The notes below the pieces were generated by a model. It made no database searches. It was not told where the DNA came from and saw nothing but the letters and a program-made list of their open reading frames with translations. DNA of 64,000 nt from Thermodesulfobacteriota bacterium. GTDB taxonomy: Bacteria > Desulfobacterota_D > UBA1144 > Nemesobacterales > JAJCZQ01. Positions 1-64,000 of the stretch are shown one piece after another; within the stretch, counting starts at the first letter, position 1, and each line of letters opens with the position of its first letter. The position numbers and the translations under genes were made by a program. The stretch spans positions 1,088,001-1,152,000 of the forward strand of contig OZ244044.1 in assembly GCA_965215275.1 (NCBI GenBank). The letters run 5' to 3'.

Positions 1-370
1 CTATATTAAATTCAGGTACTCTATCAGAATTGAGACCTGTAAACATCTCCGCACGTGCAGGAGATGAATCATCTGATGAAAAACAACTACCTTCATTACA
101 GGTCAGCGTTATATCACCATTATCAGTAGTAATGTCAACACTAATTGAACCACTGCTAATACTGACAGAAACTGTATCTTGCGTAATATTATTATTATCA
201 GCTCTGCTGCCTTGTATAACGCTGCCGTAAACAGGTTTATTTTTAGCCACGTCTATAGCTGCTTCACTGGATGGCCTTAAAGACGTCAAAGATCCATCAT
301 CTGAATCACATCCATAACCACCTGAAACTATTATAAGAAAACATAACAACACTATAAGTCTGTACTTCAT
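1..370 (-). CDS. Putative lipoprotein, runs off the window edge (not in ORF track)
   Basis: Manual translation from ATG at 370 gives MKYRLIVLLCFLIIVSGGYGCDSDDGS..., open to position 1. SD GGAGGT lies upstream and a signal peptide ends in a GYGC lipobox-like motif. Confidence 0.75.
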   Translation of the reverse strand, partial: MKYRLIVLLCFLIIVSGGYGCDSDDGSLTSLRPSSEAAIDVAKNKPVYGSVIQGSRADNNNITQDTVSVSISSGSISVDITTDNGDITLTCNEGSCFSSDDSSPARAEMFTGLNSDRVPEFNI

Positions 371-384
371 TATTTAATACCTCC

Positions 385-528
385 TTGCTCTTGATCTCAA
401 TGTTTTCAGTACCAATCGGGAACCCATGTTCGTCCGTCCCGCCCGATACAGATAGAAATCTACTGAAATACCACCTCTATCTAATTCATAATTGTAAATT
501 TTTGTCAAGCAATTTCCATATAATTCCC
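385..528 (-). repeat. TIR-like end (GGGAATTATAT at 528-518) plus copy of the tnpB 3' (omegaRNA-like) segment
   Basis: Minus strand reads GGGAATTATAT...TTGACA...TGTATCGGGCGGGA...GGACGA...TCCCGAT...AACATTGAGATCAAGAGCAAGGAGG, which aligns by eye with 8371-8440. Confidence 0.65.
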
Positions 529-543
529 TTATTCAGACCAGCC

Positions 544-1806
544 TCATCTTAACTGCTTGATAAACTCGTCTTTGGGAACCATGTAGTAAAGCTTTCCCCA
601 GTGTTTTAATACGCCGGCATGCTGGCCGGATTCTTCTCCCCTGCCCCAGAACAGATCAACCCGGTGAGGTCCTTTTATTGCCCCGCCAGTGTCCTGGTCC
701 AGAACAAACCTTGACGTATTGTTCCACTTGCTGGGTACCTCTGAAAGTCTGTTGGGAAATACAGGCTTTGGAAATTCCATATACGCCAAGGCACCTTTGG
801 GATAGAAACGCCTGTCGGTGGCTATGGTCCTGCCATCCACGACTTCCGTGCCAAAATGGGTGATAGGTCTGCCTTTTAATTTCCTGAAGAAAATATAGCT
901 TGGGTTCTGATATAATATCTTCTTCATTTCTTCTTCCGGCAGACTTCTCAGATAGCTTTTGAGGTTATGTGCGGTCAGTTTATCCCTTGGTATCTTATCA
1001 TAAACCAGCCTGCCTATACTGACGTACCTGCGACCGTTCTGTGAGGCATATCCGAGTCTGAGTTCCTCACCGTTGCTGAACTTTACGGCACCTGAACCCT
1101 GTATCTGTAAAAAAAAGGCATCAATCGGGTCGACCCATGCCAGTTTGGTCGCCTTTCTTTCCAGAACCTTCCGCTCGTCTATCTCTTTCCTGGTGTAGTA
1201 GGGAACAATGTTCTTACTCGTTCCCTTATGATAAGAAGGAGCTATCCTGCCAGCCAGAATGGACAGATTATACTTGGGATTTATTATCTGTTCCCTGATC
1301 GGCTTCAGTCTGCTCAGCTGTTTCGCGTATTTCTTCAGGTGAACGTTCACAAGGTCGTCCGGAGTGGAATAAATTGGCTGAGTGTGTTTGGAGTTCCGCC
1401 TTTTTGAACCTTTCAGCACAGGTTCATAATATGAAGTTATAAAGACCTCTCCCCATTCTTTACTGCCGTAAACCTCATAAAAATCAAAACTGGAATTAAC
1501 TATCTCGTAAAATTCTTCCTTTGATATCCCAGAGCGTATCTCTCCGGCGAGGTAATTGAGCGAAAGAATGTAATCATCACGTGAGACCTTTTTCGGACCA
1601 AACGTTAAAGAGGAGGCCTTTGACCTGCGCAGGCGAGAGATGTTGTCCTTTATACCCTTTAACAGTCCATCAAGAGGAAGGTCGTCCACAAGGCTTGGCG
1701 GAACCGGTGCCTGCCTCATGGCCTGCTCAGCAGTTTCGGATGGTTTTCTCTCACATGAAACCGTCAGAAAGAAAATGACAAAAAGTGCAAGGATAACTTT
1801 CATCAT
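544..1806 (-). CDS. mltA: Membrane-bound lytic murein transglycosylase A
   Basis: Motifs FITSYYEP, FFLQIQGSG, NPSYIFF, DQDTGGAIKG..RVDLFWG. Start moved to MMKVIL, which gives a lipoprotein signal ending LTVSC. Confidence 0.9.
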   Translation of the reverse strand: MMKVILALFVIFFLTVSCERKPSETAEQAMRQAPVPPSLVDDLPLDGLLKGIKDNISRLRRSKASSLTFGPKKVSRDDYILSLNYLAGEIRSGISKEEFYEIVNSSFDFYEVYGSKEWGEVFITSYYEPVLKGSKRRNSKHTQPIYSTPDDLVNVHLKKYAKQLSRLKPIREQIINPKYNLSILAGRIAPSYHKGTSKNIVPYYTRKEIDERKVLERKATKLAWVDPIDAFFLQIQGSGAVKFSNGEELRLGYASQNGRRYVSIGRLVYDKIPRDKLTAHNLKSYLRSLPEEEMKKILYQNPSYIFFRKLKGRPITHFGTEVVDGRTIATDRRFYPKGALAYMEFPKPVFPNRLSEVPSKWNNTSRFVLDQDTGGAIKGPHRVDLFWGRGEESGQHAGVLKHWGKLYYMVPKDEFIKQLR

Positions 1807-1874
1807 CTTTATTTTACAAACTACACCTGAATAGACAAGGGAAAACGGCATTTTCATCATAAAAAAACAACAGG

Positions 1875-2042
1875 ACCTTATGAACAGAACGGTCAAAACC
1901 GGCTGCCAGGACCATTGACCATAAAATATGTAAGGGGTGCATTTAACGTTTAAATACCACACAAGGTTCCTTGATACCGACGCCGATCATTGAGCCTGGT
2001 TCACAGCAGCGTCTTGCTCGTCCCGTTCTTTACTTCATAAAC
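1875..2042. ncRNA. Long irregular hairpin, candidate 6S RNA
   Basis: The ends pair in blocks (TTATGAA/TTCATAA, AGAACGG/CCGTTCT, GCTGC/GCAGC), with an internal TGAGCC-T-GGTTCA hairpin. About 170 nt, intergenic; strand uncertain. Confidence 0.5.
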
Positions 2043-2085
2043 AGGAAATTCTGAAAAACTTTCTCGATCATTTAAAATATCTTAA

Positions 2086-3900
2086 ATGATCGAACCAAAA
2101 AGATCCCTCCTTAAGGACCTCCCGAGAAAAACGGGTATATACCTGATGAAGAACGCGTCGGGTAAGCCTGTCTATATAGGTAAGGCAAAGAACATAAAGG
2201 CCAGAGCCACATCTTATTTCAATATGAGCGGGAGCGGCAGACCTCACATAGATCTTTTAATAAACGAACTTGAAACCATTGATTTTATCGTTACAAAAGA
2301 TGAAAGAGAGGCTCTCATACTTGAAAACTCACTGATTAAGACCTATAAACCAAAGTTCAACCTCAAACTTAAGGACGATAAGAACTATTCATTCCTGACA
2401 TTGACCGTAAAGGACAGGTTCCCAAAACTCATAACTACCAGAAGGGTGAAAGAGAACGGGGATATGTACTATGGACCGTTTGCGTACGGAGGTGCCCTGA
2501 AACAGACAAAAAGGCTCATTCACTCGCTGTTCGGTATCAGGGACTGCAGCGATGGGAAGTTCAGAAGATACAGGCAGAGACCCTGCCTGAACCACGACCT
2601 TGATCTCTGTCTCGGACCCTGTGCAAATAAAGTGGACAGGGAAACGTACCTTGATTCGGTAGAACGAGCCAAGACGTTTCTGAACGGAGATAAAAAGGCA
2701 CTTATAAAAACCTTAAAGAAAAATATGGAAAGAGCCTCAAGGGATGAAAGGTTCGAGCAGGCTATCGACCTTCGCGATAAGATCAGACTGCTCGAAAAGG
2801 ACCTTGAGGTGACCAAAGTGCTGTCATCCAGCCTTAATGACAGGGACATTATAGGACTTCATCAAAGTTCCGGTATTTACGCGGTCGTCGTTATGTCCTT
2901 CAGGTTCGGAGCAATGGCAGGCAGTCAGGAATATATGTTCTATAACCTGTATCATGACAAAAAGGAAGTGATGCAGCAGTTCTTAAGCCGCTTTTATCAG
3001 GGAGGCAGGTATATTCCAAAGGAAATACTTATAAACGTCAGAATTGACGGCACAGGTGCGTACAGGGACTGGCTTTGTGAAAAAGCAGGTAAAAAAGTAT
3101 CCGTTACCGTGCCAAAGCACGGAGCAAAACACAAACTCATCGAGCTTGCAGAAAAGAACGCAGAGGAGAACATCAGAAGGAAAACAGAGGCAAGAACAAA
3201 CAATTTAGCCATTCTGGAATCCTTGAAGAACTCCCTTTCTTTAAAACGCACGCCAAGGACCATTGAGTGCTATGACGTATCAAATATGCAGGTAAAGAAC
3301 GTCGTTGCTTCCCTTGTAAGGTTTCTGGATGGAGAACCTGACAAAAGCAGGTACAGAAAATATAAAATAAAGACCGTTACCGGACAGGACGACTATGCAA
3401 GTATGTCCGAGGTGCTGAGCAGACGCTTTAAAAGGATCGGACAGGACGGCTGGGAACTCCCGGACATGATAATGATAGACGGTGGCAAGGGACAGCTGGG
3501 CTCGGCGGCAAAGGCAATAAAAGAACTGGGTTATCTGGATAAGGTCGACCTTATATCGATAGCCAAGGGGAAAAAACAGGGAGAGATGGATAAAATATAC
3601 GTTCATGGTAAAAAAGAACCCTGCTTAATGAACCATAACAAGGACGGTCTGTACCTTCTGATGAGGATCAGGGACGAGGCTCACAGGTCAGCCATCACGT
3701 ACCATAAGCAGAGCAGGGCAAAAACGTTCACTTCCTCGGGTCTTGATAACGTGACCGGTATCGGCAAGAAACGAAGGACGCTGCTGCTGAACCGTTTTGG
3801 AGATTTAAACAAGATAAGGTCCGCCACACTTGAGGATATCGCATCTCTCCCCGGTATGAACGCAAAGATCGCCTCGGATATAAAGAAGATATTTCACTGA
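2086..3900 (+). CDS. uvrC: Excinuclease ABC subunit C
   Basis: GIY-YIG N-terminus (GIYLM...YIGKAKN), IECYDVSN, PDMIMIDGGKGQL, RIRDEAH and C-terminal HhH. Confidence 0.97.
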   Translation: MIEPKRSLLKDLPRKTGIYLMKNASGKPVYIGKAKNIKARATSYFNMSGSGRPHIDLLINELETIDFIVTKDEREALILENSLIKTYKPKFNLKLKDDKNYSFLTLTVKDRFPKLITTRRVKENGDMYYGPFAYGGALKQTKRLIHSLFGIRDCSDGKFRRYRQRPCLNHDLDLCLGPCANKVDRETYLDSVERAKTFLNGDKKALIKTLKKNMERASRDERFEQAIDLRDKIRLLEKDLEVTKVLSSSLNDRDIIGLHQSSGIYAVVVMSFRFGAMAGSQEYMFYNLYHDKKEVMQQFLSRFYQGGRYIPKEILINVRIDGTGAYRDWLCEKAGKKVSVTVPKHGAKHKLIELAEKNAEENIRRKTEARTNNLAILESLKNSLSLKRTPRTIECYDVSNMQVKNVVASLVRFLDGEPDKSRYRKYKIKTVTGQDDYASMSEVLSRRFKRIGQDGWELPDMIMIDGGKGQLGSAAKAIKELGYLDKVDLISIAKGKKQGEMDKIYVHGKKEPCLMNHNKDGLYLLMRIRDEAHRSAITYHKQSRAKTFTSSGLDNVTGIGKKRRTLLLNRFGDLNKIRSATLEDIASLPGMNAKIASDIKKIFH

Positions 3901-4814
3901 TCCGCAAGAAAATGTTCCAGAATGGCCTTGGCCGAATGCAGTTTGTTCTCAGCTTGGTCAAATACTATGGAGTTTTTGCTTCCTATGATCTCATCGGTGA
4001 TCTCCTCTCCCCTGTGAGCAGGCATGCAGTGCATTATCAGCACTTCCTTCTTGGCCGATCTCAGAAGTTCGGAGTTGATCTGAAAAGGTCTGAACTTTCT
4101 GATCTTTTCGTCCTTATCGTCATTGTCCTGCCCCATGCTGATCCAGACGTCGGTGTAGATCAGGTCCGCGTTCCTTACGGCCTTTCTCGGGTCGTCGGTA
4201 ATGTATATTTCCTTACCCCCGAACTTCCTGGACCTTTTCAATACAGTTTCGGCAGGTTCGAAACCAGCAGGACACGATACCGTCAGATCAAATCCCATTA
4301 TGGCAGAAGCCCCTATCAATGAGTTCGTAACGTTGTTGCCGTCCCCTATATATGCCAGATGGAAATCAGAAGGGTCAAATCCCTTTTCCTGTACCGTGTA
4401 CAGGTCGGATATTACCTGCGTCGGATGCTCCAGGTCCGTCAGTGCATTGATTACCGGTACACGGGAATGTCCGGCAAATTCGCTTATCATTCCCTGGTCG
4501 TAGGTCCTGATCACAACTCCGTCAAGGTAAGAGGATAGGACCCTTGCGGTGTCCGATATCGGTTCATTTCTGCCAAGCTGCGTATCCTTTGGGTTCAGAT
4601 AAATGGCGTTTGCACCAAGGTCGGATATCCCTACCTCAAAGGATACCCTCGTTCTGGTTGACGATTTTTCAAACATCATCCCTACCGTCATACCCCTCAG
4701 GCAGTCGTTGGTCTTCAGATGCTTCTTCTCCTGCTTAAGCTCCCCGCTGCGTCTGATGATCTTCAGTATATCGTCTTTGGACAGGTCGAAAATGGTTAAG
4801 AGGTCCCTGCTCAT
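3894..4814 (-). CDS. argF: Ornithine carbamoyltransferase
   Basis: SSTRTRVSF, HPTQ, HCMPAHRGEE; in operon with argB and argD. Confidence 0.96.
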   Translation of the reverse strand: MSRDLLTIFDLSKDDILKIIRRSGELKQEKKHLKTNDCLRGMTVGMMFEKSSTRTRVSFEVGISDLGANAIYLNPKDTQLGRNEPISDTARVLSSYLDGVVIRTYDQGMISEFAGHSRVPVINALTDLEHPTQVISDLYTVQEKGFDPSDFHLAYIGDGNNVTNSLIGASAIMGFDLTVSCPAGFEPAETVLKRSRKFGGKEIYITDDPRKAVRNADLIYTDVWISMGQDNDDKDEKIRKFRPFQINSELLRSAKKEVLIMHCMPAHRGEEITDEIIGSKNSIVFDQAENKLHSAKAILEHFLADQ

Positions 4815-6016
4815 TTTTTCACAATCCCTTTAAGAGAATTATCAATGATCGTGACCGCGGCGTCTATCTCTTTTTCGGATACCGTCAAAGGAGGCAGGAT
4901 TCTCATTACCGTCCCGGCAGTATGAATGGTAAGAAGCCCGTTCTCAATACACTTTGCGATCACCTTGCCGGCGATCTCAGAAGATATGAACTCGATCCCG
5001 ATCATCAGGCCCATCCCCCTTGTATCCTTTATTATATCAGGATGCTCGGCCTGTATACGGTACAGGCCCTTAAGAAAGTAGCTGCCCATATCACGAACGC
5101 TGCGCAGCAGTTTCTCATCGTTTATCGTTTCCAGAACTGCCAGTGCACAACTGACGGCAAGTGGATTCCCACCAAACGTTGTACCGTGCGAACCAGAAGA
5201 TATGGTATCTGCAACCTTATCTTTCAGTAAAACCGCCCCGCATGGCACTCCGCCGCCAAGCGCCTTTGCAACCGTTATGATATCAGGTTCAATCCCTTCA
5301 TGCTCATACGCGAACAGTCTGCCCGTTCTTCCCATACCGGTCTGTATTTCATCAAGTATCAGTAAAACACCTTTTTCATCACATATTTTTCTGACTTCGT
5401 GCAGATACCCCGGCTCGGGTACGACCACCCCGTTTTCCCCCTGAACCGGTTCCACTATTACCGCACAGAACTCATCTTCTTTCAGACATTCTCTCATGTG
5501 GTCCGTTTCTCCGTAAGGTACGAATTCAAAACCTTCGAGCATGGGCTTAAAACCAGCCTGGTACTGTTTTGCCCCGGTTGCACTTAAAGCACCATAAGTC
5601 CGTCCGTGAAAAGAGCCGTGCATGGACACGATGTTATGTTTTTTACCATTGAGAGTGCCCCATTTTCTTGCAAACTTGATCGCACCTTCAACGGCTTCGG
5701 TACCCGTATTGCAGAAAAACACCTTGTCGCAGACGGAATTCTCAACCAGATCTCTGGCAAGCCTTGCCTGCGGTTCCATATAAAAGAGATTAGACCCGTG
5801 GATGATCTCCCTGCTCTGCGAAGCTATTACGCTCAGAAGGGCAGGATGGGAATGTCCGAGGCTCGTTACTGCAATACCCGTGGTAAAATCAAGCAGCCGC
5901 TTACCTTCACTGTTCCAGACCCAGCAGCCTTTACCTCTTTTGATCGCCAAGGGTATTCTTCTGTACGTCCCAAGAACATACTTATCTACCTCGGAGATGA
6001 TCTCATCGGAGTTCAC
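4811..6016 (-). CDS. argD: Acetylornithine aminotransferase
   Basis: Class III PLP aminotransferase motifs SFHGRT, DEIQTGMGRTG, AKALGGG; arg operon context. Confidence 0.93.
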   Translation of the reverse strand: MNSDEIISEVDKYVLGTYRRIPLAIKRGKGCWVWNSEGKRLLDFTTGIAVTSLGHSHPALLSVIASQSREIIHGSNLFYMEPQARLARDLVENSVCDKVFFCNTGTEAVEGAIKFARKWGTLNGKKHNIVSMHGSFHGRTYGALSATGAKQYQAGFKPMLEGFEFVPYGETDHMRECLKEDEFCAVIVEPVQGENGVVVPEPGYLHEVRKICDEKGVLLILDEIQTGMGRTGRLFAYEHEGIEPDIITVAKALGGGVPCGAVLLKDKVADTISSGSHGTTFGGNPLAVSCALAVLETINDEKLLRSVRDMGSYFLKGLYRIQAEHPDIIKDTRGMGLMIGIEFISSEIAGKVIAKCIENGLLTIHTAGTVMRILPPLTVSEKEIDAAVTIIDNSLKGIVKK

Positions 6017-6894
6017 AGCGTTATCTCCGTTCCTATTCCAGCATCGGTAAAAAGTTCAAGTATCAATGCCCGTTCCAACGTACCATCTATAATATGGGTC
6101 TTTTCAACCCCTTCATGAAGTGCTTCAAGAGCGCAGACCACTTTCGGTATCATGCCCTGCGAGATGATATTTTTTCCGATCAGGTTTCGTACCTCGGACT
6201 CGGTCAGAGAGGAAATAAGCTCCTTTTGTTCATCAAGTATCCCCGGAACGTTGGTAAGAAATATCAATCTCGTGGCATTTAAGGCACCTGCGATCTTACT
6301 TGCCACGTGGTCGGCGTTTATATTATACGTACTGCCTTCATCATCATATCCTACAGGAGCGATCACGGGAATGTAACCTTTATCTTCCAGTGTCCTTATC
6401 AAACCGGGGTTTATCTTCTCTACTTCCCCGACCATGCCAATATCCGCATCTGGAGGGATGTTTATTCCGTTCTTTTCAGCAAGCCTGTCAAGGTTTATTT
6501 TTTTAGCTGTTATTATCTTTCCTTCCTTACCTGAAAGTCCGACGGCTTTTCCGCCGTAATGATTTACGCAGGAGATAATCTCCTGATTTACCTTGCCCAC
6601 AAGGACCATCTCCACGATCTCCATGGTCTTTTCATCGGTAACCCTGAGACCCGCTATAAATTCAGACTCAATACCCTGCTGATTGAGATATTCAGCTATC
6701 TGCGGACCACCCCCATGTACGACTACGGGCTTGATCCCAACGTACTTCATAAGAATAAGGTCGTGAGCAAAACTGGACAGTTCCTTCCTGTCGATGCTCC
6801 CGCCGTATTTTATCACCACGGTCCTGCCATGAAAGATCTTTATATAAGGCAGGGCCTCGACTAGGATCTGTGCCTTGTTCATAAGCTGTTCCAT
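6013..6894 (-). CDS. argB: Acetylglutamate kinase
   Basis: EALPYI, VIKYGG, VHGGGP, GLRVTD, NINAD, GMIPKV. Confidence 0.96.
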   Translation of the reverse strand: MEQLMNKAQILVEALPYIKIFHGRTVVIKYGGSIDRKELSSFAHDLILMKYVGIKPVVVHGGGPQIAEYLNQQGIESEFIAGLRVTDEKTMEIVEMVLVGKVNQEIISCVNHYGGKAVGLSGKEGKIITAKKINLDRLAEKNGINIPPDADIGMVGEVEKINPGLIRTLEDKGYIPVIAPVGYDDEGSTYNINADHVASKIAGALNATRLIFLTNVPGILDEQKELISSLTESEVRNLIGKNIISQGMIPKVVCALEALHEGVEKTHIIDGTLERALILELFTDAGIGTEITL

Positions 6895-7018
6895 ATTTAT
6901 CCAGCCGCCTTTAATTGTGAAAAAGATGAATATATATTATGGGAATTATATACTCTGTTAGACAAAGACAGGCAAATAGCTTTGATAGTGCTGTAAAATT
7001 AGGGAATTATATATAGAT

Positions 7019-8473
7019 ATGGATAGTGAAGGAAGTGTGATCAGAAAGACGAGAGTAGACCTCAGGGCGGTTAAGTTGGATCCGTCTGCTCATAAGAAAC
7101 TGGAATCTATGTTAAACCAGCTTACCTATCTTTATAACCGAGCTCGTGAAGAAAGGATAAGATCATATGATAAATATGAGAAACTGATGAAATGGGGTTT
7201 ATCAGAAAAGAGATTTAAGACGTATTTCTATCCCCACTGGAAGTCTGGACTTTCTTATAATAAAGGTAATACAGTTAAACATATAGACAAGGTATATATA
7301 GCTCTTAACAGGGTTAGAAGTGAAGTCCGACCTTGTAACGACCCGTTAAACTGGAGAGAGTTATCAGAAAAAGAAATAGGAAAGAAGTCGATCAGTTACG
7401 AAGATCAGGCAAGATCACTGACGGAAATAAGGAACGACCTTTTACTGTCTGATGAGTTTAGTAAGGTTGACGCTCAAGCGCAACAGCGGACGTTACAAAG
7501 ACTGGATAAGGCTTATAAAGAATATCTAAAAGGGATACGTGGTCGTCCGAGATATAAGAACAGTAGCAGAAAGATAAAAAGTTTTGAAACTTACCAATGG
7601 AGTAGAGTTAAGAAACAAGACAGAAGAACTTCCTTGTCCGTAAAAGGAGCAGGCAGGATGAGTTTCAAAGGCAGGATACCGGAAGGAACTAAATACATAA
7701 GGATAGTAAGAACTGCTTTAAGAGTAGAGATACAGTTTGTATATGAAACAGTTGCAGGAGTGGACAGAGGGTCAGACAGACCGATAGGGATAGATCTCGG
7801 AGTGAAGAACAGAATTACCTTATCGGATGGAACTTTCTATAAAGGAACAGAAATAGACAGGAAGGAACTTAAAAGAAAGCAAAGAGCATTAAGCAGAGCT
7901 GAAAAAGGATCTAACAACAGAAACAAGAAGAAAACAGCTTATGCCAAAGAACGTGCAAGGACCACTGAAAGGGAACATAATAAAATACATGAATTAACTA
8001 CAGGGATAGTAAAGGGTCATGGTAATCATTTTATAGTAGAAGATCTGAAGTTAAAGAACATGACAAAGTCCGCTAAGGGGACATTGAAAGATCCTGGCAA
8101 GAAAGTAAAGCAGAAATCGGGATTGAACAGGTCTATACAGGAGCAGCAATTGGGAAAGGTCATTAGTCAGCTTACTTACAAGGTTGAGAGCACTGGAGGT
8201 AAGATAACTAAAGTTCCATCCCAATACACAAGCCAGACCTGTTCTGCATGCGGATACGTAGCTAAAAATAACAGAAAAGGAGAGTTATTTAAGTGCATGT
8301 CCTGTGGTTATACAGGCCATGCTGACTTAAACGCAGCTAATAACGTTCTCAAAAGAGGTTTATTCTTTTTGTCGGGTGGGAATAAGGACGAGAGTCTCCC
8401 GATGCAAGCTGGGAACATGATATCAAAAGAGAACGGGGTCAGAGGGACTCTGCTTGCAGAACAGTATATTTAG
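7019..8473 (+). CDS. tnpB: RNA-guided endonuclease TnpB family protein
   Basis: RuvC-I IGIDLG, RuvC-II IVEDL, Zn finger CSAC..CMSC, RuvC-III ADLNAA.N, plus YTSQTC and RLDKAY..Y...RGRPRYK. Confidence 0.93.
   Translation: MDSEGSVIRKTRVDLRAVKLDPSAHKKLESMLNQLTYLYNRAREERIRSYDKYEKLMKWGLSEKRFKTYFYPHWKSGLSYNKGNTVKHIDKVYIALNRVRSEVRPCNDPLNWRELSEKEIGKKSISYEDQARSLTEIRNDLLLSDEFSKVDAQAQQRTLQRLDKAYKEYLKGIRGRPRYKNSSRKIKSFETYQWSRVKKQDRRTSLSVKGAGRMSFKGRIPEGTKYIRIVRTALRVEIQFVYETVAGVDRGSDRPIGIDLGVKNRITLSDGTFYKGTEIDRKELKRKQRALSRAEKGSNNRNKKKTAYAKERARTTEREHNKIHELTTGIVKGHGNHFIVEDLKLKNMTKSAKGTLKDPGKKVKQKSGLNRSIQEQQLGKVISQLTYKVESTGGKITKVPSQYTSQTCSACGYVAKNNRKGELFKCMSCGYTGHADLNAANNVLKRGLFFLSGGNKDESLPMQAGNMISKENGVRGTLLAEQYI
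8371..8470 (+). ncRNA. Candidate omegaRNA scaffold overlapping the tnpB 3' end
   Basis: Stem GTCGGG/CCCGAT and hairpin CAGAG/CTCTG. The segment recurs in three other places in the window, and TnpB guide RNAs are known to derive from the element right end. Confidence 0.5.
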
Positions 8474-8647
8474 TATTTGTATAATAGAGTATATAATTCC
8501 CTTGCTTAATGACAAGGTTCAACGAACTTACGGTCTGAAAGGGATAAGGTCCGAGTAAACAGTTCATCTGCTGAAGCAAATTGCTACAAATGTCCTTTAT
8601 TTATAATTTAACTAAGGTGTACTTTTGTAACGGTTTTAGGAATTCCG

Positions 8648-10225
8648 ATGATTAAACTATCTTCTCTGGTTCCATTTTTGATATTTTCCACCTGGCTGAT
8701 GCTTTCAGGAGAGATGGCAATATCCCAGGAAAGGCTGACCCTGTCCTTGGAAGAAGCCAAGACGACCGCACTTGTAAACAACAGGAACATAGAACTGCAG
8801 AAACAGAGCATAGGCTATGCAGAAGGTGACATAATAAAAGAAAAAGGGGCTTTTGATCCATTTCTGAGACTGAATACATCCTATTCCAATATTGAATCCC
8901 CCGTGATAAGTGCCTTTAATGAGAGCGGCAGATTAACAGAAAAAAGATTTAATATTGAAAACAGCGTAACCGGCAGATTATCAACGGGTACCTTCTACGA
9001 CCTGTACAGTTTCTCCGTTTCCAGAGTAGAGTCCGACTCGCCGGTAGAATCCCTGAACCCGGAGCTTTTTACATCTCTCGGCTTTGGGATTGGTCAGGAA
9101 CTGCTGAAGAACTTCGGTGTAAGCGTGAACAGGGCACGGCTGTTCGTCGCCAGAAAAAATCTGGAGATATCGAGGGTGCGGTTCGAGAAAGTCGTATCGG
9201 ACGTTCTGTTCGAGACAGAACAGTATTACTGGGATCTGGTCGCTTCCATACAGAACGTAAAACTTGAAAAAAGTGCACTGGAACTGGCGGAAGACCTGGA
9301 ACAAAGAAACACCGTTGAAGTAGAGGTCGGCACTTTACCGTCAGTAGCAATAACTCAGGCAAAGTCGGAGGTTGCTTTCAGGAACGTAAGTCTTTTAAAT
9401 GAGAAAAATTTAATGGAAAGGGCCGAGGATAAGCTTAAAAACGCTCTTGGACTGGTCTACAGCATCAAAGTCGTGCCGACCGAAAAGCCCGAGATCTACA
9501 TCGAAGAGAACATAGATGAGAACGAGGCACTTGCAACCGCTTTTAAAAACAGACCTGAACTTGCCGAAGTTTTGCTTGATATAGAGAAAAGTAAAAGACT
9601 GGTGAGATTTTATTCCAATCAGAAGTTGCCGAACCTGACAGTGAACGCCTTTTTGCAATTCCAGGGGGTGGGAGGGGACGAAAGATCAGACAGGTTGTTC
9701 TTTAATGCACAAAAGGAACCTATACAGGACAGTTTTCTGGGAGAATCAAAGGCGTTCAATACGCTTGTAAACAGGGATTTTCCCGGCTGGTCGGTCATGG
9801 GTACTTTCACCTATCCATTGTTCAACAGAGATGCCAAGGGGGATCACATAAAGGCAGTTGCAGAAATGAACAGACAGATGATCAGCTACAAGAAGGTAAA
9901 AGAGCAGATAGAACTTGAGGTCAGGGACGCCATAAGGGAGGTCAGGAACGGCAGAAAGAGAATAGACGCGACCCAGAAGGCCGTGGAACTGGCTGAAGAA
10001 GTGGTTATGAACGATGAAGAAAGACTTAAGGTCGGGATCGCTACCACAAGGGAAGTGCTCGAAGCACAGCGGGACCTGATCTATGCACAAACGGCACGGG
10101 TAGAAGCGATCGCTCAGTACAATATCTCTATCGCCGCTCTTGAAAAAGCCAAGGGAACGTTGCTGTTGAAAAACAACGTAGTGATCAAAGATAACGGCAA
10201 CTTTAACGTAGGTCTGGTTCAGTAA
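8648..10225 (+). CDS. TolC-family outer membrane efflux protein
   Basis: Signal peptide, LSLEEA..TAL.NN, two OEP-like repeats, G..T..EVLEAQ..L..AQ. Confidence 0.88.
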   Translation: MIKLSSLVPFLIFSTWLMLSGEMAISQERLTLSLEEAKTTALVNNRNIELQKQSIGYAEGDIIKEKGAFDPFLRLNTSYSNIESPVISAFNESGRLTEKRFNIENSVTGRLSTGTFYDLYSFSVSRVESDSPVESLNPELFTSLGFGIGQELLKNFGVSVNRARLFVARKNLEISRVRFEKVVSDVLFETEQYYWDLVASIQNVKLEKSALELAEDLEQRNTVEVEVGTLPSVAITQAKSEVAFRNVSLLNEKNLMERAEDKLKNALGLVYSIKVVPTEKPEIYIEENIDENEALATAFKNRPELAEVLLDIEKSKRLVRFYSNQKLPNLTVNAFLQFQGVGGDERSDRLFFNAQKEPIQDSFLGESKAFNTLVNRDFPGWSVMGTFTYPLFNRDAKGDHIKAVAEMNRQMISYKKVKEQIELEVRDAIREVRNGRKRIDATQKAVELAEEVVMNDEERLKVGIATTREVLEAQRDLIYAQTARVEAIAQYNISIAALEKAKGTLLLKNNVVIKDNGNFNVGLVQ

Positions 10226-10383
10226 AATATATAAAAGCAGATAAACAGTGTTCAGTCAGCACAAGCCGAATTATTTAATTTGGGAATTATATACAATAGT
10301 GACGAAGCCTCCAATAAATAGTTGACAAACTATAGATTTGTCATTATTACAGGTAAGAAAATTAAATAACTGGAGGAAGTTAT

Positions 10384-11325
10384 ATGTCAAAGAAAGCACC
10401 TGGGAAATCATACAGGAAAGGGATATCGTTAGTAAAGTTATTCAGGAAATTCCCTTCTGATGCTGTTGCAGAGGAATGGTTTGTAAAACAGAGGTGGGGA
10501 AAGGAACCCGTATGTCCGTATTGCGGGACAAGAAACGTTCAGACCGGGACTGGTCATAAGACAATGCCGTACAGGTACAGGGAAAAAGGACGTTCGAAAT
10601 GGTTCAGTGCAAGGAGCAGGACAGTTATGCAGTCTTCTAATATCAGGTATCAGGCTTGGGCAGTGGCAATATATCTTTTTGCCACGTCATTAAAGGGAGT
10701 ATCAAGTATGAAACTGCATAGAGATCTGGATATTACGCATAGGTCAGCATGGCATTTATCGCATCGTATCAGAGAGGCGTGGAACAGAGAAGAACTGCAA
10801 GTGTTTACAGGCTCCGTGGAGGCAGATGAGACGTTTACAGGTGGAAAGGAGAGAAACAAGCATAACAACAGGCGTAGTCATACACGAGGACCTGGAGGGA
10901 AGTCCATTGTTGCAGGAATGAAGAACAGAGAGACAAACAGGGTAACAGCACAACCGGTTTCTGAACGTAGTAAAGAGGAAATACAGGGTTTTACAGTTAA
11001 GAACGCAGGTAGTGGAGTAAAAACATATACCGATGATCATAAAAGCTATACAGGGTTGCCTTATGAGCATGAGAGCGTGGATCATAGTGTAAGGGAGTAC
11101 GTTAAAGAGCAGGCACATGTAAACGGAGTGGGATCGTTCCGGGCAATGTTAAAAAGAGGATATACCGGCACGTACCACAGAATGAGTAAAAAGCATTTAA
11201 ATCGTTATGTAAATGAGTTTTCGGGGAGGCATAATATAAGAAGACTGGACACGGAAGATCAGATGGGAACAACAGCAAGGGCAATGTATGGAAAGACCTT
11301 GCCTTATAAAGAACTGATAAGGTAA
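10384..11325 (+). CDS. IS1595-family DDE transposase, probably inactive
   Basis: CPYC Zn ribbon, KGVSSMKLHRDL, VEADET, YTDD, RYVNEFSGRHN. NGVGS replaces the usual NGIES/NGVES. Confidence 0.9.
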   Translation: MSKKAPGKSYRKGISLVKLFRKFPSDAVAEEWFVKQRWGKEPVCPYCGTRNVQTGTGHKTMPYRYREKGRSKWFSARSRTVMQSSNIRYQAWAVAIYLFATSLKGVSSMKLHRDLDITHRSAWHLSHRIREAWNREELQVFTGSVEADETFTGGKERNKHNNRRSHTRGPGGKSIVAGMKNRETNRVTAQPVSERSKEEIQGFTVKNAGSGVKTYTDDHKSYTGLPYEHESVDHSVREYVKEQAHVNGVGSFRAMLKRGYTGTYHRMSKKHLNRYVNEFSGRHNIRRLDTEDQMGTTARAMYGKTLPYKELIR

Positions 11326-11377
11326 TATGAATAATGTTACAGGATAAAAAACAGACCAAAAAACAAAGAAACTTGCA

Positions 11378-11566
11378 ATGACGAACAGGAAAAAAACAAT
11401 AGAGATCTTGCCAGGCAGTTATGAACCGACAGAAGAAGAGAAAGAGCATCCGTTTTCTATTGATACAACTCCGCAAAAGTCAGCAAAAGCTATCCTCCAG
11501 CCTGTCAACGTTAAAAAGAAGGATGTAAAGAAACACGTTGCTGAACGTTCAAAAAACAGGAAATGA
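11378..11566 (+). CDS. Small passenger ORF inside IS1595 copy 1
   Basis: 62-aa Lys-rich ORF that fills the space between the transposase and the right TIR. Confidence 0.55.
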   Translation: MTNRKKTIEILPGSYEPTEEEKEHPFSIDTTPQKSAKAILQPVNVKKKDVKKHVAERSKNRK

Positions 11567-11708
11567 TCCAGGTTTCGTCACTATTGTATATAATTCCCAT
11601 TTAATTTAACTGTCTCAAATACTTTTATTTTTGATATAACTTACTGAAATAATTTAGTTTTTATTGACAAAATGGTTATTATATAATATACTTTTATACA
11701 TACTAATA

Positions 11709-12185
11709 ATGAAACTTTTTAACAGACTGAATAAAAAAGTCACTAAGTTTTTGTCAAAAAAAGTCCTATTCAAAAGGTTTATCTCTAAAAAAAGAGATAA
11801 AAAAGACATATGTCAATTAATCCCTAATATAATAAATGCTGATAATAATTGCGCTCTTATTGCACTTCATCTTTTGTTTCCAAAAATTCCGGAAGATAAA
11901 ATATTAGACGCATTTTACCATTGTTGCGAAAAGTGGCCAAATGAGGGAGTTACAAACAAAGAGTTTAATATTGCTCTTAAATTTTTAAACCTGGACAAAA
12001 AAGTTTGTTATCACGGAAATGAAACAATTGTTCAATTACTATTAGCACATAAAGATAGAGCTTTTATAAGTTTAGTACACGGACACTTTTTGGTTATTTC
12101 GTTCGGTAGAATTTTAGAGTTTTTCAGTTGTTATTGGACTAACTGTAAAGAAGCAAAAGTCTATTGTTATTGGGAAAAACTTTAG
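11709..12185 (+). CDS. Hypothetical protein, possible papain-like (C39-like) cysteine peptidase
   Basis: AT-rich ORF with NNCALIAL and VHGHFLVI motifs. Start ATG 11709 chosen instead of TTG 11664. Confidence 0.5.
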   Translation: MKLFNRLNKKVTKFLSKKVLFKRFISKKRDKKDICQLIPNIINADNNCALIALHLLFPKIPEDKILDAFYHCCEKWPNEGVTNKEFNIALKFLNLDKKVCYHGNETIVQLLLAHKDRAFISLVHGHFLVISFGRILEFFSCYWTNCKEAKVYCYWEKL

Positions 12186-12814
12186 CAAGGGGCATAGTTT
12201 CTGTATTTTTTATGACATTTGCGAAACTCTTTAGACTCTGGATTTTGCAAATGATGTAACAGCATCATAAATCCAACTGAAGTTGCCTCCATTATTATTG
12301 CTGTATATGAACCGTAATCGCCATAACCATCATCGCCGGCGTTTTCTAAACTTAGAGGCTTTGGGTTCCAAAAGCAGGTATATTCTGAAAAGTGTTTTTT
12401 GATACCAACACCAATAGAAAGCGTTTTAATGATTTCTCCTGCTCTGCCAACTTCATTGCACAACTCGCCACAAGTAATACGAGCATCATTGGTATCTGGA
12501 ACATTAATAACAATCTGAGAATCACTTACAGTATCCCTCGCCTTTATAGCTTCTGAAGGAATGTCTGGAGTGTGTCTTTTCAGATGATGGGGTATGATCT
12601 TGATTTCAATTTCTGAGTTAATAAGGTTTGTTAATTTATCTTTTAAAACATAAACTTTATATTTACCAATATCAGTCCGTATGAAATTTCCTCTGTTTAG
12701 GTTGCTTATATCAACTTTATCCCCATCTATAAGAGCTAAATGTTTAGCCCCAGTCCTTACTAACATTTCAGCAAATACACTTCCAACGGCACCGCAACCA
12801 ACAATACAAAATTT
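12182..12814 (-). pseudogene. ThiF/MoeB/E1-like adenylyltransferase, 5'-truncated by IS1595 copy 2
   Basis: IVGCGAVGS, IDGDKVDISNLNR, DIGKYKV. The ORF-track start (12847) lies inside the IS. Confidence 0.75.
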
Positions 12815-12855
12815 GGGAACTATATAGGAAAGTTGACAAAATCCCATAACTCCCT

Positions 12856-13041
12856 TTAATCATTAACTTCTTTTATAAGAGGATTTCCTTTAGGATCTAC
12901 TACTAATTTAAACCTTTTTTTCAGTTCTTCTTTGGTTGGTTTTTTAGGTCGTTTATGCGGGATCGAACCCATTTTTAACAACATCTTTGATGCTTTATCT
13001 ATTGCTTGTTCTTTTTCTTTTTTTGCTTTTAATCTTTTCAT
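12856..13041 (-). CDS. Small basic passenger ORF inside IS1595 copy 2
   Basis: 61-aa Lys-rich ORF between the transposase and the TIR, in the same position as in copy 1. Confidence 0.55.
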   Translation of the reverse strand: MKRLKAKKEKEQAIDKASKMLLKMGSIPHKRPKKPTKEELKKRFKLVVDPKGNPLIKEVND

Positions 13042-13095
13042 TATAAAACAAATAACTATTAAATATGATCAAGACTCCTCCATCATATGTCATCA

Positions 13096-14017
13096 TTACT
13101 GTGTTAACTCTTCAAAGGTTATAGTTTTTCCTGCCATATTTCTAAAAAGTGCATCCAGTTGATCTTGCGTGTCTGTTTTTACATTACCTTCATTTAACCT
13201 GAACGAAAACTCATCTATATATTTCTTAAGATGTTTTTTATTCCAATTGTGATATACACCTTTGTATCCACCCTTTAATACTGCCCAGACACTTTCAACC
13301 CCGTTTGTAGAAGCCATCGTATTTACAAACTCTTTTGCCCAATGATCGACCGTCTTATGCTCAAATTCTCTATCTGATAAACCTCTGTATCCTCTATGCT
13401 CATCTGTGTATATAATGGAACCTTCTGCAATGTTCTCTTTTATCTCTCTTGAAAGAGTTTCACTCTCTCTGTTCCGGATCACTTTTGCTCTGGTTCTGCC
13501 TCCCTTCTCCCTCATACCTGATATACAGACCTTTCCTGCAACTCCTCTGCCTTTATTTCGTTTCTTGCTCCCGTGCTTGTTCTTCTCAAGTCCACCTATG
13601 TATGTCTCGTCTATCTCTACTTCTCCTTTCAATAATACTTCCATATTACTTCCACAAGCAAGTCGCAACCTATGCAGCATATACCAGGCTGTTGTCTGGG
13701 TTACTTCTAACTCCTTGCTCAACTGTAAACTGCTTATTCCCTTTCGGGAAGTCATAAGCAAATATCCTGCAAATATCCACTTCCGCATACTCAAGTGGAG
13801 TGCCTGTTAAAGCAGTAAAATAACTCCGGCATTCCTTACACCAATACCTGCCATATGGTTTCTTCTGTCGTGTTATTTTCTTGCTGCTTCCACACTTTGT
13901 GCAGTTTATTTTCTTTCCCCAGCGTAATCCCTCAAAATACTTAATTACAGATTCTTTTGCAGGATACTTTTCCATTAACCCAAATAAACTGACCGTCTTC
14001 ACATGTCTTTTTTTCAT
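13096..14017 (-). pseudogene. IS1595-family transposase, frameshifted near 13790
   Basis: The N-terminal part (CTKC..YWCKEC Zn ribbon) and the C-terminal part (KGISSLQL, VEIDET, YTDE, NGVES) are in different frames. Confidence 0.9.
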
Positions 14018-14129
14018 ACAATAAATATGATCTTCTATCATCTCTTGTCAACTCTTGTGTCAATATATCCCCTGTTTTGTCAACTTCCCTATATAGTTCC
14101 CTAAGAAAGGAAAGAGAAAGACGTTATAC

Positions 14130-14159
14130 TTGACATTCGTTCATAATACCTGGTAAAAT
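14130..14159 (+). promoter_or_regulatory. Sigma70-type promoter of surface protein paralog 1
   Basis: TTGACA-18 bp-TAAAAT with an extended TG; conserved in paralog 2. Confidence 0.65.
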
Positions 14160-14205
14160 AAAAGAGTTATGAAAAGTTCAAACATAAAAACACGTAGTTC
14201 CATTA

Positions 14206-14286
14206 CCCCCCCCCCCCGTGTATACCTGACCTTTCAGCCTGGTATAAATATTTTGTAAGAACAATGTTTAAGATAATCCCCCCCCC
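14206..14286 (+). repeat. Two poly-C tracts (C12 at 14206-14217, C9 at 14278-14286)
   Basis: Counted directly; homologous tracts occur in paralog 2. Confidence 0.9.
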
Positions 14287-17200
14287 ATCTAAGTTATTAC
14301 TAACCTTAGTCTTTATTCTACTGAGTATCATGGTCATAGCTGCAAAAGGGCAGAGCAGCCTGGAAGAAACATTATCTGAATGCAGAGATATCAGTGCAGG
14401 TCTGGAAGATCCGTTATACGGATGTCAGTGGCATCTGAATAACACTGGACAGTTAAGTATTTCCGGAAAGAGAATAACAGCAGGAGAAGATATTAACGCA
14501 GAGGGAGTATGGAACGAAGAGGTATATGGTACTGGAATTAACGTAGCAGTTGTAAGTAATGGAATAGACCTTTCACATGAGGACCTTTCTGCTAAGGTCC
14601 GTTCGGAACTGAACTACAACTTTTCTGGAAAAGATAATTCAGACAGTTCAGAGTTAAGTGGTACACGAGCGGCAGGAGTAACGGCAGCGGCTGGATATAA
14701 CGGACTGGGAACAAGAGGAGTTGCACCTGGTGCGAGTATATACAGTAATAAGTTAACAGGAGATCTCAGGGAATCAGACGCAATGGAAGCAGGGGAAGCA
14801 ATGGTGCGTAATAAAGAAATAACTGCAGTATCCGTCAGCGACCGGGGATCTGAGGACGGAGTTTTTCTTCAGGGTGCTTCGGCTGAGTGGGAAGAGGGAG
14901 TGGAAGAGGGTATAAGGGAAGGGTTTTACGGCAGGGGAATATTTTACGTCCTGGGAGCAGGGGACGGACATGAGAGCGGAGATCAGGCTAATTTTTCTGA
15001 ATATTCCAATTACTACGGGGTAACAGCGGTGTGTTCAACGGACGGTTCTGGAAAGAAGAGCTTGTTTTCAGAAGAGGGAGTGAATCTGTGGGTATGTGCG
15101 CCTGGTCCTGATATAGCGACCACTGATAGCGACGACGATCACGCCGTGACGTCCGGAACTGTCCTTTCAGTTTCACGGGTCGCAGGTGTGGCGGCACTGC
15201 TGAGAGAGGTAAACGAAGACCTGAGCTGGAGGGATATAAAGCTTATACTTGCGGGTTCGGCACGGCAGAACGACGTTCCTGACATTAGCTGGGAGACTGG
15301 AGCGGTAAAATACGGTTCCGACGTGGAAAGATACAGATACAGTTCGAAATACGGTTTTGGCGTGGTGGACGCGGAGGCGGCCGCAGAGCTTGCCGGAAGC
15401 TGGAAAGGAGTGGGAGAAATGAGGACCGTTACAGCTTCCTCGGATAATGAACTGACGATCCCTGATGGAGAAGGAGAGGCGGACGGGGTCCTTACCTCCA
15501 GACTTATGATTTCGGACCTGGAGGAAATATTTACGGAGTTCGTTGAGGTAGAACTCGTTCTCTCGTGTGACTGCCTGCAGGACCTCAATATACGGATAAC
15601 CTCTCCTTCCGGGACAGTATCGGAACTTGTGCGGGAGTCTGCCAGTGAGTTTGTAAGGGGATCTTCGAATGAAGAAAACGACTGCGTCAGTTACCTGGGG
15701 AAAAAACATCGTTTCGGTTCGGCAAGACACCTCGGGGAAGACCCTTCCGGAGAATGGACCCTTAAGATATATAATACTGCTTCCGGAGATGAAGAAGATA
15801 CAGAAAATACCGTTACCCTGCACTCATGGAGCATCAGGGTATACGGGCACGGGAAGGAAGATACTTTAACGGACTTTGGCGGGGAGATCACTGCCAAGGC
15901 TTTAACTTTGGGTAATGTTCCTGGTGGTAGGCTGACCTGGACGCAACATAAGCTGGTAAACGCAAGGTTATTCGAGGCAGCCGGAGGCAGGCCGCCGTAT
16001 ACTTACAGTTTAGCTCCTTTACCTCCTGGATTGAATTTTAACGGAACCACCAGAATTATAAACGGGAGACCGACCGCTGCAGGTGACACCGACGTTCAGT
16101 ATACGGCAAGAGACGCAAATAACGATACGGCACGGAGTGACTTCGTTATAAGGATAACGGCGAACGCCGCGCCGGTTTTTGGCAGCAAGACGGTTGCTGC
16201 TCAGGTGTACACGGCAAGGAAAGCAATAGAACCATTGGAACTTCCCGAGGCAACGGGAGGGGATGGAACCTTGACTTACAATATAAGTGGTAACGTCAGG
16301 GGTATAGGGTTGAACTTTAACCGTAACACAAGGATACTGAGCGGAATGCCCACCAGTGTTACGCCTGGTATTACAGCCGTTTATACCGCCACTGACGCAG
16401 ATGGAGATACTGCCGAGCTGAGGTTCAATATACGGGTAAGACATCAGAACGACATACCGACCTTCGGCAGTCAGATGGTAGATGATCAGAATTGGGTTAA
16501 CGGCAGTGCGGTAAGGCTAACGCTGCCTCGTGCAAGAAACGGGAATGGAACGTTAACCTACGGTATAACCCCTGCTTTGCCTGATGGACTGGACTTTGAT
16601 CCTGGTACCAGAGTGCTGAGCGGAACACCGACCGCTGCGGCACCTGAGAACACTTACACGTATACGGTAACGGACAGTGATAACGATATTCATGAAAGTG
16701 ATTCTGACAGTCTGACCTTCAGGATAAGAATAAAAGCTGCAACTGAAGTCCCAAGTTTCGGCAGTCAGACGGTAGGTAATAAGATTTATACAGCAGGGGT
16801 TCAAATATCACCATTCACGTTACCTCTTGCAACGCAAGGAACTGGAATTACACTCAGGTTAACCCCTCGTTTACCTTCCGGATTGAATTTTAACCATGCT
16901 ACCGGAGAGATAAGTGGAATACCGACCACTGCAACGTCTGAGACTGATTATACATGGAGAGCAACGGACAGAGACGGATATACGGCTGAGATAACGTTCA
17001 GTATAACGATAAGAGCAGCAGACACGGAACCGACCTTCGGCGGTGAGACGACGGATGATCAGGAATACGTGGCAGGAAGTCAGATAACGCCGGTAACGCT
17101 GCCAGTGGCAACGGGAGGAAATGCTCCGTTAGCCTACGGTATAACCCCTGATCTGCCTGCTGGACTGGACTTTGATGAAAACGCCCGAGTGCTGAGCGGA

Positions 17201-18043
17201 ACACCTACTACTGCAACGAGTAAGAATACCTATACATATACTGTAACGGACGAAGATGGAGACACGGATGAAATTGAGTTCGGTATCACCGTGTCGGAGG
17301 ACACAATGCCGACCTTCGACGGTGAGACGATAGAAGACAAGGTGACCGTTAACGGCGTTACAGAAGTAATGGAAACGCTGCCTCTTGCAACAGGAGGGAA
17401 CGGAACGCTGACTTACAGTTTAACTGATGCCGGTTCAAATGCTTTGAATTTATTTGCCGGACTGGACTGGGATGACAACACCCGGGTGCTGAGCGGAACA
17501 CCCAATATCGGTTCAGCGCTGCTTCATCTGCTTCCTCGAACCGAGACTTACACGTGGACGGTAACGGACGAAGATGGAGATACAGCAGAGATAACGTTCA
17601 GTATAGTAATAGAAGAAGACAGCATGCCGGAATTCAGTGTGACGACGATAGAAGATCAGGTGTACAGGGGGAGATCAATAATGTTGCCGGTAGCAACGGG
17701 AGGGAATGCACCGTTAGTATACAGTATAACGCCTCCCTTACCTCCTGTATTGAGATTGAACGAAAACACCGGGGTAATAAGCGGGACGTCCGTCCGTGCG
17801 TCATCTGCTGCTACTTACAGGTATACGGTAACGGACAGGGACGGAGACATGAAAGAGTTGACCTTCAGGTTCAGTGCAGCGGCTCCGCCACCGACAAGTA
17901 GTAATTCAGGCGGAGGTGGAGGATGTGCTGTATCAGATCAGAGCATCGCCATTTTTGATATTCTCGGAGTAATGGCATGTCTGATACTTATACCCGTGTC
18001 TGTAATTATCAGAAGGAAAAGAAGATCTCAGATAAAGACTTAG
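14264..18043 (+). CDS. Surface protein: degenerate S8 subtilase + proprotein convertase P-domain + ~7 putative Ig (He_PIG-like) repeats + C-terminal sorting signal
   Basis: DPLY..QWHL.N, LSWRDIKLIL, YGFGVVDA, L.I.ITSPSGT, GEDPSGEWTL, repeated LP.GL.FD..TR.LSGTPT and TDxDGD, tail GGGGGCAVS-TM-RRKRR. Confidence 0.85.
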   Translation: MFKIIPPPSKLLLTLVFILLSIMVIAAKGQSSLEETLSECRDISAGLEDPLYGCQWHLNNTGQLSISGKRITAGEDINAEGVWNEEVYGTGINVAVVSNGIDLSHEDLSAKVRSELNYNFSGKDNSDSSELSGTRAAGVTAAAGYNGLGTRGVAPGASIYSNKLTGDLRESDAMEAGEAMVRNKEITAVSVSDRGSEDGVFLQGASAEWEEGVEEGIREGFYGRGIFYVLGAGDGHESGDQANFSEYSNYYGVTAVCSTDGSGKKSLFSEEGVNLWVCAPGPDIATTDSDDDHAVTSGTVLSVSRVAGVAALLREVNEDLSWRDIKLILAGSARQNDVPDISWETGAVKYGSDVERYRYSSKYGFGVVDAEAAAELAGSWKGVGEMRTVTASSDNELTIPDGEGEADGVLTSRLMISDLEEIFTEFVEVELVLSCDCLQDLNIRITSPSGTVSELVRESASEFVRGSSNEENDCVSYLGKKHRFGSARHLGEDPSGEWTLKIYNTASGDEEDTENTVTLHSWSIRVYGHGKEDTLTDFGGEITAKALTLGNVPGGRLTWTQHKLVNARLFEAAGGRPPYTYSLAPLPPGLNFNGTTRIINGRPTAAGDTDVQYTARDANNDTARSDFVIRITANAAPVFGSKTVAAQVYTARKAIEPLELPEATGGDGTLTYNISGNVRGIGLNFNRNTRILSGMPTSVTPGITAVYTATDADGDTAELRFNIRVRHQNDIPTFGSQMVDDQNWVNGSAVRLTLPRARNGNGTLTYGITPALPDGLDFDPGTRVLSGTPTAAAPENTYTYTVTDSDNDIHESDSDSLTFRIRIKAATEVPSFGSQTVGNKIYTAGVQISPFTLPLATQGTGITLRLTPRLPSGLNFNHATGEISGIPTTATSETDYTWRATDRDGYTAEITFSITIRAADTEPTFGGETTDDQEYVAGSQITPVTLPVATGGNAPLAYGITPDLPAGLDFDENARVLSGTPTTATSKNTYTYTVTDEDGDTDEIEFGITVSEDTMPTFDGETIEDKVTVNGVTEVMETLPLATGGNGTLTYSLTDAGSNALNLFAGLDWDDNTRVLSGTPNIGSALLHLLPRTETYTWTVTDEDGDTAEITFSIVIEEDSMPEFSVTTIEDQVYRGRSIMLPVATGGNAPLVYSITPPLPPVLRLNENTGVISGTSVRASSAATYRYTVTDRDGDMKELTFRFSAAAPPPTSSNSGGGGGCAVSDQSIAIFDILGVMACLILIPVSVIIRRKRRSQIKT

Positions 18044-18144
18044 TAATGAGGTCCTTTCAAAGGTATTGAACTAACCAAGATATTTCCCATCAGAATATTT
18101 GCTGGTTGCTTACGGGAGAAGAAGTGGTATCTCCATAGTTAAAG

Positions 18145-18264
18145 TCCTCTTTTTCTTTTGATCTTCAATGTTCTTATTACCACAAGGTTTTCCACCCGAT
18201 ACAAATATGATACTGTTAAAAACGTCTTTTTTATTCATTTGGCGGAGTTAGCTATATAATTTCC
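18145..18264 (-). repeat. TIR-like end (GGAAATTATATA) plus remnant of the tnpB 3' segment
   Basis: Minus strand reads ...GACGTTTTTAACAGTATCATATTTGTATCGGGTGGAAA...GAACATTGAAGATCAAAAGAAAAAGAGGAC. It translates as DVFNSIIFVSGG, compared with NVLKRGLFFLSGG in TnpB. Confidence 0.6.
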
Positions 18265-18554
18265 TAAATAATGTTTACTGTAAGCTATTCAAGGCAGAAA
18301 TCAGTCCACAAATTACAGTTCCAATTATAAACACGCCTAGCCGGAGTGGAAAATCTTAAACAAATTGTGGAAAAAACATGTTGTAATAGTTTGCAAAGTG
18401 ATAGATTCATCACCTTCTCAACCCCTACATCAAAAACCAAAAACACAATAAAGGTCACTTATAGGAACGAACCTGTTTTTGACATATACCTGATGATCTT
18501 CCTGAAACTAAAAACTTAAATCCTGATATAAACCATCAAGGTCCATTACAACTC

Positions 18555-20117
18555 CTAATGCTTGAAATGCCTCGTTCCTGTAAACACCATGGACATACCG
18601 TGCTCGTCAGCGGAAGCTATGGTCTCCTCGTCCCTGATAGAACCCCCGGGCTGAACGATGGCAGTGATCCCGGCTTTTGCAGCTTCATCGATACCGTCCT
18701 TGAACGGGAAGAAGGCATCCGACGCCAACACGGATCCCTGAACGTCGACCTGTGCTTTCATCGTCGCGATCTTCACAGAGTCCACCCTGTTCATCTGACC
18801 AGCCCCTATACCAACGGTACGACCGTTCTTTGCAAAGATGATCGCATTTGATTTTACGTGTTTACAGACCTTCCAGGCAAACTTCATATCTTCTATCTCC
18901 TGCTCCGTGGGCTTGCGCTTTGAAGCAACGCTCAAACCCTTAAAATCCTGGTCCGACGTTGAATCGCTGTCCTGGATCAGCATACCTCCAACGACTTTCT
19001 TAAAATCAAACTCGGCAGAACTGGAAGCCTTCGACACGGGCACCTGCAATATTCTGACGTTCTTCTTGGACCTGAAGACCTGGAGTGCTTTTTCGTCATA
19101 TCCCGGGGCTATAACCACCTCCACGAACATGTTCCCTATCTCCTGTGCCGTAGGTTCGTCCACTTCCTCGTTGAAGGCGATTATTCCCCCAAACGCACTG
19201 ACGGGATCACATTCCTTGGCTTTGAGGAACGCCTGAAGGAGGACCTGATCGGTCGCCACGCCGCATGGATTGTTATGCTTTACGACCACGCACGCGGTCT
19301 CGCTGAACTCCTTGACCAGTTCAAGAGCAGAGTTGGCATCGTATATATTGTTCAATGAAAGTTCCTTGCCCCAGAGCTGTTTTGCATTCGATACGCAGGA
19401 GTAAGACAAGTCTGATCTTACATAAAAAGCCCCTTCCTGATGCGGATTTTCACCGTATCTGAGGTCCATCTTCTTTTCCAGATGCAGCGTATAGCTTCTC
19501 GGCAGTTTAGAACGCGTCCCATCTTCGTTCAGTACCGACAGGTAATTGGAAATTGCCGCATCGTAGCGGGCAACATAGGAAAATGCCTTCGTGGCAAGTC
19601 TTAAATTGGTCCGGCTGGTAACGGAACCTTCGTTGTTCCTAATCTCCTCTATTATATTTTCATAATCCTTCGGGTCGGTCACAATGGATACGTCTTTATA
19701 GTTCTTGGCAGCCGCCCTGAGCATTGTGGGACCACCAATGTCAATGTTCTCGATCGCCTCTTCCAGCGTAACGCCGTCCTTCTTTATCACCTCTTCAAAA
19801 GGGTAAAGGTTAACGACCACCATATCTATTGGTCTGATATTATTGTCCTTCATCTGTTTCTGATGCTCTTTATTGCTCCGCACCGCAAGGATACCACCGT
19901 GTACCATCGGATGAAGCGTCTTCACCCTGCCGTTCAATATCTCGCTTGAGCGGGTGTATTCAGATATATCTGACACCTTGACCCCGGCATCCCTGATATG
20001 TTTTGCCGTACCGCCCGTTGAAAGTATTTCCACGCCCATTTCATCAAGGCTTTTCGCAAGGTCCGTCACGCCTTCCTTATCGGAAACACTTATTATAACT
20101 CTGTTGATCTTTGCCAT
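18555..20117 (-). CDS. purH: Bifunctional AICAR transformylase/IMP cyclohydrolase
   Basis: [44 protein letters not shown]. Confidence 0.98.
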
Positions 20118-20282
20118 TTCACGCTCCTTTTTTTTATAAACAGTTAAGATATAACTCAGTTAATCTGATCATCAAATATAAGGCATTTATAAAGCAGGTT
20201 CAAATTAACGCCCCTTTGAGAAAATCATAGTTTAACGTATAATCATCTCAAAGCTATAACTGTAAACGGGCTGGATTAGCTA

Positions 20283-21170
20283 ATGACATCTACGAGAGAT
20301 AAGAGTTCTTTATACATAAAGGTCGGACTGTTCGTCTTTATAACCATAATGATATTCTTCATCGGTATTTTTGTGGTTACCGGAGATAAGAAGTTCTTTG
20401 AAAAAGAGTATTATATAAAAACCCATTTTGAAAACACGTCAGGTCTTCTGCGGGGTGCCTACGTAAGGCTTTCGGGAGTGAAGATCGGTACCGTGCACTC
20501 GATCGATTTTCCAGGCAGTACGAAAGAAAACTTCATTGAGGTCACGCTCAAGGTAAACGAACAGGGAGCAAGACGTATCACCCCCGACTCCAAGGCCGTG
20601 ATCCAGACGGAAGGGCTGCTTGGTGCGAATTACATAGAAATCGTCCGGGGAAAGCTTCCTTCTTTTACCGATATTGACAGGGAAATGGTAATTGAAAGCC
20701 GTACCCCTCCAGAACTTCAGGAACTGATCGGAAGTTCGGATCAGCTGCTTACGAACCTGATAAAGATATCAGAAAATCTGAATAAGGTGTCCGGGATGTT
20801 AAGTGACAGACAGACCATGGATAAATTCAGCAAGACCCTTGATTCTGTCAAAAAAAGTACAGATGAACTCAGCAAGACCCTGTCCGCCATTGAAAAAGGT
20901 GGTGTGCTCCATAAACTGATATACGACGAGAAACTGGCACAAGAACTGACCGCTGTAATGAACGATATCAGCAAGACCTCAAGCAACTTAAAAGACATTT
21001 CAAAAAGCCTGAAAGACGGAGAGGGAACCCTGGGAGCACTTCTGATCGACCCATCCGTTCATGACAGGCTTAAAGGCGTTTTAGGAGAGGCGGAAAGAAG
21101 CAGATTTATAAGAGCTGGCGTTCGGTACCTGATGGAGAAACGTAAAAATGGAACGGACGACAAGCCGTGA
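20283..21170 (+). CDS. MlaD/MCE family protein
   Basis: N-terminal TM, GL..GA.VRLSGVKIGTV, I.TEGLLG..YIEI, coiled-coil C-terminus. Confidence 0.88.
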   Translation: MTSTRDKSSLYIKVGLFVFITIMIFFIGIFVVTGDKKFFEKEYYIKTHFENTSGLLRGAYVRLSGVKIGTVHSIDFPGSTKENFIEVTLKVNEQGARRITPDSKAVIQTEGLLGANYIEIVRGKLPSFTDIDREMVIESRTPPELQELIGSSDQLLTNLIKISENLNKVSGMLSDRQTMDKFSKTLDSVKKSTDELSKTLSAIEKGGVLHKLIYDEKLAQELTAVMNDISKTSSNLKDISKSLKDGEGTLGALLIDPSVHDRLKGVLGEAERSRFIRAGVRYLMEKRKNGTDDKP

Positions 21171-21273
21171 CCCACACGGTTATAAATTTTTATGAATTGA
21201 CACTGTATACGATATCTTGCTACAGTATTCAGTAGATCGTAATAAAAAACCAATTATTAAGGAGGAAGAAAAA

Positions 21274-22059
21274 ATGAGATACTTAAACAGATCTTTAGTT
21301 ATTTTTGCCTTGTCGCTTTCGGTGTTGCTCGTAAGTGCGGCTGCGTCCTCAGCGGGTCACAAAAAACTGCCTGCTCCGCAGCTTGTGACCAACGCCTGGA
21401 TGTTCATTGCGGCCTACAAGGCGGACCCGAAAGCCCTTAAAGAACTCCTGCCACCAGGACTTGAACCAAGTCCGGACGGACAGGTGGTGATAAATATGTA
21501 CACCGTGCCGAAAGCGGATCAGACCTCGGGGTTCGGTTCATACACCCTGACCTATTTAACCATTGAACTGAAGGATCAGAACTCCTACGTCATGAATTCG
21601 GACATAACCTATCCCGGACGTTATTTCGTTCATTATTTCAACAGTTCCAAGGCTATGAGAAAGTTTACAAAAAAGATAGGTATTCCGGCACGAAAAGGTA
21701 AGACCACTACCGTGGTCAAAAACGGCAGGCTAACGGCAAAATTGACCGTCAAGGGAAAGCCTTTCATTGTGGCCAAGGCTGACGTGGGAAGCAAGCTCAG
21801 CCCCCCTAGCGGCGGACATCTGAACTACTTCGGTCTTCGCAAGGCACGCAGGATCGGAACGTCTAAAAGTAAGGTGGTAAAATATCCCATTCCCTTTGTC
21901 GGACGGGTTGCCCAGGTCTCCAATGCCAGGATAGAGTTCAAGGCACCCAAGAAACATCCGATATGGAAGATACAACCCACGGACCCATCTCCCGTCTGGG
22001 CAGTGTGGATGAAGGGAAGTTTCGTCTATCCTCAATATCAGGTCATAAAAGAGTTCTGA
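21274..22059 (+). CDS. Secreted protein with acetoacetate decarboxylase-like fold
   Basis: SD AAGGAGG before ATG 21274, signal peptide, YKADP.AL..LLPPGLEP, GSY and YPGRY motifs. Confidence 0.6.
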   Translation: MRYLNRSLVIFALSLSVLLVSAAASSAGHKKLPAPQLVTNAWMFIAAYKADPKALKELLPPGLEPSPDGQVVINMYTVPKADQTSGFGSYTLTYLTIELKDQNSYVMNSDITYPGRYFVHYFNSSKAMRKFTKKIGIPARKGKTTTVVKNGRLTAKLTVKGKPFIVAKADVGSKLSPPSGGHLNYFGLRKARRIGTSKSKVVKYPIPFVGRVAQVSNARIEFKAPKKHPIWKIQPTDPSPVWAVWMKGSFVYPQYQVIKEF

Positions 22060-22085
22060 CCCTGATACTATAAGCGTGATCTGCC

Positions 22086-22117
22086 AAAAGGCAGGTATTT
22101 TAAAGTACCTGCCTTTT
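22086..22117. terminator. Bidirectional intrinsic terminator
   Basis: AAAAGGCAGGTA-loop-TACCTGCCTTTT between convergent genes. Confidence 0.8.
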
Positions 22118-22170
22118 CTCTAATATCTTCACTTTTAAAGCTGAAACGAACCAGGACTTACCGGAAAAGT

Positions 22171-24471
22171 TCAGACCGTGGGGCTTGAACCGCTGTTCTC
22201 ACCCTGTTTATCCTTTCTGCCGTAACTGAGAACGTCCATAGGGCACACGGTAACGCATATTCCACAACCGATACAGGAGCTTGTCGTATTATCAAGCGTT
22301 TTTTGCTTTAACGCATAGTTCATCACGTCAATGCCCACCTGGCAGTTCCTTGAGCATTCATTACACGCAATACACTTATTGTTCGCCTCTATTTTGAACT
22401 TACCTATTCCCAGTCTGGCAAAAAGTTGTGATTCCCACTGCATCAACTTTGCCAGCGGACACCAATAGCGACACCATACCTTACCTCCTAAAAACGGATA
22501 GAGGGTAACGGGCAGTATCCCCACCAGCCAGACATCCACCATTATTCTGTAAATATTGACCGACCAGTCCGCAGGGTTCCTGAATATCTCAATGGTGTTC
22601 CTGGAAATAAAGATAACGGTAACGACCGCGGCAAATATAAGCACCGCGGTATTCATCCATTCCCAGCTGATGGACCTTTTGCCTTTTGGCGCAAGATGTC
22701 TCCAGCGGTCCCCGAACGTTTCGGCCAAACCTCCGCATCCGCATATCCAGGAACAGTACCGCTTGCCATTGAATATCACGAACACGGGGATCACGACAAA
22801 GGTCAGTAATATACCCCAGATCACCCATATCTTGTTCGGGTCGTAAAAGAACGTATAGAAGAACAGGGGCCACGCATAAACGATCCCATAAGACCGCCAC
22901 CCCTGTTCAGCGAACGACGGGTCGCTCGCAAGCTGCTGTCCTACCCACTGGTAATTGATCGCCCATTGAAAGAGAAATTCAGGAACAATGAAGAAAAATA
23001 TCCATTGAAAGCTCAGCAGGCTCGCGTATCGCCATATCTGGTATTTATCCTTTCTGTCAAGTCCCCACCTTTTAAGTGCCTGTATTCCAAAAATGGTCAT
23101 GAGCGCGGTATACATGACCGTATACCAGAACGACCAGGGTCTGTCCGCAAAGGACAGTAATTTATATCCCCAGTCCTTATACGGCCAGAACTCCTGTCCT
23201 TCACCCACCTTGACGCCGTAGATCGTGTACCATACCAGAAAAGATATCCCCAGCCATGAATAACGGTCTCCCTTGATCCCCATCTTTACAAGGACCGCAA
23301 GGGGAACAGCTGCAACCCCAAGCCCCAGCAGACTCGGTATGCTGGTCAGGTCGTTCCCGAACAGCACCGCGTGTCCGCCAAACAACCACAGTCCGAACAT
23401 CGTCAGGAGCGTAAGCGTAAGGGAGTGCAACAAGCTGCCGTTCCATTCGTTCTCGAGTTTAATTCCAAGTGATTTTAAAAACCTCTTTGGAATATCGGCA
23501 CCGATCAGTACGAACGCGTGATCGTAAGGGACGTTCTCTGTCTGTTCATGTCCGCCCTTATCAACGGAAAGAACGGCTTCTGTTCTTCCAAACTCCTTTA
23601 CGGTGGAATTCAGTATCAACTTTACCCTTCCTGACGCGATCTTTTCGTTCAGTAATCTCTCATTGTCTTTAAATATCCGTGAGAACTCACCTTTTCTGTA
23701 TGAAAGATATACCGTATTAAGTTCGCTGAGGGTTATGGCTGCCTCGACCGCGCTGTTACCGCCACCAACTATCAGAACGTTCTCACCGCTGTATTCTTTC
23801 GGACTGTAAAGCTGATGGTAAACCTGCTCCATCTCTTCCCCGGGTACATTGAGCTTTCTTGGATTACCCCGCATTCCGGTCGCAAGGATAACTCTTCTGG
23901 CCTGATAACTGGACCTGGGGGTCTTTACCTCAAATACATCACCGTATCTTTCTATACTCTCAAGGGGTTCCGCCAATCGCACGTCAATACCGTTGGAGTC
24001 TATTATATCGTTCCACCTCCTGACGAGGTCTTCCTTTTGTGCACCATCAAGCCAGAGCTTGCCTTTTGAAGGAACCTTGTCAGGTTCGGCGTATACCCAC
24101 TTGCCTTCAGGAAAATTCTCTATCGTGTTGGCTATCTTGCCCTTTTCCAGAACTATACAGCTAAGCCCCAGGTCCTGAGCGGTCAAAGCGGCGTTCAATC
24201 CAGCCGCCCCTGCCCCAACTATCACAATATCAAAAACCCCCTTACGGTCATATTTCGCATCGGGTAAGGAGGCTATGTGATTTACAACGTTAAACCCCTG
24301 CTCCATTGCCAGTTTTATTACAGGTGCTCCAGCCAGGTCGCCAATTATATAGATCCCGTCAATGTTGCTCTCAAAGTTCCTGTTTATCCGCGGCCGCTGC
24401 CTCTCTCCCGTGCCGGTGATCAGTATCGCTTCTGCTTTGGATTCTATGAAATGCGTTACTCTGTTGATCAT
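22171..24471 (-). CDS. FAD/NAD(P) oxidoreductase (TrxR/YpdA-like) fused to membrane 4Fe-4S (NapH/YccM-like) domain
   Basis: GAGAAG, GGGNSA, several TM helices, RYCSWICGCG, WCRYWCP, two CxxCxxCxxxC motifs. Confidence 0.8.
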   Translation of the reverse strand: MINRVTHFIESKAEAILITGTGERQRPRINRNFESNIDGIYIIGDLAGAPVIKLAMEQGFNVVNHIASLPDAKYDRKGVFDIVIVGAGAAGLNAALTAQDLGLSCIVLEKGKIANTIENFPEGKWVYAEPDKVPSKGKLWLDGAQKEDLVRRWNDIIDSNGIDVRLAEPLESIERYGDVFEVKTPRSSYQARRVILATGMRGNPRKLNVPGEEMEQVYHQLYSPKEYSGENVLIVGGGNSAVEAAITLSELNTVYLSYRKGEFSRIFKDNERLLNEKIASGRVKLILNSTVKEFGRTEAVLSVDKGGHEQTENVPYDHAFVLIGADIPKRFLKSLGIKLENEWNGSLLHSLTLTLLTMFGLWLFGGHAVLFGNDLTSIPSLLGLGVAAVPLAVLVKMGIKGDRYSWLGISFLVWYTIYGVKVGEGQEFWPYKDWGYKLLSFADRPWSFWYTVMYTALMTIFGIQALKRWGLDRKDKYQIWRYASLLSFQWIFFFIVPEFLFQWAINYQWVGQQLASDPSFAEQGWRSYGIVYAWPLFFYTFFYDPNKIWVIWGILLTFVVIPVFVIFNGKRYCSWICGCGGLAETFGDRWRHLAPKGKRSISWEWMNTAVLIFAAVVTVIFISRNTIEIFRNPADWSVNIYRIMVDVWLVGILPVTLYPFLGGKVWCRYWCPLAKLMQWESQLFARLGIGKFKIEANNKCIACNECSRNCQVGIDVMNYALKQKTLDNTTSSCIGCGICVTVCPMDVLSYGRKDKQGENSGSSPTV

Positions 24472-24501
24472 TGTTGTGATCCTCCTGCCTCTTCAGCTAA
24501 C

Positions 24502-25179
24502 TCACAGCCTCTCGATCTCAGAGGTCGTGCAGGGACTTAACACAGTACTGCAGCCTGAACAGTTCTTTGCCGAAGGATGGTTCTGATGTCCGCAGCTTCG
24601 GCAGACGTTCGGTTCCATGGTCAGAGGGACCTTTTCAAGTCCCCTGGGAATTTCGCCGTGGGCTTCTGACCTTTTAACGGCAACGACAATGTACCCAAAT
24701 ATATTAAGAAAAAACCCTGAAAAGAACCATGGAATTGGCTTCAGACCTTTCTCAACCGCGCAGTGAGAGGTTATTGCTCCAAAAACCAGACCTATAAGAA
24801 CGTAAATACCAAAAACAAACCATCCCATTGAAAGCCGTTCAGATAACGTTATATCTTCCGTGAATAACGCTCCTTTGGGTTCGAACTTTGAAAAATACTT
24901 ATCTCTGCTGTCTAAAAATATGCTTAAGGCTTCTTTCTTCATAGGAACCCTCCTTCCTTTGACCAGAAGAACTATATCGTCGTGATCCAGGGACAGACCT
25001 GACACTACACAGCGGTCCCCGGAGTGTACTTCAACAACAGGGTAGGGATTTTCAACACAGCTGGCCTTTTGAGGATGATAAAGAAATAAAGAACAGAACA
25101 CTAAAAGAAATACACCTGTCAGGAAACAGTTATTAAAACTTATAACATCAGACGGCATTGTTATCCCTTCTCTCATCAT
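24502..25179 (-). CDS. Membrane protein with C-terminal zinc ribbon
   Basis: Signal or TM segments, CRSC..CSGC; start overlaps into the oxidoreductase operon arrangement. Confidence 0.65.
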   Translation of the reverse strand: MMREGITMPSDVISFNNCFLTGVFLLVFCSLFLYHPQKASCVENPYPVVEVHSGDRCVVSGLSLDHDDIVLLVKGRRVPMKKEALSIFLDSRDKYFSKFEPKGALFTEDITLSERLSMGWFVFGIYVLIGLVFGAITSHCAVEKGLKPIPWFFSGFFLNIFGYIVVAVKRSEAHGEIPRGLEKVPLTMEPNVCRSCGHQNHPSAKNCSGCSTVLSPCTTSEIERL

Positions 25180-25263
25180 ACTGATTATAATTATATCAGC
25201 ATAAAGATTTACTTACATTTTTCGTTTTCTATAATTAGTTCCCCATATTGAGTATAATACAGA

Positions 25264-25788
25264 GAAAATTATATAATTCAGCAACGAAAGCGAGCAAAGA
25301 ACCTGATAGCACTATAAGTTTTGGTAATAATATATAGCAATATGTTAAACAAACAAGAACATACAGCTGAAATGAAAACTGATCGCAGAAAGGCTTGTCC
25401 GTACAGCTCAGCTTACAAGAGGTCAGACGGGTGTTTAAAATAACCTGTTTTTATAACCGTGCTTTACAAAAAATGAAGTTCACAGAATAACAAACAGTAT
25501 GATCAGACAGAGTAACAGCATGGTAATGGAAGATCTGCAGGCAGATAAGATGATTAAAAACGGACCTTTATCTGAAAGAGCATTTAACTGTGGTGATTCT
25601 GAAGATAAAGACATAAATGCCGATATAAATATCCTTAACGGGTATTTATCTGTATCGGGTGGGACAACTGAAGAACAGCTGCCGGCAGGTTCCAAGGATA
25701 TAATGGGTCAAAAGAAAACGGGGACAGAGCAGTCCTGCGATCAAAACAGTATAATCAGTTGCTGCGGGTAAAACTGATCGTATATCCC
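25264..25788 (+). mobile_element. Internally deleted, degenerate tnpB element (MITE-like)
   Basis: Left end resembles 6941-7021. Residual VMEDLQADKM and DINADINIL...SGG motifs; 3' segment matches 8371-8468. Confidence 0.75.
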
Positions 25789-25915
25789 TACAATATTGCA
25801 TCTATGCAGGACACACGGGTGAAAGAAAAACAATAAGAACAGGTAACAGCATCCTTATCACGGTTGACTATAATCACGCGTTTTTAAACTTAAGACTTCT
25901 TTTGAGATAACTCTA

Positions 25916-26926
25916 TTGACCATTTTTACAGCAGTTGCGATCATATTATCGGTTTTTCTCGCATTGAACATCGGAGCCAATAATTCGGCTGCCTCAATGG
26001 CTACATCCTACGGGGCCGGGGTAAGGTCCAAAAGACAGGCCGTTATACTGATCGCGATATTCGCACTGCTTGGAGCCGTAGTTGCAGGTGCACCGGTAGT
26101 GCAGACGATCGGTAAGGGAATAGTCTCCACCGAAGTCCTGACCGCTAACTCGATCCTGATCCTGATCGTGCTTCTGGTAGCAATTATATTCACTACGTGG
26201 GCAAACGTCGTGAAAACCCCCATTGCCACAACCCATGCGATCGTTTGTGCACTTGTGGGAGTGGGCCTTTATGCAAATTCTCTGAATGAAGAGAAATTCC
26301 TCTACATCGTTGCCTGGTGGGTCCTGTGTCCCATTGTAGCTTTTTTAATTAATTTCCTTGTGGCAAAATTTTTCTATTTCAAAATAGTTCAGTACCTTGC
26401 AAACAATTTTGCCGAGAAGAAAGTCAATACGATACTCACGGTCTTTGTAACGATATCGGGAGTGTTCCTTGCCTTTTCAGGCGGGGCCAACAACTCCGCA
26501 AACGCCGTGGGACCACTGGTGGGACTCGGTCTGGTAACCTCTTCGGACGGTGCTATACTGGCGGGATTTGCAATGAGCATCGGGGCTCTGCTCCTGGGAG
26601 GAAGAGTACTTGAGACCGTCGGAAAGGAAATTACCGAAATATGTCTTACAAGGGCAATTTCAGTGGAATTTACCGGGGCAACTATAATCCTTATTTCGTC
26701 ACTTGCAGGAATTCCCGTCTCAATAGCTGAAATAATAACTTCCGGTATAATAGGTTTTTCATGTGCACAGCATGGATTTGGGGTCACAGCTAAGAACAGA
26801 CACGTTATGAAGATCGGATTTTTCTGGGTGGTAACTCCCTTTTTAGCTATCATATTAAGTTATGCCATGTCATTGTTATACTTTGACTACGGACTTGCAG
26901 AAGCTATCAATCTGGGACTCCCTTAG
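25916..26926 (+). CDS. PiT-family anion permease (phosphate or sulfate, CysP-like)
   Basis: Two GANN motifs, G.RVLETVGKEIT, GIPVS; directly upstream of cysH. Confidence 0.85.
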   Translation: MTIFTAVAIILSVFLALNIGANNSAASMATSYGAGVRSKRQAVILIAIFALLGAVVAGAPVVQTIGKGIVSTEVLTANSILILIVLLVAIIFTTWANVVKTPIATTHAIVCALVGVGLYANSLNEEKFLYIVAWWVLCPIVAFLINFLVAKFFYFKIVQYLANNFAEKKVNTILTVFVTISGVFLAFSGGANNSANAVGPLVGLGLVTSSDGAILAGFAMSIGALLLGGRVLETVGKEITEICLTRAISVEFTGATIILISSLAGIPVSIAEIITSGIIGFSCAQHGFGVTAKNRHVMKIGFFWVVTPFLAIILSYAMSLLYFDYGLAEAINLGLP

Positions 26927-26940
26927 GCTGGATTAAAACA

Positions 26941-27666
26941 ATGGAACTGAACACAGAACACGTCAGACATTTGAACGACAGGTTTGCCAAAAGATCCCCT
27001 GAGAGCATTTTAAGCTGGTGTATTGACGAACTCCACCCCAAGGTTGCCCTTGCAACGAGTTTCCAGTCGCAGGGGATGGTACTTATCGACATGCTCATGA
27101 AAATAAACAAAGAAGCAAGGATATGCACAGTTGATACCGGAAGACTTAACCAGGAAACCTACAACATCATTGACGAGGTCAGAATTAAATACGGCACGGA
27201 CATAGAGGTGATCTTTCCCGATTATAACGAAGTGGAAAAAATGGTAAGTGAAAAAGGGATAAATCTTTTTTATAAAGGTATGGAGAACAGGCTTCTCTGC
27301 TGCAGGATCAGAAAAACCAATCCCATTAACAGATATCTTGAATCTCTTGACGGATGGATAACCGCGATCAGAGGAGAGCAGTCGGTTTCAAGGGCAAATA
27401 CCCAGAAATTCGAAATCGACACCATACATCATAACATGCTGAAAATTAATCCACTCGTGGAATGGACCGAGGAGATGATCTGGGACTATATTAAATCCAA
27501 TAACCTGCCTTATAACAAACTCTATGACAGGGGTTACAGAAGTATAGGATGTGAACCTTGTACAAGAGCGGTAAAAAAAGGAGAAGACGCCCGAGGTGGC
27601 AGATGGTGGTGGGAATCGGATTCCATCAAAGAATGCGGTATTCACTTTGATTACAACCAAGATTAG
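26941..27666 (+). CDS. cysH: Adenylyl-sulfate (APS/PAPS) reductase
   Basis: DTGRL, CCRIRK, GYRSIGCEPCT, RGGRWWWE...KECGIH. Confidence 0.93.
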   Translation: MELNTEHVRHLNDRFAKRSPESILSWCIDELHPKVALATSFQSQGMVLIDMLMKINKEARICTVDTGRLNQETYNIIDEVRIKYGTDIEVIFPDYNEVEKMVSEKGINLFYKGMENRLLCCRIRKTNPINRYLESLDGWITAIRGEQSVSRANTQKFEIDTIHHNMLKINPLVEWTEEMIWDYIKSNNLPYNKLYDRGYRSIGCEPCTRAVKKGEDARGGRWWWESDSIKECGIHFDYNQD

Positions 27667-27711
27667 CCATTGGTCTATTTCAGATATTTAATGTAGACTG
27701 GGATACCTATT

Positions 27712-28293
27712 ATGAGCTTTGCTGAAAGTACAGCTATAGCCGGTGCGTTCTGGTCCCACTCTCCCGTTGTAGTTATAACAAGCAAGCACGACAAGGAGAT
27801 AAACGGACAGGTTGCCGTAACCGTCGTGACGTCATCGATCGTTAACAGTATACCGAGGCTCATTGTGGGTATATGGAAAGGAAATTATACCCACGGCTTT
27901 ATCTACAACAGTAAAAAGCTTAATATACACCTGCTAAGGCAGCAGCAGTTCGACCTTGTAAGGAATTTTGGATTCTACACGGGGAGAGAGGTGGAAAAAT
28001 TCAAAAGCATCGACTACGGATCTGGCAACAACGGCTGCCCTGTTCTGGAAAACGTTCATTCATACATGGAGTGTGAAGTGCTTAATGCAATGGATGGTGG
28101 CGATATGACAGCGTTTCTGGTCAGCGTGACGGATGGAAAGATATTTAACGATGATAACTGGATGACGCTGAGCGATTTTTATAACCTCGCACCCCAGGAA
28201 TGGATCGAAGAATACGGCAGGAAACTGGCACGGTCCGTACAGCATTCATTACCAATAATACACAACATCAATTACAATCCGTTCAAAATTTAA
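27712..28293 (+). CDS. Flavin reductase-like protein
   Basis: PVVVITS....NG, NFGFYTGR..EKF, GCPVL, YMECEV. Confidence 0.8.
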   Translation: MSFAESTAIAGAFWSHSPVVVITSKHDKEINGQVAVTVVTSSIVNSIPRLIVGIWKGNYTHGFIYNSKKLNIHLLRQQQFDLVRNFGFYTGREVEKFKSIDYGSGNNGCPVLENVHSYMECEVLNAMDGGDMTAFLVSVTDGKIFNDDNWMTLSDFYNLAPQEWIEEYGRKLARSVQHSLPIIHNINYNPFKI

Positions 28294-28528
28294 AAATAGA
28301 GCTTAAAAACCTCTAAAAACTAAATGCTCCGTAGAAAACTTATAGGTAAAAGTGGATATTAAACTGTCAATATATGGCTGTAAGAACGGAAATAGTCACT
28401 ATATATAGTAGTTTCTTACGTTTTTTAAAAAATTAAGTTAAAAATTTAATTTTCTCTTGACTTTTTGCTAAAACTGATTTATTTTTATAGTGAACATAAA
28501 CAACATCATCCTTAATCCTCCTTTAACT

Positions 28529-28575
28529 AAACGGGAGCGTTTTCCGCTGTTCTCACTTTTAAAACGCTCCCGTTT
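28529..28575. terminator. 15-bp perfect hairpin (terminator or sRNA 3' end)
   Basis: AAACGGGAGCGTTTT-17 nt-AAAACGCTCCCGTTT. Confidence 0.7.
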
Positions 28576-28720
28576 CTATTAACTCTGATAGACGTTCGGT
28601 GTAAATGTATCACCCGGCACTATGGTACTCACAACAGTAAATATCCGTAACGACCTTTAAAAATACCAGAAAATTATAGTAAAGTAATGCAAAGCACTAA
28701 ATCAATATTTGAGGATCTGC

Positions 28721-29443
28721 ATGAAGACTAGACCAAGGATAAAATTCGCCATTCTGTTATTTTCTCTGATCTTTCTGGTATCGGGTTGCAGGATCATAAA
28801 GCTTGCCAAAGTTAAGAACCAGATGGCAGATCCAAAAAATTTTAAAGTGACCGATGAGAACGGACTTTCTCTGACCTTCCTAAAACCACTTATGAATAAA
28901 AAAGACGTAGCCTGGATTATGTCAACTGAACCAACCATAAGAAGTTCCGACGTATGGATATATGAGATCAGAAAAAGGTACAGAGGAAACAGCAATGACA
29001 GAAATAACTTTGATATTCCCATCAAGCTGAACTTTACAAAAAACAAACTAAAGGTTGCAACCTTGCCTGAACGATTTGCACAACACATTCCAAAACCTGT
29101 GTTTACTAAGTTCATTCAGTCATTTGGTAAGGGACGGCTGATCAAAAGGAAAAAAACCCTGCACGCTGTATATAAGGTCAACGATAAGTCGGAATTTCTT
29201 TCAACTCAAGACATTGTTGCTTTTTTGGGACTGCCGTACTACACGAAGGTGAAAGGAGAAAAAGAGAGTTTTGTCTTTCTATATAAAATACTGTCACCAG
29301 ACGTTAATAAAAAGGTAGGGGTGAGATATGATTACCACTTCAACAGAAAAACTAAACTTCTGAGCAGTATCACTGCAAATATAAAGGGGTTTAACATCTT
29401 AATCGAATTCACTGAAGGTCAGGACGAAGGTATTTCGAAATGA
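28721..29443 (+). CDS. Hypothetical lipoprotein
   Basis: Signal peptide with LVSGC lipobox; 4-bp overlap with ispE. Confidence 0.7.
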   Translation: MKTRPRIKFAILLFSLIFLVSGCRIIKLAKVKNQMADPKNFKVTDENGLSLTFLKPLMNKKDVAWIMSTEPTIRSSDVWIYEIRKRYRGNSNDRNNFDIPIKLNFTKNKLKVATLPERFAQHIPKPVFTKFIQSFGKGRLIKRKKTLHAVYKVNDKSEFLSTQDIVAFLGLPYYTKVKGEKESFVFLYKILSPDVNKKVGVRYDYHFNRKTKLLSSITANIKGFNILIEFTEGQDEGISK

Positions 29444-30321
29444 GTTTCGTAACCCTGCTGTCTCCTGCAAAAATCAATCTGACCCTCAGAGTGCACGGAA
29501 GAAGACCCGACGACGGATACCATGAGATCACTTCCGTAATACAACCGGTCAATCTCTTTGATACGGTTAAGATCGAGGCATCAGAAGGAAACGGCATTCT
29601 GCTGAATACACGGGGTATAGATATCCCGAGCGACAAAAGTAACCTGGCTTACAAAGCAGCAATGCTATACTTTAAAAAAGCCGATATACGGAAAAAAATA
29701 ACTATCTCGATCGACAAGTCGATCCCCACTGGGAGCGGCCTTGGAGGTGGGAGTTCCAACGCAGCGGCAGTGCTTGTCGGGCTTAACCGTCTGCTTAATG
29801 GATTAAGCGAAAATGAACTTATGAAAATATCTCCCAAGCTCGGTGCTGACGTGCCGTTTTTCATAAAATGCCGGTCCGCGGTCGTTGAAGGCATAGGCGA
29901 AAAAGTCACAATACTTAAAGACCTTCCACTGTTCCATTACGTGGTCATTTACCCTAAATTCGGAGTTTCAACCGTGGAAGTTTACAAAGAATGGGACAAA
30001 CTGAACAGTGGAATCAATGACCAAAAACCTGAACGTGAAAAGTTAGAGCAGGTTTTTCTGGGTCCCGAACTGGAACCGCTCGTGTTTAACGACCTGGAAA
30101 GGCCTTCTTTCAATGTATGTCCTGCTCTGAAAAAATACAAGGAGTTGATGCATTCCCTGGATACAAAGTTGGTAATGATCTCCGGGAGCGGTTCTTCCTT
30201 ATTTGCCTTATTCAGAAAAAATAAGCCGGCCGAAGATCTATACAAATATCTATCTTCAAGCAAGGAAATCGATACCTTCTTGCTAAAGGGAATATCAGGC
30301 TGGCACCGTTTGGCGTATTAA
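29440..30321 (+). CDS. ispE: 4-diphosphocytidyl-2-C-methyl-D-erythritol kinase
   Basis: PAKINL.L, GYHEI, IP.GSGLGGGSSNAA, LGADVPFF, SGSGS. Confidence 0.95.
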   Translation: MSFVTLLSPAKINLTLRVHGRRPDDGYHEITSVIQPVNLFDTVKIEASEGNGILLNTRGIDIPSDKSNLAYKAAMLYFKKADIRKKITISIDKSIPTGSGLGGGSSNAAAVLVGLNRLLNGLSENELMKISPKLGADVPFFIKCRSAVVEGIGEKVTILKDLPLFHYVVIYPKFGVSTVEVYKEWDKLNSGINDQKPEREKLEQVFLGPELEPLVFNDLERPSFNVCPALKKYKELMHSLDTKLVMISGSGSSLFALFRKNKPAEDLYKYLSSSKEIDTFLLKGISGWHRLAY

Positions 30322-30389
30322 AAGGGGAAATACTCCCCACATCCTGATATCATTATCATTGTAAGAAAGGAAAGAGAAAGACATCACAC

Positions 30390-30418
30390 TTGACATCCGT
30401 TCATAATACGAGTAAAAT
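30390..30418 (+). promoter_or_regulatory. Sigma70-type promoter of surface protein paralog 2
   Basis: TTGACA-17 bp-TAAAAT. Confidence 0.65.
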
Positions 30419-30464
30419 ATCAATGTTATGAAAAATCCAAACATAAAAACACGTAGTTCCATTA

Positions 30465-30545
30465 CCCCCCCCCCCGTGTATACCTGAACTTTCAGTCTGG
30501 TATAAGTATTTTGTAAGAACAATGTTTAAGATAATACCCCCCCCC
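30465..30545 (+). repeat. Two poly-C tracts (C11 at 30465-30475, C9 at 30537-30545)
   Basis: Counted directly. Confidence 0.9.
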
Positions 30546-33500
30546 ATCTAAGTCATTACTAACGTTAGTCTTATTTCTTCTGATTATTATGGTCATAGCT
30601 GCAAAAGGGCAGAGCAGTCTGGAAGAAACATTATCTGAATGCAGAGGTATGAGTTCAGACACGGAAGATCCGTTATACGGATGTCAGTGGCATCTGAAAA
30701 ACACGGGGCAGTTTGGTTTTTCCGGAAAGAGAATAACAGCAGGAGAAGATATAAACATAGAGGGAGTGTGGAACGAAGACGTATACGGTACCGGAATTAA
30801 CATAGCAATAGTAAGTAACGGCATTGACCTTTCACATGAGGACCTTTCTGCTAAGGTCCGTTCCGGACTGAACTATGATCTGTCTGACAGTTCATCTTTT
30901 AGTGGAACACGAGCGGCAGGTGTAATAGCAGCAACTGGATATAACGGACTGGGAGTAAGAGGAACAGCACCTGGTGCGAGTATATACAGTTACAGGTTAT
31001 CCGGTGATCTCAGTGAAGCGGACGCGGTGGTCCGTAATAAGGAAATAACTGCAGTATTGGTTAACGGCCGGGGATATGAGGAAGGAGCTTTTTTTCAGGA
31101 GGCTTTGGCTGAGTGGGAAGAAGGAGTGGAACTTGGAATAAGAGAAGGGTTTTATGGTAAAGGTGTGTTTTACGTCCGGGGAGCAGGGGACGGTCATGAG
31201 AATAACGATCAGGCTAATTTTTCTGAATATTCAAACTATTACGGAGTAACGGCTGTGTGTTCAACGGACGGTTCTGGAAAGAAGAGTTTATTTTCAGAAG
31301 AGGGAGTAAATCTATGGGTATGTGCACCTGGTTCTGATATTGTGACCACAGATAATAACGACGGCTACGTTGTAACTTCCGGAACATTTCTATCAGCTTC
31401 ACAGGTTGGAGGAGTGGCAGCACTGCTGAGAGAGATAAATGGACAGCTGAGCTGGAGGGATATAAAGCTTATACTTGCGGGTTCAGCACGGCAGAACGAT
31501 TTTTTTGATATGAGCTGGGAGACTGGAGCTGTTAAATACGGTTCTGATACGGAAAGATATAAATATAATCCTAAGTATGGTTTTGGCGTGGTAGACGCAG
31601 AAGCAGCTGCAGAACTTGCAAAAAGCTGGAAAGGCGTTGGAGAGATGAGGACCATTACAGCTTCTTCAGATAATGAACTGACAATTCCTGATGGAGAAGG
31701 AGAAGCAGACGGGGTCCTTGTTTCCAGACTTATGATCCCGGACCTGGAGGAAATATTTACGGAATTCGTTGAGGTAGAACTTGTTTTCTCTCATGACCGC
31801 TTACAGGACCTTGATATAAAAATAACCTCTCCTTCCGGGACAGTATCTGAACTTGTAAGGGAGTTTTCAGGGGAAGCGGAAGACGCTGATATCAGTTACC
31901 TGAGAAGAACACATCGTTTCGGGTCGGCAAAGCACCTCGGAGAAGACCCTTCCGGAGAATGAATCCTTAAAATATCCGATACTGCTTCCGGAGATGAAGA
32001 AGCAGAAGATGGAGAAGAAGTGGGGACCTTACACTCATGGAGCATTAAGGTATACGGGAATTTTTATCAGGGACATGGCAGTGAGATCACTACTAAAGCT
32101 ATAAGTCTGCCTTTTATTGCTAATAAGGAATACACACAAAATACTTCAGTAGAAGACACGTATCCTGAAGCAACGGGAGATAATCCGCCTTATACTTATA
32201 GATTTGTTCGCGGTACATTACCAGATGGACTAAGCTTTGATCCTGACACCCGGGTGCTGAGCGGAACACCAACTACTGTAGGTAGGAAAACTGCTCAATA
32301 TTTAGCAGAAGACGCAAGTGGAGATATAGCAAGGAGGACCTTCTTTATAACTATAACAGCAGGACCGCCAACCTTTTCAGGAGCAACGGTCCCTGAACAG
32401 ATATGGACGGAAGGGGTAAGGATACCAACATTACGTTTTCCTAATGCAACGGGAGGTAACGGAACTTTAACATACTTTTTAAGTCCTGCGCAGCCAGTTG
32501 GTATCAGCAGACAGGACAACAGGTTATTCGGAACACCTACGGAACCTCAAAGAAGATCTCTTTATACATGGACAGTCAGAGACAAAGATAATGATGAGGA
32601 TATTATTGAGTTCTATATTACTGTAAGAGAGAACGTCCCTACCTTCGGAGGTCAGACCATACCTCAGCAGAATTATATAGTAGGCAGAACAATACAAAGA
32701 TTAGTATTTCCTCGTGCAACGGGAGAGGAACCGTTAACTTACAATTTAGAAGGAGGTCCGACTAATTTACCAGGTGGATTGAACTTAGTAAGTAATCCAA
32801 CAAGTATAATAGGAACACCAACTACAACGGCGGACATTAATTACAGATGGACAGTTACGGACAAAGATGGAGATAAGACAGAACTTCCGTTCAGGATGAA
32901 GATAAGGTCTGCATCTGAAGTACCGGACTTCGGCAGTGAGACGGTAGAAGATCAGGTGTGGGGTAACGGCAGAGCAGTAACGTTAACTCTGCCTCAGGCA
33001 ACTGGAGGGAATGGAACTTTAAATTACAGTTTAAGCGGTGTTATACCAAATGGACTTACTTTTAACCAAAACACCAGAACGTTAAGTGGAACGCTCAACA
33101 TTGTTGATACAAGTATATTACCTGTAACTGGAACTTATACCTGGAAGGTAACTGACTCTGACTCAGATGATGACGGTGATTCTGACAGTATTACCTTCTC
33201 TATTACTATAGAAACTGATTCAGAGCCGAGCTTCGGAGGTCAGACCATCCCAAATCAGACATATATTGAAAGGACAACCTTCGGTCTTCCAGTAACGCTG
33301 CCTGAAGCAGTTACAAATACAGGGAATGGGACTTTAATTTACAGTTTAAACCGTAGTTTACCTAGTGGTTTGAGCTTTGATCCTGCTACCAGAGTGATAA
33401 GTGGAACTCCAACTCATAGGCAACCTATTTTTTCAACTTATACATATAGGGTAAGAGATAATGATGGAGATACGGCTAATCTGAGTTTCCGCCTGCAAAT

Positions 33501-34569
33501 AATCGGTAACACCCGGCCAAGCTTTCATAATACGATAACAGATAAGGTGTATTATACGTTTACAGCAGTAACGGAAACGTTACCTGAGGCAGCACAAAAT
33601 AATAATCCACCTTCAACTTACAGTTTAACTCCTGCATTACCTGATGGACTGATCTTTACCCCTGCTACCAGAGAGATAACAGGAACACCAACTGCTGCAA
33701 TGTCTGAGACTGATTACACGTATACGGTTGCTGATCTAAATGGAGATACGGACGAGTTAACATTCAGTATCACTGTATTGGCAGTAGCAGACACGGAACC
33801 GACCTTCGGCAGTGAAACTATAGATAACAAGGTATATATAAACTACGGAGAAGCAGTAACGGAAACACTGCCTGAAGCAACGTCAGGGAATGCACCATTA
33901 ACTTACAGTTTAAAGAGGGACCATTTTGGTAGTTTCACTACTGCTTTATTTAAGGGATTGACATTTACTGCAAACACCAGAGAGTTAAGCGGAACACCCA
34001 ATCTTGATATTCATCCAAGTCTATTTCCTGTAACTGCTACTCATACATATAAAGTAAGAGACAATGATGGAGATACAGCAGAGATAATGTTCAGTATAAC
34101 AATAGAAGAAGACAGCGAACCGGACTTCAGCGGTGTGACAATACCAGATCGTGTGTACACGGGGAGAACAATAGAGCTGCCAGAGGCAGCGGGAGGGAAT
34201 TTACCAGTTACTTACAGTATAACACCTGATCTGCCAGCTGGATTGAGATTTAACGAAGTAACGCGGGAAATAAGTGGGACACCCAGGAGTGCATCAACAA
34301 GAACTTACACGTATACGGTAACGGACAGCAATGGAGATACGGATGATGCGACTTTCATGCTCAGTGTAGAGGTTACTTCTACTCCAGGACCAACACCACC
34401 ACGAGGACCAAGAACGTCAGGTACTGATTCAGGCGGAGGTGGAGGAGGATGTGCTGTATCAGAGCAGAGCAGCGTTGATGAAGATATTCTCGGAGTAATG
34501 ACATGTCTGATACTTATACCTGTGTCAGTAACGATAAGAAGAAAGAGAAGAGCTCAGGTAAAGACTTAG
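30522..34569 (+). pseudogene. Surface protein paralog 2 (degenerate S8 + P-domain + ~8 Ig-like repeats + sorting signal), out of frame at poly-C and with an internal TGA
   Basis: ORFs 30589-31962 and 32020-34569 are in the same frame, separated by TGA where paralog 1 has TGG. ATG 30522 stops just after the C9 tract. Confidence 0.85.
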
Positions 34570-34797
34570 CAATGCACTTCTTTCAAAGGTATTTCTGAGA
34601 GAATTGGAGTCTGGTTTTCTTTTATAAGTTCGTTGAGGAGAACGGGTGTATTACCGTGTATTGAGCTATAGTATGTAATTCCCTTTATATAACTGTCAGT
34701 TATATAAGTTATTTAATTTTTCTTATGTCTGGTTATCAAGATAATTCCGAAGCTATCTATACAGATTTGCAGGACAGAAAAACTTATTACTTGGCTG

Positions 34798-35757
34798 CTA
34801 AACTGGTGAGATCTCAAGCATTCTGTTAATGGACCTTCTGGCTTTTGCAGCAATTTCGCTTGGAACGTCAACTTCGTAAATTTCTTCCCTGAGCGATATC
34901 AGGACCTTTTCAAGCGTTATCATCTTCATGTACTCACAGACGGCGGATTCATTTGCGGCAAAGAAAGTTTTTTCCGGATTCTCCTTCCTCATTCTATGCA
35001 GAATGCCAGTTTCCGTTGCAACAATAAACTCATTTGCATCAGAAGAACAGGCGTGCTTTACCATACCGCCGGTAGATAGGAATTTTATATCATCAGGTAG
35101 TTCCTTTCCTTCCTTCACGCTTTGATAAAGGTAAGTTGTAGTGCAGCCACATTCGGGATGAACTATCATATCCGCCTCGGGATGTTCTTTTTTCATGGTC
35201 TTAATGTCCTTAACCTTTATTCCGGCGTGCACGTGGCACTCGCCGGGCCAGATATGGATGTTATCCCTTCCAGTTACTTTTGCCACGTAAGCTCCAAGAA
35301 ACATATCGGGCAGAAACAGTATCTCCCGATCACTTGGAATTGCCTTTACCACCTGCACGGCATTTGACGAAGTTACACAGTAATCAGTCTCAGATTTAAC
35401 TTCCGCAGAAGTATTAACATAAGAAACCACTACCGCCTCCGGGTGTTCACTTTTCCATTCTTTGAGTTTTTTCATATCTATGGTCTCAGCAAGGGAGCAT
35501 CCTGCATCCAGATCGGGAATTAAAACTTTTTTATCAGGAGATATTATAGATGCCGTTTCAGCCATAAAATGAACTCCGCAGAAAACTATCATCTCAGAAT
35601 CAGTAACGGACGCCTTTTGTGACAGTCCAAGCGAATCCCCAACGTAATCTGCAACGTCCTGCACTTCGGGAAGTTGATAATTGTGTGCAAGAATAATGGC
35701 TTTTTTCTTAATTCTCAGCTCATTGATCTCTTCCACTATGCCGCTTATATCTTTCAT
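34798..35757 (-). CDS. nadA: Quinolinate synthase
   Basis: ILAHNYQ, FCGVHFMAE, AGCSLA, CHVH, HPEC, CEYMK. Confidence 0.97.
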   Translation of the reverse strand: MKDISGIVEEINELRIKKKAIILAHNYQLPEVQDVADYVGDSLGLSQKASVTDSEMIVFCGVHFMAETASIISPDKKVLIPDLDAGCSLAETIDMKKLKEWKSEHPEAVVVSYVNTSAEVKSETDYCVTSSNAVQVVKAIPSDREILFLPDMFLGAYVAKVTGRDNIHIWPGECHVHAGIKVKDIKTMKKEHPEADMIVHPECGCTTTYLYQSVKEGKELPDDIKFLSTGGMVKHACSSDANEFIVATETGILHRMRKENPEKTFFAANESAVCEYMKMITLEKVLISLREEIYEVDVPSEIAAKARRSINRMLEISPV

Positions 35758-35816
35758 TTTTGTTCAACCACCGCTTCTTGCAGAATAACAAGAAAAGTGG
35801 ATCATTGTAAGGATTA

Positions 35817-36680
35817 TTATATCATATCAAGGCTTATATCTAAAGCCTGAGCCGAATGAGTTAAAGCACCCACAGAAATAAGGTTCACCCCCAACTCCGC
35901 CACCTGCCTTACTCTTTCTAAAGTAATTCCACCGGAAGCTTCTATAAGCGCTTTTTCTCCTATAATGCAAACCGCTTCCTTCATTAAGTTATCCGGCATG
36001 TTATCGAGCATTATAATATCCGCTCCTGCCTCCAGGGATTGCTCCACCTGATCCAATCTTGAAGTTTCAACCTCTATCTTATGGTCAGAACATAAGTTTC
36101 GCTTGATCTTTTCAACTGCCTGCTTAATACCACCTGCAAGTTTAATGTGATTGTCTTTTATAAGTATCCCATCCGAAAGTCCTATCCTGTGATTATGTCC
36201 CCCTCCCACTCTTACCGCGTATTTGCTAAGTATTCGCATGCCTGGAACGGTTTTTCTCGTATCAATTATCTTAACGTTGTATCCTTCCACCGCTTTTACG
36301 TACTTGGATGTGGCAGTTGCTATACCACTAAGCCTCTGAAGTATATTAAGTGCCAGCCTTTCTCCTGTAAGAATGTATTTTTGTGAACCCCTTATTTTCA
36401 CTATCAAGTCACCAGCGTTCATCTTATCCCCGTCGCTTTTAGAACTTAAAAACTCGACAGAACTATCAAGTTTTCTGAATACTTCGCTTGCAACAGGAAG
36501 GCCTGCCAAGATTCCACCCTCCTTGCACCTGATCTCAGCGTTACACTCAATAGTTTTTGGAAAAAGCAACTCAGTGGTAATGTCACCTTTACCCACATCC
36601 TCTTCCAGTGCCAGATCTATGATCTTTTCAACCTTTGCCCAATCAAGACCGTAACTGCTCATAATAACAGTATTATACAA
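35817..36680 (-). CDS. nadC: Nicotinate-nucleotide pyrophosphorylase
   Basis: ALEED...GDIT, DTRKT, NHRIGLSD, LIKDNH, IMLDNM, EASGGI. Confidence 0.97.
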   Translation of the reverse strand: MYNTVIMSSYGLDWAKVEKIIDLALEEDVGKGDITTELLFPKTIECNAEIRCKEGGILAGLPVASEVFRKLDSSVEFLSSKSDGDKMNAGDLIVKIRGSQKYILTGERLALNILQRLSGIATATSKYVKAVEGYNVKIIDTRKTVPGMRILSKYAVRVGGGHNHRIGLSDGILIKDNHIKLAGGIKQAVEKIKRNLCSDHKIEVETSRLDQVEQSLEAGADIIMLDNMPDNLMKEAVCIIGEKALIEASGGITLERVRQVAELGVNLISVGALTHSAQALDISLDMI

Positions 36681-36774
36681 CCCTGACGCTTTTATTGTAA
36701 ATTAAATAACTATGCGAGGTTCCAGAAGACATAACTGTATATTCTCTTAAGAAGGCAAAAAAAGACGCGTCAGA

Positions 36775-38391
36775 CTAAAGGGATATCTTATAAGGAACGG
36801 AACCTTTTTTAACGGCAAAATGGAGATTTAGCTTTTTATCTTCCATTGGAAAATCAGCTCTGATATGAGAACCCCGGGATTCTTCCCTTATGTACGCCGA
36901 CCTTGCGATCAGCATACTCACGTTCACCATGCTGGAGATCTTGTATTTTATCCACCCGGACAGCTCTTCAACTTCCTTTGTAATATCCTCAAGTTCTTCC
37001 AGGTGTGAACTTATCCCGTTCCCGTCTCTCACGATCCCGAGTTTTTTATTGTTCTGGTCTAATATCCTGTCTCTCAACATACTGTATTTTTCCCCGTCAC
37101 CTTCCGATATGGAAAAAATGAGGGTAGGGATGTCCGGCCGAAAAGACCTGCTCACTTCAGTTTTATTTCTTACGAACATATCAACTGCTCTTTTTGCAAA
37201 TACCATACATTCCAAAAGAGAATTACTTGCAAGTCTGTTTGCTCCGTGAACTCCCGTACATGCAGCCTCTCCACAGGCAAAAAAACCGCTGAGACTGGTT
37301 TCTCCGTTAAGTCCGGTCCTGACCCCTCCGATCGTGTAATGTGCTGCGGGAGCAACCGGGATCAAGTCCTGCGTCAGATCAAAACCGTTCTGAAGGCACA
37401 GGCTGTATATATTGGTAAATCTTTTCTTTACAAATTCCGGGTCAAGATGTTCCAGGGTAAGGTAGACGCAGTCGTGTCCTGAACGCCTGATCTCGTTATA
37501 TATAACTTTTGAAACCACGTCCCTGGGTGCAAGTTCTCCAAGGTCATGATGATCCTTCATGAACCTTTTCCCATCTATATTCACAAGGTGTGCACCTTCA
37601 CCTCTGACCGCCTCGGTTATTAAAAACGTTTTTCCTTTTTTTGTGTAAAATGCCGTCGGGTGAAACTGAATAAATTCCATGTCCATAAGTTCTGCACCAG
37701 CTCTGTAGGCAAGATCAATTCCCTCGCCGGTCGATCCTTCAGAATTGGTGGTGGGTTTGAAAAGTGCCGAAGCTCCCCCGGCTGCCAGTATTGTGGAACT
37801 TGAGCGTATAAGTACGTATTTTAACCTCTTCTGATCGTACGCCCAGGCACCGAAACAGCTTTTTTCATCGGACACGAGGTCCGTGACCGTTGTAAGTTCA
37901 AGCAGTCTGATATTTGAATTATTAACCACGGACGAAATTAGAAAGTTTACCGTTCTTTCCCCGGTTGAATTACCTCCCGCGTGTAAGACCCTTCTTCTTG
38001 AATGACCTCCTTCCAGACCAAGAGCAAGACCTTCCTCGTCGTAGTCAAACTTCATACCAAGGTCGATCAGGTCCAGTACCCTTTCCGCTCCATCTTTAAC
38101 GAGTATGTTAACCGCTGCAATGTTACAAAGACCGCCGCCGGCGTTTACAGTGTCCATTTTATGAAAAGCAGTTGAGTCTTCAGAATCGATCGCAGCTGCT
38201 ATTCCTCCCTGTGCCCAGTAAGAGTTGCTTTCGATAAGGGTTGACTTTGTAACGACCACCACGCTTCCGAAGCTTGAAGCGTAGCTGGCAGCGTAAAGTC
38301 CGGCTATGCCGCTGCCGATGATCAGAAAATCGGTGTTTAATTCTAAAAAGTCCAAATTTTCCAGTTTATCCGCCATAAATGTCCGATACAA
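36775..38391 (-). CDS. nadB: L-aspartate oxidase
   Basis: GSGIAGL, NSYWAQGGIA, EGGHSRRRVLH, QFHPT, HGANRLASNSLLE, ESRGSH. Confidence 0.96.
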   Translation of the reverse strand: MYRTFMADKLENLDFLELNTDFLIIGSGIAGLYAASYASSFGSVVVVTKSTLIESNSYWAQGGIAAAIDSEDSTAFHKMDTVNAGGGLCNIAAVNILVKDGAERVLDLIDLGMKFDYDEEGLALGLEGGHSRRRVLHAGGNSTGERTVNFLISSVVNNSNIRLLELTTVTDLVSDEKSCFGAWAYDQKRLKYVLIRSSSTILAAGGASALFKPTTNSEGSTGEGIDLAYRAGAELMDMEFIQFHPTAFYTKKGKTFLITEAVRGEGAHLVNIDGKRFMKDHHDLGELAPRDVVSKVIYNEIRRSGHDCVYLTLEHLDPEFVKKRFTNIYSLCLQNGFDLTQDLIPVAPAAHYTIGGVRTGLNGETSLSGFFACGEAACTGVHGANRLASNSLLECMVFAKRAVDMFVRNKTEVSRSFRPDIPTLIFSISEGDGEKYSMLRDRILDQNNKKLGIVRDGNGISSHLEELEDITKEVEELSGWIKYKISSMVNVSMLIARSAYIREESRGSHIRADFPMEDKKLNLHFAVKKGSVPYKISL

Positions 38392-38394
38392 ACA

Positions 38395-41028
38395 TCATCC
38401 CGCCAGAACTTCCATGAGCATATTCTTTATTCTCTCAAGCTTCCTGGCATCAAAGACTTTTTTGTTCCTGCCGTCAGATACATAAAATACATCAACGGCC
38501 TGATCGACCTTTGTTGAGATCTTTGCATAGTTTATATTAAGTCCGAGCTTGGTCAGCGTTTTTGTAATGTCATAAAGCAGACCCGTGCGGTCATGAGCAT
38601 AGATATCGATTACGGTGGAATGATCTGATGAATCGTTATCAAACTCAATCCTGGCAGGATATTCAGGGATGCTTTTCTGATACAGGGACTGACTGGACAT
38701 TCGTTTTCTGACCAGGTCTTCCACGCTGATCCTGTTCTCCAGTACGTCTTTGATGTTTGAATCTATTTTATTCCACATCGTCTCGTTCCGGTCTGAGGTC
38801 AGTCTGCTCAGATAATCAATGTAAAACACGTCCAGCACTCTGCCGTCTTTGGTAGTGGACAGTCTTGCACCCAGTATGTTTATGTCGCTTGCGCTTAACA
38901 CCCCGCATATCTTATATATAAGGCCTTTTTGATCACTTCCCCAGAAGACAAACTCGTCATGATCGTCCTTGGGATGAGGGATCAGATCGGTAACGGTCTT
39001 TGAACCGGCCCTGGTCGCGATCTGAATATGATGAGCGATGGACTTGGGAACATGAACGTATAAGTATGAGAAAGGAAGCCTTTCAAGAAATTTTCTGACG
39101 TCTTCCTTTTCCATTTTACCTTTCAGGAACTTCATCGTCCTGTTCATCGTGTACCTGATACGTTTCTCGATTGATTCGGTCGTATAGTCCCCTACTTCAA
39201 AATATTTTGAAGTCCTCAGGTACAGTTCTCTCAGCAGCATGCCTTTCCAGTTGGTCCAGACGTCAGGACCGACGGACCTTATATCGGCAAACGTCAGCAG
39301 ATAAAGCAGGTTCAGTGTTTCCATACTCCTTAACATGTGCGTTAATCTCTCTATAAGGCTTATATCGTGCAGGTCCCTTCTTTGTGAAAAGTGGGACATA
39401 ACAAGATGGTTCTTAACCAGGAACTCAAGCTGCTCTGCATCCTGCTTCTGCAAGCCCATTCTTTTGGCGATCTTTGATGCCATTACAGCTCCTGTCTCAG
39501 CATGATTTCTACCCGAACCCTTACCGGCATCATGGATCAGGCACGCAAGGTACAGAACATCCCGCTTTACCACGGATTCGGCGATCTTGGTCAAAAGAGG
39601 GAACTCCTCTTCATACTTATAGCTTATGAGGTCTTCTACTTCACGAACCATCATTATAGAATGCACGTCGGTCGTATAAACGTGATAGGCGTCATGCTGT
39701 ACCATACACACTATCTTGCCGAATTCCGGCATGTAGTGCCCGAGAACTCTGAGTTCGTTCATTAAAAACAGGGTCTTTGCAACGTTGTTCCCGGTTCTCA
39801 AGATCCTGAGAAAAGCACTGTTAAAACGGCCGTTCCTTCTGGTCTTATCGTCTATACGAGCTGAATTTTCCCATATAAGCCACGTAAGATGTGTGCTCAT
39901 TTCAACTTTATACTTATCCGCGTATTCGAACGCACGGATAAAATTAACTGGGTCTTCTCTGAATATATCTTTATCTTTCACCGACAGCTGGCCTCTTCTG
40001 ATCACAAAACCATTATCTACGTGTCTGCTTCTTCTGAAAAAATGCCACCTGTTGGTAGCCAGACATTCATCGACTATTTTTTTAGAGTGCATGTGGCTTA
40101 ATCTGGCCCTTAAATAATAAACCCGCATGAACTTCTCAACTGCCTTGATCTTGGAATCCTTGTAATTAAAGAACTTTGAAACTTTCTCCTGAAGTTCAAA
40201 GCTGAGCCTGTCATCCCTTCTGCCGGACTGATAGTGCATCTCGGACCTTACTGCAAGAAGGAAGTTATAGCACCTTTCAATTATCTGATACTCCTTTGAA
40301 CTGATAACGCTTTTATTTAAAAGAGACAGCAGGTCCCGGCTCTTGTACTTTGCCTTGGCGATCCAAAGAGCTGACTGTATATCCCTTAATCCCCCCTCTC
40401 CTTCTTTGACGTTAGGCTCCAGCAGATATAAGGAACCGCCGAACTTTTTAACCCGATTTACAGTTTCATTGAACTTGCGCTTTATGAACTTTCCGGAAAT
40501 TTTCGGCAGGACCTGACCGTATATCGTTGTATCAAGTTTGTCAGAGAGGAGCTTATCACCGTAAATGTGATGACAGTCCATCAGAGAGGTCAGGATGGTG
40601 GTATCTTCATCGTAGGACAGGTCTCTGCATTCCTCTATGGTCCTTACCGAGTGCCCGACGTCAAGATTTAAGTCCCATAAGAAATACACCAGTGATTCAA
40701 CCATATTTTTAACAAGGGACCTGTTTTTCTTGGTATGAAGAAAGAGCAGGTCTATATCAGAATAAGGACAGAGTTCTCTGCGGCCGTACCCTCCAATGGC
40801 CACAACGGAAACCCCTTTGAGATCTTCAAAGCCAAACCCCTCTAAAACACGTATGATAAGCTGGTCATAGACCTTTGATCTTTCCTTGCAGAGTTCGATC
40901 CCAAAGCTGGACTTGTATTTCCTGTTCCTTTTATGCTTTGCATGCAGGCTGGACTTTGCCTGGTCAAAGTAAGTTTTTATATCTGCTGTAAAGTCTTCTT
41001 TTTCTTTTACGGACAGTGGGTTCTTTAT
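38395..41028 (-). CDS. glnD: [Protein-PII] uridylyltransferase
   Basis: GGYGR.EL.PYSDIDL, EPNVKEG.GGLRD, HD motif, two ACT domains. The frame stays open upstream of the track start (40803); start placed tentatively at ATA 41028 behind SD GAGGTG. Confidence 0.93.
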   Translation of the reverse strand: MKNPLSVKEKEDFTADIKTYFDQAKSSLHAKHKRNRKYKSSFGIELCKERSKVYDQLIIRVLEGFGFEDLKGVSVVAIGGYGRRELCPYSDIDLLFLHTKKNRSLVKNMVESLVYFLWDLNLDVGHSVRTIEECRDLSYDEDTTILTSLMDCHHIYGDKLLSDKLDTTIYGQVLPKISGKFIKRKFNETVNRVKKFGGSLYLLEPNVKEGEGGLRDIQSALWIAKAKYKSRDLLSLLNKSVISSKEYQIIERCYNFLLAVRSEMHYQSGRRDDRLSFELQEKVSKFFNYKDSKIKAVEKFMRVYYLRARLSHMHSKKIVDECLATNRWHFFRRSRHVDNGFVIRRGQLSVKDKDIFREDPVNFIRAFEYADKYKVEMSTHLTWLIWENSARIDDKTRRNGRFNSAFLRILRTGNNVAKTLFLMNELRVLGHYMPEFGKIVCMVQHDAYHVYTTDVHSIMMVREVEDLISYKYEEEFPLLTKIAESVVKRDVLYLACLIHDAGKGSGRNHAETGAVMASKIAKRMGLQKQDAEQLEFLVKNHLVMSHFSQRRDLHDISLIERLTHMLRSMETLNLLYLLTFADIRSVGPDVWTNWKGMLLRELYLRTSKYFEVGDYTTESIEKRIRYTMNRTMKFLKGKMEKEDVRKFLERLPFSYLYVHVPKSIAHHIQIATRAGSKTVTDLIPHPKDDHDEFVFWGSDQKGLIYKICGVLSASDINILGARLSTTKDGRVLDVFYIDYLSRLTSDRNETMWNKIDSNIKDVLENRISVEDLVRKRMSSQSLYQKSIPEYPARIEFDNDSSDHSTVIDIYAHDRTGLLYDITKTLTKLGLNINYAKISTKVDQAVDVFYVSDGRNKKVFDARKLERIKNMLMEVLAG

Positions 41029-41034
41029 CTTATC

Positions 41035-41661
41035 TCACCTCTTGTAGCTTATGGATATACCATCCCTGATCGTTACGAAATCAGTTATAAACCTGCGGTC
41101 ACTGCATATCAGTTCATTAAAGGTCTTAACTCCCCTTGTGCCGGGTGAATCATCTTCCTGCAGTACCTTCCCGCTCCAGATCACGTTATCGGTTATAAGC
41201 AGACCGCCTTCGTTCAGTTTATCATAGGACAGGTCGATAACGTCCGGATAAAACTCCTTGTCAACGTCATTGAATATAATATCGAACCTGTCATCCGTTT
41301 CTCTCAGTATATTCAGTGAATCTCCCGTATGAAATTCCATCAGATCTTCGATGTCGGCCTTTTTAAAGAAATAAAGTGCTTTTTCCCTGTTCTTCTCCGA
41401 GTAATCGGTACAGAGCAGTCTGCCATCAGTTCCCAGTGCTTTTGCAAACCAGTAGGACGAATAACCAAAGCCCGAACCGAGTTCGAATATCTTTCTCGCA
41501 CGGCTCATCAGAGCGACCATGGAAAGAAAATGTCCGGCAAGTGGACCTACTATCGGAACCTCGTTCTCTGAGGCATAATCGTGCATTTCATCCAGTATCT
41601 CGGAAGCATCGATCGTCCTTTCCATGATGTATTTTTCTATCTTTGCGTCGATCAGGTTCAT
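41035..41661 (-). CDS. O-methyltransferase (class I SAM-dependent)
   Basis: ELGSGFGYS, FDIIFNDVDK..YP, GGLLITDNVIWSG. Confidence 0.9.
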   Translation of the reverse strand: MNLIDAKIEKYIMERTIDASEILDEMHDYASENEVPIVGPLAGHFLSMVALMSRARKIFELGSGFGYSSYWFAKALGTDGRLLCTDYSEKNREKALYFFKKADIEDLMEFHTGDSLNILRETDDRFDIIFNDVDKEFYPDVIDLSYDKLNEGGLLITDNVIWSGKVLQEDDSPGTRGVKTFNELICSDRRFITDFVTIRDGISISYKR

Positions 41662-42239
41662 TTCAGTTCCTCCGGTCCCTTACCAAAATCAACTAATGTC
41701 TCATCGCAGCTGGCCCTTTTGTTCTCTATTCTTGCCATCATAAAAAGCAGGTCGGAAAGTCTGTTTAAATATTTTATTCCCATAGAGTTTACCGGGTGCT
41801 TCTCGGAAAGTTCCACAAGGTTTCTCTCCGCACGTCTGCAGACCGTTCTTGCATGATGTATATAGGGAGTTCCATAAATCCCGGATGGAAGGATGAACTC
41901 CTTCAGATCCCCCACCTCCGCGTGAAATTCATCTATATGTTCCTCAAGCTGTCCGATCATCCGCTCTGAGACCCTCGGGACCTTGCCCGCAAAGTCATCA
42001 GGGGTAGCCAGGTCACTGCCGAGTATAAAAAGATCGTTCTGCAACTGCGTTAAAATACTTTTCAAACAGGTGTTCCTTACGCGGCTTACAGCAATGCCAA
42101 TCACCGAGTTCAGTTCATCCACGTCGCCATATGCTTTAACTCTGGGCGAGAACTTATCAACCCTGCTGCCATCAGCAAGAGACGTTCTTCCCTTATCTCC
42201 CGTTTTTGTATAGACCTTTGTAATTCTTTTTTTAGCCAT
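41658..42239 (-). CDS. PduO-type cob(I)alamin adenosyltransferase
   Basis: KVYTKTGDKG.T, YGDVDELNS, ARTVCRRAER, YLNRLSDLLF. Confidence 0.93.
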   Translation of the reverse strand: MAKKRITKVYTKTGDKGRTSLADGSRVDKFSPRVKAYGDVDELNSVIGIAVSRVRNTCLKSILTQLQNDLFILGSDLATPDDFAGKVPRVSERMIGQLEEHIDEFHAEVGDLKEFILPSGIYGTPYIHHARTVCRRAERNLVELSEKHPVNSMGIKYLNRLSDLLFMMARIENKRASCDETLVDFGKGPEELK

Positions 42240-42467
42240 CTGTAAGATCAGAACAAGCTTTTTATTAAACCATGAGTTTTATATAAGATATAAAATTTCT
42301 GAGCAGTTCCTGCAGTTGTTACACTGCCACAAACCGCTGTGATACAAGGTTCATATCTTTTATCATTCCAGGCAAAACTTCCGAACAAAATAAGATTACT
42401 GATATTGAAGATAAAATTAAAGTATGTAGATTAGTAATCCAGTTTATATCTTGGTTAATAACATTAT

Positions 42468-42950
42468 ATGCCTTTTCCAGAGGATTTGACAGAAAAGATA
42501 AATGAAGTGGTCAGTGGTCATGAAACCAGGCGGTCATCCCTGATACCAGTACTGCGAGAAGTCCAGGATCATTATGGCTGGATATCCAGCGGGTCAATGG
42601 AAAAAGTAGCGGATATCCTGGATATCTCACCTTCCGATGTTCAGGCCGTTGCCACTTTTTACACGATGTTTTTCACAAAGCCAAAGGGAAAACACGTCAT
42701 ATGGGTATGCAGAACCCTGTCGTGTGCCCTCAAAGGGGCGGAACACGTTGAGCATTATCTGTGCGATAAACTGAACCTCAAGACGGGAGAGACAAGTAAA
42801 GACGGCAAAATAACTTTAATGGAAGCCGAATGCCTCGCGTCGTGCGGCACTGCACCGGCCATGCTGGTTGACGACACCCTTCACGAAAACTTGACAAAAG
42901 AAAAAGTTGACAGAGTTATTGATAACCTGATCAAAAACCAGCCTGTTTAA
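42468..42950 (+). CDS. nuoE: NADH-quinone oxidoreductase subunit E (2Fe-2S)
   Basis: VATFYTMF, VCRTLSCALKG, ECLASCGTAP. Confidence 0.9.
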   Translation: MPFPEDLTEKINEVVSGHETRRSSLIPVLREVQDHYGWISSGSMEKVADILDISPSDVQAVATFYTMFFTKPKGKHVIWVCRTLSCALKGAEHVEHYLCDKLNLKTGETSKDGKITLMEAECLASCGTAPAMLVDDTLHENLTKEKVDRVIDNLIKNQPV

Positions 42951-42965
42951 AATGAACTTACTACC

Positions 42966-44003
<1,038 letters not shown>

Positions 44004-44041
44004 TCCTGAACAGACGATATTATACTTCTTTGCTCCCACCA

Positions 44042-44395
44042 CTAAAGGAAGTTGTAGATCAAATTAAAAACGTACTTCAGGTTGGGAGAGTTCTTTTGTA
44101 ATTCAAGCTTGGGAGATAAAGTGCTGATGCTCGGGAACAGAAGTTCGTTGTATATCTCGGCTATTTTCTGAAACTCCTCGAACTCTATTCGCAATGAGTC
44201 ATAGATCTTCAGAGGCCTTACGTTTTTTTCAGCACTGGATATCCTGATCCCTTCACCTTCCACCTTTGCCAGGAACCACCTCTCACAATCAGGGTCAGGA
44301 AGTTCAACTCCCTGACCGACCTTTTTCATTAGAATTTCCCATTCATCTTTTTTTGATTCGCTGAAGTCCAGCTTTCTGTCTGTTAATATCGGCAT
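44042..44395 (-). CDS. Hypothetical protein
   Basis: 117-aa ORF with SD GAGGAG upstream. Confidence 0.65.
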   Translation of the reverse strand: MPILTDRKLDFSESKKDEWEILMKKVGQGVELPDPDCERWFLAKVEGEGIRISSAEKNVRPLKIYDSLRIEFEEFQKIAEIYNELLFPSISTLSPKLELQKNSPNLKYVFNLIYNFL

Positions 44396-44466
44396 CTTTT
44401 ACTCCTCAAACCATTTTAAAACTAAGCATCAATTATACACCAATAATTTCTGAATTTATACACAAG

Positions 44467-45573
44467 CTAGTTATAAACCCGTATCTCATTGTAAAGAGCA
44501 TCTCTTTCCACGGGTGTGTAGCCGGAGTTCCTGATCATATTAACCATAAAATCCCTGCTGTGTCCGACCTCCGAGGGAGCACCTGCATCATGGATGATCT
44601 TTTCTCTCATGATCGTCCCATCAGCGTCACTTGCCCCGTAGTGAAGTGCCACCTGGGCCGCTTTTTCGCCCAGAGTGATCCAGTACGCCTTTATATGGGG
44701 AAAGTTATCAAGATAAAGCCTTGCAAGTGCGTGGATCTTCATATCATAAGAAGCGGGGAATGGTCTGACATTTTTCAGTCCGGTGTTCTCAGGCTGAAAC
44801 AACACGGGTATGAATGCAAAAAAGCCCGGCGATTCGTCTTCAACGTTCCTGAGCCTCTCCAGATGATCCACAACGTGAAACGGTTCCTCCACGTGACCAT
44901 AGAGAATGGTCGCATTGGAAGGTATTCCCAGGGCATGAGCGATTCTGTGTATCTCTTCCCAGCGAGTGGCAACGGTCTTAGGAGCACATATCTTCCTTCT
45001 GACGTCGGGATGAAGTATCTCAGCCCCTCCACCGGTCAAAGCGTCTATACCGGCTTTCTTCAGACTCAAAAGCACGTCCTCTATGGAAGTACCGCTGATC
45101 TCGGTAAACCAGTCGATCTCGACCGCAGTAAAGGCCTTTACGTGAGTCTGGGGATATTTGTCTTTTATAGTGCTTACGATGTCAAGGTATCGTTCAAATT
45201 CCCAGTCGGGATGAAGTCCACCAACGATGTGAACCTCGCGTATCTCATCGTTCAGCATTGAAAGTATCTGTTCATGTGAAAGTTCATAGGCGTTTGCGGA
45301 TTTTTTTGTAGTGCCAAACGCACAGAAACGACATGATATGGCACAGATGTTCGAAGGATTAATGTGTCTGTTAACCACAAAATAGACCTTGTCATCAGTT
45401 CTCTTTCTTTTAACGTAATCTGCCATCATGCCAATTGCGGCAAGGTCGCTTGAGTTCATTATCTTTATGCCGTCGTCAAAGCTGATACGTTCATCGCACC
45501 TTATTTTTTCCACGATGGGCATAAGGGATACATCAGTACAAAACAGCTCTATATTTTCCAATAACCGCTCCAC
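44467..45573 (-). CDS. mqnE: Aminofutalosine synthase (CofH/MqnE radical SAM)
   Basis: CxxxCxxC, EVHIVGGLHP, KAFTAVEI, GGGAEI, RLYLDNFPHIKAYW; clustered with ubiD/ubiX/ubiA-like genes. Confidence 0.88.
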   Translation of the reverse strand: MERLLENIELFCTDVSLMPIVEKIRCDERISFDDGIKIMNSSDLAAIGMMADYVKRKRTDDKVYFVVNRHINPSNICAISCRFCAFGTTKKSANAYELSHEQILSMLNDEIREVHIVGGLHPDWEFERYLDIVSTIKDKYPQTHVKAFTAVEIDWFTEISGTSIEDVLLSLKKAGIDALTGGGAEILHPDVRRKICAPKTVATRWEEIHRIAHALGIPSNATILYGHVEEPFHVVDHLERLRNVEDESPGFFAFIPVLFQPENTGLKNVRPFPASYDMKIHALARLYLDNFPHIKAYWITLGEKAAQVALHYGASDADGTIMREKIIHDAGAPSEVGHSRDFMVNMIRNSGYTPVERDALYNEIRVYN

Positions 45574-47324
45574 TTTTCAGTTACCTTGTCCTTTATATCA
45601 TCAGACATTCTTATTACTTCAGGATACCATTTTTTCATCGTTGCATCTATTCCCATTCGCCCGTTGTAAACTACCGCCGAACCCTTCAGTTCAGTATGTT
45701 CGAATATAACGTCAAGATACGGGTCAAAACGGGTAAATATACCCCATATTAAATCCGTGTCATCACTTATATCAACATCCTGACTGACCACCGCTATAAT
45801 CCTGACGTTCTTAAATCCCGGTGTTTCGAACATCTTTCCGATCAGCTCTTTTGGTTTATCCCTGGCCTGCAGTACTAAAAACCCTCCGTTCAGTAACCTG
45901 TAATTCAGGATCTCCGGGTGTTTTTCTCTCGGGTCAGGAACTCTTCTGGCATATTTTTTCTTCCCCGCTTCGGGCTTCCTGATCGCATTAATCCCCATCT
46001 TGCTTCCCACATTGAGCTTTCCACTTGTAAAATCCAGGGTATCAAGCGGTGCCCAGGGAATGAGAAGAAAATCCTCGACGGGGTCAAAGTTCTCCCCGAT
46101 CTCGTTCAGCACCGCACTGAAATCTCTGGGGTCAATGTCGCTTGACACGGTGATCATACATTTTGTGAGAAGCAGCTGCCCTATGCCCCACAGTGCAAGC
46201 ATGGCTTTTTTCCCGTTTTTTGGAAAACGTTCATCAACTGATACCGCAAGCAGATTATGAAAACCTGCCTCCGGATATGCCCACATGTCTTTTACTTCCG
46301 GCTGTATAATCTTAATAAGTGGAGAGAACATCTCCCCAGCTGCAATTCCAAGGAATATGTCTTCCTTAGGAGGCTTGCCAACTACCGTGGCGGGATAAAC
46401 GGCATCGTTCTTATGGGTAATCGTATTTACTCTGAACACCGGAAAATCCGACTCCATTGAATAATGACCAAAATGATCACCAAAAGGACCTTCCTCCCTT
46501 AAAACGTTCTGCGGAACGACGCCTTCAATCACTATATCCGCATTTGCAGGAACGAACTGAGATATCGTTTTTCCCTTGACCATGGGGATCGGCTTTCCTC
46601 TGAGAAAACTTGCAAATGCAAGCTCGTCCATACCTTCGGGAAGAGGTGCAATGGCACTGAATATCATTTTAGGGTCTCCACCCAGTACCACTGCGGCTTC
46701 AAGGTCCTGATCAAGCTTTTGTGCCTCGTGGTAGTGTGCAGCACCACCCTTGTGAGGATGCCAGTGCATTCCCGTAGTTTCCTTATCGTATATCTGCAGC
46801 CTGTAAATACCCAGATTTCTCCTTCTGGATACCGGGTCCTGTGTCAGCACCAGTCCCAAAGTAATGAACTTTCCTCCATCCAGTGGCCAGCATTTGATGA
46901 CCGGCAGTCTTGACAGGTCCGGAGTAAACTCATTGTCCTGTACGGGACCCGACCTTGTGTTCTTAGTCCGCATGTTTATCAGTTTGTAAGCTTTTGGAAG
47001 TATGGAAAAAAAATTCTTTATCGAAGGCGGGTTCAGCCTGTGAAATATATCCACCAGTTCATTACCTACGTCTGACGGCTTTCTGCCCAGAGCCAACTCC
47101 ACCCTTTCCTCCGTGCCGAACAGGTTCATTGCCAAAGGAAAATCCGCCCCTTTTACATTTTCAAATATCAAAGCAGAACCTTTTTCTTTTATAACCCTGT
47201 CCGCTATCTCGGTAACCTCAAGCACCGGATCAACTTCAGTTTTGATCCTGGTGACATCACCTATTTTTTCCAAGTGGTCAATATATCCCTTTAGATCATA
47301 GAAACTCTGTCTGGACTTACACAT
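45549..47324 (-). CDS. UbiD-family menaquinone biosynthesis decarboxylase
   Basis: NLGIYRLQ, MHWH.HK, EGPFGDHFGHYS, VGKPPKED. Confidence 0.92.
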   Translation of the reverse strand: MCKSRQSFYDLKGYIDHLEKIGDVTRIKTEVDPVLEVTEIADRVIKEKGSALIFENVKGADFPLAMNLFGTEERVELALGRKPSDVGNELVDIFHRLNPPSIKNFFSILPKAYKLINMRTKNTRSGPVQDNEFTPDLSRLPVIKCWPLDGGKFITLGLVLTQDPVSRRRNLGIYRLQIYDKETTGMHWHPHKGGAAHYHEAQKLDQDLEAAVVLGGDPKMIFSAIAPLPEGMDELAFASFLRGKPIPMVKGKTISQFVPANADIVIEGVVPQNVLREEGPFGDHFGHYSMESDFPVFRVNTITHKNDAVYPATVVGKPPKEDIFLGIAAGEMFSPLIKIIQPEVKDMWAYPEAGFHNLLAVSVDERFPKNGKKAMLALWGIGQLLLTKCMITVSSDIDPRDFSAVLNEIGENFDPVEDFLLIPWAPLDTLDFTSGKLNVGSKMGINAIRKPEAGKKKYARRVPDPREKHPEILNYRLLNGGFLVLQARDKPKELIGKMFETPGFKNVRIIAVVSQDVDISDDTDLIWGIFTRFDPYLDVIFEHTELKGSAVVYNGRMGIDATMKKWYPEVIRMSDDIKDKVTEKWSGYWKI

Positions 47325-47394
47325 GATATGCTTTCAGTTCAGGCGGTCACCTTCACGGCAACGATAAACTGTCCCCCTTATCGCTTAACTTGCA

Positions 47395-47667
47395 CTAAAC
47401 GATGATATGAGGCTTATGACTTAAATCAATAACTGTATCGGCAACTTGCTGAACCGAGAAGCAACCTTCTCCATAGTCCCTCATGCCGATCTTAATAGCG
47501 TCATTTTCACTTTCGAAGAACTCTATAATTTTTTCCTTATGAAGCAGTGCAAATTCATTTAGATGCATTTTCTTCAGTTCGGGAAGATGGGATTGAAAAT
47601 ATTTAAAATTAGCACTTACTTCGGCCATCGCTTCACTCAACACTTCTTCCATAGTTTTGTCAGTCAT
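47395..47667 (-). CDS. Small hypothetical protein
   Basis: 90-aa ORF with SD GAGGAG, interrupting ubiX-ubiD. Confidence 0.6.
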   Translation of the reverse strand: MTDKTMEEVLSEAMAEVSANFKYFQSHLPELKKMHLNEFALLHKEKIIEFFESENDAIKIGMRDYGEGCFSVQQVADTVIDLSHKPHIIV

Positions 47668-47772
47668 CTGCCCTCTCCTCGCTTTTCAGACCTGTTCAAA
47701 TTATATAACTCCTCTTGTCAAATCAAGGAGTAAAAACTTTTCTGCTGACGTAAAAGTTGCTATCTGGATTCA

Positions 47773-48324
47773 TCAATCCAGTTCTTCGCTCTTCCACCCA
47801 CCACCGTTCTGCACGCCTACGGCACCAAGGAGCTTATCAACATAGGCTTTCACAAGATCATCCACGTTGTCGGATTTTAAATAATGGGGAGGACTTATCG
47901 GAGCGATCACAACTCCTTCTCGCGAAAGTTTCAATGCGTTTTCAAGTGCTATGGAACTCAAAGGGGTTTCCCTTATTGCTATTACAAGCCGTCTTTTCTC
48001 TTTGAGTGCAACCTGGGCGATTCTTGTGATAAGAGAGTCCGCGACGCCGTTGGCGATCTTGGCAAGTGTCGATATCGTGCAGGGAACTATGACCATGGCG
48101 TCAAAATGGTTACTGCCGGACGAAAAAGGAGAAGCGAGGTCGGAGTCGCTGTATATCTCGTTGACCCAGGTTTTCATTTCATCAGCCTTTAGCCCAAGCT
48201 CCTCATTAAGAACGTGCTTGCCCCATTTGCTGACAATAAGGTATTTGTCATCCGGGCATCTTCTTGTAAAGTCCACTCCGTAAACAACGCCTGAAGCACC
48301 TGTAATTCCAACTATCGTTCGCAT
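47773..48324 (-). CDS. ubiX: Flavin prenyltransferase
   Basis: VGITGASG, SSGS, PCTISTLAKIANG, LKEKRRLV..RETPL. Confidence 0.93.
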   Translation of the reverse strand: MRTIVGITGASGVVYGVDFTRRCPDDKYLIVSKWGKHVLNEELGLKADEMKTWVNEIYSDSDLASPFSSGSNHFDAMVIVPCTISTLAKIANGVADSLITRIAQVALKEKRRLVIAIRETPLSSIALENALKLSREGVVIAPISPPHYLKSDNVDDLVKAYVDKLLGAVGVQNGGGWKSEELD

Positions 48325-48327
48325 AGG

Positions 48328-49167
48328 TCACAAGTATATACCACTTACAATAAAAAGGAACACGGCTATTCCAACAAGTATATTGATCTTGAAAAATGCA
48401 AGATCGACGTCCGATGACATTCTGTGCTCAAAGAACAGAAGCAGACCAGTGGCAAGCAATGCTGCACCGGGCATTATCCCGGTAAAATATCTGTAATAAA
48501 GTATAGCAAGGAATGCAAAAGCAAAGGCATGGCAAACGGCTGAAACCCTCATCGCTTTTTTTCTGCCGTAAACTGAAACCATTGAACGGATATTGTTTTT
48601 CAGGTCGAACTCCTCGTCCAGCGTGGCATATATAATATCAAAACCTGACACCCAGAACATTGTAAACAGTACCAGGAGCAGTGGTTTTTCCAGTCCGTTC
48701 AGCGAACAGGTTACGGCAACCCATCCGCCAAGAGGAGCTAAGGCAAGGGCAAGACCGACCCCAAAATGACAAAAAGGCGTCCAGCGTTTCATATACGGAT
48801 AAGCTATAAAAACGGCCAGCGGTACCGGAGAAAGGTAAAAAACCAGGTCACATATAAAAAAGCAGCTTACAAAGTAAAAAGCCAGACCAAGACCCATGAC
48901 AGTGTAACTTTCGTTCAGGGATATTTTTCCAGCTGGCAGTTCCCTGTCCCTTGTTCGTGGGTTCAGAAAATCGATCTTTCTGTCAATTATCCTGTTCAGC
49001 CCCATTGCTGCGGTCCTTGCACCAGACGCAGCTGCCAGTATAAGCATAAGCAGATAGAAAGGTGGAACACCTTCAGCAGCAAGAAAGGAACCTGCAAGCA
49101 CTACTGAAAAGGAAAACAGGGTATGCTCAACTTTGATGAACTTTCCGTAGCTGCTGATCTTATTCAT
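48328..49167 (-). CDS. UbiA-family prenyltransferase (MqnP-like)
   Basis: EHTLF, ARTAAM..NRIIDR.ID..NPRT..RELP, GFDIIYA..D..FD. Confidence 0.92.
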   Translation of the reverse strand: MNKISSYGKFIKVEHTLFSFSVVLAGSFLAAEGVPPFYLLMLILAAASGARTAAMGLNRIIDRKIDFLNPRTRDRELPAGKISLNESYTVMGLGLAFYFVSCFFICDLVFYLSPVPLAVFIAYPYMKRWTPFCHFGVGLALALAPLGGWVAVTCSLNGLEKPLLLVLFTMFWVSGFDIIYATLDEEFDLKNNIRSMVSVYGRKKAMRVSAVCHAFAFAFLAILYYRYFTGIMPGAALLATGLLLFFEHRMSSDVDLAFFKINILVGIAVFLFIVSGIYL

Positions 49168-49262
49168 AAAGATAGATAATGACTTCCTTATACTGAACTG
49201 AAACAGAGAAATGATCTGCCGGACAGGGTTGATAAAAAGTATAAAAAACGAAACTGTTTTTC

Positions 49263-50063
49263 CTAATTACCGAATAACATATCACCAGCTACGATCTTCT
49301 GCAGTTCGCCCCCGGACTCTTCTATGTATATATATCCATAACTATCCACTTTTCTAACGACCCCGCTCACTGCCTTCCCTGACACGTTTATTGAAACAAA
49401 CTCATTGAGCTTTCCCCACTTGTTTGTCCAGTCAGCCACGATAAAATGTGTCCCCAGCCTCATGAATTTTAAATAGTATTCATCAAGAACGCTTATAAGT
49501 CTTGAGGCAACCTGTTCTCTGTCAAACTTTTTTCCGCTCTCCAGAAAAAGCGATGTTACTTTATTAACTTCGCCGGAAAGATTTAGCTTTATAAGTTCCT
49601 CCGTGACATTTACATTTAATCCAATTCCAACAATTATATAATCTAACTTATCTTCTTTTGACCGCATCTCGGTCAGAACGCCCGATACTTTCTTACCGTT
49701 TATCAATATGTCGTTTGGCCATTTAATTTCCGGAGCAAAATTAAGACCTTTCAGTGTTTTGACAAGAGCCAGGGAAGCAATGAAGGTAAACACGGGTGAA
49801 TAAGAGGGATGTATATCAGGTCTGAACAACACGGACATATAGATATTAGAACCACCCGGAGAAAACCAGTTCTTTTCTCCTCTTCCCCTGCCACCCGTCT
49901 GCTCATCCGCGATCAGCACAATCCCTTCACCGGGATCAGAAAGCGCTATTTCCGACAACACGGTGTTCGTTGAAGAGACACTGTCAAAAACCCTTACGTC
50001 TCTTCCAATTATCAGACTTCTTATGAGTTTACTTATCTTCTGTTTATCTATTTTACCCATCAA
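49263..50063 (-). CDS. birA: Biotin--protein ligase (no N-terminal HTH)
   Basis: SSTN, QTGGRGR, IKWPND, KKVSGVL, GIGLNV. Confidence 0.93.
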   Translation of the reverse strand: MMGKIDKQKISKLIRSLIIGRDVRVFDSVSSTNTVLSEIALSDPGEGIVLIADEQTGGRGRGEKNWFSPGGSNIYMSVLFRPDIHPSYSPVFTFIASLALVKTLKGLNFAPEIKWPNDILINGKKVSGVLTEMRSKEDKLDYIIVGIGLNVNVTEELIKLNLSGEVNKVTSLFLESGKKFDREQVASRLISVLDEYYLKFMRLGTHFIVADWTNKWGKLNEFVSINVSGKAVSGVVRKVDSYGYIYIEESGGELQKIVAGDMLFGN

Positions 50064-50190
50064 TAAAAACGTTTAGAGGGTCAGGTCTTGCGTTCTCTTG
50101 TAAAACAACCAGATCCCAACCTAAAATTATTGTTTCATAAATTGACAAAGTTTTCTTTTTAAATATTTTATTCCGTTTACAACATAAAGG

Positions 50191-50264
50191 GGGCCCATAG
50201 CTCAGTTGGTCAGAGCAGCGGACTCATAATCCGTTGGTCCCAGGTTCGAGTCCTGGTGGGCCCA
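50191..50264 (+). tRNA. tRNA with CAT anticodon (probably Ile2; Met not excluded), CCA not encoded
   Basis: GGGCCCA acceptor stem, D arm AGCTCAGTTGGTCAGAGC, anticodon arm GCGGA-CTCATAA-TCCGT, GGTTCGAGTCC. Confidence 0.93.
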
Positions 50265-50381
50265 GATAACACGGCAGTGAACATTTTAACGGTTAACACG
50301 ATCATTAACGCTATAGCATCCTTAATACTGATCAGCATCATGAATTTAGATTATATTACAAACTAATAAAAGGAGAACAAT

Positions 50382-51098
50382 ATGCAAGACCAAATACTTG
50401 GTCTCCAGCAACTTCAGAGCGTTGACGCAGAATTAAAAGAAATAGAGGTCAATTTGGAAGAGTACCCAAAGAAAATTTCGAGCATTAAGGATGAGATTAA
50501 AAATGCAACTGATTCTATAGAGGAGAAAAAAAATAATCTGGCGGAGCTTGAAAAAACAAAATCTGAAATTGAGACCAGAATACAGAATAATCTCGATTCA
50601 ATAAAAAAAGCCGAAGAAAAACTGTTTGAGATAAAAACACACAAGGAATACGAAGCACTTCAGAAAGAAATAGCCGAAGTTAAAAGATCTAACTCCGAAC
50701 TCGAAGAACAGGTCATTGAAAAAATGGAGGACACTGAAAATCTCACCAGCGAGATAGACAAAGAAGAAAAGGACTTTACAGATAACCAGATCAGTTACAA
50801 AGAAAAAATAGATGAATATGAATCACTGATCAAAGATCTTAATTCCAGGCTGGAACCCGTAATAACGAAAAAAGAAGAAATACTAAAAAAGATAAATTCC
50901 GACGTTTTACCTATTTATAAACAGGTCATAAACAGAAATGGCACGGCCCTGGCACTCGTGGAAAATGAAGTGTGCACTGGATGCAACATGAACATACCCC
51001 CTCAGCTGTACATTCAGGTACTGGCACAGAAAAAAATATATCAATGCCCGAACTGTAAAAAGATCCTCTACTCTAATTCATATAAAGAAGGGCAGTAA
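50382..51098 (+). CDS. Coiled-coil protein with C4 zinc ribbon (DUF164-like)
   Basis: LQ.VD, KEYEAL.KEI, CTGCNMNIPPQ, CPNCKKIL. Confidence 0.88.
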   Translation: MQDQILGLQQLQSVDAELKEIEVNLEEYPKKISSIKDEIKNATDSIEEKKNNLAELEKTKSEIETRIQNNLDSIKKAEEKLFEIKTHKEYEALQKEIAEVKRSNSELEEQVIEKMEDTENLTSEIDKEEKDFTDNQISYKEKIDEYESLIKDLNSRLEPVITKKEEILKKINSDVLPIYKQVINRNGTALALVENEVCTGCNMNIPPQLYIQVLAQKKIYQCPNCKKILYSNSYKEGQ

Positions 51099-51099
51099 A

Positions 51100-51525
51100 A
51101 TCAAAGTTCTAGCCGGTTTATCACAACCTATTGACGCCTACACAGATGGAGCTTCCAGAGGTAATCCTGGTGATTCAGGAATAGGGATATTATTCAGAGA
51201 CAACAATAACGTTCACAGAGAATATAAACGCTACATAGGTACCGGTACAAACAATAACGCCGAATATACCGCCCTGATCACCGCACTTGAGATCGCAAGC
51301 AAAGAAAAAGTAGAAAAGATAAACGTTTACACTGACTCTCAACTTGTAGCCAATCAGATCAACAGTCTTTGGAAGGTTAAGGACCCGAGCGTAAGGGTTT
51401 TATTTAATAAAGTCAAGAAGCTGGTCAAAAAATTCCGCCACTTTACAATCACTCACGTCAAAAGAGAAAACAATTCCGAAGCCGACAGACTTGCAAACGA
51501 GGCCATTAACGAATATTTTAGTTAA
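51100..51525 (+). CDS. rnhA: Ribonuclease HI (missed by ORF track; no canonical start)
   Basis: Manual translation gives YTDGASRGNPG, TNNNAEYTAL, TDSQLV, HVKRENNSEADRLAN. Start tentatively at ATC 51100. Confidence 0.9.
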   Translation: MKVLAGLSQPIDAYTDGASRGNPGDSGIGILFRDNNNVHREYKRYIGTGTNNNAEYTALITALEIASKEKVEKINVYTDSQLVANQINSLWKVKDPSVRVLFNKVKKLVKKFRHFTITHVKRENNSEADRLANEAINEYFS

Positions 51526-51527
51526 CG

Positions 51528-51891
51528 GCGAGTTAGCTAAGCGGTCGCTTGCTCAGGCAAGAGGAAAGTCCGAACTTCAAAGGGTAGTGTGCTGGTTAAT
51601 GGCCAGGTACCGTGAGGTAACGGAAAGTGCCTCAGAAAAGATACCGCCTATGCATAATATATGCAGGTAAGGGTGAAATGGCAGTGTAAGAGACTACCGC
51701 TCTGATCGGTGACGATCATTGGCAAGGCAAACCCCGCACGAAGAAAGGCAAAATAGAGAAGCACCTGAAACTTTCGTTTCAGACTGGGCGACCCGTCCAA
51801 TGCTTCCGGGTGTGCCGCTAAAGATATTCAGTAATGAATATTTTAGATGAATGACCGCTCACGACAGAATTCGGCTTACAGGTTAACTCGC
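51528..51891 (+). ncRNA. rnpB: RNase P RNA (class A)
   Basis: GAGGAAAGTCC, GGAAAGTGC..CAGAAAA, GGGTGAAA, ACAGAATTCGGCTTA; terminal P1 pairing GCGAGTTAGC/GTTAACTCGC. Confidence 0.96.
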
Positions 51892-51929
51892 TGCTAAATT
51901 TCTCTAATACGTTTCAGGAGAACAACAGA

Positions 51930-53132
51930 CTATTTAATAACAGCCTTTACAAACTCCCTCTTTCCGATCTTGATCTCCAGTTCAGACCCGTCAGGAAGCG
52001 AACTTTGCAAATCCGAGAACTTTTGTCCGTTTATCGTAAGGCCTCCCTGGGCGATCAACCGCCTCATTTCCGCTTTAGACCTGAGCACCTCGGAAACTGC
52101 AGAGACAAGGTCCAACAGGGTCATAATTTCGCCTCCATCAATACTTACGACCCTTGCGTCATCGGGAAAGGACCTTCGTGAAAATTTCGTTTCAAAATCC
52201 GATCTGGCCTTATCCGCCTCAACGTGGCTGTAAAGCCAGCTGGTTATTTCGTAGGCAAGCATTTTTTTGGACTCCATGGGATGTGACCTTTTCAAAGACC
52301 CTATTTCTTCATCGGTCTTTGAGGTCAGCAGGTAGAAATACCTCCACATAAGTTCATCAGATACTGACATTACCTTTCCATAAACGTCCATTGGGTCTTC
52401 CTCAATACCAATATAGTTCCCAAGGGACTTTGACATCTTCTTCACTCCATCAGTACCTTCAAGTATGGGTAAAAATACTGCAACCTGGGGTTCCAGTCCA
52501 AAATATCTCTGAAAGTCCCTGCCTAACAGTATGTTAAAGGTCTGGTCCGTACCGCCCATCTCCACGTCCGCACGCGTCTGGACAGAATCATAAGCCTGGA
52601 TCAGCGGATACATAAACTCCTTTAAAGATATGGACGAACCGCTCTTGTACCTTTTACTGAAATCGTCCCTCTCCAGCAGTCTTGCAACGTTAACCTGAGA
52701 AGTGAGATTAAGGAGCTGATCAAAGCTCAGCTTGCCCAGCCAGGCCGAGTTGAAGATTATATCCGTCTTTTTCCTGTCAAGGATCTTAAAGACCTGCTTC
52801 TCGTACGTCTCTGCATTTTTAACTATCTCATCGGACATAAGCGCCGGACGGGTTTCCGTCTTACCGGTAGGATCACCTATCATAGCGGTAAAGTCGCCAA
52901 TTAAAAACAGCACTTTATGCCCGAGGTCCTGAAAATCCCTCAGCTTTTTCAGCAACAGGCAGTGTCCAAGATGGAGGTCCGGAGCAGTAGGGTCAAAACC
53001 CGCTTTGATCCTGAGTGGAACGTTCCTGGCCTTCGAACTTTTAAGTTTTTCCAGAAGTTCCTCTTTGGATATGATCCCTTCCGTGCCTCTCTCTATTACT
53101 TTCAACTGCTCCCTGGGATCTATAAATTTCAT
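51930..53132 (-). CDS. tyrS: Tyrosine--tRNA ligase
   Basis: [35 protein letters not shown]4 domain. Confidence 0.97.
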
Positions 53133-53160
53133 TGTTTCTGAATGAAATCAAAGTTTGTTT

Positions 53161-54645
53161 TCAAGGAAGTGTGGAAGAACCCATAAGGTAACGGTCGCAC
53201 TCTCTTGCGGCCTCTCTTCCTTCGTTTATCGCCCATACCACTAGGCTTTGTCCCCTTCTTGCATCACCTGCGGCAAAAACTCCTTCCACGTTAGTGGCAT
53301 ATTTGCCATATTCGGCCTTTGCATTGGTCCTTTCATCCGTCGTAAGGTTCATCTGCTGTAAAAGTCCCTGCTCCGGACCAAGAAAACCAAGTGCCAGAAG
53401 TACAAGCTGTGCGGGCCATATTTTTTCCGTGCCGGGCACTTCATTAAACGACATCTTCCCGTTTTCTGCCTTTTGCCACTCGATCTGTACCGTATGGAGT
53501 TCCTTAACGTTGTTTGAATCGTCACCAACGAATTTTTTTGTCATTATCTGATATTTTCTGGGGTCCCCTCCAAAAACTGCAGCCGCTTCTTCCTGTCCGT
53601 AGCCCAGGGAATAGATCTTCGGCCACTGGGGCCATGGATTATCTGCGGACCTTTCCAAAGGAGGCTGCGAAAGTATCTCAAACTGAACCAGGCTCTTACA
53701 TTCATGTCTTACGCAGGTGGCAACACAATCCGTTCCCGTGTCTCCACCGCCAAGCACTATTACATCTTTACCCTTTGCGGAGATATAATTTCCATCTTCC
53801 AGGTTGCTGTCCAGCAGGCTCTTTGTATTGCTCCTTAAAAACTGCATCGCAAAGTATATTCCGTTCAGTTCCCTGCCTTCAATTGGCAGGTCCCTGGGTA
53901 CCGTGGCTCCCGTGCATATTACAACCGCATCGTTTTGACCAATAACGTCATCGGCTTTCATATCCCTGCCCACTTCAACTCCCGTTACAAAATCAATTCC
54001 TTCCTTTCTGAGAATATCCACTCTTCTCTGAACGATGTCCTTATCCAGATGCGGGTTGGGGATCCCGTACATAAGAAGCCCTCCGATCCTGTCATCCCTT
54101 TCATAAACGGTCACGCTGTGTCCCGCCTTATTAAGCTGTGCGGCACATGAAAGTCCTGCGGGACCTGACCCGATGACCGCTACTTTCTTGCCCGTTCTGA
54201 TCTCAGGAGGTTCAGGTACTATCCAGCCGGATTCAAAGCCCTTGTCCACGATCGCACACTCTATTGATTTGATCGTCACGGCTGGTTCGTTTATTCCAAG
54301 CACACACGAACCTTCACACGGTGCAGGACAAACACGTCCCGTAAACTCCGGGAAATTGTTGGTCTTATGTAATCTGTCAAGGGCATCTTTCCATAATCCC
54401 TTATATACAAGGTCGTTCCATTCGGGAATAAGATTGTTTACAGGACAGCCGACGGCCATACCGGCAAGCATCTCGCCAGTCTGACAGAACGGTACGCCGC
54501 AATCCATGCATCTGCTGCCCTGCTCTTTCAGTTCACTTTCGGGAAGATGCTGATGAAATTCGTTCCAATCACCGGTCCGCTCTTCAGGGTCTCTATCAGG
54601 ACCAAGTACGCGAGTATAGTTCATAAAACCTGTCGGATTACCCAT
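53161..54645 (-). CDS. gltD: Glutamate synthase small subunit
   Basis: [47 protein letters not shown]. Confidence 0.97.
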
Positions 54646-54668
54646 TCAGTTTTCTCCAAAGAACACGG

Positions 54669-57600
54669 TTAATTTCCACTCACCCGGGCAAGGTCGCTTT
54701 TATTCGCTTCAAAGGCGGCCATCATTGCTTCATCTCCACTAAGCCCGCTTTTTTCCACTCGTTTAATATTCTCGAGCATGCGTTTATAATCGTTCGGCAT
54801 GACCTTCTTAAACTTCCTGACGCTCTCAGCCCAGTTATCAAGGAGCGTTCTTGCCACCTGGCTGCTCGTATAATCAAAATGTTTTCTTACCATGACGCTC
54901 AGGAAATTCTGGTCCTCGTCATCAACGGATCCGATGGAAACCATTCCCATGTTGCATTTTTCATCAAAATCTCCTTCTTCATCATACACGTAAGCAACCC
55001 CACCAGACATTCCCGCTCCGAAGTTCCTTCCCGTGGGTCCGAGCACCACGACTTTCCCGCCCGTCATATATTCACAGCCATGGTCCCCAACTGATTCTAT
55101 CACGGCATGAACACCACTGTTCCTCACGCAGAACCTTTCACCTGCTTTTCCTCTTATATATGCCTCTCCACCGGTCGCTCCGTAAAAGGCAACGTTACCA
55201 ACTATAATATTTTCCTCAGGTCTGAACGTGGACTTCCTGGGCGGATACACTATCAGCTTTCCTCCCGATAACCCTTTTCCAACGTAATCATTTGCATCAC
55301 CTTCAAGAAATAAGGTCATGCTCTTGGGAACAAAAGCTCCGAAACTCTGCCCGGCGGAACCACTGAAACGGATATTGACGGTGTTTTCCGCAAGACCATT
55401 AAGACCATATTTTCTCGTCAGTTCGCTGCCAACTATGGTACCGACGGCCCTGTTGATATTCTTTATAGGTAAAGGCTCTTTTACATCAACCGGTTTACCG
55501 TCCGTGATCGCAGGTGCACATATATCCATCAAAACCGTTTCATCAAGCGACTTATCTATTCCATGATCCTGATCTATCTGACGGTAAGTTCCCCAGCTGC
55601 CCGGTACGTCCGGCTTTGTAAACACACCTGAAAGATCAAGCCCCCTGGCTTTCCAGTGATCGATCGCTTTTTTTGTCGTTAACCTGTCCGTCCGTCCTAT
55701 CATCTCGTTGACACTTCTAAAGCCCAGACCAGCCATGATCTCCCTGAGTTCCTGTGCAACAAACCTGAGATAGGTCACCACGTCGGCGGGATCGCCAGTG
55801 AACTTTTTACGAAGTTCGGGATTTTGGGTCGCAACACCCACAGGACAGGTGTCTAAATGACAGACCCTCATCATTATACATCCAAGAACGATCAGCGGAG
55901 CGGTTGAAAATCCATATTCCTCCGCACCAAGCAGAGCAGCAATCGCAACGTCCTTACCGGTCTTTAACTGCCCATCAGTCTCAAGAACGACCCTACTTCT
56001 CAGATTGTTCAACAATAAAGTCTGATGGGTCTCAGCTATTCCCAGCTCCCAGGGGAGACCGGCATGCTGAATGCTACTCTGCGGGGATGCTCCCGTACCA
56101 CCGGAGGTACCGCTTATAAGGATCACGTCAGCGTGACCTTTGGCTACTCCGGCAGCAATTGTCCCTACCCCAACCTCAGACACTAGCTTTACATTAATTC
56201 TCGCATATTTGTTTGCATTTTTTAAATCATATATCAGTTCCGCCAGGTCCTCTATGGAATATATATCATGGTGAGGCGGGGGAGAGATCAGACCCACGCC
56301 CGGGGTGGACAAACGAACTTTTGCTATCCATGGATACACCTTTCTGCCCGGCAGCTGACCTCCCTCACCCGGCTTGGCCCCCTGGGCTATCTTGATCTGG
56401 ATCTCGTCAGAATTCACCAGGTATTCACTGGTAACCCCGAACCTGCCAGATGCAACCTGTTTAATTGCACTTCTTCTTAAATCACCATTTGCGTCCGCTG
56501 TATATCTGTCAGTGTCTTCACCTCCTTCCCCTGTATTGCTCTTACCTCCGATCCGGTTCATTGCTATGGCCAGGCTTTCATGGGACTCTTTACTGATGGC
56601 ACCGTACGACATCGCACCGGTTTTGAACCTTCTGCATATGGATTCAACCGATTCTACCTCTTCAATGGGTATGGGAGCACCACTGTAGTTAAAATCCATC
56701 AGCCCCCGGAGCGTAAAATGCTCCCTGTCCTCATTGTTTGAAAGTTCTGAGAACTCTTTATAGGACTTGTAGCTTTCTGACCTGGCAGCATACTGCAGCT
56801 TATGTACGGTCTGGGGATTCCACATATGCCTCTCACCGCCCGGACGCCACTGGTATATACCTCCTTCCTCCAGCGTGTCTTCATCAACGTCACGGTCCGG
56901 ATAGGCCTGTTCAGATCTTCGCAGTGCTTCCTCTGCGATCACCTCTATTCCAGCACCTTGAATCCTTGAAGGCGTCCACGTGAAGTACTTATCTATGAAT
57001 TCATGATCAAGTCCTAATGCTTCAAAGATCTGTGCGCCGTGATAGCTCTGCACCGTGGAAATACCCATCTTCGACATTATTTTGACAATTCCCTTCACAA
57101 TACTGGCAATGTAGTTCGAGATCGCTTTATCCGGCAGAATATCGGGCAGCATACCGTCAAGGATCATATTTTTTATCGTTTCATACGCGAGATAGGGGTT
57201 GATGGCACTTGCACCGTAACCGATCAGCAATGCAAAATGGTGCACTTCCCTTGGTTCTCCCGACTCCAGAACAAGACTTACCTTCATCCTGTTGCCATTT
57301 CTGACCAGATGATGATGAAGTCCCGATACCGCAAGCAGGGCGGGTATTGGGATCTTTTTATCACTAAACCCCCTGTCAGAAAGGATTACGATACTGATCC
57401 CTTCTGATATTGCTTTATCAACGTCCTTAAAAAGCTGATCAAGGGCTTTGATCAATCCTTCACTGCCGCCTCCGGGGTTAAAGTGAATTGGAAAGGTCCC
57501 TGATCTAAGGTTTTTCATATCAAGGGCTTTCAGTTTATTAAGGTCGCCGTTTGTCAGGACCGGATAGTCCATCTCTATCTTTTCACAATGTTCAGGCATC

Positions 57601-59264
57601 GGGGATAGAATATTCCTGACAGGTCCCAACGTTACCTTCGTATCTGTTATAAGTTCCTCCCTGATCGAATCGATCGCAGGATTTGTCACCTGAGCAAAAA
57701 GCTGCTTGAAATAGCTGTACAGAAGTTTAGGTTTATCAGACAAAACGGCTATCGGTGTATCCACGCCCATTGCCCCAACGGGCTCGACCGCGTTCTTTGC
57801 CATTTGACCGATCAGCAGCCTTAGTTCCTCAAAGGTATAACCGAACAACCTCTGAGCGGTCAGAAATGACCTGTCATCCGTTATTTCATCTTCTTCTCCG
57901 CAAGGCTTAAGGCTGTTAATGTGGACCAGGTTGTCCTTGATCCATTTGAAGTACGGCTTTTCATTCGAGAGGCTGTTCTTCAGTTCCTCGTCACCAACTA
58001 TCCTTCCCTTTTTTGTATCGATCAAAAGCATCCTTCCAGGTTCAAGGCGGCCTTTGTAAGCTATGTTCTCAGGAGGGATCTCCAGCACTCCCACCTCGGA
58101 CGCAAGAACCAGCAGATCATCTTTTGTAACGTAGTACCTGGACGGTCTGAGACCCTGTCTGTCTAAAACCGCGCCCACTTTCTCGCCATCGGTAAATCCA
58201 ATTGACGCCGGACCATCCCATGGCTCCATTAAACAGCTGTGATAATTATAGAATGCTTTCTTGTTCTCAGGCATGCTTTCGTGCTTGGACCAGGGTTCAG
58301 GTATCATCATCATTACCGCGTGCTCTATCGAATAGCCTGATAGTGATAAAAATTCCAGTGCGTTATCAAAAGCGGCAGAGTCGCTCCCCTCGGGTGCTAT
58401 GATCGGAAATAATTTTTCCAGATCGTCTCCATAAAGGTCGGATTTCAGCAGAGATTGCCTTGAGTGCATCCAGTTCATATTTCCTCTTAATGTATTGATC
58501 TCCCCATTGTGAATAACGTAGCGGTAGGGATGGGACCTGTCCCAGCTTGGAAACGTATTGGTGCTGAACCTGGAATGCACCAGTGCAATAGCGGTCTCCA
58601 TACGTCCGTCACTAAGGTCAGGATAGTACGGCTCAAGCTGCCACGTGGTTAACATCCCCTTATACACGATCGTCTTGTAGGAAAGACTGCAGATATAGAA
58701 ATTACTGTCCAGCGGCCTATCTGAAAATCTGATCTTGTTACCCGACCTTTTACAGATGATATAAAGCTTTCTCTCAAAGTCCATTCCCGGCTGAGTATCT
58801 TTCCCCCTCTTGATAAAGACCTGCTTCACGGCCGGTTCACACGACAGTGCCGTCTCGCCCAGTGACGTGTTATCAGTGGGAACGTCCCTCCATTTCAGGA
58901 CTTCCTGTCCTTCTTCCTGTACCGTTCTTTCAAATATCTCCATAACCGAGGATGCTACTTTTTCATCAGGAGAGATAAAGAGCATTCCAACCCCGTAATC
59001 ATCATGATCAGGCAGGTCCGCTCCTGTAACTTTTGCAAAAAAGTCATGTGGTTTCTGCATAAGTATCCCGGCACCGTCACCGGTGTTTTTCTCACACCCG
59101 CATGCCCCCCTGTGCTCCAGGTTGTTCAGGATCTCAATAGCCTGGGCAACTATTCCGTTCGACCTTATGCCATTGATGTTAACAACAAATCCAATACCGC
59201 AGGAATCATGTTCAAAATCAGGGTCGTACAGTCCCTGCCTATACGGCAATTCAAAATTTTTCAT
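54669..59264 (-). CDS. gltB: Glutamate synthase large subunit
   Basis: [50 protein letters not shown]. Confidence 0.98.
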
Positions 59265-59472
59265 AAGAGCAACCTCACAACGTGAACGTTAATTATAACA
59301 TACTAAACGCCTTTTAAAAAAATGAGCATATTTATAACCCGTTTTCCAACGACCGGACTGCCTAAATACCGTACAGTTAGTCTTTGCAGGGAATTATTGC
59401 TGTCTTTTCATTTAGTGTTTTGCAAATTAGTGTTATAATACAGCAATTAATCTTGTGTTTCAGGAGGGTCGT

Positions 59473-59898
59473 ATGGTTCAGATAATGTGCTGGTTGGATT
59501 CTGAAGATTACTGGTACCTAAACAGCATGCATGAAGGTGATCAGGCCATAGATTATTATGCGTACAGGTTCAACGTTGATGACAGTTCGGAAGCTCCCGA
59601 CCCGACCCCGGTAAGTCTTATCGTGGTAGAGATGGTGAACGCAAAGCTCGCAATAGGGTTTGCCATGTCCCCGCATATTAAGATCGAGAAGGAATTCAAA
59701 GTCGGTTTTATATGTCAGGAAAGACCCGACAAGGATATCCCGCTCGTGTGTAAGCTCTCAGATGAGGTGAAACAGACCAAGTATGCCGGAACCGATATTC
59801 ACAGACTTGAATACATAGGTTTTTCATTAGAAAAATTTTATGAGAACAAAGGTGCCAAATTCTACCTTCATGACCTGAGACCTAAAAAGCGGATGTAA
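59473..59898 (+). CDS. Hypothetical protein
   Basis: SD GGAGG before ATG 59473; directly upstream of argG. Confidence 0.7.
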   Translation: MVQIMCWLDSEDYWYLNSMHEGDQAIDYYAYRFNVDDSSEAPDPTPVSLIVVEMVNAKLAIGFAMSPHIKIEKEFKVGFICQERPDKDIPLVCKLSDEVKQTKYAGTDIHRLEYIGFSLEKFYENKGAKFYLHDLRPKKRM

Positions 59899-59937
59899 AA
59901 AACAACCGTCCGCAAGTCATTATCAAGATACATCTCA

Positions 59938-61140
59938 ATGGTTAAGAAAAAAAACAAGATCGTCCTGGCCTATTCCGGTGGACTTGACACGTCCATTATA
60001 TTAAAATGGCTCATAAAGGAACACAGGGCCGAAGTTATAGCCTATGTAGCCGACCTGGGACAGAACGAAAACATCGAGAAAATAAGGGAAAAGGCTTTTA
60101 AAACAGGTGCCAGCAAGGTATTCGTCGAAGATCTGAAAGAGGCATTCGTTAAGGATTTCGTCTATCCGGCCATTAAGTCAAGTGCTATATATGAAGGGTG
60201 TTATCTGCTCGGCACGTCACTGGCAAGGCCCCTTATTGCAAAAAGACAGATAGAGATAGCCGAGCAGGAAGGAGCTTCCTTCGTCTCTCACGGAGCAACG
60301 GGTAAGGGCAATGACCAGGTAAGGTTCGAACTGACGTTCTATTCATTATCTCCCGGTATTAAAGTGATCGCACCCTGGAGAGAGTGGAAGTTCAGATCAA
60401 GGAACGATCTTATAAAGTTCGCACGGAACAACGGGATCGAAGTACCCGTTACAAAAGAAAAGCCCTATAGTTGTGACAGGAACTTAATGCACGTCAGCTA
60501 TGAAGGAGGGGTTCTTGAAGATCCCTGGACGGAACCACCGGAATCGATGTTTGAAATGACGGTGTCCCCGGAAAACGCTCCGAACGAGCCGACTTTCATA
60601 GAAATTGAATTTAAAAAAGGGGAACCGGTAAAAGTTAACGGCAAGAAGCTGTCTCCCGCTAAACTACTGTCTGAATTAAATGACGTTGCAGGCAGGAACG
60701 GAATAGGCAGGGTTGACATAGTTGAAAACCGTTTTGTTGGTATGAAATCAAGAGGCGTTTATGAAACTCCAGGCGGAACGCTTCTGCACGTAGCACACAG
60801 AGCGGTGGAATCACTGACCATGGACAGAGAGGTCATGCATCTAAGGGATTCCCTTGTACCAAAGATCGCCCAGCTTATATATAACGGACTGTGGTACAGT
60901 CCGGAAATGGATATGCTGATGGATGCAGTGACAAATTCGCAGAAAAACGTCGATGGAGTAGCCAGATTAAAACTGTACAAAGGTAACACGACAGTTGTAG
61001 GACGTAAATCGCCCAGGTCCCTTTATCTGGAAGACCTTGCAACTTTTGAAGAAGACGAGATATACGATCAGTCGGATGCAACTGGTTTCATAAAGTTAAA
61101 CGCACTCAGACTTAAAACAAAAAATGTATTCAGTAGATGA
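59938..61140 (+). CDS. argG: Argininosuccinate synthase
   Basis: [41 protein letters not shown]. Confidence 0.98.
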
Positions 61141-62129
61141 AAACAGGCGATTTTGACTATCATCTTCCACAGGAACTCATTGCTGAATACCCGCTTAAAA
61201 AAAGGGACGGATCCAGACTGCTCGTCTTGAACAAGAGTAACGGCAGCATAACTCACGAAAGGTTCTTCAATATCGCTGACCATCTCAAAGAGGGAGATCT
61301 GCTTATTCTCAACGACACCAAGGTACTTCCAGTAAAACTTGTCGGACGAACAGCGGACAAGGAGGTCGAAGTACTTCTCACCCACAGGATCTCTGAAAAG
61401 CACTGGAAACTTCTGGTGAGAAATCCAAAAAACAACAGCGTGATACAGTTCAATGAAGGAATAAAAGGAACGCTGTCAAAAAGCCCTTCAGATGAGTGGG
61501 TGATAAATTTCAACAGACCGGTCGAGAAATATATACACGACTTTGGAAAAATACCTCTTCCGCCATATATACACAGACCACCGGAAGAAAGGGACAGGGA
61601 AACGTATCAAACGGTCTTTGCAAGGAAGAAGGGAGCAATAGCAGCCCCTACGGCAGGACTTCATTTTACGGACAAGCTGCTTGAAAGGATCAGAGAAACA
61701 GGCGTGGAGATAAGGTTCATAACGCTCCATGTGGGAATTGGAACGTTCAGACCTGTCAAGTCAGAGAACGTTTCAGACCATGTAATGCACAGGGAGTTCG
61801 TGGAAATTCCCGAGAGGACGTTCAGTTCCGTATTAAAGGCAAAAAGGGACTTAAGAAGAATAGTGGCGGTCGGTACAACGGTTGTCCGTGCGATCGAATC
61901 AGTTGTTAAATTCGATTCCTTAACTTTCGATACCGGTCTGTTCATCTATCCTCCTTATGATTTTCAATTCATTGATGCAATGATCACCAATTTTCACATG
62001 CCAAGATCAAGTCTGCTGATGCTCGTATCAGCATTCTGCTCGAAAGATATGCTGTTTTCAGCATACAGAGAAGCTGTAAACAAAAAGTACAGATTTCTGA
62101 GCTATGGTGATGCAATGTTTATTTCTTGA
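61137..62129 (+). CDS. queA: SAM:tRNA ribosyltransferase-isomerase
   Basis: [47 protein letters not shown]. Confidence 0.97.
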
Positions 62130-62177
62130 CAAAATCAAGATAGAATTATACGACCTAAACGTCTAACGGAGGTATAC

Positions 62178-63164
62178 ATGTCGTCACTAATTACAGGAGC
62201 TACCGGGTTCATTGGTTCTCATGTTGCACGAAAACTGATGGAAAGAGGAGAGAGGGTAAAGGTACTTCTAAGAAAAACGAGCAGAACAGATAACATTGAC
62301 AACCTGAACGTTGACAAGGTTTATGGCGATATACTTGACAAAAGATCGATTATAAACGCCTTACAAGGTTGCAATACCTTGTATCACGCGGCAGGATTTG
62401 TCTCCTTCAAAAAAAAGGATTACGGCAAGATGGAGGAAATAAACGTTCAGGGTTCAAAGACGGTACTTTCTGCCGCCGTTGAAGCGGGGGTCAAAAGGGT
62501 CGTCTTCACAAGCAGCGTTGCCGCACTTGGACCCGGACCGGAAAACGGCTGCGTGACCGAGGACACAGTAACGGATTTCAGTTCCGCGGGTATAGGGTAC
62601 ATGAACGTAAAGAGAGACGCTGAAAACGCAGCTTTGGATTTCTGCTCACAGGGACTTGACGTCGTTATTACAAATCCTTCGGTCGTTCTTGGAGCAGGGG
62701 ACATTTATATGTCCAGCGCCGGGTCTGTCCTGTGGTATTGTAAAAGACGGTTTCCCGGATATCTGGACGGAACGCTGAACGTCACAGACGTTGAAGACGT
62801 GGCAGAGGGACATATACTTGCAGCTGAAAAAGGAAGGTCCGGCGAAAGGTATATACTGGGTAATACCAATCTTATAGTAAAGGAATACTTCAATCTGCTT
62901 GAAAAGGTAACCGGTATCCCTTCCCCGAAACTGAAAATACCTTACGCTGCTGCTTACGCGACCGCTTATCTGACCGAGCGGATTTTAGGATTTGATTTTC
63001 CCAACATGTCAACCATGGACGTGGACTCTGTCAAGCTGACCAGATACAACTGGCACGCGGACAGTTCAAAGGCCGAACGCGAACTCGGATATACTAAAAC
63101 GCCCATAGAAAAAACAGTAAAAAAAACCGTAGACTGGTTTAAAGCAAACGGTTACCTGAGCTAG
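62178..63164 (+). CDS. NAD-dependent epimerase/dehydratase (HpnA/dihydroflavonol reductase-like)
   Basis: TGATGFIG, TSSVA, Y...K, DVEDVAEGH, GERYILG. Confidence 0.85.
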   Translation: MSSLITGATGFIGSHVARKLMERGERVKVLLRKTSRTDNIDNLNVDKVYGDILDKRSIINALQGCNTLYHAAGFVSFKKKDYGKMEEINVQGSKTVLSAAVEAGVKRVVFTSSVAALGPGPENGCVTEDTVTDFSSAGIGYMNVKRDAENAALDFCSQGLDVVITNPSVVLGAGDIYMSSAGSVLWYCKRRFPGYLDGTLNVTDVEDVAEGHILAAEKGRSGERYILGNTNLIVKEYFNLLEKVTGIPSPKLKIPYAAAYATAYLTERILGFDFPNMSTMDVDSVKLTRYNWHADSSKAERELGYTKTPIEKTVKKTVDWFKANGYLS

Positions 63165-63285
63165 GTCGACATCATGATCATAAGTTCAACTGACCGTAAG
63201 GGGCTGAAAATTTGGCGATAATGTAAAACTGACGATTTACAGAAAGAAGCAGACCTATAAATTACAGAGGAGTTATATTTATCTA

Positions 63286-64000
63286 ATGCCCGGCAACACA
63301 TTCGGAAGACTGTTCAGAATAACAACCTGGGGAGAGTCTCATGGAAAAGCCGTGGGGGTGGTACTTGATGGATGCCCCGCCGGACTCGGTATATCGGAAG
63401 AAGAGATACAAGCAGAACTTGACAGAAGAAGACCAGGTCAGAGCAGTATAACCACTCAGAGAAAAGAACCGGACAAAGTCGAAATACTGTCCGGCGTTTT
63501 TGACGGCAAGACAACCGGGACCCCGATTTCCATGATAGTCAAGAACGTGGACGCTATATCCAGGTCCTATGAAGATATAAAAGACACATACAGACCGGGA
63601 CACGCTGATTTTACCTACGATCAGAAATACGGACTCAGGGATCACAGGGGAGGTGGCAGGTCCTCAAATCGCGAGACAGTAGGAAGGGTCGCCGCGGCAG
63701 CAATAGCAAAAAAAATACTGAACATAGAGGGTATAAGGACAATTGGTCACGTAAAGCAGGTAGGAGATATAAAAGCTGAAAAATTCGACACCAGACAGAT
63801 CGAGAAAAATCCCGTCAGATGTGCGGACAAAAAAAAGGCACTTGAAATGACGGCGTTGATCGAGCAAGTCAGAAAAGAAGGTGATTCCATAGGGGGAATA
63901 GTTGAGATAATATCCACTGGTATGCCAAAGGGACTTGGCAGCCCCGTTTTTAATAAACTGGATGCCGACCTTGCAGCAGCATTAATGAGCCTTGGAGGTA
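63286..64000 (+). CDS. aroC: Chorismate synthase, runs off the window edge (not in ORF track)
   Basis: Manual translation gives [42 protein letters not shown]. Confidence 0.96.

What the first reader, a model, noticed from the sequence alone, without database searches (positions are those of the whole stretch)
6941..8501. Intact-looking tnpB enclosed by IS1595-type terminal inverted repeats
Seen: tnpB with RuvC D/E/D and the Zn finger intact is the only gene between ~29-bp TIRs (26/29 identical). The outer 13 bp, GGGAATTATATAC, are identical to the TIR of the IS1595 element 1.8 kb away, and no Y1 (HUH) or serine TnpA is present. A second GGGAATTATATA copy lies 61 bp inside the left end. Known: prokaryotic TnpB normally travels in IS200/IS605 (subterminal hairpins, no TIRs) or IS607, whereas TIR/DDE hosts are typical of eukaryotic Fanzors. 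Inference: this is a TnpB captured by an IS1595-family DDE system and mobilised in trans; I do not recall this pairing being described. Caveat: no TSD is visible (left flank ...TATATTAT, right flank TTGCTTAAT).
Basis: partly seen in the sequence, partly recalled or inferred. Interest (0 to 1): 0.88.

Follow-up and report, generated by a model that had tools for sequence, protein, structure and literature searches.

The report
TnpB family riding IS1595 transposon ends
This is one of 19 copies in the genome of a small mobile element that carries only an RNA-guided nuclease gene (tnpB) between the ends of cut-and-paste IS1595 transposons; it is likely moved by a transposase encoded elsewhere, and its insertion sites carry a one-sided two-base motif that changes with the nuclease residues predicted to read it, so the nuclease likely decides which insertions persist.

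Summary
Observation confirmed. This is not a one-off nested insertion. The genome holds 19 full-length tnpB-only elements with GGGA(A/C)TTATA-type inverted ends; 12 of 19 have an 8-bp target duplication (TSD) matching at 7 or 8 of 8 bases. The same elements occur in a related genus, in Gammaproteobacteria and in Binatia, in two separate TnpB lineages. No IS200/IS605 or IS607 transposase was found. The neighbouring IS1595 is not the best partner and lacks its catalytic Glu. The predicted guide-RNA scaffold uses the right inverted end as its pseudoknot. A purine lies just outside the left TSD at 64 of 65 sites (29 of 65 on the mirror side, 33 of 52 control ends). That base and TSD base 1 track the residues aligned with ISDra2's TAM readers Q80 and S56, suggesting a TAM that straddles the TSD edge. 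Only 2 and 4 independent switches support this, so it is unproven. TnpB in DDE/TIR elements, including solo copies moved in trans, is published (Altae-Tran 2023), and their DDE-5 note may describe this same thing. IS1595 was not named in what I read. This scan noted the pairing before (14 notes, at least 9 genomes, including this one). New variant of a known kind.

The parts
6931..6933 (+). Predicted TAM position (T-A-T): the base outside the left TSD (6932, A) as TAM -2 and TSD base 1 (6933, T) as TAM -1
   Evidence: Inference from family-wide one-sided bias and residue mapping to ISDra2; coordinates
6933..6940 (+). Left flank octamer TATATTAT, the left TSD copy by position; the matching right copy is missing in this assembly
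   Evidence: 4/8 match to the right flank; in run X7 a contig has 8 extra bases directly after 8501
6941..6969 (+). Left terminal inverted repeat, IS1595 type
   Evidence: pair I4; best match to autonomous IS1595 ends 40/50 over both ends
7002..7013 (+). Inner GGGAATTATATA copy 17 nt before the tnpB start; among the 19 full-length elements only the three subfamily-A copies have it; overlaps a promoter-like match (6982-7010) that is no more frequent than chance
7019..8473 (+). tnpB, 484 aa; RuvC D259/E341/D436, C4 zinc finger; about 68-aa insertion in the REC region shared by subfamilies A, A2 and B; predicted TAM-reading residues Y127, A131, Q156
   Evidence: dN/dS 0.15-0.41 among copies, 0.53 for the closest pair
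8371..8502 (+). Predicted omega-RNA scaffold overlapping the last 34 codons: stem 1 (8372-8376 with 8398-8402), loop GGGAA 8378-8382 pairing with the terminal TTCCC 8497-8501 (pseudoknot), stem 2 (8403-8409 with 8452-8458), terminal hairpin formed with the right TIR
   Evidence: compensatory changes; no Rfam match; not shown to be transcribed
8473..8501 (-). Right terminal inverted repeat; doubles as the 3' end of the predicted RNA scaffold
8503..8518 (+). Predicted guide segment taken from the right flank (start inferred one base outside the element)
   Evidence: Inference by analogy with ISDra2 geometry
10282..11598 (+). Neighbouring IS1595 element (tnpA 10384-11325, 313 aa, NF033547 above cut-off, catalytic Glu replaced by Gly); same family, not the closest TIR partner
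12815..14101 (-). Second IS1595 element with a transposase split over two ORFs; its TIR type resembles TnpB subfamily C

Best explanation
The element is one member of a multi-copy, transposase-less family that carries tnpB between IS1595-type inverted ends and is likely mobilised in trans by IS1595 DDE transposases, while its TnpB, predicted to use a guide RNA running through the right end into the flank, would cut the empty version of the insertion site and so favour copies that landed next to its short TAM. SHOWN: family, ends, 8-bp TSDs, no internal transposase, purifying selection on tnpB, one-sided insertion-site bias. INFERRED: (1) an IS1595 transposase makes the staggered 8-bp insertion; (2) the RNA scaffold ends in a pseudoknot between an internal GGGAA loop and the element's last five bases, takes TSD base 1 as its last scaffold base, and uses TSD bases 2-8 plus flank as guide; (3) the TAM therefore straddles the TSD edge (for this protein about 5'-(T)AT-3', for subfamily C 5'-(T)GT-3') and is read by the Q80- and S56-equivalent residues; (4) the filled allele is spared because the guide-matching DNA is preceded by the element's own CC end; (5) an empty sister or excised allele with the TAM is cut and repaired from the filled copy, so only TAM-flanked insertions are driven to fixation.
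For: 19 of 19 full-length copies have IS1595-type ends; 9 have 8/8 and 12 have at least 7/8 TSD match, against 3 of 342 mismatched pairs. TIR types pair with autonomous IS1595 ends: D 47-48/50 with an element carrying a 326-aa transposase, C 42-47/50, B 40-43/50, A 37-41/50. No IS607 or IS200 TnpA found. 17 of 19 frames uninterrupted; dN/dS mostly about 0.2. 85 of 134 relative loci have paired ends; 56 of 79 distinct ones have at least 7/8 TSD. Same ends in Arenicellales and Binatia records, whose 4 tested genomes all encode IS1595 transposases. Purine outside the left TSD at 64 of 65 sites against 29 of 65 on the mirror side and 33 of 52 ends of TnpB-free elements. In this genome subfamily C has G there in 7 of 8 against 0 of 26 control ends. 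Residue 156 (ISDra2 Q80; contacts TAM -2): R goes with G in 39 of 40, Q with A in 6 of 6. Residue 131 (S56; contacts TAM -1): A/S/F/Y go with T at TSD base 1 in 24 of 24, C/Q with A in 20 of 23. In the second TnpB lineage TSD base 1 is A in 24 of 24 against 8 of 24 at the mirror position. Scaffold: 96.5% and 97.0% of cells paired, 28 and 67 double changes, 0 of 500 shuffles. The pseudoknot spans five pairs ending one base before TSD base 1, the same span (-6 to -2) as in ISDra2.
Against: No activity, RNA or transposition was measured. No empty allele was seen in 4 laid runs. The window copy itself has no TSD; the 8 extra bases in run X7 match the left octamer at only 4 of 8 ungapped positions. 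7 of 19 copies, including all four of subfamily B, lack a good TSD. Residue 156 was picked after the fact from 46 discriminating columns, and the tree gives only 2 changes for it and 4 for residue 131; all agree with the base changes but the sign test cannot reach significance. Sites are phylogenetically related, so the Fisher p-values overstate. The pseudoknot has one compensatory change in this genome (3 copies of subfamily B) and none in 39 relatives, where its fifth pair is broken in 10. I drew the structure from these same sequences, and the window RNA folds no better than shuffles (z -0.53). No autonomous element matches the window's TIRs better than 40/50. Control elements are few (52 ends) and are themselves purine-rich.
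Confidence: 0.7

Rival explanations
1. TnpB-assisted target choice: the TnpB-RNA complex binds its TAM and steers the IS1595 transpososome to insert at a fixed distance from it, so the bias arises at insertion, not by later selection.
For: The bias is almost absolute (64 of 65) and holds for near-identical young copies (dS 0.013-0.015). TnpB-free IS1595 elements persist at unbiased sites in the same genome, so plain loss of unprotected copies is not obviously fast. The RNA contains the right TIR sequence.
Against: No gene for an adaptor; catalytic residues intact and invariant; TnpB is reported as not needed for transposition in IS200/IS605 (PMC13565253 passage); a homing drive also predicts near-absolute bias among fixed copies.
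Confidence: 0.12
2. Passive passenger: tnpB is just one of many cargo genes in IS1595 shells, and the site bias is the orientation-dependent target preference of the particular transposases that serve each TIR type.
For: The same ends also bracket methyltransferase-like and S8-peptidase genes in this genome. TIR type and TnpB subfamily are partly confounded.
Against: Elements with C-like TIRs but no tnpB have A or T, never G, outside the TSD. Within one genus the base follows the residue rather than the clade (L217, L174). The scaffold co-varies with the TIR. tnpB is under purifying selection.
Confidence: 0.1
3. TnpB is kept for a function other than homing (binding or repression at the flank, or defence against incoming DNA), with the TAM bias a by-product.
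For: No empty site was observed; subfamily D has N in place of G after the first catalytic Asp and A-type proteins carry a large REC insertion.
Against: Each guide has only one full match in the genome, its own right junction; D/E/D intact; guides would change with every jump.
Confidence: 0.05
4. One-off nesting of an IS605/IS607 element inside an unrelated IS1595 MITE.
For: The window copy has no TSD and has a second TIR-like copy inside the left end.
Against: 19 of 19 copies, two TnpB lineages and three phyla share the layout; no IS200/IS607 transposase found.
Confidence: 0.02

Closest known systems
DDE-transposase-associated TnpB branches DDE-1 to DDE-6 and solo TnpBs with the same ends (Altae-Tran et al. 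2023, PMC10691335; section 9, passages and supplement part 3 read; Fig. 4 and Additional Files 10-11 not held)
   Same: Prokaryotic TnpB between inverted terminal repeats; tnpB 3' end close to the right end; solo copies moved in trans. Their supplement notes a TA motif 8 bp upstream of the predicted end in DDE-5, which resembles the bias seen here.
   Different: Those branches were defined by a DDE gene within 1 kb, whereas no element examined here contains a transposase. The text names IS630; a review names ISL2, IS630 and IS1031 (PMC13565253 section 6.2); IS1595 appears only in a profile list. No scaffold, TAM-residue or selection analysis in the parts I read. Whether DDE-5 is an IS1595 system could not be told.
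IS200/IS605 TnpB, type ISDra2 (PMC10097598, passages read; PDB 8h1j, 8bf8) and the tnpB-only IS1341 group
   Same: Fold, D/E/D and zinc finger, RNA overlapping the end of the ORF, five-pair pseudoknot before the guide, Y52/S56/Q80-equivalent residues.
   Different: TIRs and 8-bp TSDs instead of hairpin ends without TSD; no Y1 TnpA; the TAM is not fixed by the transposase's target sequence, appears only 2-3 bases long and differs between subfamilies in one genome.
IS607 TnpB and Fanzors on TIR transposons (Yoon et al. 2023, PMC10711439, passages read; review PMC13565253)
   Same: Flanking host bases are taken into the RNA scaffold (one base in IS607, the TSD in eukaryotic transposons) and the 5' TSD contributes to the TAM.
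   Different: Here only the first of eight TSD bases is predicted to be scaffold/TAM, seven are guide, and the main TAM base lies outside the TSD, where the transposase shows no matching preference; bacterial hosts.
IS1595-family elements with passenger genes and non-autonomous derivatives (family traits partly recalled; profiles PF12762, NF033547)
   Same: End sequence, 8-bp TSD, AT-rich targets, cargo carriage.
   Different: The cargo is an RNA-guided nuclease whose RNA is fused to the right end, and insertion sites are one-sidedly biased.

Membership tests
TnpB (OMEGA nuclease) | WED/REC/RuvC fold with D-E-D and C4 zinc finger | tested here: met
TnpB (OMEGA nuclease) | Structured omega-RNA at the right end with a pseudoknot before a flank-derived guide | tested here: inconclusive
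   Stems supported by double changes; pseudoknot conserved with one compensatory change; no RNA data
TnpB (OMEGA nuclease) | TAM-dependent RNA-guided DNA cleavage | not testable with these tools
   Only indirect: site bias and residue tracking
IS1595 family (non-autonomous member) | Terminal inverted repeats of the type found on IS1595 transposase elements | tested here: met
   40/50 for the window copy, up to 48/50 for subfamily D
IS1595 family (non-autonomous member) | 8-bp target site duplication (family value recalled; seen on autonomous copies) | tested here: met
   12 of 19 in the genome, 56 of 79 in relatives; not met by the window copy itself (4/8)
IS1595 family (autonomous member) | Encodes a DDE_Tnp_IS1595 transposase | tested here: not met
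   No transposase inside any of 19 own or 85 relative elements
IS1595 family (non-autonomous member) | Mobilised by an IS1595 transposase in trans | not testable with these tools
   Intact candidates exist in the genome
IS200/IS605 (incl. IS1341) | No TIRs, no TSD, hairpin ends served by Y1 TnpA | tested here: not met
   TIRs and TSDs present; only a RAYT-like Y1 hit; NF038281 below cut-off
IS607 | Serine recombinase TnpA, no TIRs, no TSD | tested here: not met
   (0 matches, genome 99.87% complete); NF038280 below cut-off
DDE-5 branch of Altae-Tran 2023 | Placement in that TnpB branch and identity of its transposase | not testable with these tools
   Figure and additional files not held; best plasmid hits only about 35% identical

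The most novel reading that the evidence does not exclude
A widespread, old partnership, formed at least twice, in which TnpB lives only as cargo of IS1595 shells, has built the transposon end into its guide-RNA pseudoknot, and dictates where its element sits through a 2-3-base TAM that straddles the TSD edge and is re-programmed by single residues (Gln reads A, Arg reads G). In its boldest form the TnpB complex steers the DDE transposase at insertion, a minimal forerunner of RNA-nuclease-assisted transposition; either way the family is a natural catalogue of compact nucleases with very short, residue-predictable TAMs.
Probability: 0.3. Interest if true: 0.85.

Novelty: new variant of a known kind. 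Interest (0 to 1): 0.6.

Why it matters
Why a cut-and-paste transposon would keep TnpB is an open question (PMC13565253 section 6.2). Here the transposase does not set the TAM, so the one-sided, subfamily-specific insertion bias is a natural experiment: it points to TnpB activity shaping which insertions survive, with TnpB-free elements in the same genome as controls. It also gives testable predictions for the guide start, the TAM and a two-residue TAM code, and suggests compact TnpBs with TAMs of only 2-3 bases, which would be useful for editing if they prove active.

Tried and rejected
Empty allele: none seen; no joints in 4 runs laid on window 5800-11900, all contigs, which show presence and not absence. 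The detail of the X7 allele rests on that one call. No RNA holder listed. Rfam: no match. Promoter scan: 3 found against 4.2 expected. Metagenome scan: 80 loci kept of 127, all distant (28-40%), none with these ends. Viral scan by protein: 78 loci, those long enough to test had none; viral scan by end motif: of 120 matches 80 were checked, 0 with tnpB, 4 with IS1595 transposase. Plasmids: best hits 33-35% identical, not followed. No match at E 1e-3 in the 4 genomes of the host's own family (80-99% complete). Neighbouring IS1595 as specific partner: rejected. Y1 hit as IS200 TnpA: rejected (RAYT-like, below cut-off). Second genomic targets of the guides: none with a full match. Tree-based test of residue-base co-evolution: concordant but too few switches. 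Paired ends could be recovered for only 11 autonomous IS1595 elements among the relatives' loci; many carry long cargo or swapped flanks. Literature: searches gave no paper naming TnpB inside IS1595 ends; the 9 papers and 6 were seen as listings only. Subscription papers and bioRxiv supplements are not covered.

Full report
OBSERVATION. The element spans window 6941-8501 (1561 bp). Its ends form a 29-nt inverted pair, 26/29 complementary. The only gene is a 484-aa tnpB at 7019-8473 with PF01385 and PF07282, above the general TnpB cut-off and below the IS200/IS605- and IS607-specific ones. D259, E341, D436 and the four zinc-finger cysteines are present and invariant among 30 homologues. An AlphaFold2 model (mean pLDDT 78.6) matches ISFba1 and ISDra2 TnpB best. 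The flanks match at 4 of 8, so this copy has no TSD.

A FAMILY, NOT A ONE-OFF. The single-contig genome (1.99 Mb, 99.87% complete) has 203 sites within one mismatch of the end 12-mer and 19 full-length tnpB copies plus fragments. All 19 are bounded by this end type and carry no transposase. They fall into subfamilies A (3), A2 (1), B (4), C (8) and D (3). Nine have a perfect 8-bp TSD and 12 match at 7 or more of 8; among mismatched flank pairs only 3 of 342 do. 17 of 19 reading frames are uninterrupted, and dN/dS between copies is 0.15-0.41, 0.53 for the closest pair. For the window copy, a contig from run X7 carries the element at the same locus with 8 extra bases right after 8501. They share TATTAT with the left flank but match it at only 4 of 8 positions ungapped, so loss of the right TSD is likely, not shown.

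WHICH TRANSPOSASE. No IS607 serine recombinase was found. The one weak Y1 hit is a 271-aa RAYT-like ORF far from any tnpB. IS1595 transposases are abundant. Comparing both 25-nt ends with 23 other IS1595-type elements: D matches 47-48/50 an element with a 326-aa transposase, C 42-47/50 another group, B 40-43/50 an element with a 307-aa transposase, and the window copy 40/50 two elements with 314- and 317-aa ORFs. The neighbour at 10282 scores 35/50 and has Gly where intact paralogues have the catalytic Glu. Mobilisation in trans is inferred, not measured.

DISTRIBUTION. TnpB above cut-off occurs in 29 of 36 genomes of one genus in the same order, and IS1595 transposase above cut-off in 28 of 36. 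I examined 134 relative loci: those returned plus 80 that I fetched from the listed matches; some are the same place fetched twice. 85 had paired ends; after removing exact duplicates 79 remained, 56 with at least 7/8 TSD. Of the 49 without a pair, 31 belong to the same two clades and 30 of these show at least one end-like motif on a looser search; 18 are distant TnpBs (26-47% identical) with no such pair. A protein identical to one of these is named Candidatus Dadabacteria by its source. A FastTree tree separates lineage I (A, A2, B, C and most relatives) from lineage II (D and the rest), with other TnpBs between them (local support only), so the capture probably happened at least twice. A sister protein led to 27 genome loci; of the 19 close ones, from Arenicellales, other Gammaproteobacteria and Binatia, 7 had paired ends with at least 7/8 TSD and 2 more had paired ends, and the same scaffold motifs are visible. 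All 4 of those genomes tested encode IS1595 transposases.

THE RNA. The last 130 nt overlap the final 34 codons, which the model leaves disordered. A five-helix structure with a pseudoknot gives 96.5% paired cells and 28 double changes in the 16 lineage-I copies of this genome, and 97.0% and 67 in 39 of 43 lineage-I relatives; 0 of 500 shuffles reach these values and slid controls fall to 34-54%. I drew the structure from these sequences, so the controls lean in its favour, and the window RNA folds no better than shuffles. The internal loop GGGAA is complementary to the element's last five bases. It changes to GGGAC with GTCCC in 3 of 4 B copies, shows no double change in the relatives and a broken fifth pair in 10 of 39, and recurs in the unrelated lineage-II scaffold. 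The inner right TIR forms a hairpin with real covariation in the relatives (pairs 112-140 and 113-139). In ISDra2 the pseudoknot spans -6 to -2 (PMC10097598, passage); the same span here makes TSD base 1 the last scaffold base and starts the guide at TSD base 2.

THE INSERTION-SITE BIAS. That geometry predicts TAM -1 at TSD base 1 and TAM -2 at the base outside the left TSD. At 65 distinct sites with a TSD, a purine lies outside the left TSD in 64, against 29 on the mirror side and 33 of 52 ends of TnpB-free elements (Fisher p 8e-13 and 3e-7, overstated by kinship). Within this genome, subfamily C has G in 7 of 8 against 0 of 26 control ends, and the others have A in 11 of 11 against 15 of 26. 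Scanning lineage I for residues that separate A- from G-class gave 46 columns, of which residue 156 was the only one invariant in the G class. It aligns with ISDra2 Q80, which bonds the -2 adenine. In 47 sites, Arg goes with G in 39 of 40, Gln with A in 6 of 6, Leu with A in 1 of 1. Residue 131, aligned with S56 that contacts -1, goes with T at TSD base 1 in 24 of 24 (A/S/F/Y) and with A in 20 of 23 (C/Q), while the mirror position is mixed. In lineage II, TSD base 1 is A in 24 of 24 against 8 of 24 at the mirror position. On the tree the residues change only 2 and 4 times; every change agrees with the base, but this cannot reach significance. Each guide's only full match is its own right junction, preceded by TCCC.

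MECHANISM. Most likely (0.7): an IS1595 transposase inserts the element at AT-rich sites; if the site happens to carry the TAM, TnpB cuts any empty allele and repair from the filled copy spreads it, so TAM-flanked copies dominate. Rivals: TnpB steers insertion (0.12); transposase preference with tnpB as passenger (0.1); another TnpB function (0.05); nested one-off (0.02). If the window copy has lost its right TSD, its own empty junction would no longer present the TAM (inference).

PRIOR ART. Altae-Tran 2023 (PMC10691335; section 9, passages, supplement passages and part 3) reports six DDE-associated TnpB branches with inverted ends and solo TnpBs moved in trans, and a TA motif 8 bp upstream of the end in DDE-5. 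IS1595 occurs there only in a profile list; Fig. 4 and Additional Files 10-11, which I could not see, may bear on novelty. A 2026 review (PMC13565253, section 6.2 and passages) names ISL2, IS630 and IS1031. Yoon 2023 (PMC10711439, passages) describes flanking bases taken into the scaffold in IS607 and Fanzors. Searches found no paper naming this pairing. This scan noted it before: 14 notes in at least 9 genomes and one on another copy in this genome; none came up for the pseudoknot and subfamily-TAM wording.

VERDICT. Real, well supported, a new variant of a known kind. The architecture is partly anticipated in print; the TAM geometry and residue code are the new and testable part. Interest 0.6.

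Noticed in passing
window 14264-18043 and G000 701394-704180, 1273849-1276602, 1336464-1339270, 289800-292708, 372873-376692, 451918-454876, 1028600-1033127, 1496306-1500591: IS1595-type ends bracket at least eight paralogous genes for large proteins resembling the window's S8 peptidase / P-domain / He_PIG protein; two have a 7/8 or 8/8 TSD, and a TIR-like end lies at window 18264. A host surface-protease family may be amplified as IS1595 cargo.
   Followed up: partly
window 6941-8501 against G000:C1:1618044-1619604 (L320): Two copies with dS 0.015 differ at 14 of 50 TIR positions, both ends changed together. End swapping or gene conversion of the interior; unexplained.
   Followed up: partly
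G000:C1:1616480-1619604: Two TnpB elements sit back to back with only their two 8-bp TSDs between them; another (1624687-1626004) lies inside the remnant of an A-type copy.
   Followed up: no
L054:1364-2734, L036, L037:861-2560: Distant TnpBs (33-39% identical) also lie between inverted repeats of other types; L054 has GGC-starting ends and a perfect 8-bp TSD, L037 a 20/20 inverted repeat.
   Followed up: no
L281-L289 (G059): A genome with 40 IS1595 matches and no TnpB match; many copies have flanks swapped between copies, as from recombination between elements.
   Followed up: partly
window 7175-7380: Subfamilies A, A2 and B carry an insertion of about 68 aa in the REC region, modelled with low confidence.
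   Followed up: no
window 11664-12847: Between the two IS1595 elements lie an AT-rich 173-aa ORF with no Pfam match and a convergent ThiF-family ORF.
   Followed up: no
window 10282-11598: The neighbouring IS1595 has a 9-bp direct repeat (ATTTAATTT) rather than 8, and runs X5, X6, X7 and X10 show loose ends at its borders, so it may be absent or placed elsewhere in some strains.
   Followed up: no
G000 675417-678070, 1002026-1005187, 1304051-1307389, 1516018-1519071, 1812584-1815955: Autonomous IS1595 elements carry one to three passenger genes, several looking like DNA methyltransferases by their N-terminal sequence (not scanned).
   Followed up: no

Follow-up and report, generated by a model that had tools for sequence, protein, structure and literature searches.

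In the survey of Altae-Tran et al. (2023), inverted repeats were reported at six DDE-linked TnpB branches (PMC10691335). In one of these, DDE-5, DDE inverted repeats enclose TnpB, and a TA motif is found 8 bp upstream of the end of the transposon (PMC10691335, supplementary information). IS1595 is not named in the main text of that paper and appears in its supplement only within a profile list, and the parts of the text covered here give neither an omegaRNA fold nor a guide boundary for the DDE branches. A 2026 review regards prokaryotic TnpB on a DDE transposon as rare and uncharacterised, naming ISL2, IS630 and IS1031 (PMC13565253), and a literature search outside subscription journals surfaced no paper on a TnpB inside IS1595 ends. 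The hallmarks of IS1595 are 25-bp TIRs and 8-bp repeats (PMC5704250).

The window, the whole 64,000-nucleotide stretch of DNA that was analysed, contains a conserved segment which is predicted to be the guide-RNA scaffold of a TnpB carried within IS1595-type transposon ends. The features of this element, and of a neighbouring transposase element, are as follows.

6931-6932 (+): TA directly outside the left copy of the target duplication, the candidate TAM; putative, and weak for the group A subfamily
6933-6940 (+): left copy of the 8-bp target duplication, TATATTAT
6941-6969 (+): left TIR of IS1595 type, GGGAATTATA..., an inverted repeat with 8473-8501 that starts as the TIRs of IS1595 transposase elements do
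7002-7011 (+): second, inner TIR-like motif (composite left end), common to all three near-identical copies
7019-8473 (+): tnpB, from Pfam, NF040570 and alignment
8372-8501 (+): predicted omegaRNA scaffold core, 5' end unmapped, ending at the TIR tip; from fold and covariance model
8473-8501 (+): right TIR; its tip, ATTCCC at 8496-8501, would form the 3' strand of the predicted pseudoknot; from the inverted repeat and tip conservation
8502-8521 (+): host DNA flanking the element, the predicted guide region, with an uncertainty of 1-2 nt in its first base; from the pseudoknot register and the TAM-like motif
10282-11598 (+): element encoding an IS1595 transposase, its TIRs starting in the same way, and a candidate for the helper family; from PF12762, NF033547 (151.8 bits, cut-off 75) and TIRs

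The open reading frame at 7019-8473 (+) is tnpB. Its product of 484 aa matches Pfam PF01385 and PF07282 and NF040570 (174 bits, cut-off 100), and alignment shows both features expected of a TnpB, an intact RuvC D-E-D triad (D259/E341/D436) and a C4 zinc finger. The TIRs at 6941-6969 and 8473-8501 form a 29-nt inverted repeat of 90% identity, and the 1.99-Mb genome has 138 occurrences of their start, GGGAAYTATA, which also bounds IS1595 transposase genes. The tnpB element has no transposase gene of its own; its TIRs are 25-29 bp and its duplications 8 bp, so that both IS1595 features, TIRs of ∼25 bp like those of IS1595 transposase elements and an 8-bp target duplication, are present. Two other assignments were rejected. 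IS200/IS605 elements (IS1341-type) are defined without TIRs or duplication (PMC13565253) and this element has both, and IS607 elements, with serine recombinase ends and neither TIRs nor duplication, were excluded by the TIRs and by an NF038280 score of 90 bits (cut-off 350).

The right target duplication is absent at the window copy in this strain. In run X8, from another study, 8 extra nucleotides, TATTATTA, directly follow 8501 and match the left flank TATATTAT with a one-base slip. The left end (6941-7011) is composite, consisting of the outer TIR, ∼60 bp resembling another IS1595 end (G000:60743) and the second TIR; it is common to all three near-identical copies, and the duplication of one copy fits the outer TIR. 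Group A TnpBs also carry an insertion of ∼70 residues (residues ∼52-122; 7170-7385 in the window), which groups B and g10 lack.

Ends of this kind enclose 19 tnpB elements of the genome, which fall into groups A (8, including the window's), B (8) and C (3, with a different RNA type), and 8-bp AT-rich duplications are found at many of the 19. Across genomes, 132 elements were parsed from 293 loci and 126 were assigned to named groups; duplications match at ≥7/8 bases in 77/126, and the other 49, the window copy among them, were excluded from motif counts. No empty allele and no element-skipping junction was seen in 8 DNA runs (of 19 runs), a contig gap being no proof of one. IS1595 transposases were found in the window's genome and in 10/10 other carrier genomes searched, and an IS1595 transposase presumably moves the tnpB element in trans. 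The window itself contains two IS1595 transposase elements, at 10282-11598 and 12815-14101, the latter split into two open reading frames (232 and 123 aa) and probably frameshifted.

Among described systems, ISDra2 (IS200/IS605; PMC10097598) resembles the element as predicted here in an RNA that runs over the tnpB 3' end, a pseudoknot between a 5' loop and the RNA end, a guide from the right flank and a TAM in the left flank. Unlike ISDra2, the element has TIRs and an 8-bp duplication and lacks a Y1 TnpA, its terminal hairpin would be made from the TIR, and its putative TAM and left end lie 8 bp apart, the motif comprising only 1-3 bases. In Fanzor1 and Fanzor2* (PMC10711439, PMC13565253) a TIR is likewise built into the RNA scaffold; there, however, the whole duplication lies in the scaffold and its 5' copy is read as the TAM, whereas here the duplication would act as the seed and has the motif outside it. 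The IS1595 passengers MTnSag1 and tISCpe8 share the 25-bp TIRs and 8-bp direct repeats (PMC5704250), but the element differs from them in that its passenger is an RNA-guided nuclease whose RNA would use the TIR itself, and in that no transposase lies inside. The geometry of DDE-5 is also shared, the window's family having a motif 8 bp upstream of the transposon end; the likeness is one of geometry.

A sequence-only reading of this DNA had described the conserved segment as an omegaRNA-like motif in four copies. TCGGGYGGRA does occur exactly four times in the window, at 8372 (+), 25655 (+), 446 (-) and 18199 (-), while shuffled windows contain a mean of 0.46 and 0/100 reach four. The copies had been correctly picked out, with positions off by 1-8 nt; the T or A placed before the motif is contradicted by the 8372 copy, which is preceded by G, and the CCCGAT block is found in the 8372 and 446 copies, has a degenerate form at 25655 and is missing at 18199. 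The longer block common to the 8372 and 25655 copies up to AACAGTATA is present as described. Both of these copies have a terminal hairpin and a TCCC end at near-equal distance (8501; 25788).

A covariance model, the check that had been proposed, was built from 16 copies (15 tnpB elements and the 25655 remnant). The segments 8370-8501 and 25653-25788 score, both being in the training set, and 448-361, outside the training set, scores at E 5.8e-5. The 18199 copy gave no match to the model and was tied to the family via another genomic copy, with 73% identity over 131 nt, which itself scores at E 4.8e-6. Genome-wide there are 32 matches, half of them (16) in tnpB elements and the other 16 in remnants or miniature elements. 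The motif copies are not rare, and the window's four belong to a larger genomic set. The other three in the window are decayed or truncated remnants.

25655-25788 (+): full-length, degenerate omegaRNA of a decayed, internally deleted tnpB element; from an upstream tnpB remnant, the fold (-8.5 kcal/mol) and the model match
388-446 (-): omegaRNA 5' half in a truncated miniature element with left TIR 528-519; from the model match
18140-18199 (-): truncated remnant with a left TIR-like motif at 18264-18255, lacking the stem 1 3' arm and the entire 3' half

The 446 and 18199 copies cannot carry a guide. The 446 copy is followed by AGGAGG, a ribosome site, and the ATG of a host open reading frame at 370, and the stretch 528-370 (-) contains a promoter-like TTGACA...TATGAAT before them, a possible case of promoter donation. 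The 18199 remnant lies antisense behind a subtilase/Ig gene. It is one of a set behind a repeated C-terminal sorting-like tail, which was found at 12 of the 17 loci examined across the genome; at many of these the same element remnant follows it. The remnant has therefore likely spread with that gene family. Subtilase, P-domain and Ig-repeat paralogues are encoded at 14264-18043, ending in a Gly-Gly-Gly-Cys/hydrophobic/basic tail, and at 30589-34569, the second in two open reading frames.

An Rfam search of the window returned only RNase P and a tRNA at gathering score (RNase P RNA class A at 51529-51894; the tRNA at 50191-50264), with no match at E≤10 in 8200-8600, and a promoter scan around the omegaRNA gave no signal above chance. 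The predicted fold of the segment is made up of the following parts.

8372-8402 (+): stem 1, 8372-76 pairing with 8398-8402, and its pseudoknot loop, GGGAAT (8378-8383); from covariation
8403-8458 (+): stem 2 (8403-09 with 8452-58), enclosing stem 3 (8435-40 with 8446-51)
8464-8494 (+): terminal hairpin, 5' arm 8464-73, 3' arm 8485-94, the latter being the inner right TIR

Stems 1-3 show compensatory changes, and in stem 2 three pairs have changed on both sides between groups A and B. Single-sequence folding of 8371-8501 was uninformative, doing no better than shuffles (z -1.0). The segment overlaps the tnpB reading frame to 8473 and could in principle reflect codon constraint on the TnpB tail, with no functional RNA. 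Conservation that follows codons without covariation, which the earlier reading had set against its own proposal, is contradicted by the compensatory pairs and by the A2 subfamily, in which the motif lies in another reading frame, tnpB stops 43 nt after the motif start and the remainder is kept. The protein tail is also poorly conserved, and copies without tnpB retain the fold. Because the segment is kept in another frame past the A2 stop, and without tnpB, codon constraint fails as an explanation, and it is the least probable of the alternatives considered. The naming of the segment as the TnpB omegaRNA scaffold, by contrast, appears to hold: it overlaps the 3' end of an intact tnpB, its stems covary and it is kept outside the codon frame.

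Conservation had been said to stop just inside the TIR, and the scaffold to end at AACAGTATA. Primary sequence does diverge there, but structure continues, and the end at that point was not borne out; over the next ∼30 nt the strand folds back to pair with the inner TIR, forming a covarying hairpin, which opens at the G of AACAGT and has the inner TIR as its 3' arm. Over 54 distinct ends, 287/324 cells of the hairpin are paired, compared with 30-216 when it is slid by 1-2 bases, and at its four variable pairs 180/216 are paired, compared with a shuffled mean of 134 and maximum of 152, although the rows are related, are not independent tests and give overstated p-values. Four of its six pairs change on both sides. 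The mean fold is -6.7 kcal/mol for right ends, -2.4 for left ends of the same elements and -3.0/-1.6 for transposase-element ends; at -3.6 kcal/mol, the terminal hairpin of the window copy is one of the weaker. At 25655 the sequence is quite different, and the same hairpin fold (-8.5 kcal/mol) and the TCCC tip are kept.

After the terminal hairpin seven bases are left. Complementarity to the TIR tip is found in the GGGA loop (8378-81), and its register is the one known from the ISDra2 pseudoknot. There, -103A to -105G are the partners of -5U to -3C, and the guide starts right after -1 (PMC10097598); in this register position -1 falls on 8501. GGGA is invariant in 46/46 class I RNAs, and the right tip reads TCCC or TTCC in 77/77 elements (left tips, 61/77), while a CCCC tip, present at 9/34 transposase-element ends, is never found at the right tips of tnpB elements. 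RNAalifold, unprompted, pairs the G run with the tip. A metagenome scan gave mainly ordinary IS200/605-type TnpBs, only L085 and L086 being of the TIR-bounded kind, and the remaining TnpBs, of IS200/605 type, were used as controls. In these, the loop at the same position pairs with positions -6 to -3 of its own end in 34/36 vs 38/72 when crossed, and with Watson-Crick pairs only in 22/36 vs 7/72. The four core pairs hardly vary and hence show no covariation, and pairs 5 and 6 are broken in 14 and 21 of 46 rows. A co-change of loop and tip in A2 (3/4 copies) was rejected as covariation, being a single event, with GTCCC tips occurring elsewhere without a matching loop. Since a hairpin is formed from the inner TIR and the GGGA loop complements the TIR tip, the predicted scaffold likely ends at 8501.

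In genus g10 (two rows unparsed), RNAs with GGGAAT loops have T at tip position -5 in 22/23 and mixed first flank bases, and those with other loops, most with U before GGGA, have T at tip -5 in 11/25 and A as first flank base in 23/25. This association of loop and flank base, which is confounded by start-codon effects, suggests a shifted register in the other loops that would include the first duplicated base. IS607 takes up a single flanking base (PMC10711439), and the shifted register of g10 may do likewise.

A scaffold ending at AACAGTATA would leave the inner TIR as a fixed guide aimed at the element's own ends. The fall in primary sequence conservation after AACAGTA fits such a guide; the stretch is, however, half of a covarying hairpin and would be self-base-paired, and no 5' loop complements AACAGTA, whereas GGGA complements the tip. 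When the genome was searched for both candidate guides, perfect 16-nt matches of the inner-TIR candidates of all 16 group A and B elements lay only in sister elements at the same position, with none at left ends or at IS1595 TIRs. The flank guides were each unique at 16/16, among them the window's at 8502-8521 at a perfect 16-nt match, and their 2-mismatch matches were scattered. With an inner-TIR guide, moreover, an active nuclease would target its own element, and the motif outside the left duplication would be left unexplained. A fixed inner-TIR guide is accordingly judged highly improbable. The guide is most likely flanking host DNA, as in known TnpB systems, and the suggested departure from IS605 homing logic would give way to the ordinary arrangement of a scaffold running to the last base and a guide taken from the flank.

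A guide from the flank predicts a TAM just outside the left duplication and on one side only. Among deduplicated class I(g10)+B sites, G is found at -1 in 35/36 and at the mirror position in 8/36, and it remains in 18/19 after removal of NTG sites. Within this genome the motif differs by group: TG precedes 6/8 group B elements (background, 7/144), A is at -1 in 8/8 of group A (62/144 at other TIR-like ends) and TA precedes 3/3 of group C. Class II of g10 is less clear, with G in 13/25 and a purine-rich position. There is no motif at the 3' end of the duplication, and its bases 3-8 are merely AT-rich. Statistically, the one-sided, subfamily-specific motif outside the left duplication appears TAM-like, as expected, the case being weaker for group A.

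Alternatively, the helper transposase might choose targets asymmetrically, or insertions might survive at start codons, and the same motif would result, with the RNA boundary as proposed and TnpB taking no part in site retention. G at -1 is common to several TnpB groups of two separate clades, as a preference of the transposase would allow, and in g10 17/58 sites lie directly after a host start codon, which inflates TG/A there; all 17 (L036, L038, L086, L167, L189, L257 and L263 among them) have an in-frame replacement ATG supplied from the right end of the element. Transposase elements nevertheless lack G on either side (0/9; background, 16/144), the control being small, with nine sites and paired TIRs at 2/26 loci from other genomes, and comprising elements that may not be true helpers. 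The motif also varies by TnpB group within one genome (TG, A, TA), and 0/6 group B sites tested were at a start codon. Transposase preference or start-codon survival is thus considered unlikely, while carrying more weight than the other alternatives.

In a Fanzor-like geometry, known for Fanzors in cut-and-paste transposons (PMC10711439, PMC13565253), the whole right duplication would be counted as scaffold and the left one read as the TAM, with a guide that begins only after the duplication. The first duplicated base is fixed within subfamilies (T in 16/16 of groups A and B, compared with 62/144; A in 25/25 of class II), and part of the duplication may be scaffold. Bases 3-8 do not share this constraint, however, no motif lies beside the would-be guide and the conserved motif lies outside the duplication, which makes the Fanzor-like arrangement distinctly improbable. 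The fixed first base is also the source of the doubt over where the flank guide begins: there is roughly an even chance that it starts at duplication base 1, and a start 1-2 nt later is only somewhat less probable.

Taken together, the preferred reading, to which a probability of about 0.82 is given, is that the segment is an omegaRNA scaffold whose predicted fold runs via a covarying hairpin to the tip of the right TIR, with a guide likely taken from the flank, beginning at the 8-bp duplication. The transcript would be trimmed to the scaffold and about 16-20 nt of flank, and the GGGA loop would pair with the UCCC tip as the usual TnpB pseudoknot. TnpB would then cut element-free alleles, which present the TAM, then the duplication as seed and then the right flank, and such cutting would favour the filled allele, either as repair template or through its survival. 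Sites that hold the element would be protected at both junctions, because the left junction matches only 8 nt of the guide and at the right junction CCC replaces the TAM. IS1595 transposition may be replicative (PMC5704250), in which case the target is more likely to be an unoccupied sister or incoming allele than an excision site.

This reading removes the surprising self-directed fixed guide and gives exact predicted boundaries for a prokaryotic TnpB on a DDE transposon, the new part being how TIR and duplication are fitted into the guide RNA. If true, it would be a third fit between guide RNA and transposase: IS605 has no duplication, Fanzors hold the duplication in the scaffold and here the duplication would act as seed. 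The predicted TAMs are very short (G/TG, A/TA), which is relevant to compact editing tools, and the many insertion sites offer a natural read-out of TnpB selection.

In another genus belonging to the same order, 30/36 genomes have TnpB matches; there, as in Rhodothermaceae and in one gammaproteobacterial MAG, the same TIR-bounded layout was seen. A quick tree placed TIR-bounded TnpBs in two separate well-supported clades with ordinary TnpBs in between; its group table undercounts, six II(other) rows and two further TIR rows being unlabelled. A tentative scenario, which we regard as slightly more likely to fail than to hold in full, is that IS1595 captured TnpB at least two times, that each time the last hairpin of the guide RNA was rebuilt from the inverted repeat and the 8-bp duplication became the seed, and that in some lineages the pseudoknot came to include the first duplicated host base (U-GGGA with UCCC-A). 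TnpBs with TAMs of 1-3 bases might then shape where DDE elements persist, serving as a homing drive for a transposon without clean excision.

Two arrangements elsewhere were also observed. At one locus (L057:1469-3016 region, G000:1616480-1619604) two tnpB elements lie back to back, with only their two 8-bp duplications between them. At another (L083, G000:1742862-1743187) a 326-bp miniature element carries a complete omegaRNA and has a perfect 8-bp duplication with TG outside; it is a candidate stand-alone guide for a group B TnpB.

Follow-up and report, generated by a model that had tools for sequence, protein, structure and literature searches.

Several described systems of repeat-driven phase variation bear on the locus reported here. 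In Neisseria, the opa and pilC genes carry repeats in the region encoding the signal peptide, and NalP is a subtilisin-like protease; at licA of Haemophilus, alternative starts give graded output. To our knowledge, the Neisseria opa/pilC and NalP/MspA systems have one switch per gene. The accessible part of one report places C tracts in both nalP and mspA (PMC7371114), and excerpts of another describe several start codons upstream of the CAAT repeats of licA (lic1) (PMC2992063). For Campylobacter jejuni NCTC11168, the available text of one paper gives 303, 18, 0 and 4 runs of G5, G6, G7 and G8, with a mode at 9, and counts 11-29 tracts in C. jejuni genomes (PMC3401435); the gap at 7 is attributed, in the accessible passages, to an insertion bias in short tracts and a deletion bias in long ones (PMC3401435, PMC8355987). 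Two homopolymeric tracts within a single ORF are described, in the portion available to us, for Helicobacter pylori JHP1272 / HP1353-54, where the first tract acts as an on/off switch and the second alters the specificity of a restriction-modification enzyme, the shorter product being active (PMC3936762). Homopolymer phase variation has also been hypothesised, in the excerpt available, for the Cpn1054 paralogs of Chlamydia pneumoniae (PMC4514472).

The window that we analyzed is a stretch of 64,000 nucleotides of a 1.99-Mb single-contig genome (hereafter G000). A preliminary description had reported serial poly-C tracts at a gene termed paralog 1, with a C12 tract that follows an ATG at 14169 and leads to a TAA stop, and a C9 tract that is in frame; all of these coordinates hold. 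The features of this gene and of a second copy, paralog 2, are listed below.

14130..14159, + strand: P1, near-consensus sigma70-type promoter (TTGACA 14130-35, 18 nt, TAAAAT 14154-59)
14169..14205, + strand: ATG1 with a leader of 12 codons that stays open as far as tract 1; the ATG follows the P1 -10 box by 9 nt and has no Shine-Dalgarno (SD) sequence
14206..14217, + strand: tract 1, C12, at present in frame B, that is, out of frame with ATG2
14218..14263, + strand: inter-tract segment, 46 nt, open in the ATG2 frame only; homolog of a promoter cassette
14226..14254, + strand: P2, decayed promoter-like element (CTGACC, 17 nt, TATTTT; 8/12 matches), 9 nt before ATG2
14227..14229, + strand: frame-C stop TGA, 34 nt before ATG2
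14256..14258, + strand: frame-B stop TAA, 5 nt before ATG2, reached at the present C12
14264..14277, + strand: start codon ATG2 and the opening codons of the predicted signal peptide; ATG invariant in 28/28 copies
14278..14286, + strand: tract 2, C9, in frame, preceding the hydrophobic core of the predicted signal peptide
14264..18043, + strand: predicted surface protein, 1259 aa, ORF in frame with tract 2
30390..30545, + strand: paralog 2 leader, with P1, ATG1 at 30428, C11 at 30465-75 (frame C), P2-like element at 30484-30512, ATG2 at 30522 and C9 at 30537-45
30522..34569, + strand: coding region of paralog 2, with an in-frame TGA at 31960-62 that breaks it

P1 of paralog 1 matches the consensus at 11 of 12 positions and has an extended -10 TG, and both tracts (C12 and C9) fall within the first 40 codons from ATG1. 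In-silico phasing bears out the earlier claim that a C10 or C13 tract 1 reads on into the main ORF, provided that tract 2 is C9; a tract 1 of C9 or C12 leads to the stop at TAA 14256-58, and one of C11 to the stop at TGA 14227-29. Paralog 2 has the same layout (C11 and C9), but its tract 2 is out of frame. We interpret this arrangement as two stacked promoter-ATG-poly-C cassettes, placed before a predicted surface protein, that would form a two-tier slippage switch, with tract 2 as its master and tract 1 as a gate on the level of expression. On balance, we consider this interpretation to be probable.

The window contains 13 C8 matches where 1.44 are expected, and 0 of 100 shuffles reached 13. 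Throughout the genome, C/G runs number 787 at 5 nt, 78 at 6, 0 at 7, 6 at 8, 68 at 9 and 32 at 10; 139 runs are at least 8 nt long, with a mode of 9, and the A/T runs of the same genome fall off smoothly with length. This over-representation and bimodal profile, together with a G/C run of at least 8 in the 5' coding region of paralog 1 whose length sets the reading frame, are consistent with the slippage-type contingency locus that had been proposed. Loss of mismatch repair is ruled out by the presence of mutS and mutL in the genome, and because both genes are present, switching may be slower than in Campylobacter.

We also compared the tracts with assembled contigs of public runs, one of which is possibly the assembly's own source. 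Homopolymers are error-prone in sequencing, and errors of this kind could produce apparent frameshifts in an assembly. We consider this explanation extremely improbable, however: the public-run contigs span C8, C9, C11 and C12 tracts with zero gaps relative to the assembly, the A/T runs show no matching anomaly, and an error of +/-1 would not create a two-tract architecture. Length variation was compared over G000 1486300-1505700, apart from the tract pair 1486513/1486584. The unique tract 1 at G000 1505400 is C12 in run X2 (depth 110, no gaps) and C11 in run X5, which comes from another study (5.7 of 5.7); run X1 also gives C11, with a contig break at the edge of the tract and a drop in depth from 575 to 235. 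A C11 would bring this tract into frame, and the difference between C12 and C11 is a suggestive sign of tract-length change. The tracts at 1490289 (C9), 1494501 (C8) and 1505474 (C11) kept their length in both X1 and X2, as did the C8 tract in X5. Contig variants at paralog 1 (C9, C10, C11 or C13 at tract 1, and +1 or +2 at tract 2) were rejected as evidence of switching, because the flanks of its tracts are common to other paralogs over 40+30 and 29+8 nt.

The double-tract layout had been noted in two copies. It extends to 28 copies in the genome, including paralog 1, all within a 57-member subtilase/Ig-repeat family in which 28 members have two tracts and 21 have one (within 900 nt). The stop-free register reported for paralog 2 is likewise general, the ATG2 frame being open back to tract 1 in 28/28 copies. 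Tract 1 is in frame in 8/28 copies and tract 2 in 5/28; these fractions do not depart significantly from one third and are mutually independent, and a single copy (G000 1028883) has both tracts in frame. In three single-tract copies (G000 421717, 652456 and 633539, the last of which is broken further down the gene), an ATG1-type leader is joined straight to the sequence that follows tract 2, so that ATG1 or GTG1 is the sole start before the signal core. In the family tree, one of them (652456) is nested within two-tract copies.

Are the tracts simply mutational scars in a family that is being pseudogenised in a host-restricted genome? The internal stop in paralog 2, the truncation of a few family members and the fact that most copies are out of frame all point in this direction. 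However, an open frame of 815-1377 codons past tract 2 is kept in 27/28 double-tract genes, the tracts are concentrated at 5' ends, downstream of strong promoters, and the lack of 7-mers combined with a mode of 9 fits maintained hypermutable tracts. We therefore regard decay as very improbable.

The paralog 1 protein has a predicted signal peptide, an S8 subtilase domain, a P-domain and He_PIG repeats, and its C-terminus consists of a Gly-rich/Cys stretch followed by a hydrophobic stretch and a basic tail. The motif-hydrophobic-basic layout of this tail resembles CTERM signals without membership, the scores being 15.2 bits for Synergist_CTERM (cut-off 22.5) and 9.9 for JDVT-CTERM (cut-off 27). 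Comparison with kexin showed that all three residues of the Asp-His-Ser catalytic triad are replaced in paralog 1, which thus does not qualify as an active S8 protease; across the 57 members, Asp is kept in 24, His in 8 and Ser in 17. We infer that the family consists of surface-displayed, largely non-catalytic proteins. A search of 30 related genomes gave no close relative of the S8 domain, and its relatives in metagenome and genome scans are only 25-43% identical; proteins that are 50-73% identical were found in other assemblies. At five metagenome loci, the 330 nt upstream of the match are coding-like and contain no leader (17 genome loci were left out of this comparison). A scan of viral contigs for the inter-tract pattern gave no match, and a search of other assemblies for the extended leader peptide recovered only this genome's own both-in-frame copy (1/7 candidates). 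The paired-tract pattern matches 5/100 other genomes of the order, the matches listed being mostly low-complexity runs, with a follow-up that left out G007 C2, G013, G064 and G084.

In all 28 double-tract loci, P1 agrees with the consensus at 10-11 of 12 positions and is followed, exactly 9 nt past its -10 box, by an ATG whose leader is open to tract 1. Leader lengths are 28, 37, 43, 49 or 55 nt in 24/28 copies, and these differ by multiples of 3; the remaining four leaders measure 17, 39, 41 and 51 nt. Neither ATG has an SD sequence, the SD energy being -0.4 kcal/mol at ATG2 and -2.9 at ATG1, compared with -4.2 to -8.9 for seven genes of the window. The pattern of a promoter, 9-10 nt and an ATG occurs 58 times in G000 versus 3 times for a reversed control, and a stricter genome scan found such spacing almost only at poly-C genes (38 vs 1). 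Among 19 matches to the pattern in four relatives (G001-G004), we translated 15: eight open proteins of at least 84 aa, among them those of ClpP-like genes in three of the relatives and of acylphosphatase-like genes in three; the other seven stop within 13 codons. One of seven further matches in G000 opens a ClpP-like gene. The geometry of a -10 box, 9 nt and an ATG is therefore found at what we take to be a ClpP-like gene in G000, G001, G003 and G004, and at a presumed acylphosphatase-like gene in G002-G004. A stop-avoidance test lacked power when applied to the ATG1 leader (P 0.68). From the spacing, the missing SD sequence and the occurrence of this geometry at other genes, it is likely that ATG1 is a real leaderless-type start.

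The geometry seen at ATG1 recurs in the inter-tract segment: a -35-like box, a 17-nt spacer, a -10-like box and, after 9 nt, an ATG. P2 was not called by the consensus scanner, and its matches range from 6 to 10 of 12 across copies, as against 10-11 for P1; its boxes are near-intact in two copies, as TTGACC/TACAAT (G000 206495) and TTGACC/CACAAT. We aligned 8 of the 28 inter-tract segments to the regions upstream of 111 other tracts. The best matches were the leaders of methyltransferase-like single-tract genes (384592, 496990 and 899122) or P1 promoters, and the least-decayed copies scored 48 and 44, compared with background maxima of 42 and 40 in 4000 AT-rich 75-mers. The segment of paralog 1 alone scored 31, which is reached by 0.4% of the background and is not significant as the best of 111; it aligns with the least-decayed, high-scoring copies. 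Judged by these alignments, the inter-tract segment is a decayed promoter+ATG cassette, homologous to the leaders of single-tract genes, and this would account for the lack of an SD sequence at ATG2. This second promoter-like cassette was absent from the preliminary description. The double leader at G000 1486277 has, upstream of it, a third cassette that is likewise decayed.

All 28 copies retain ATG2, and in the P2 -10 box T1 is kept in 27/28, A2 in 23/28 and T6 in 28/28. Given that ATG2 is invariant, it is likely still in use. The preliminary description had remarked that ATG 14264 lacks a clear SD, which is correct, and had allowed for its independent initiation as an exception; with -35- and -10-like boxes of its own and complete conservation, such initiation is probably the case. 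In 27/28 copies, no more than 5 nt separate the first frame-B stop from ATG2, and re-initiation at ATG2 after this stop is plausible. Since stop-like triplets are also seen just 5' of the ATG in single methyltransferase cassettes, the position of the frame-B stop may be inherited rather than selected.

Frame A, in which ATG1 would read through, is stop-free in all copies despite 101 parsimony substitutions (neutral simulation, P 0.017-0.021) and 51 distinct variants (P 0.009), although both P values are approximate because gene conversion among paralogs inflates the counts. Of the inter-tract changes, 20 are synonymous and 81 non-synonymous, with about 23% synonymous expected, which rules out selection on the sequence of the inter-tract peptide. 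Most copies can fold a weak hairpin immediately downstream of tract 1; a role for it as a frameshift stimulator found no support (z about 0 in paralog 1 and -0.4 on average, with 8/28 below -1), and its covariation, analyzed on 9/28 copies, gave no signal beyond shuffles (149/500).

These observations can be read in a simpler way, with ATG2 as the real start and tract 2 as the only coding switch. Tract 1, which lies inside the P1 5' UTR and 8 nt upstream of the P2 -35 box, would then tune expression at the DNA or RNA level or be a leftover of cassette duplication. Such a reading is consistent with the normal-length predicted signal peptide that starts at ATG2, with the lack of amino-acid constraint between the tracts and with the possible hairpin; in addition, the accessible text on Haemophilus influenzae hmw1A indicates that 5' UTR repeats can act post-transcriptionally (PMC12721329). 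However, it leaves unexplained why frame A avoids stops (P about 0.01-0.02) and why ATG1 is fixed at +9 in 28/28 copies, it does not fit the copies without any ATG2, which depend on an ATG1-type leader, and the hairpin shows no covariation beyond that of shuffles. We regard it as rather improbable.

The preliminary description had proposed AND logic, in which both tracts must be in frame. For a protein started at ATG1 this part stands. Both frames other than that of ATG2 are closed before tract 2 in 28/28 copies, so that the tracts cannot compensate each other, and an ATG1 product would need both in frame. As the whole story, AND logic would require that P2 is dead and ATG2 merely an internal Met, that protein production is limited to the states with both tracts in frame (about 1/9) and that paralog 1 is off now. 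The stronger consensus of P1 (10-11/12 matches, versus 6-10 for P2), the lack of an SD at ATG2 and the closure of the other frames speak for this view, and P2 could be occluded by transcription that starts at a strong promoter upstream of it. On the other hand, ATG2 and key bases of the P2 -10 box are fixed while the adjacent codons drift neutrally, two copies have near-intact P2 boxes, and the frame-B stop is within re-initiation distance in 27/28. The ATG2 route is thus probable, and strict AND logic appears unlikely, though less so than the other alternatives considered here.

We therefore return to the two-tier switch. Because both start codons precede tract 2, the gain or loss of one base there cuts every product, as follows directly from the sequence. 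With tract 1 in frame A, translation from ATG1 behind the strong P1 would read into the gene and yield an N-terminally extended signal peptide. In frame B, the present state, it would meet the stop 5 nt before ATG2, and in frame C the stop 34 nt before it; these frames are evident from the sequence, and initiation at ATG1 is what we presume. ATG2 would then provide a lower output, through leaderless transcripts from the decayed P2, through re-initiation after the frame-B stop, or both. The gene would be off when tract 2 is out of frame, low when tract 2 is in and tract 1 out, and high when both are in. At present, paralog 1 would be in the low state; paralog 2 would be off, and its TGA at 31960-62 breaks it in addition. 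With 28 such copies, full expression would be kept rare, and a cell would display few of its many paralogs at once.

More tentatively, we suggest a broader scheme, which we consider possible but doubtful in its full form. A portable cassette of promoter, leaderless ATG and poly-C tract, common to methyltransferase and surface-protein genes, may have been stacked in the 28 paralogs as a switch with several levels (off, low from P2, medium from re-initiation and high from read-through). Recombination between C runs would collapse it to one step, and the rarity of display would in this way be under evolvable control.

Homopolymer phase variation normally provides one switch per gene, so that each gene is on in about one third of its states, and dozens of paralogs with single switches would mean that many are expressed together. 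Two stacked switches lower the full-on fraction (1/28 here) without a regulator or a recombinase, which would offer a multigene surface family a simple route towards one-at-a-time display. Because one-tract, two-tract and collapsed forms coexist in this genome, the birth and loss of the second switch are open to direct study, and the leader is small enough for reporter testing. With this locus, the biology of contingency loci on a large scale is also extended to an uncultured lineage.

Switching by homopolymers is itself known; the stacked form appears to be new. In the literature that we covered, including PMC11868660, PMC8355987, PMC5084427, PMC2806470 and PMC3025981 (mostly non-subscription text, without supplements and excluding the primary paper on Cpn1054), we found no two leader tracts that each have their own promoter and start. 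The Cpn1054 paralogs, compared here through a one-sentence description, resemble the present genes as a paralogous family with proposed homopolymer switching. As far as the available text shows, the poly-G/C loci of C. jejuni are similar in their intragenic G/C homopolymers, gap at 7, mode of 9, many loci and ON/OFF control by frame; they differ in number (11-29 tracts, versus 139 here), and the present genome has 28 genes with two serial tracts, a start codon before each, and retains mutS/mutL. Neisseria opa, pilC and NalP/MspA are likewise multi-copy surface-protein genes that switch independently, and the present genes differ from them in their two cassettes, probable leaderless-type starts and number (57 paralogs), and in a subtilase domain without the triad in paralog 1. 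The licA gene shares the combination of alternative starts with a repeat tract; in the part of its description available to us, it has one tract and starts in different frames, in contrast to the two tracts and two starts, parted by the first tract, seen here. JHP1272, according to the accessible text, shares two serial tracts in one reading frame. Unlike in JHP1272, however, both tracts here fall within the first 40 codons, before the signal-peptide core, and the second has a promoter-like element and an ATG of its own.

Poly-C tracts in the source genome (G000) are also found in genes other than those of the surface-protein family. Two sets were found, one of DNA-methyltransferase-like genes, which also includes genes from a relative in the same genus (G001), and one forming a second paralog family:

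G000 384592, 496990, 828763, 899122 (minus strand), 1401695, 1814702 (minus), 734762 (minus), 834720, 1001504 and 1490289: DNA-methyltransferase-like genes, poly-C right behind the start
G001 loci L089 and L112: DNA-methyltransferase-like genes, poly-C right behind the start
G000 19539, 20737, 31554 (minus), 1069001 (minus), 1899949, 1901573, 1914739 (minus) and 1964984: repeat-protein-like paralogs, internal poly-C run at a position common to the members

The genes of the first set, which we take to be DNA-methyltransferase-like from a DPPF-type motif, possibly constitute a phasevarion-like set. Five of them share the cassette of promoter, 9 nt and ATG, and several are degenerate. In G000, 109 of the 139 long C/G runs have C on the plus strand, along the entire contig, and most surface-protein family genes are oriented in the same way. 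A decayed third promoter and ATG cassette was also observed 5' of one double-tract leader (G000 1486277-1486600).

Upstream of paralog 1, the window contains two neighbouring elements:

12812-14104: IS1595-family element; its ends are terminal inverted repeats of 30 bp with 93% complementarity
10281-11599: second element with terminal inverted repeats

The transposase of the IS1595-family element is split over two minus-strand frames (13670-14041 and 13096-13794), and the P1 -35 box of paralog 1 begins 25 nt past the end of the element. A possible hairpin lies directly 3' of tract 1 (14218-14246), in the same register in the paralogs; it is strong in a few copies (to -15 kcal/mol) and weak in paralog 1, and no covariation support was found for it in the 9 of 28 copies compared. 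Paralog 2 is broken by an in-frame TGA (31960-31962), where paralog 1 has Trp, and 849 codons remain open downstream.

Among named relatives, those closest to the subtilase domain (L032-L042, about 40% identity) occur in Dehalococcoidia and Acidimicrobiales assemblies, which hints at a horizontal origin of this domain. In G064, from the same order, near-identical C-tract pairs about 70 nt apart were found at C2 350953 and 521794, with a spacer unlike that of G000. In G001, G9-G10 runs lie between TTGACA and a TAAAAT, TAGAAT or TAGGAT box at L091, L093 and L099, preceding secreted He_PIG-type genes. This arrangement is a promoter-spacer switch; the same kind of protein is reached by a different route from that of the poly-C leaders of G000.
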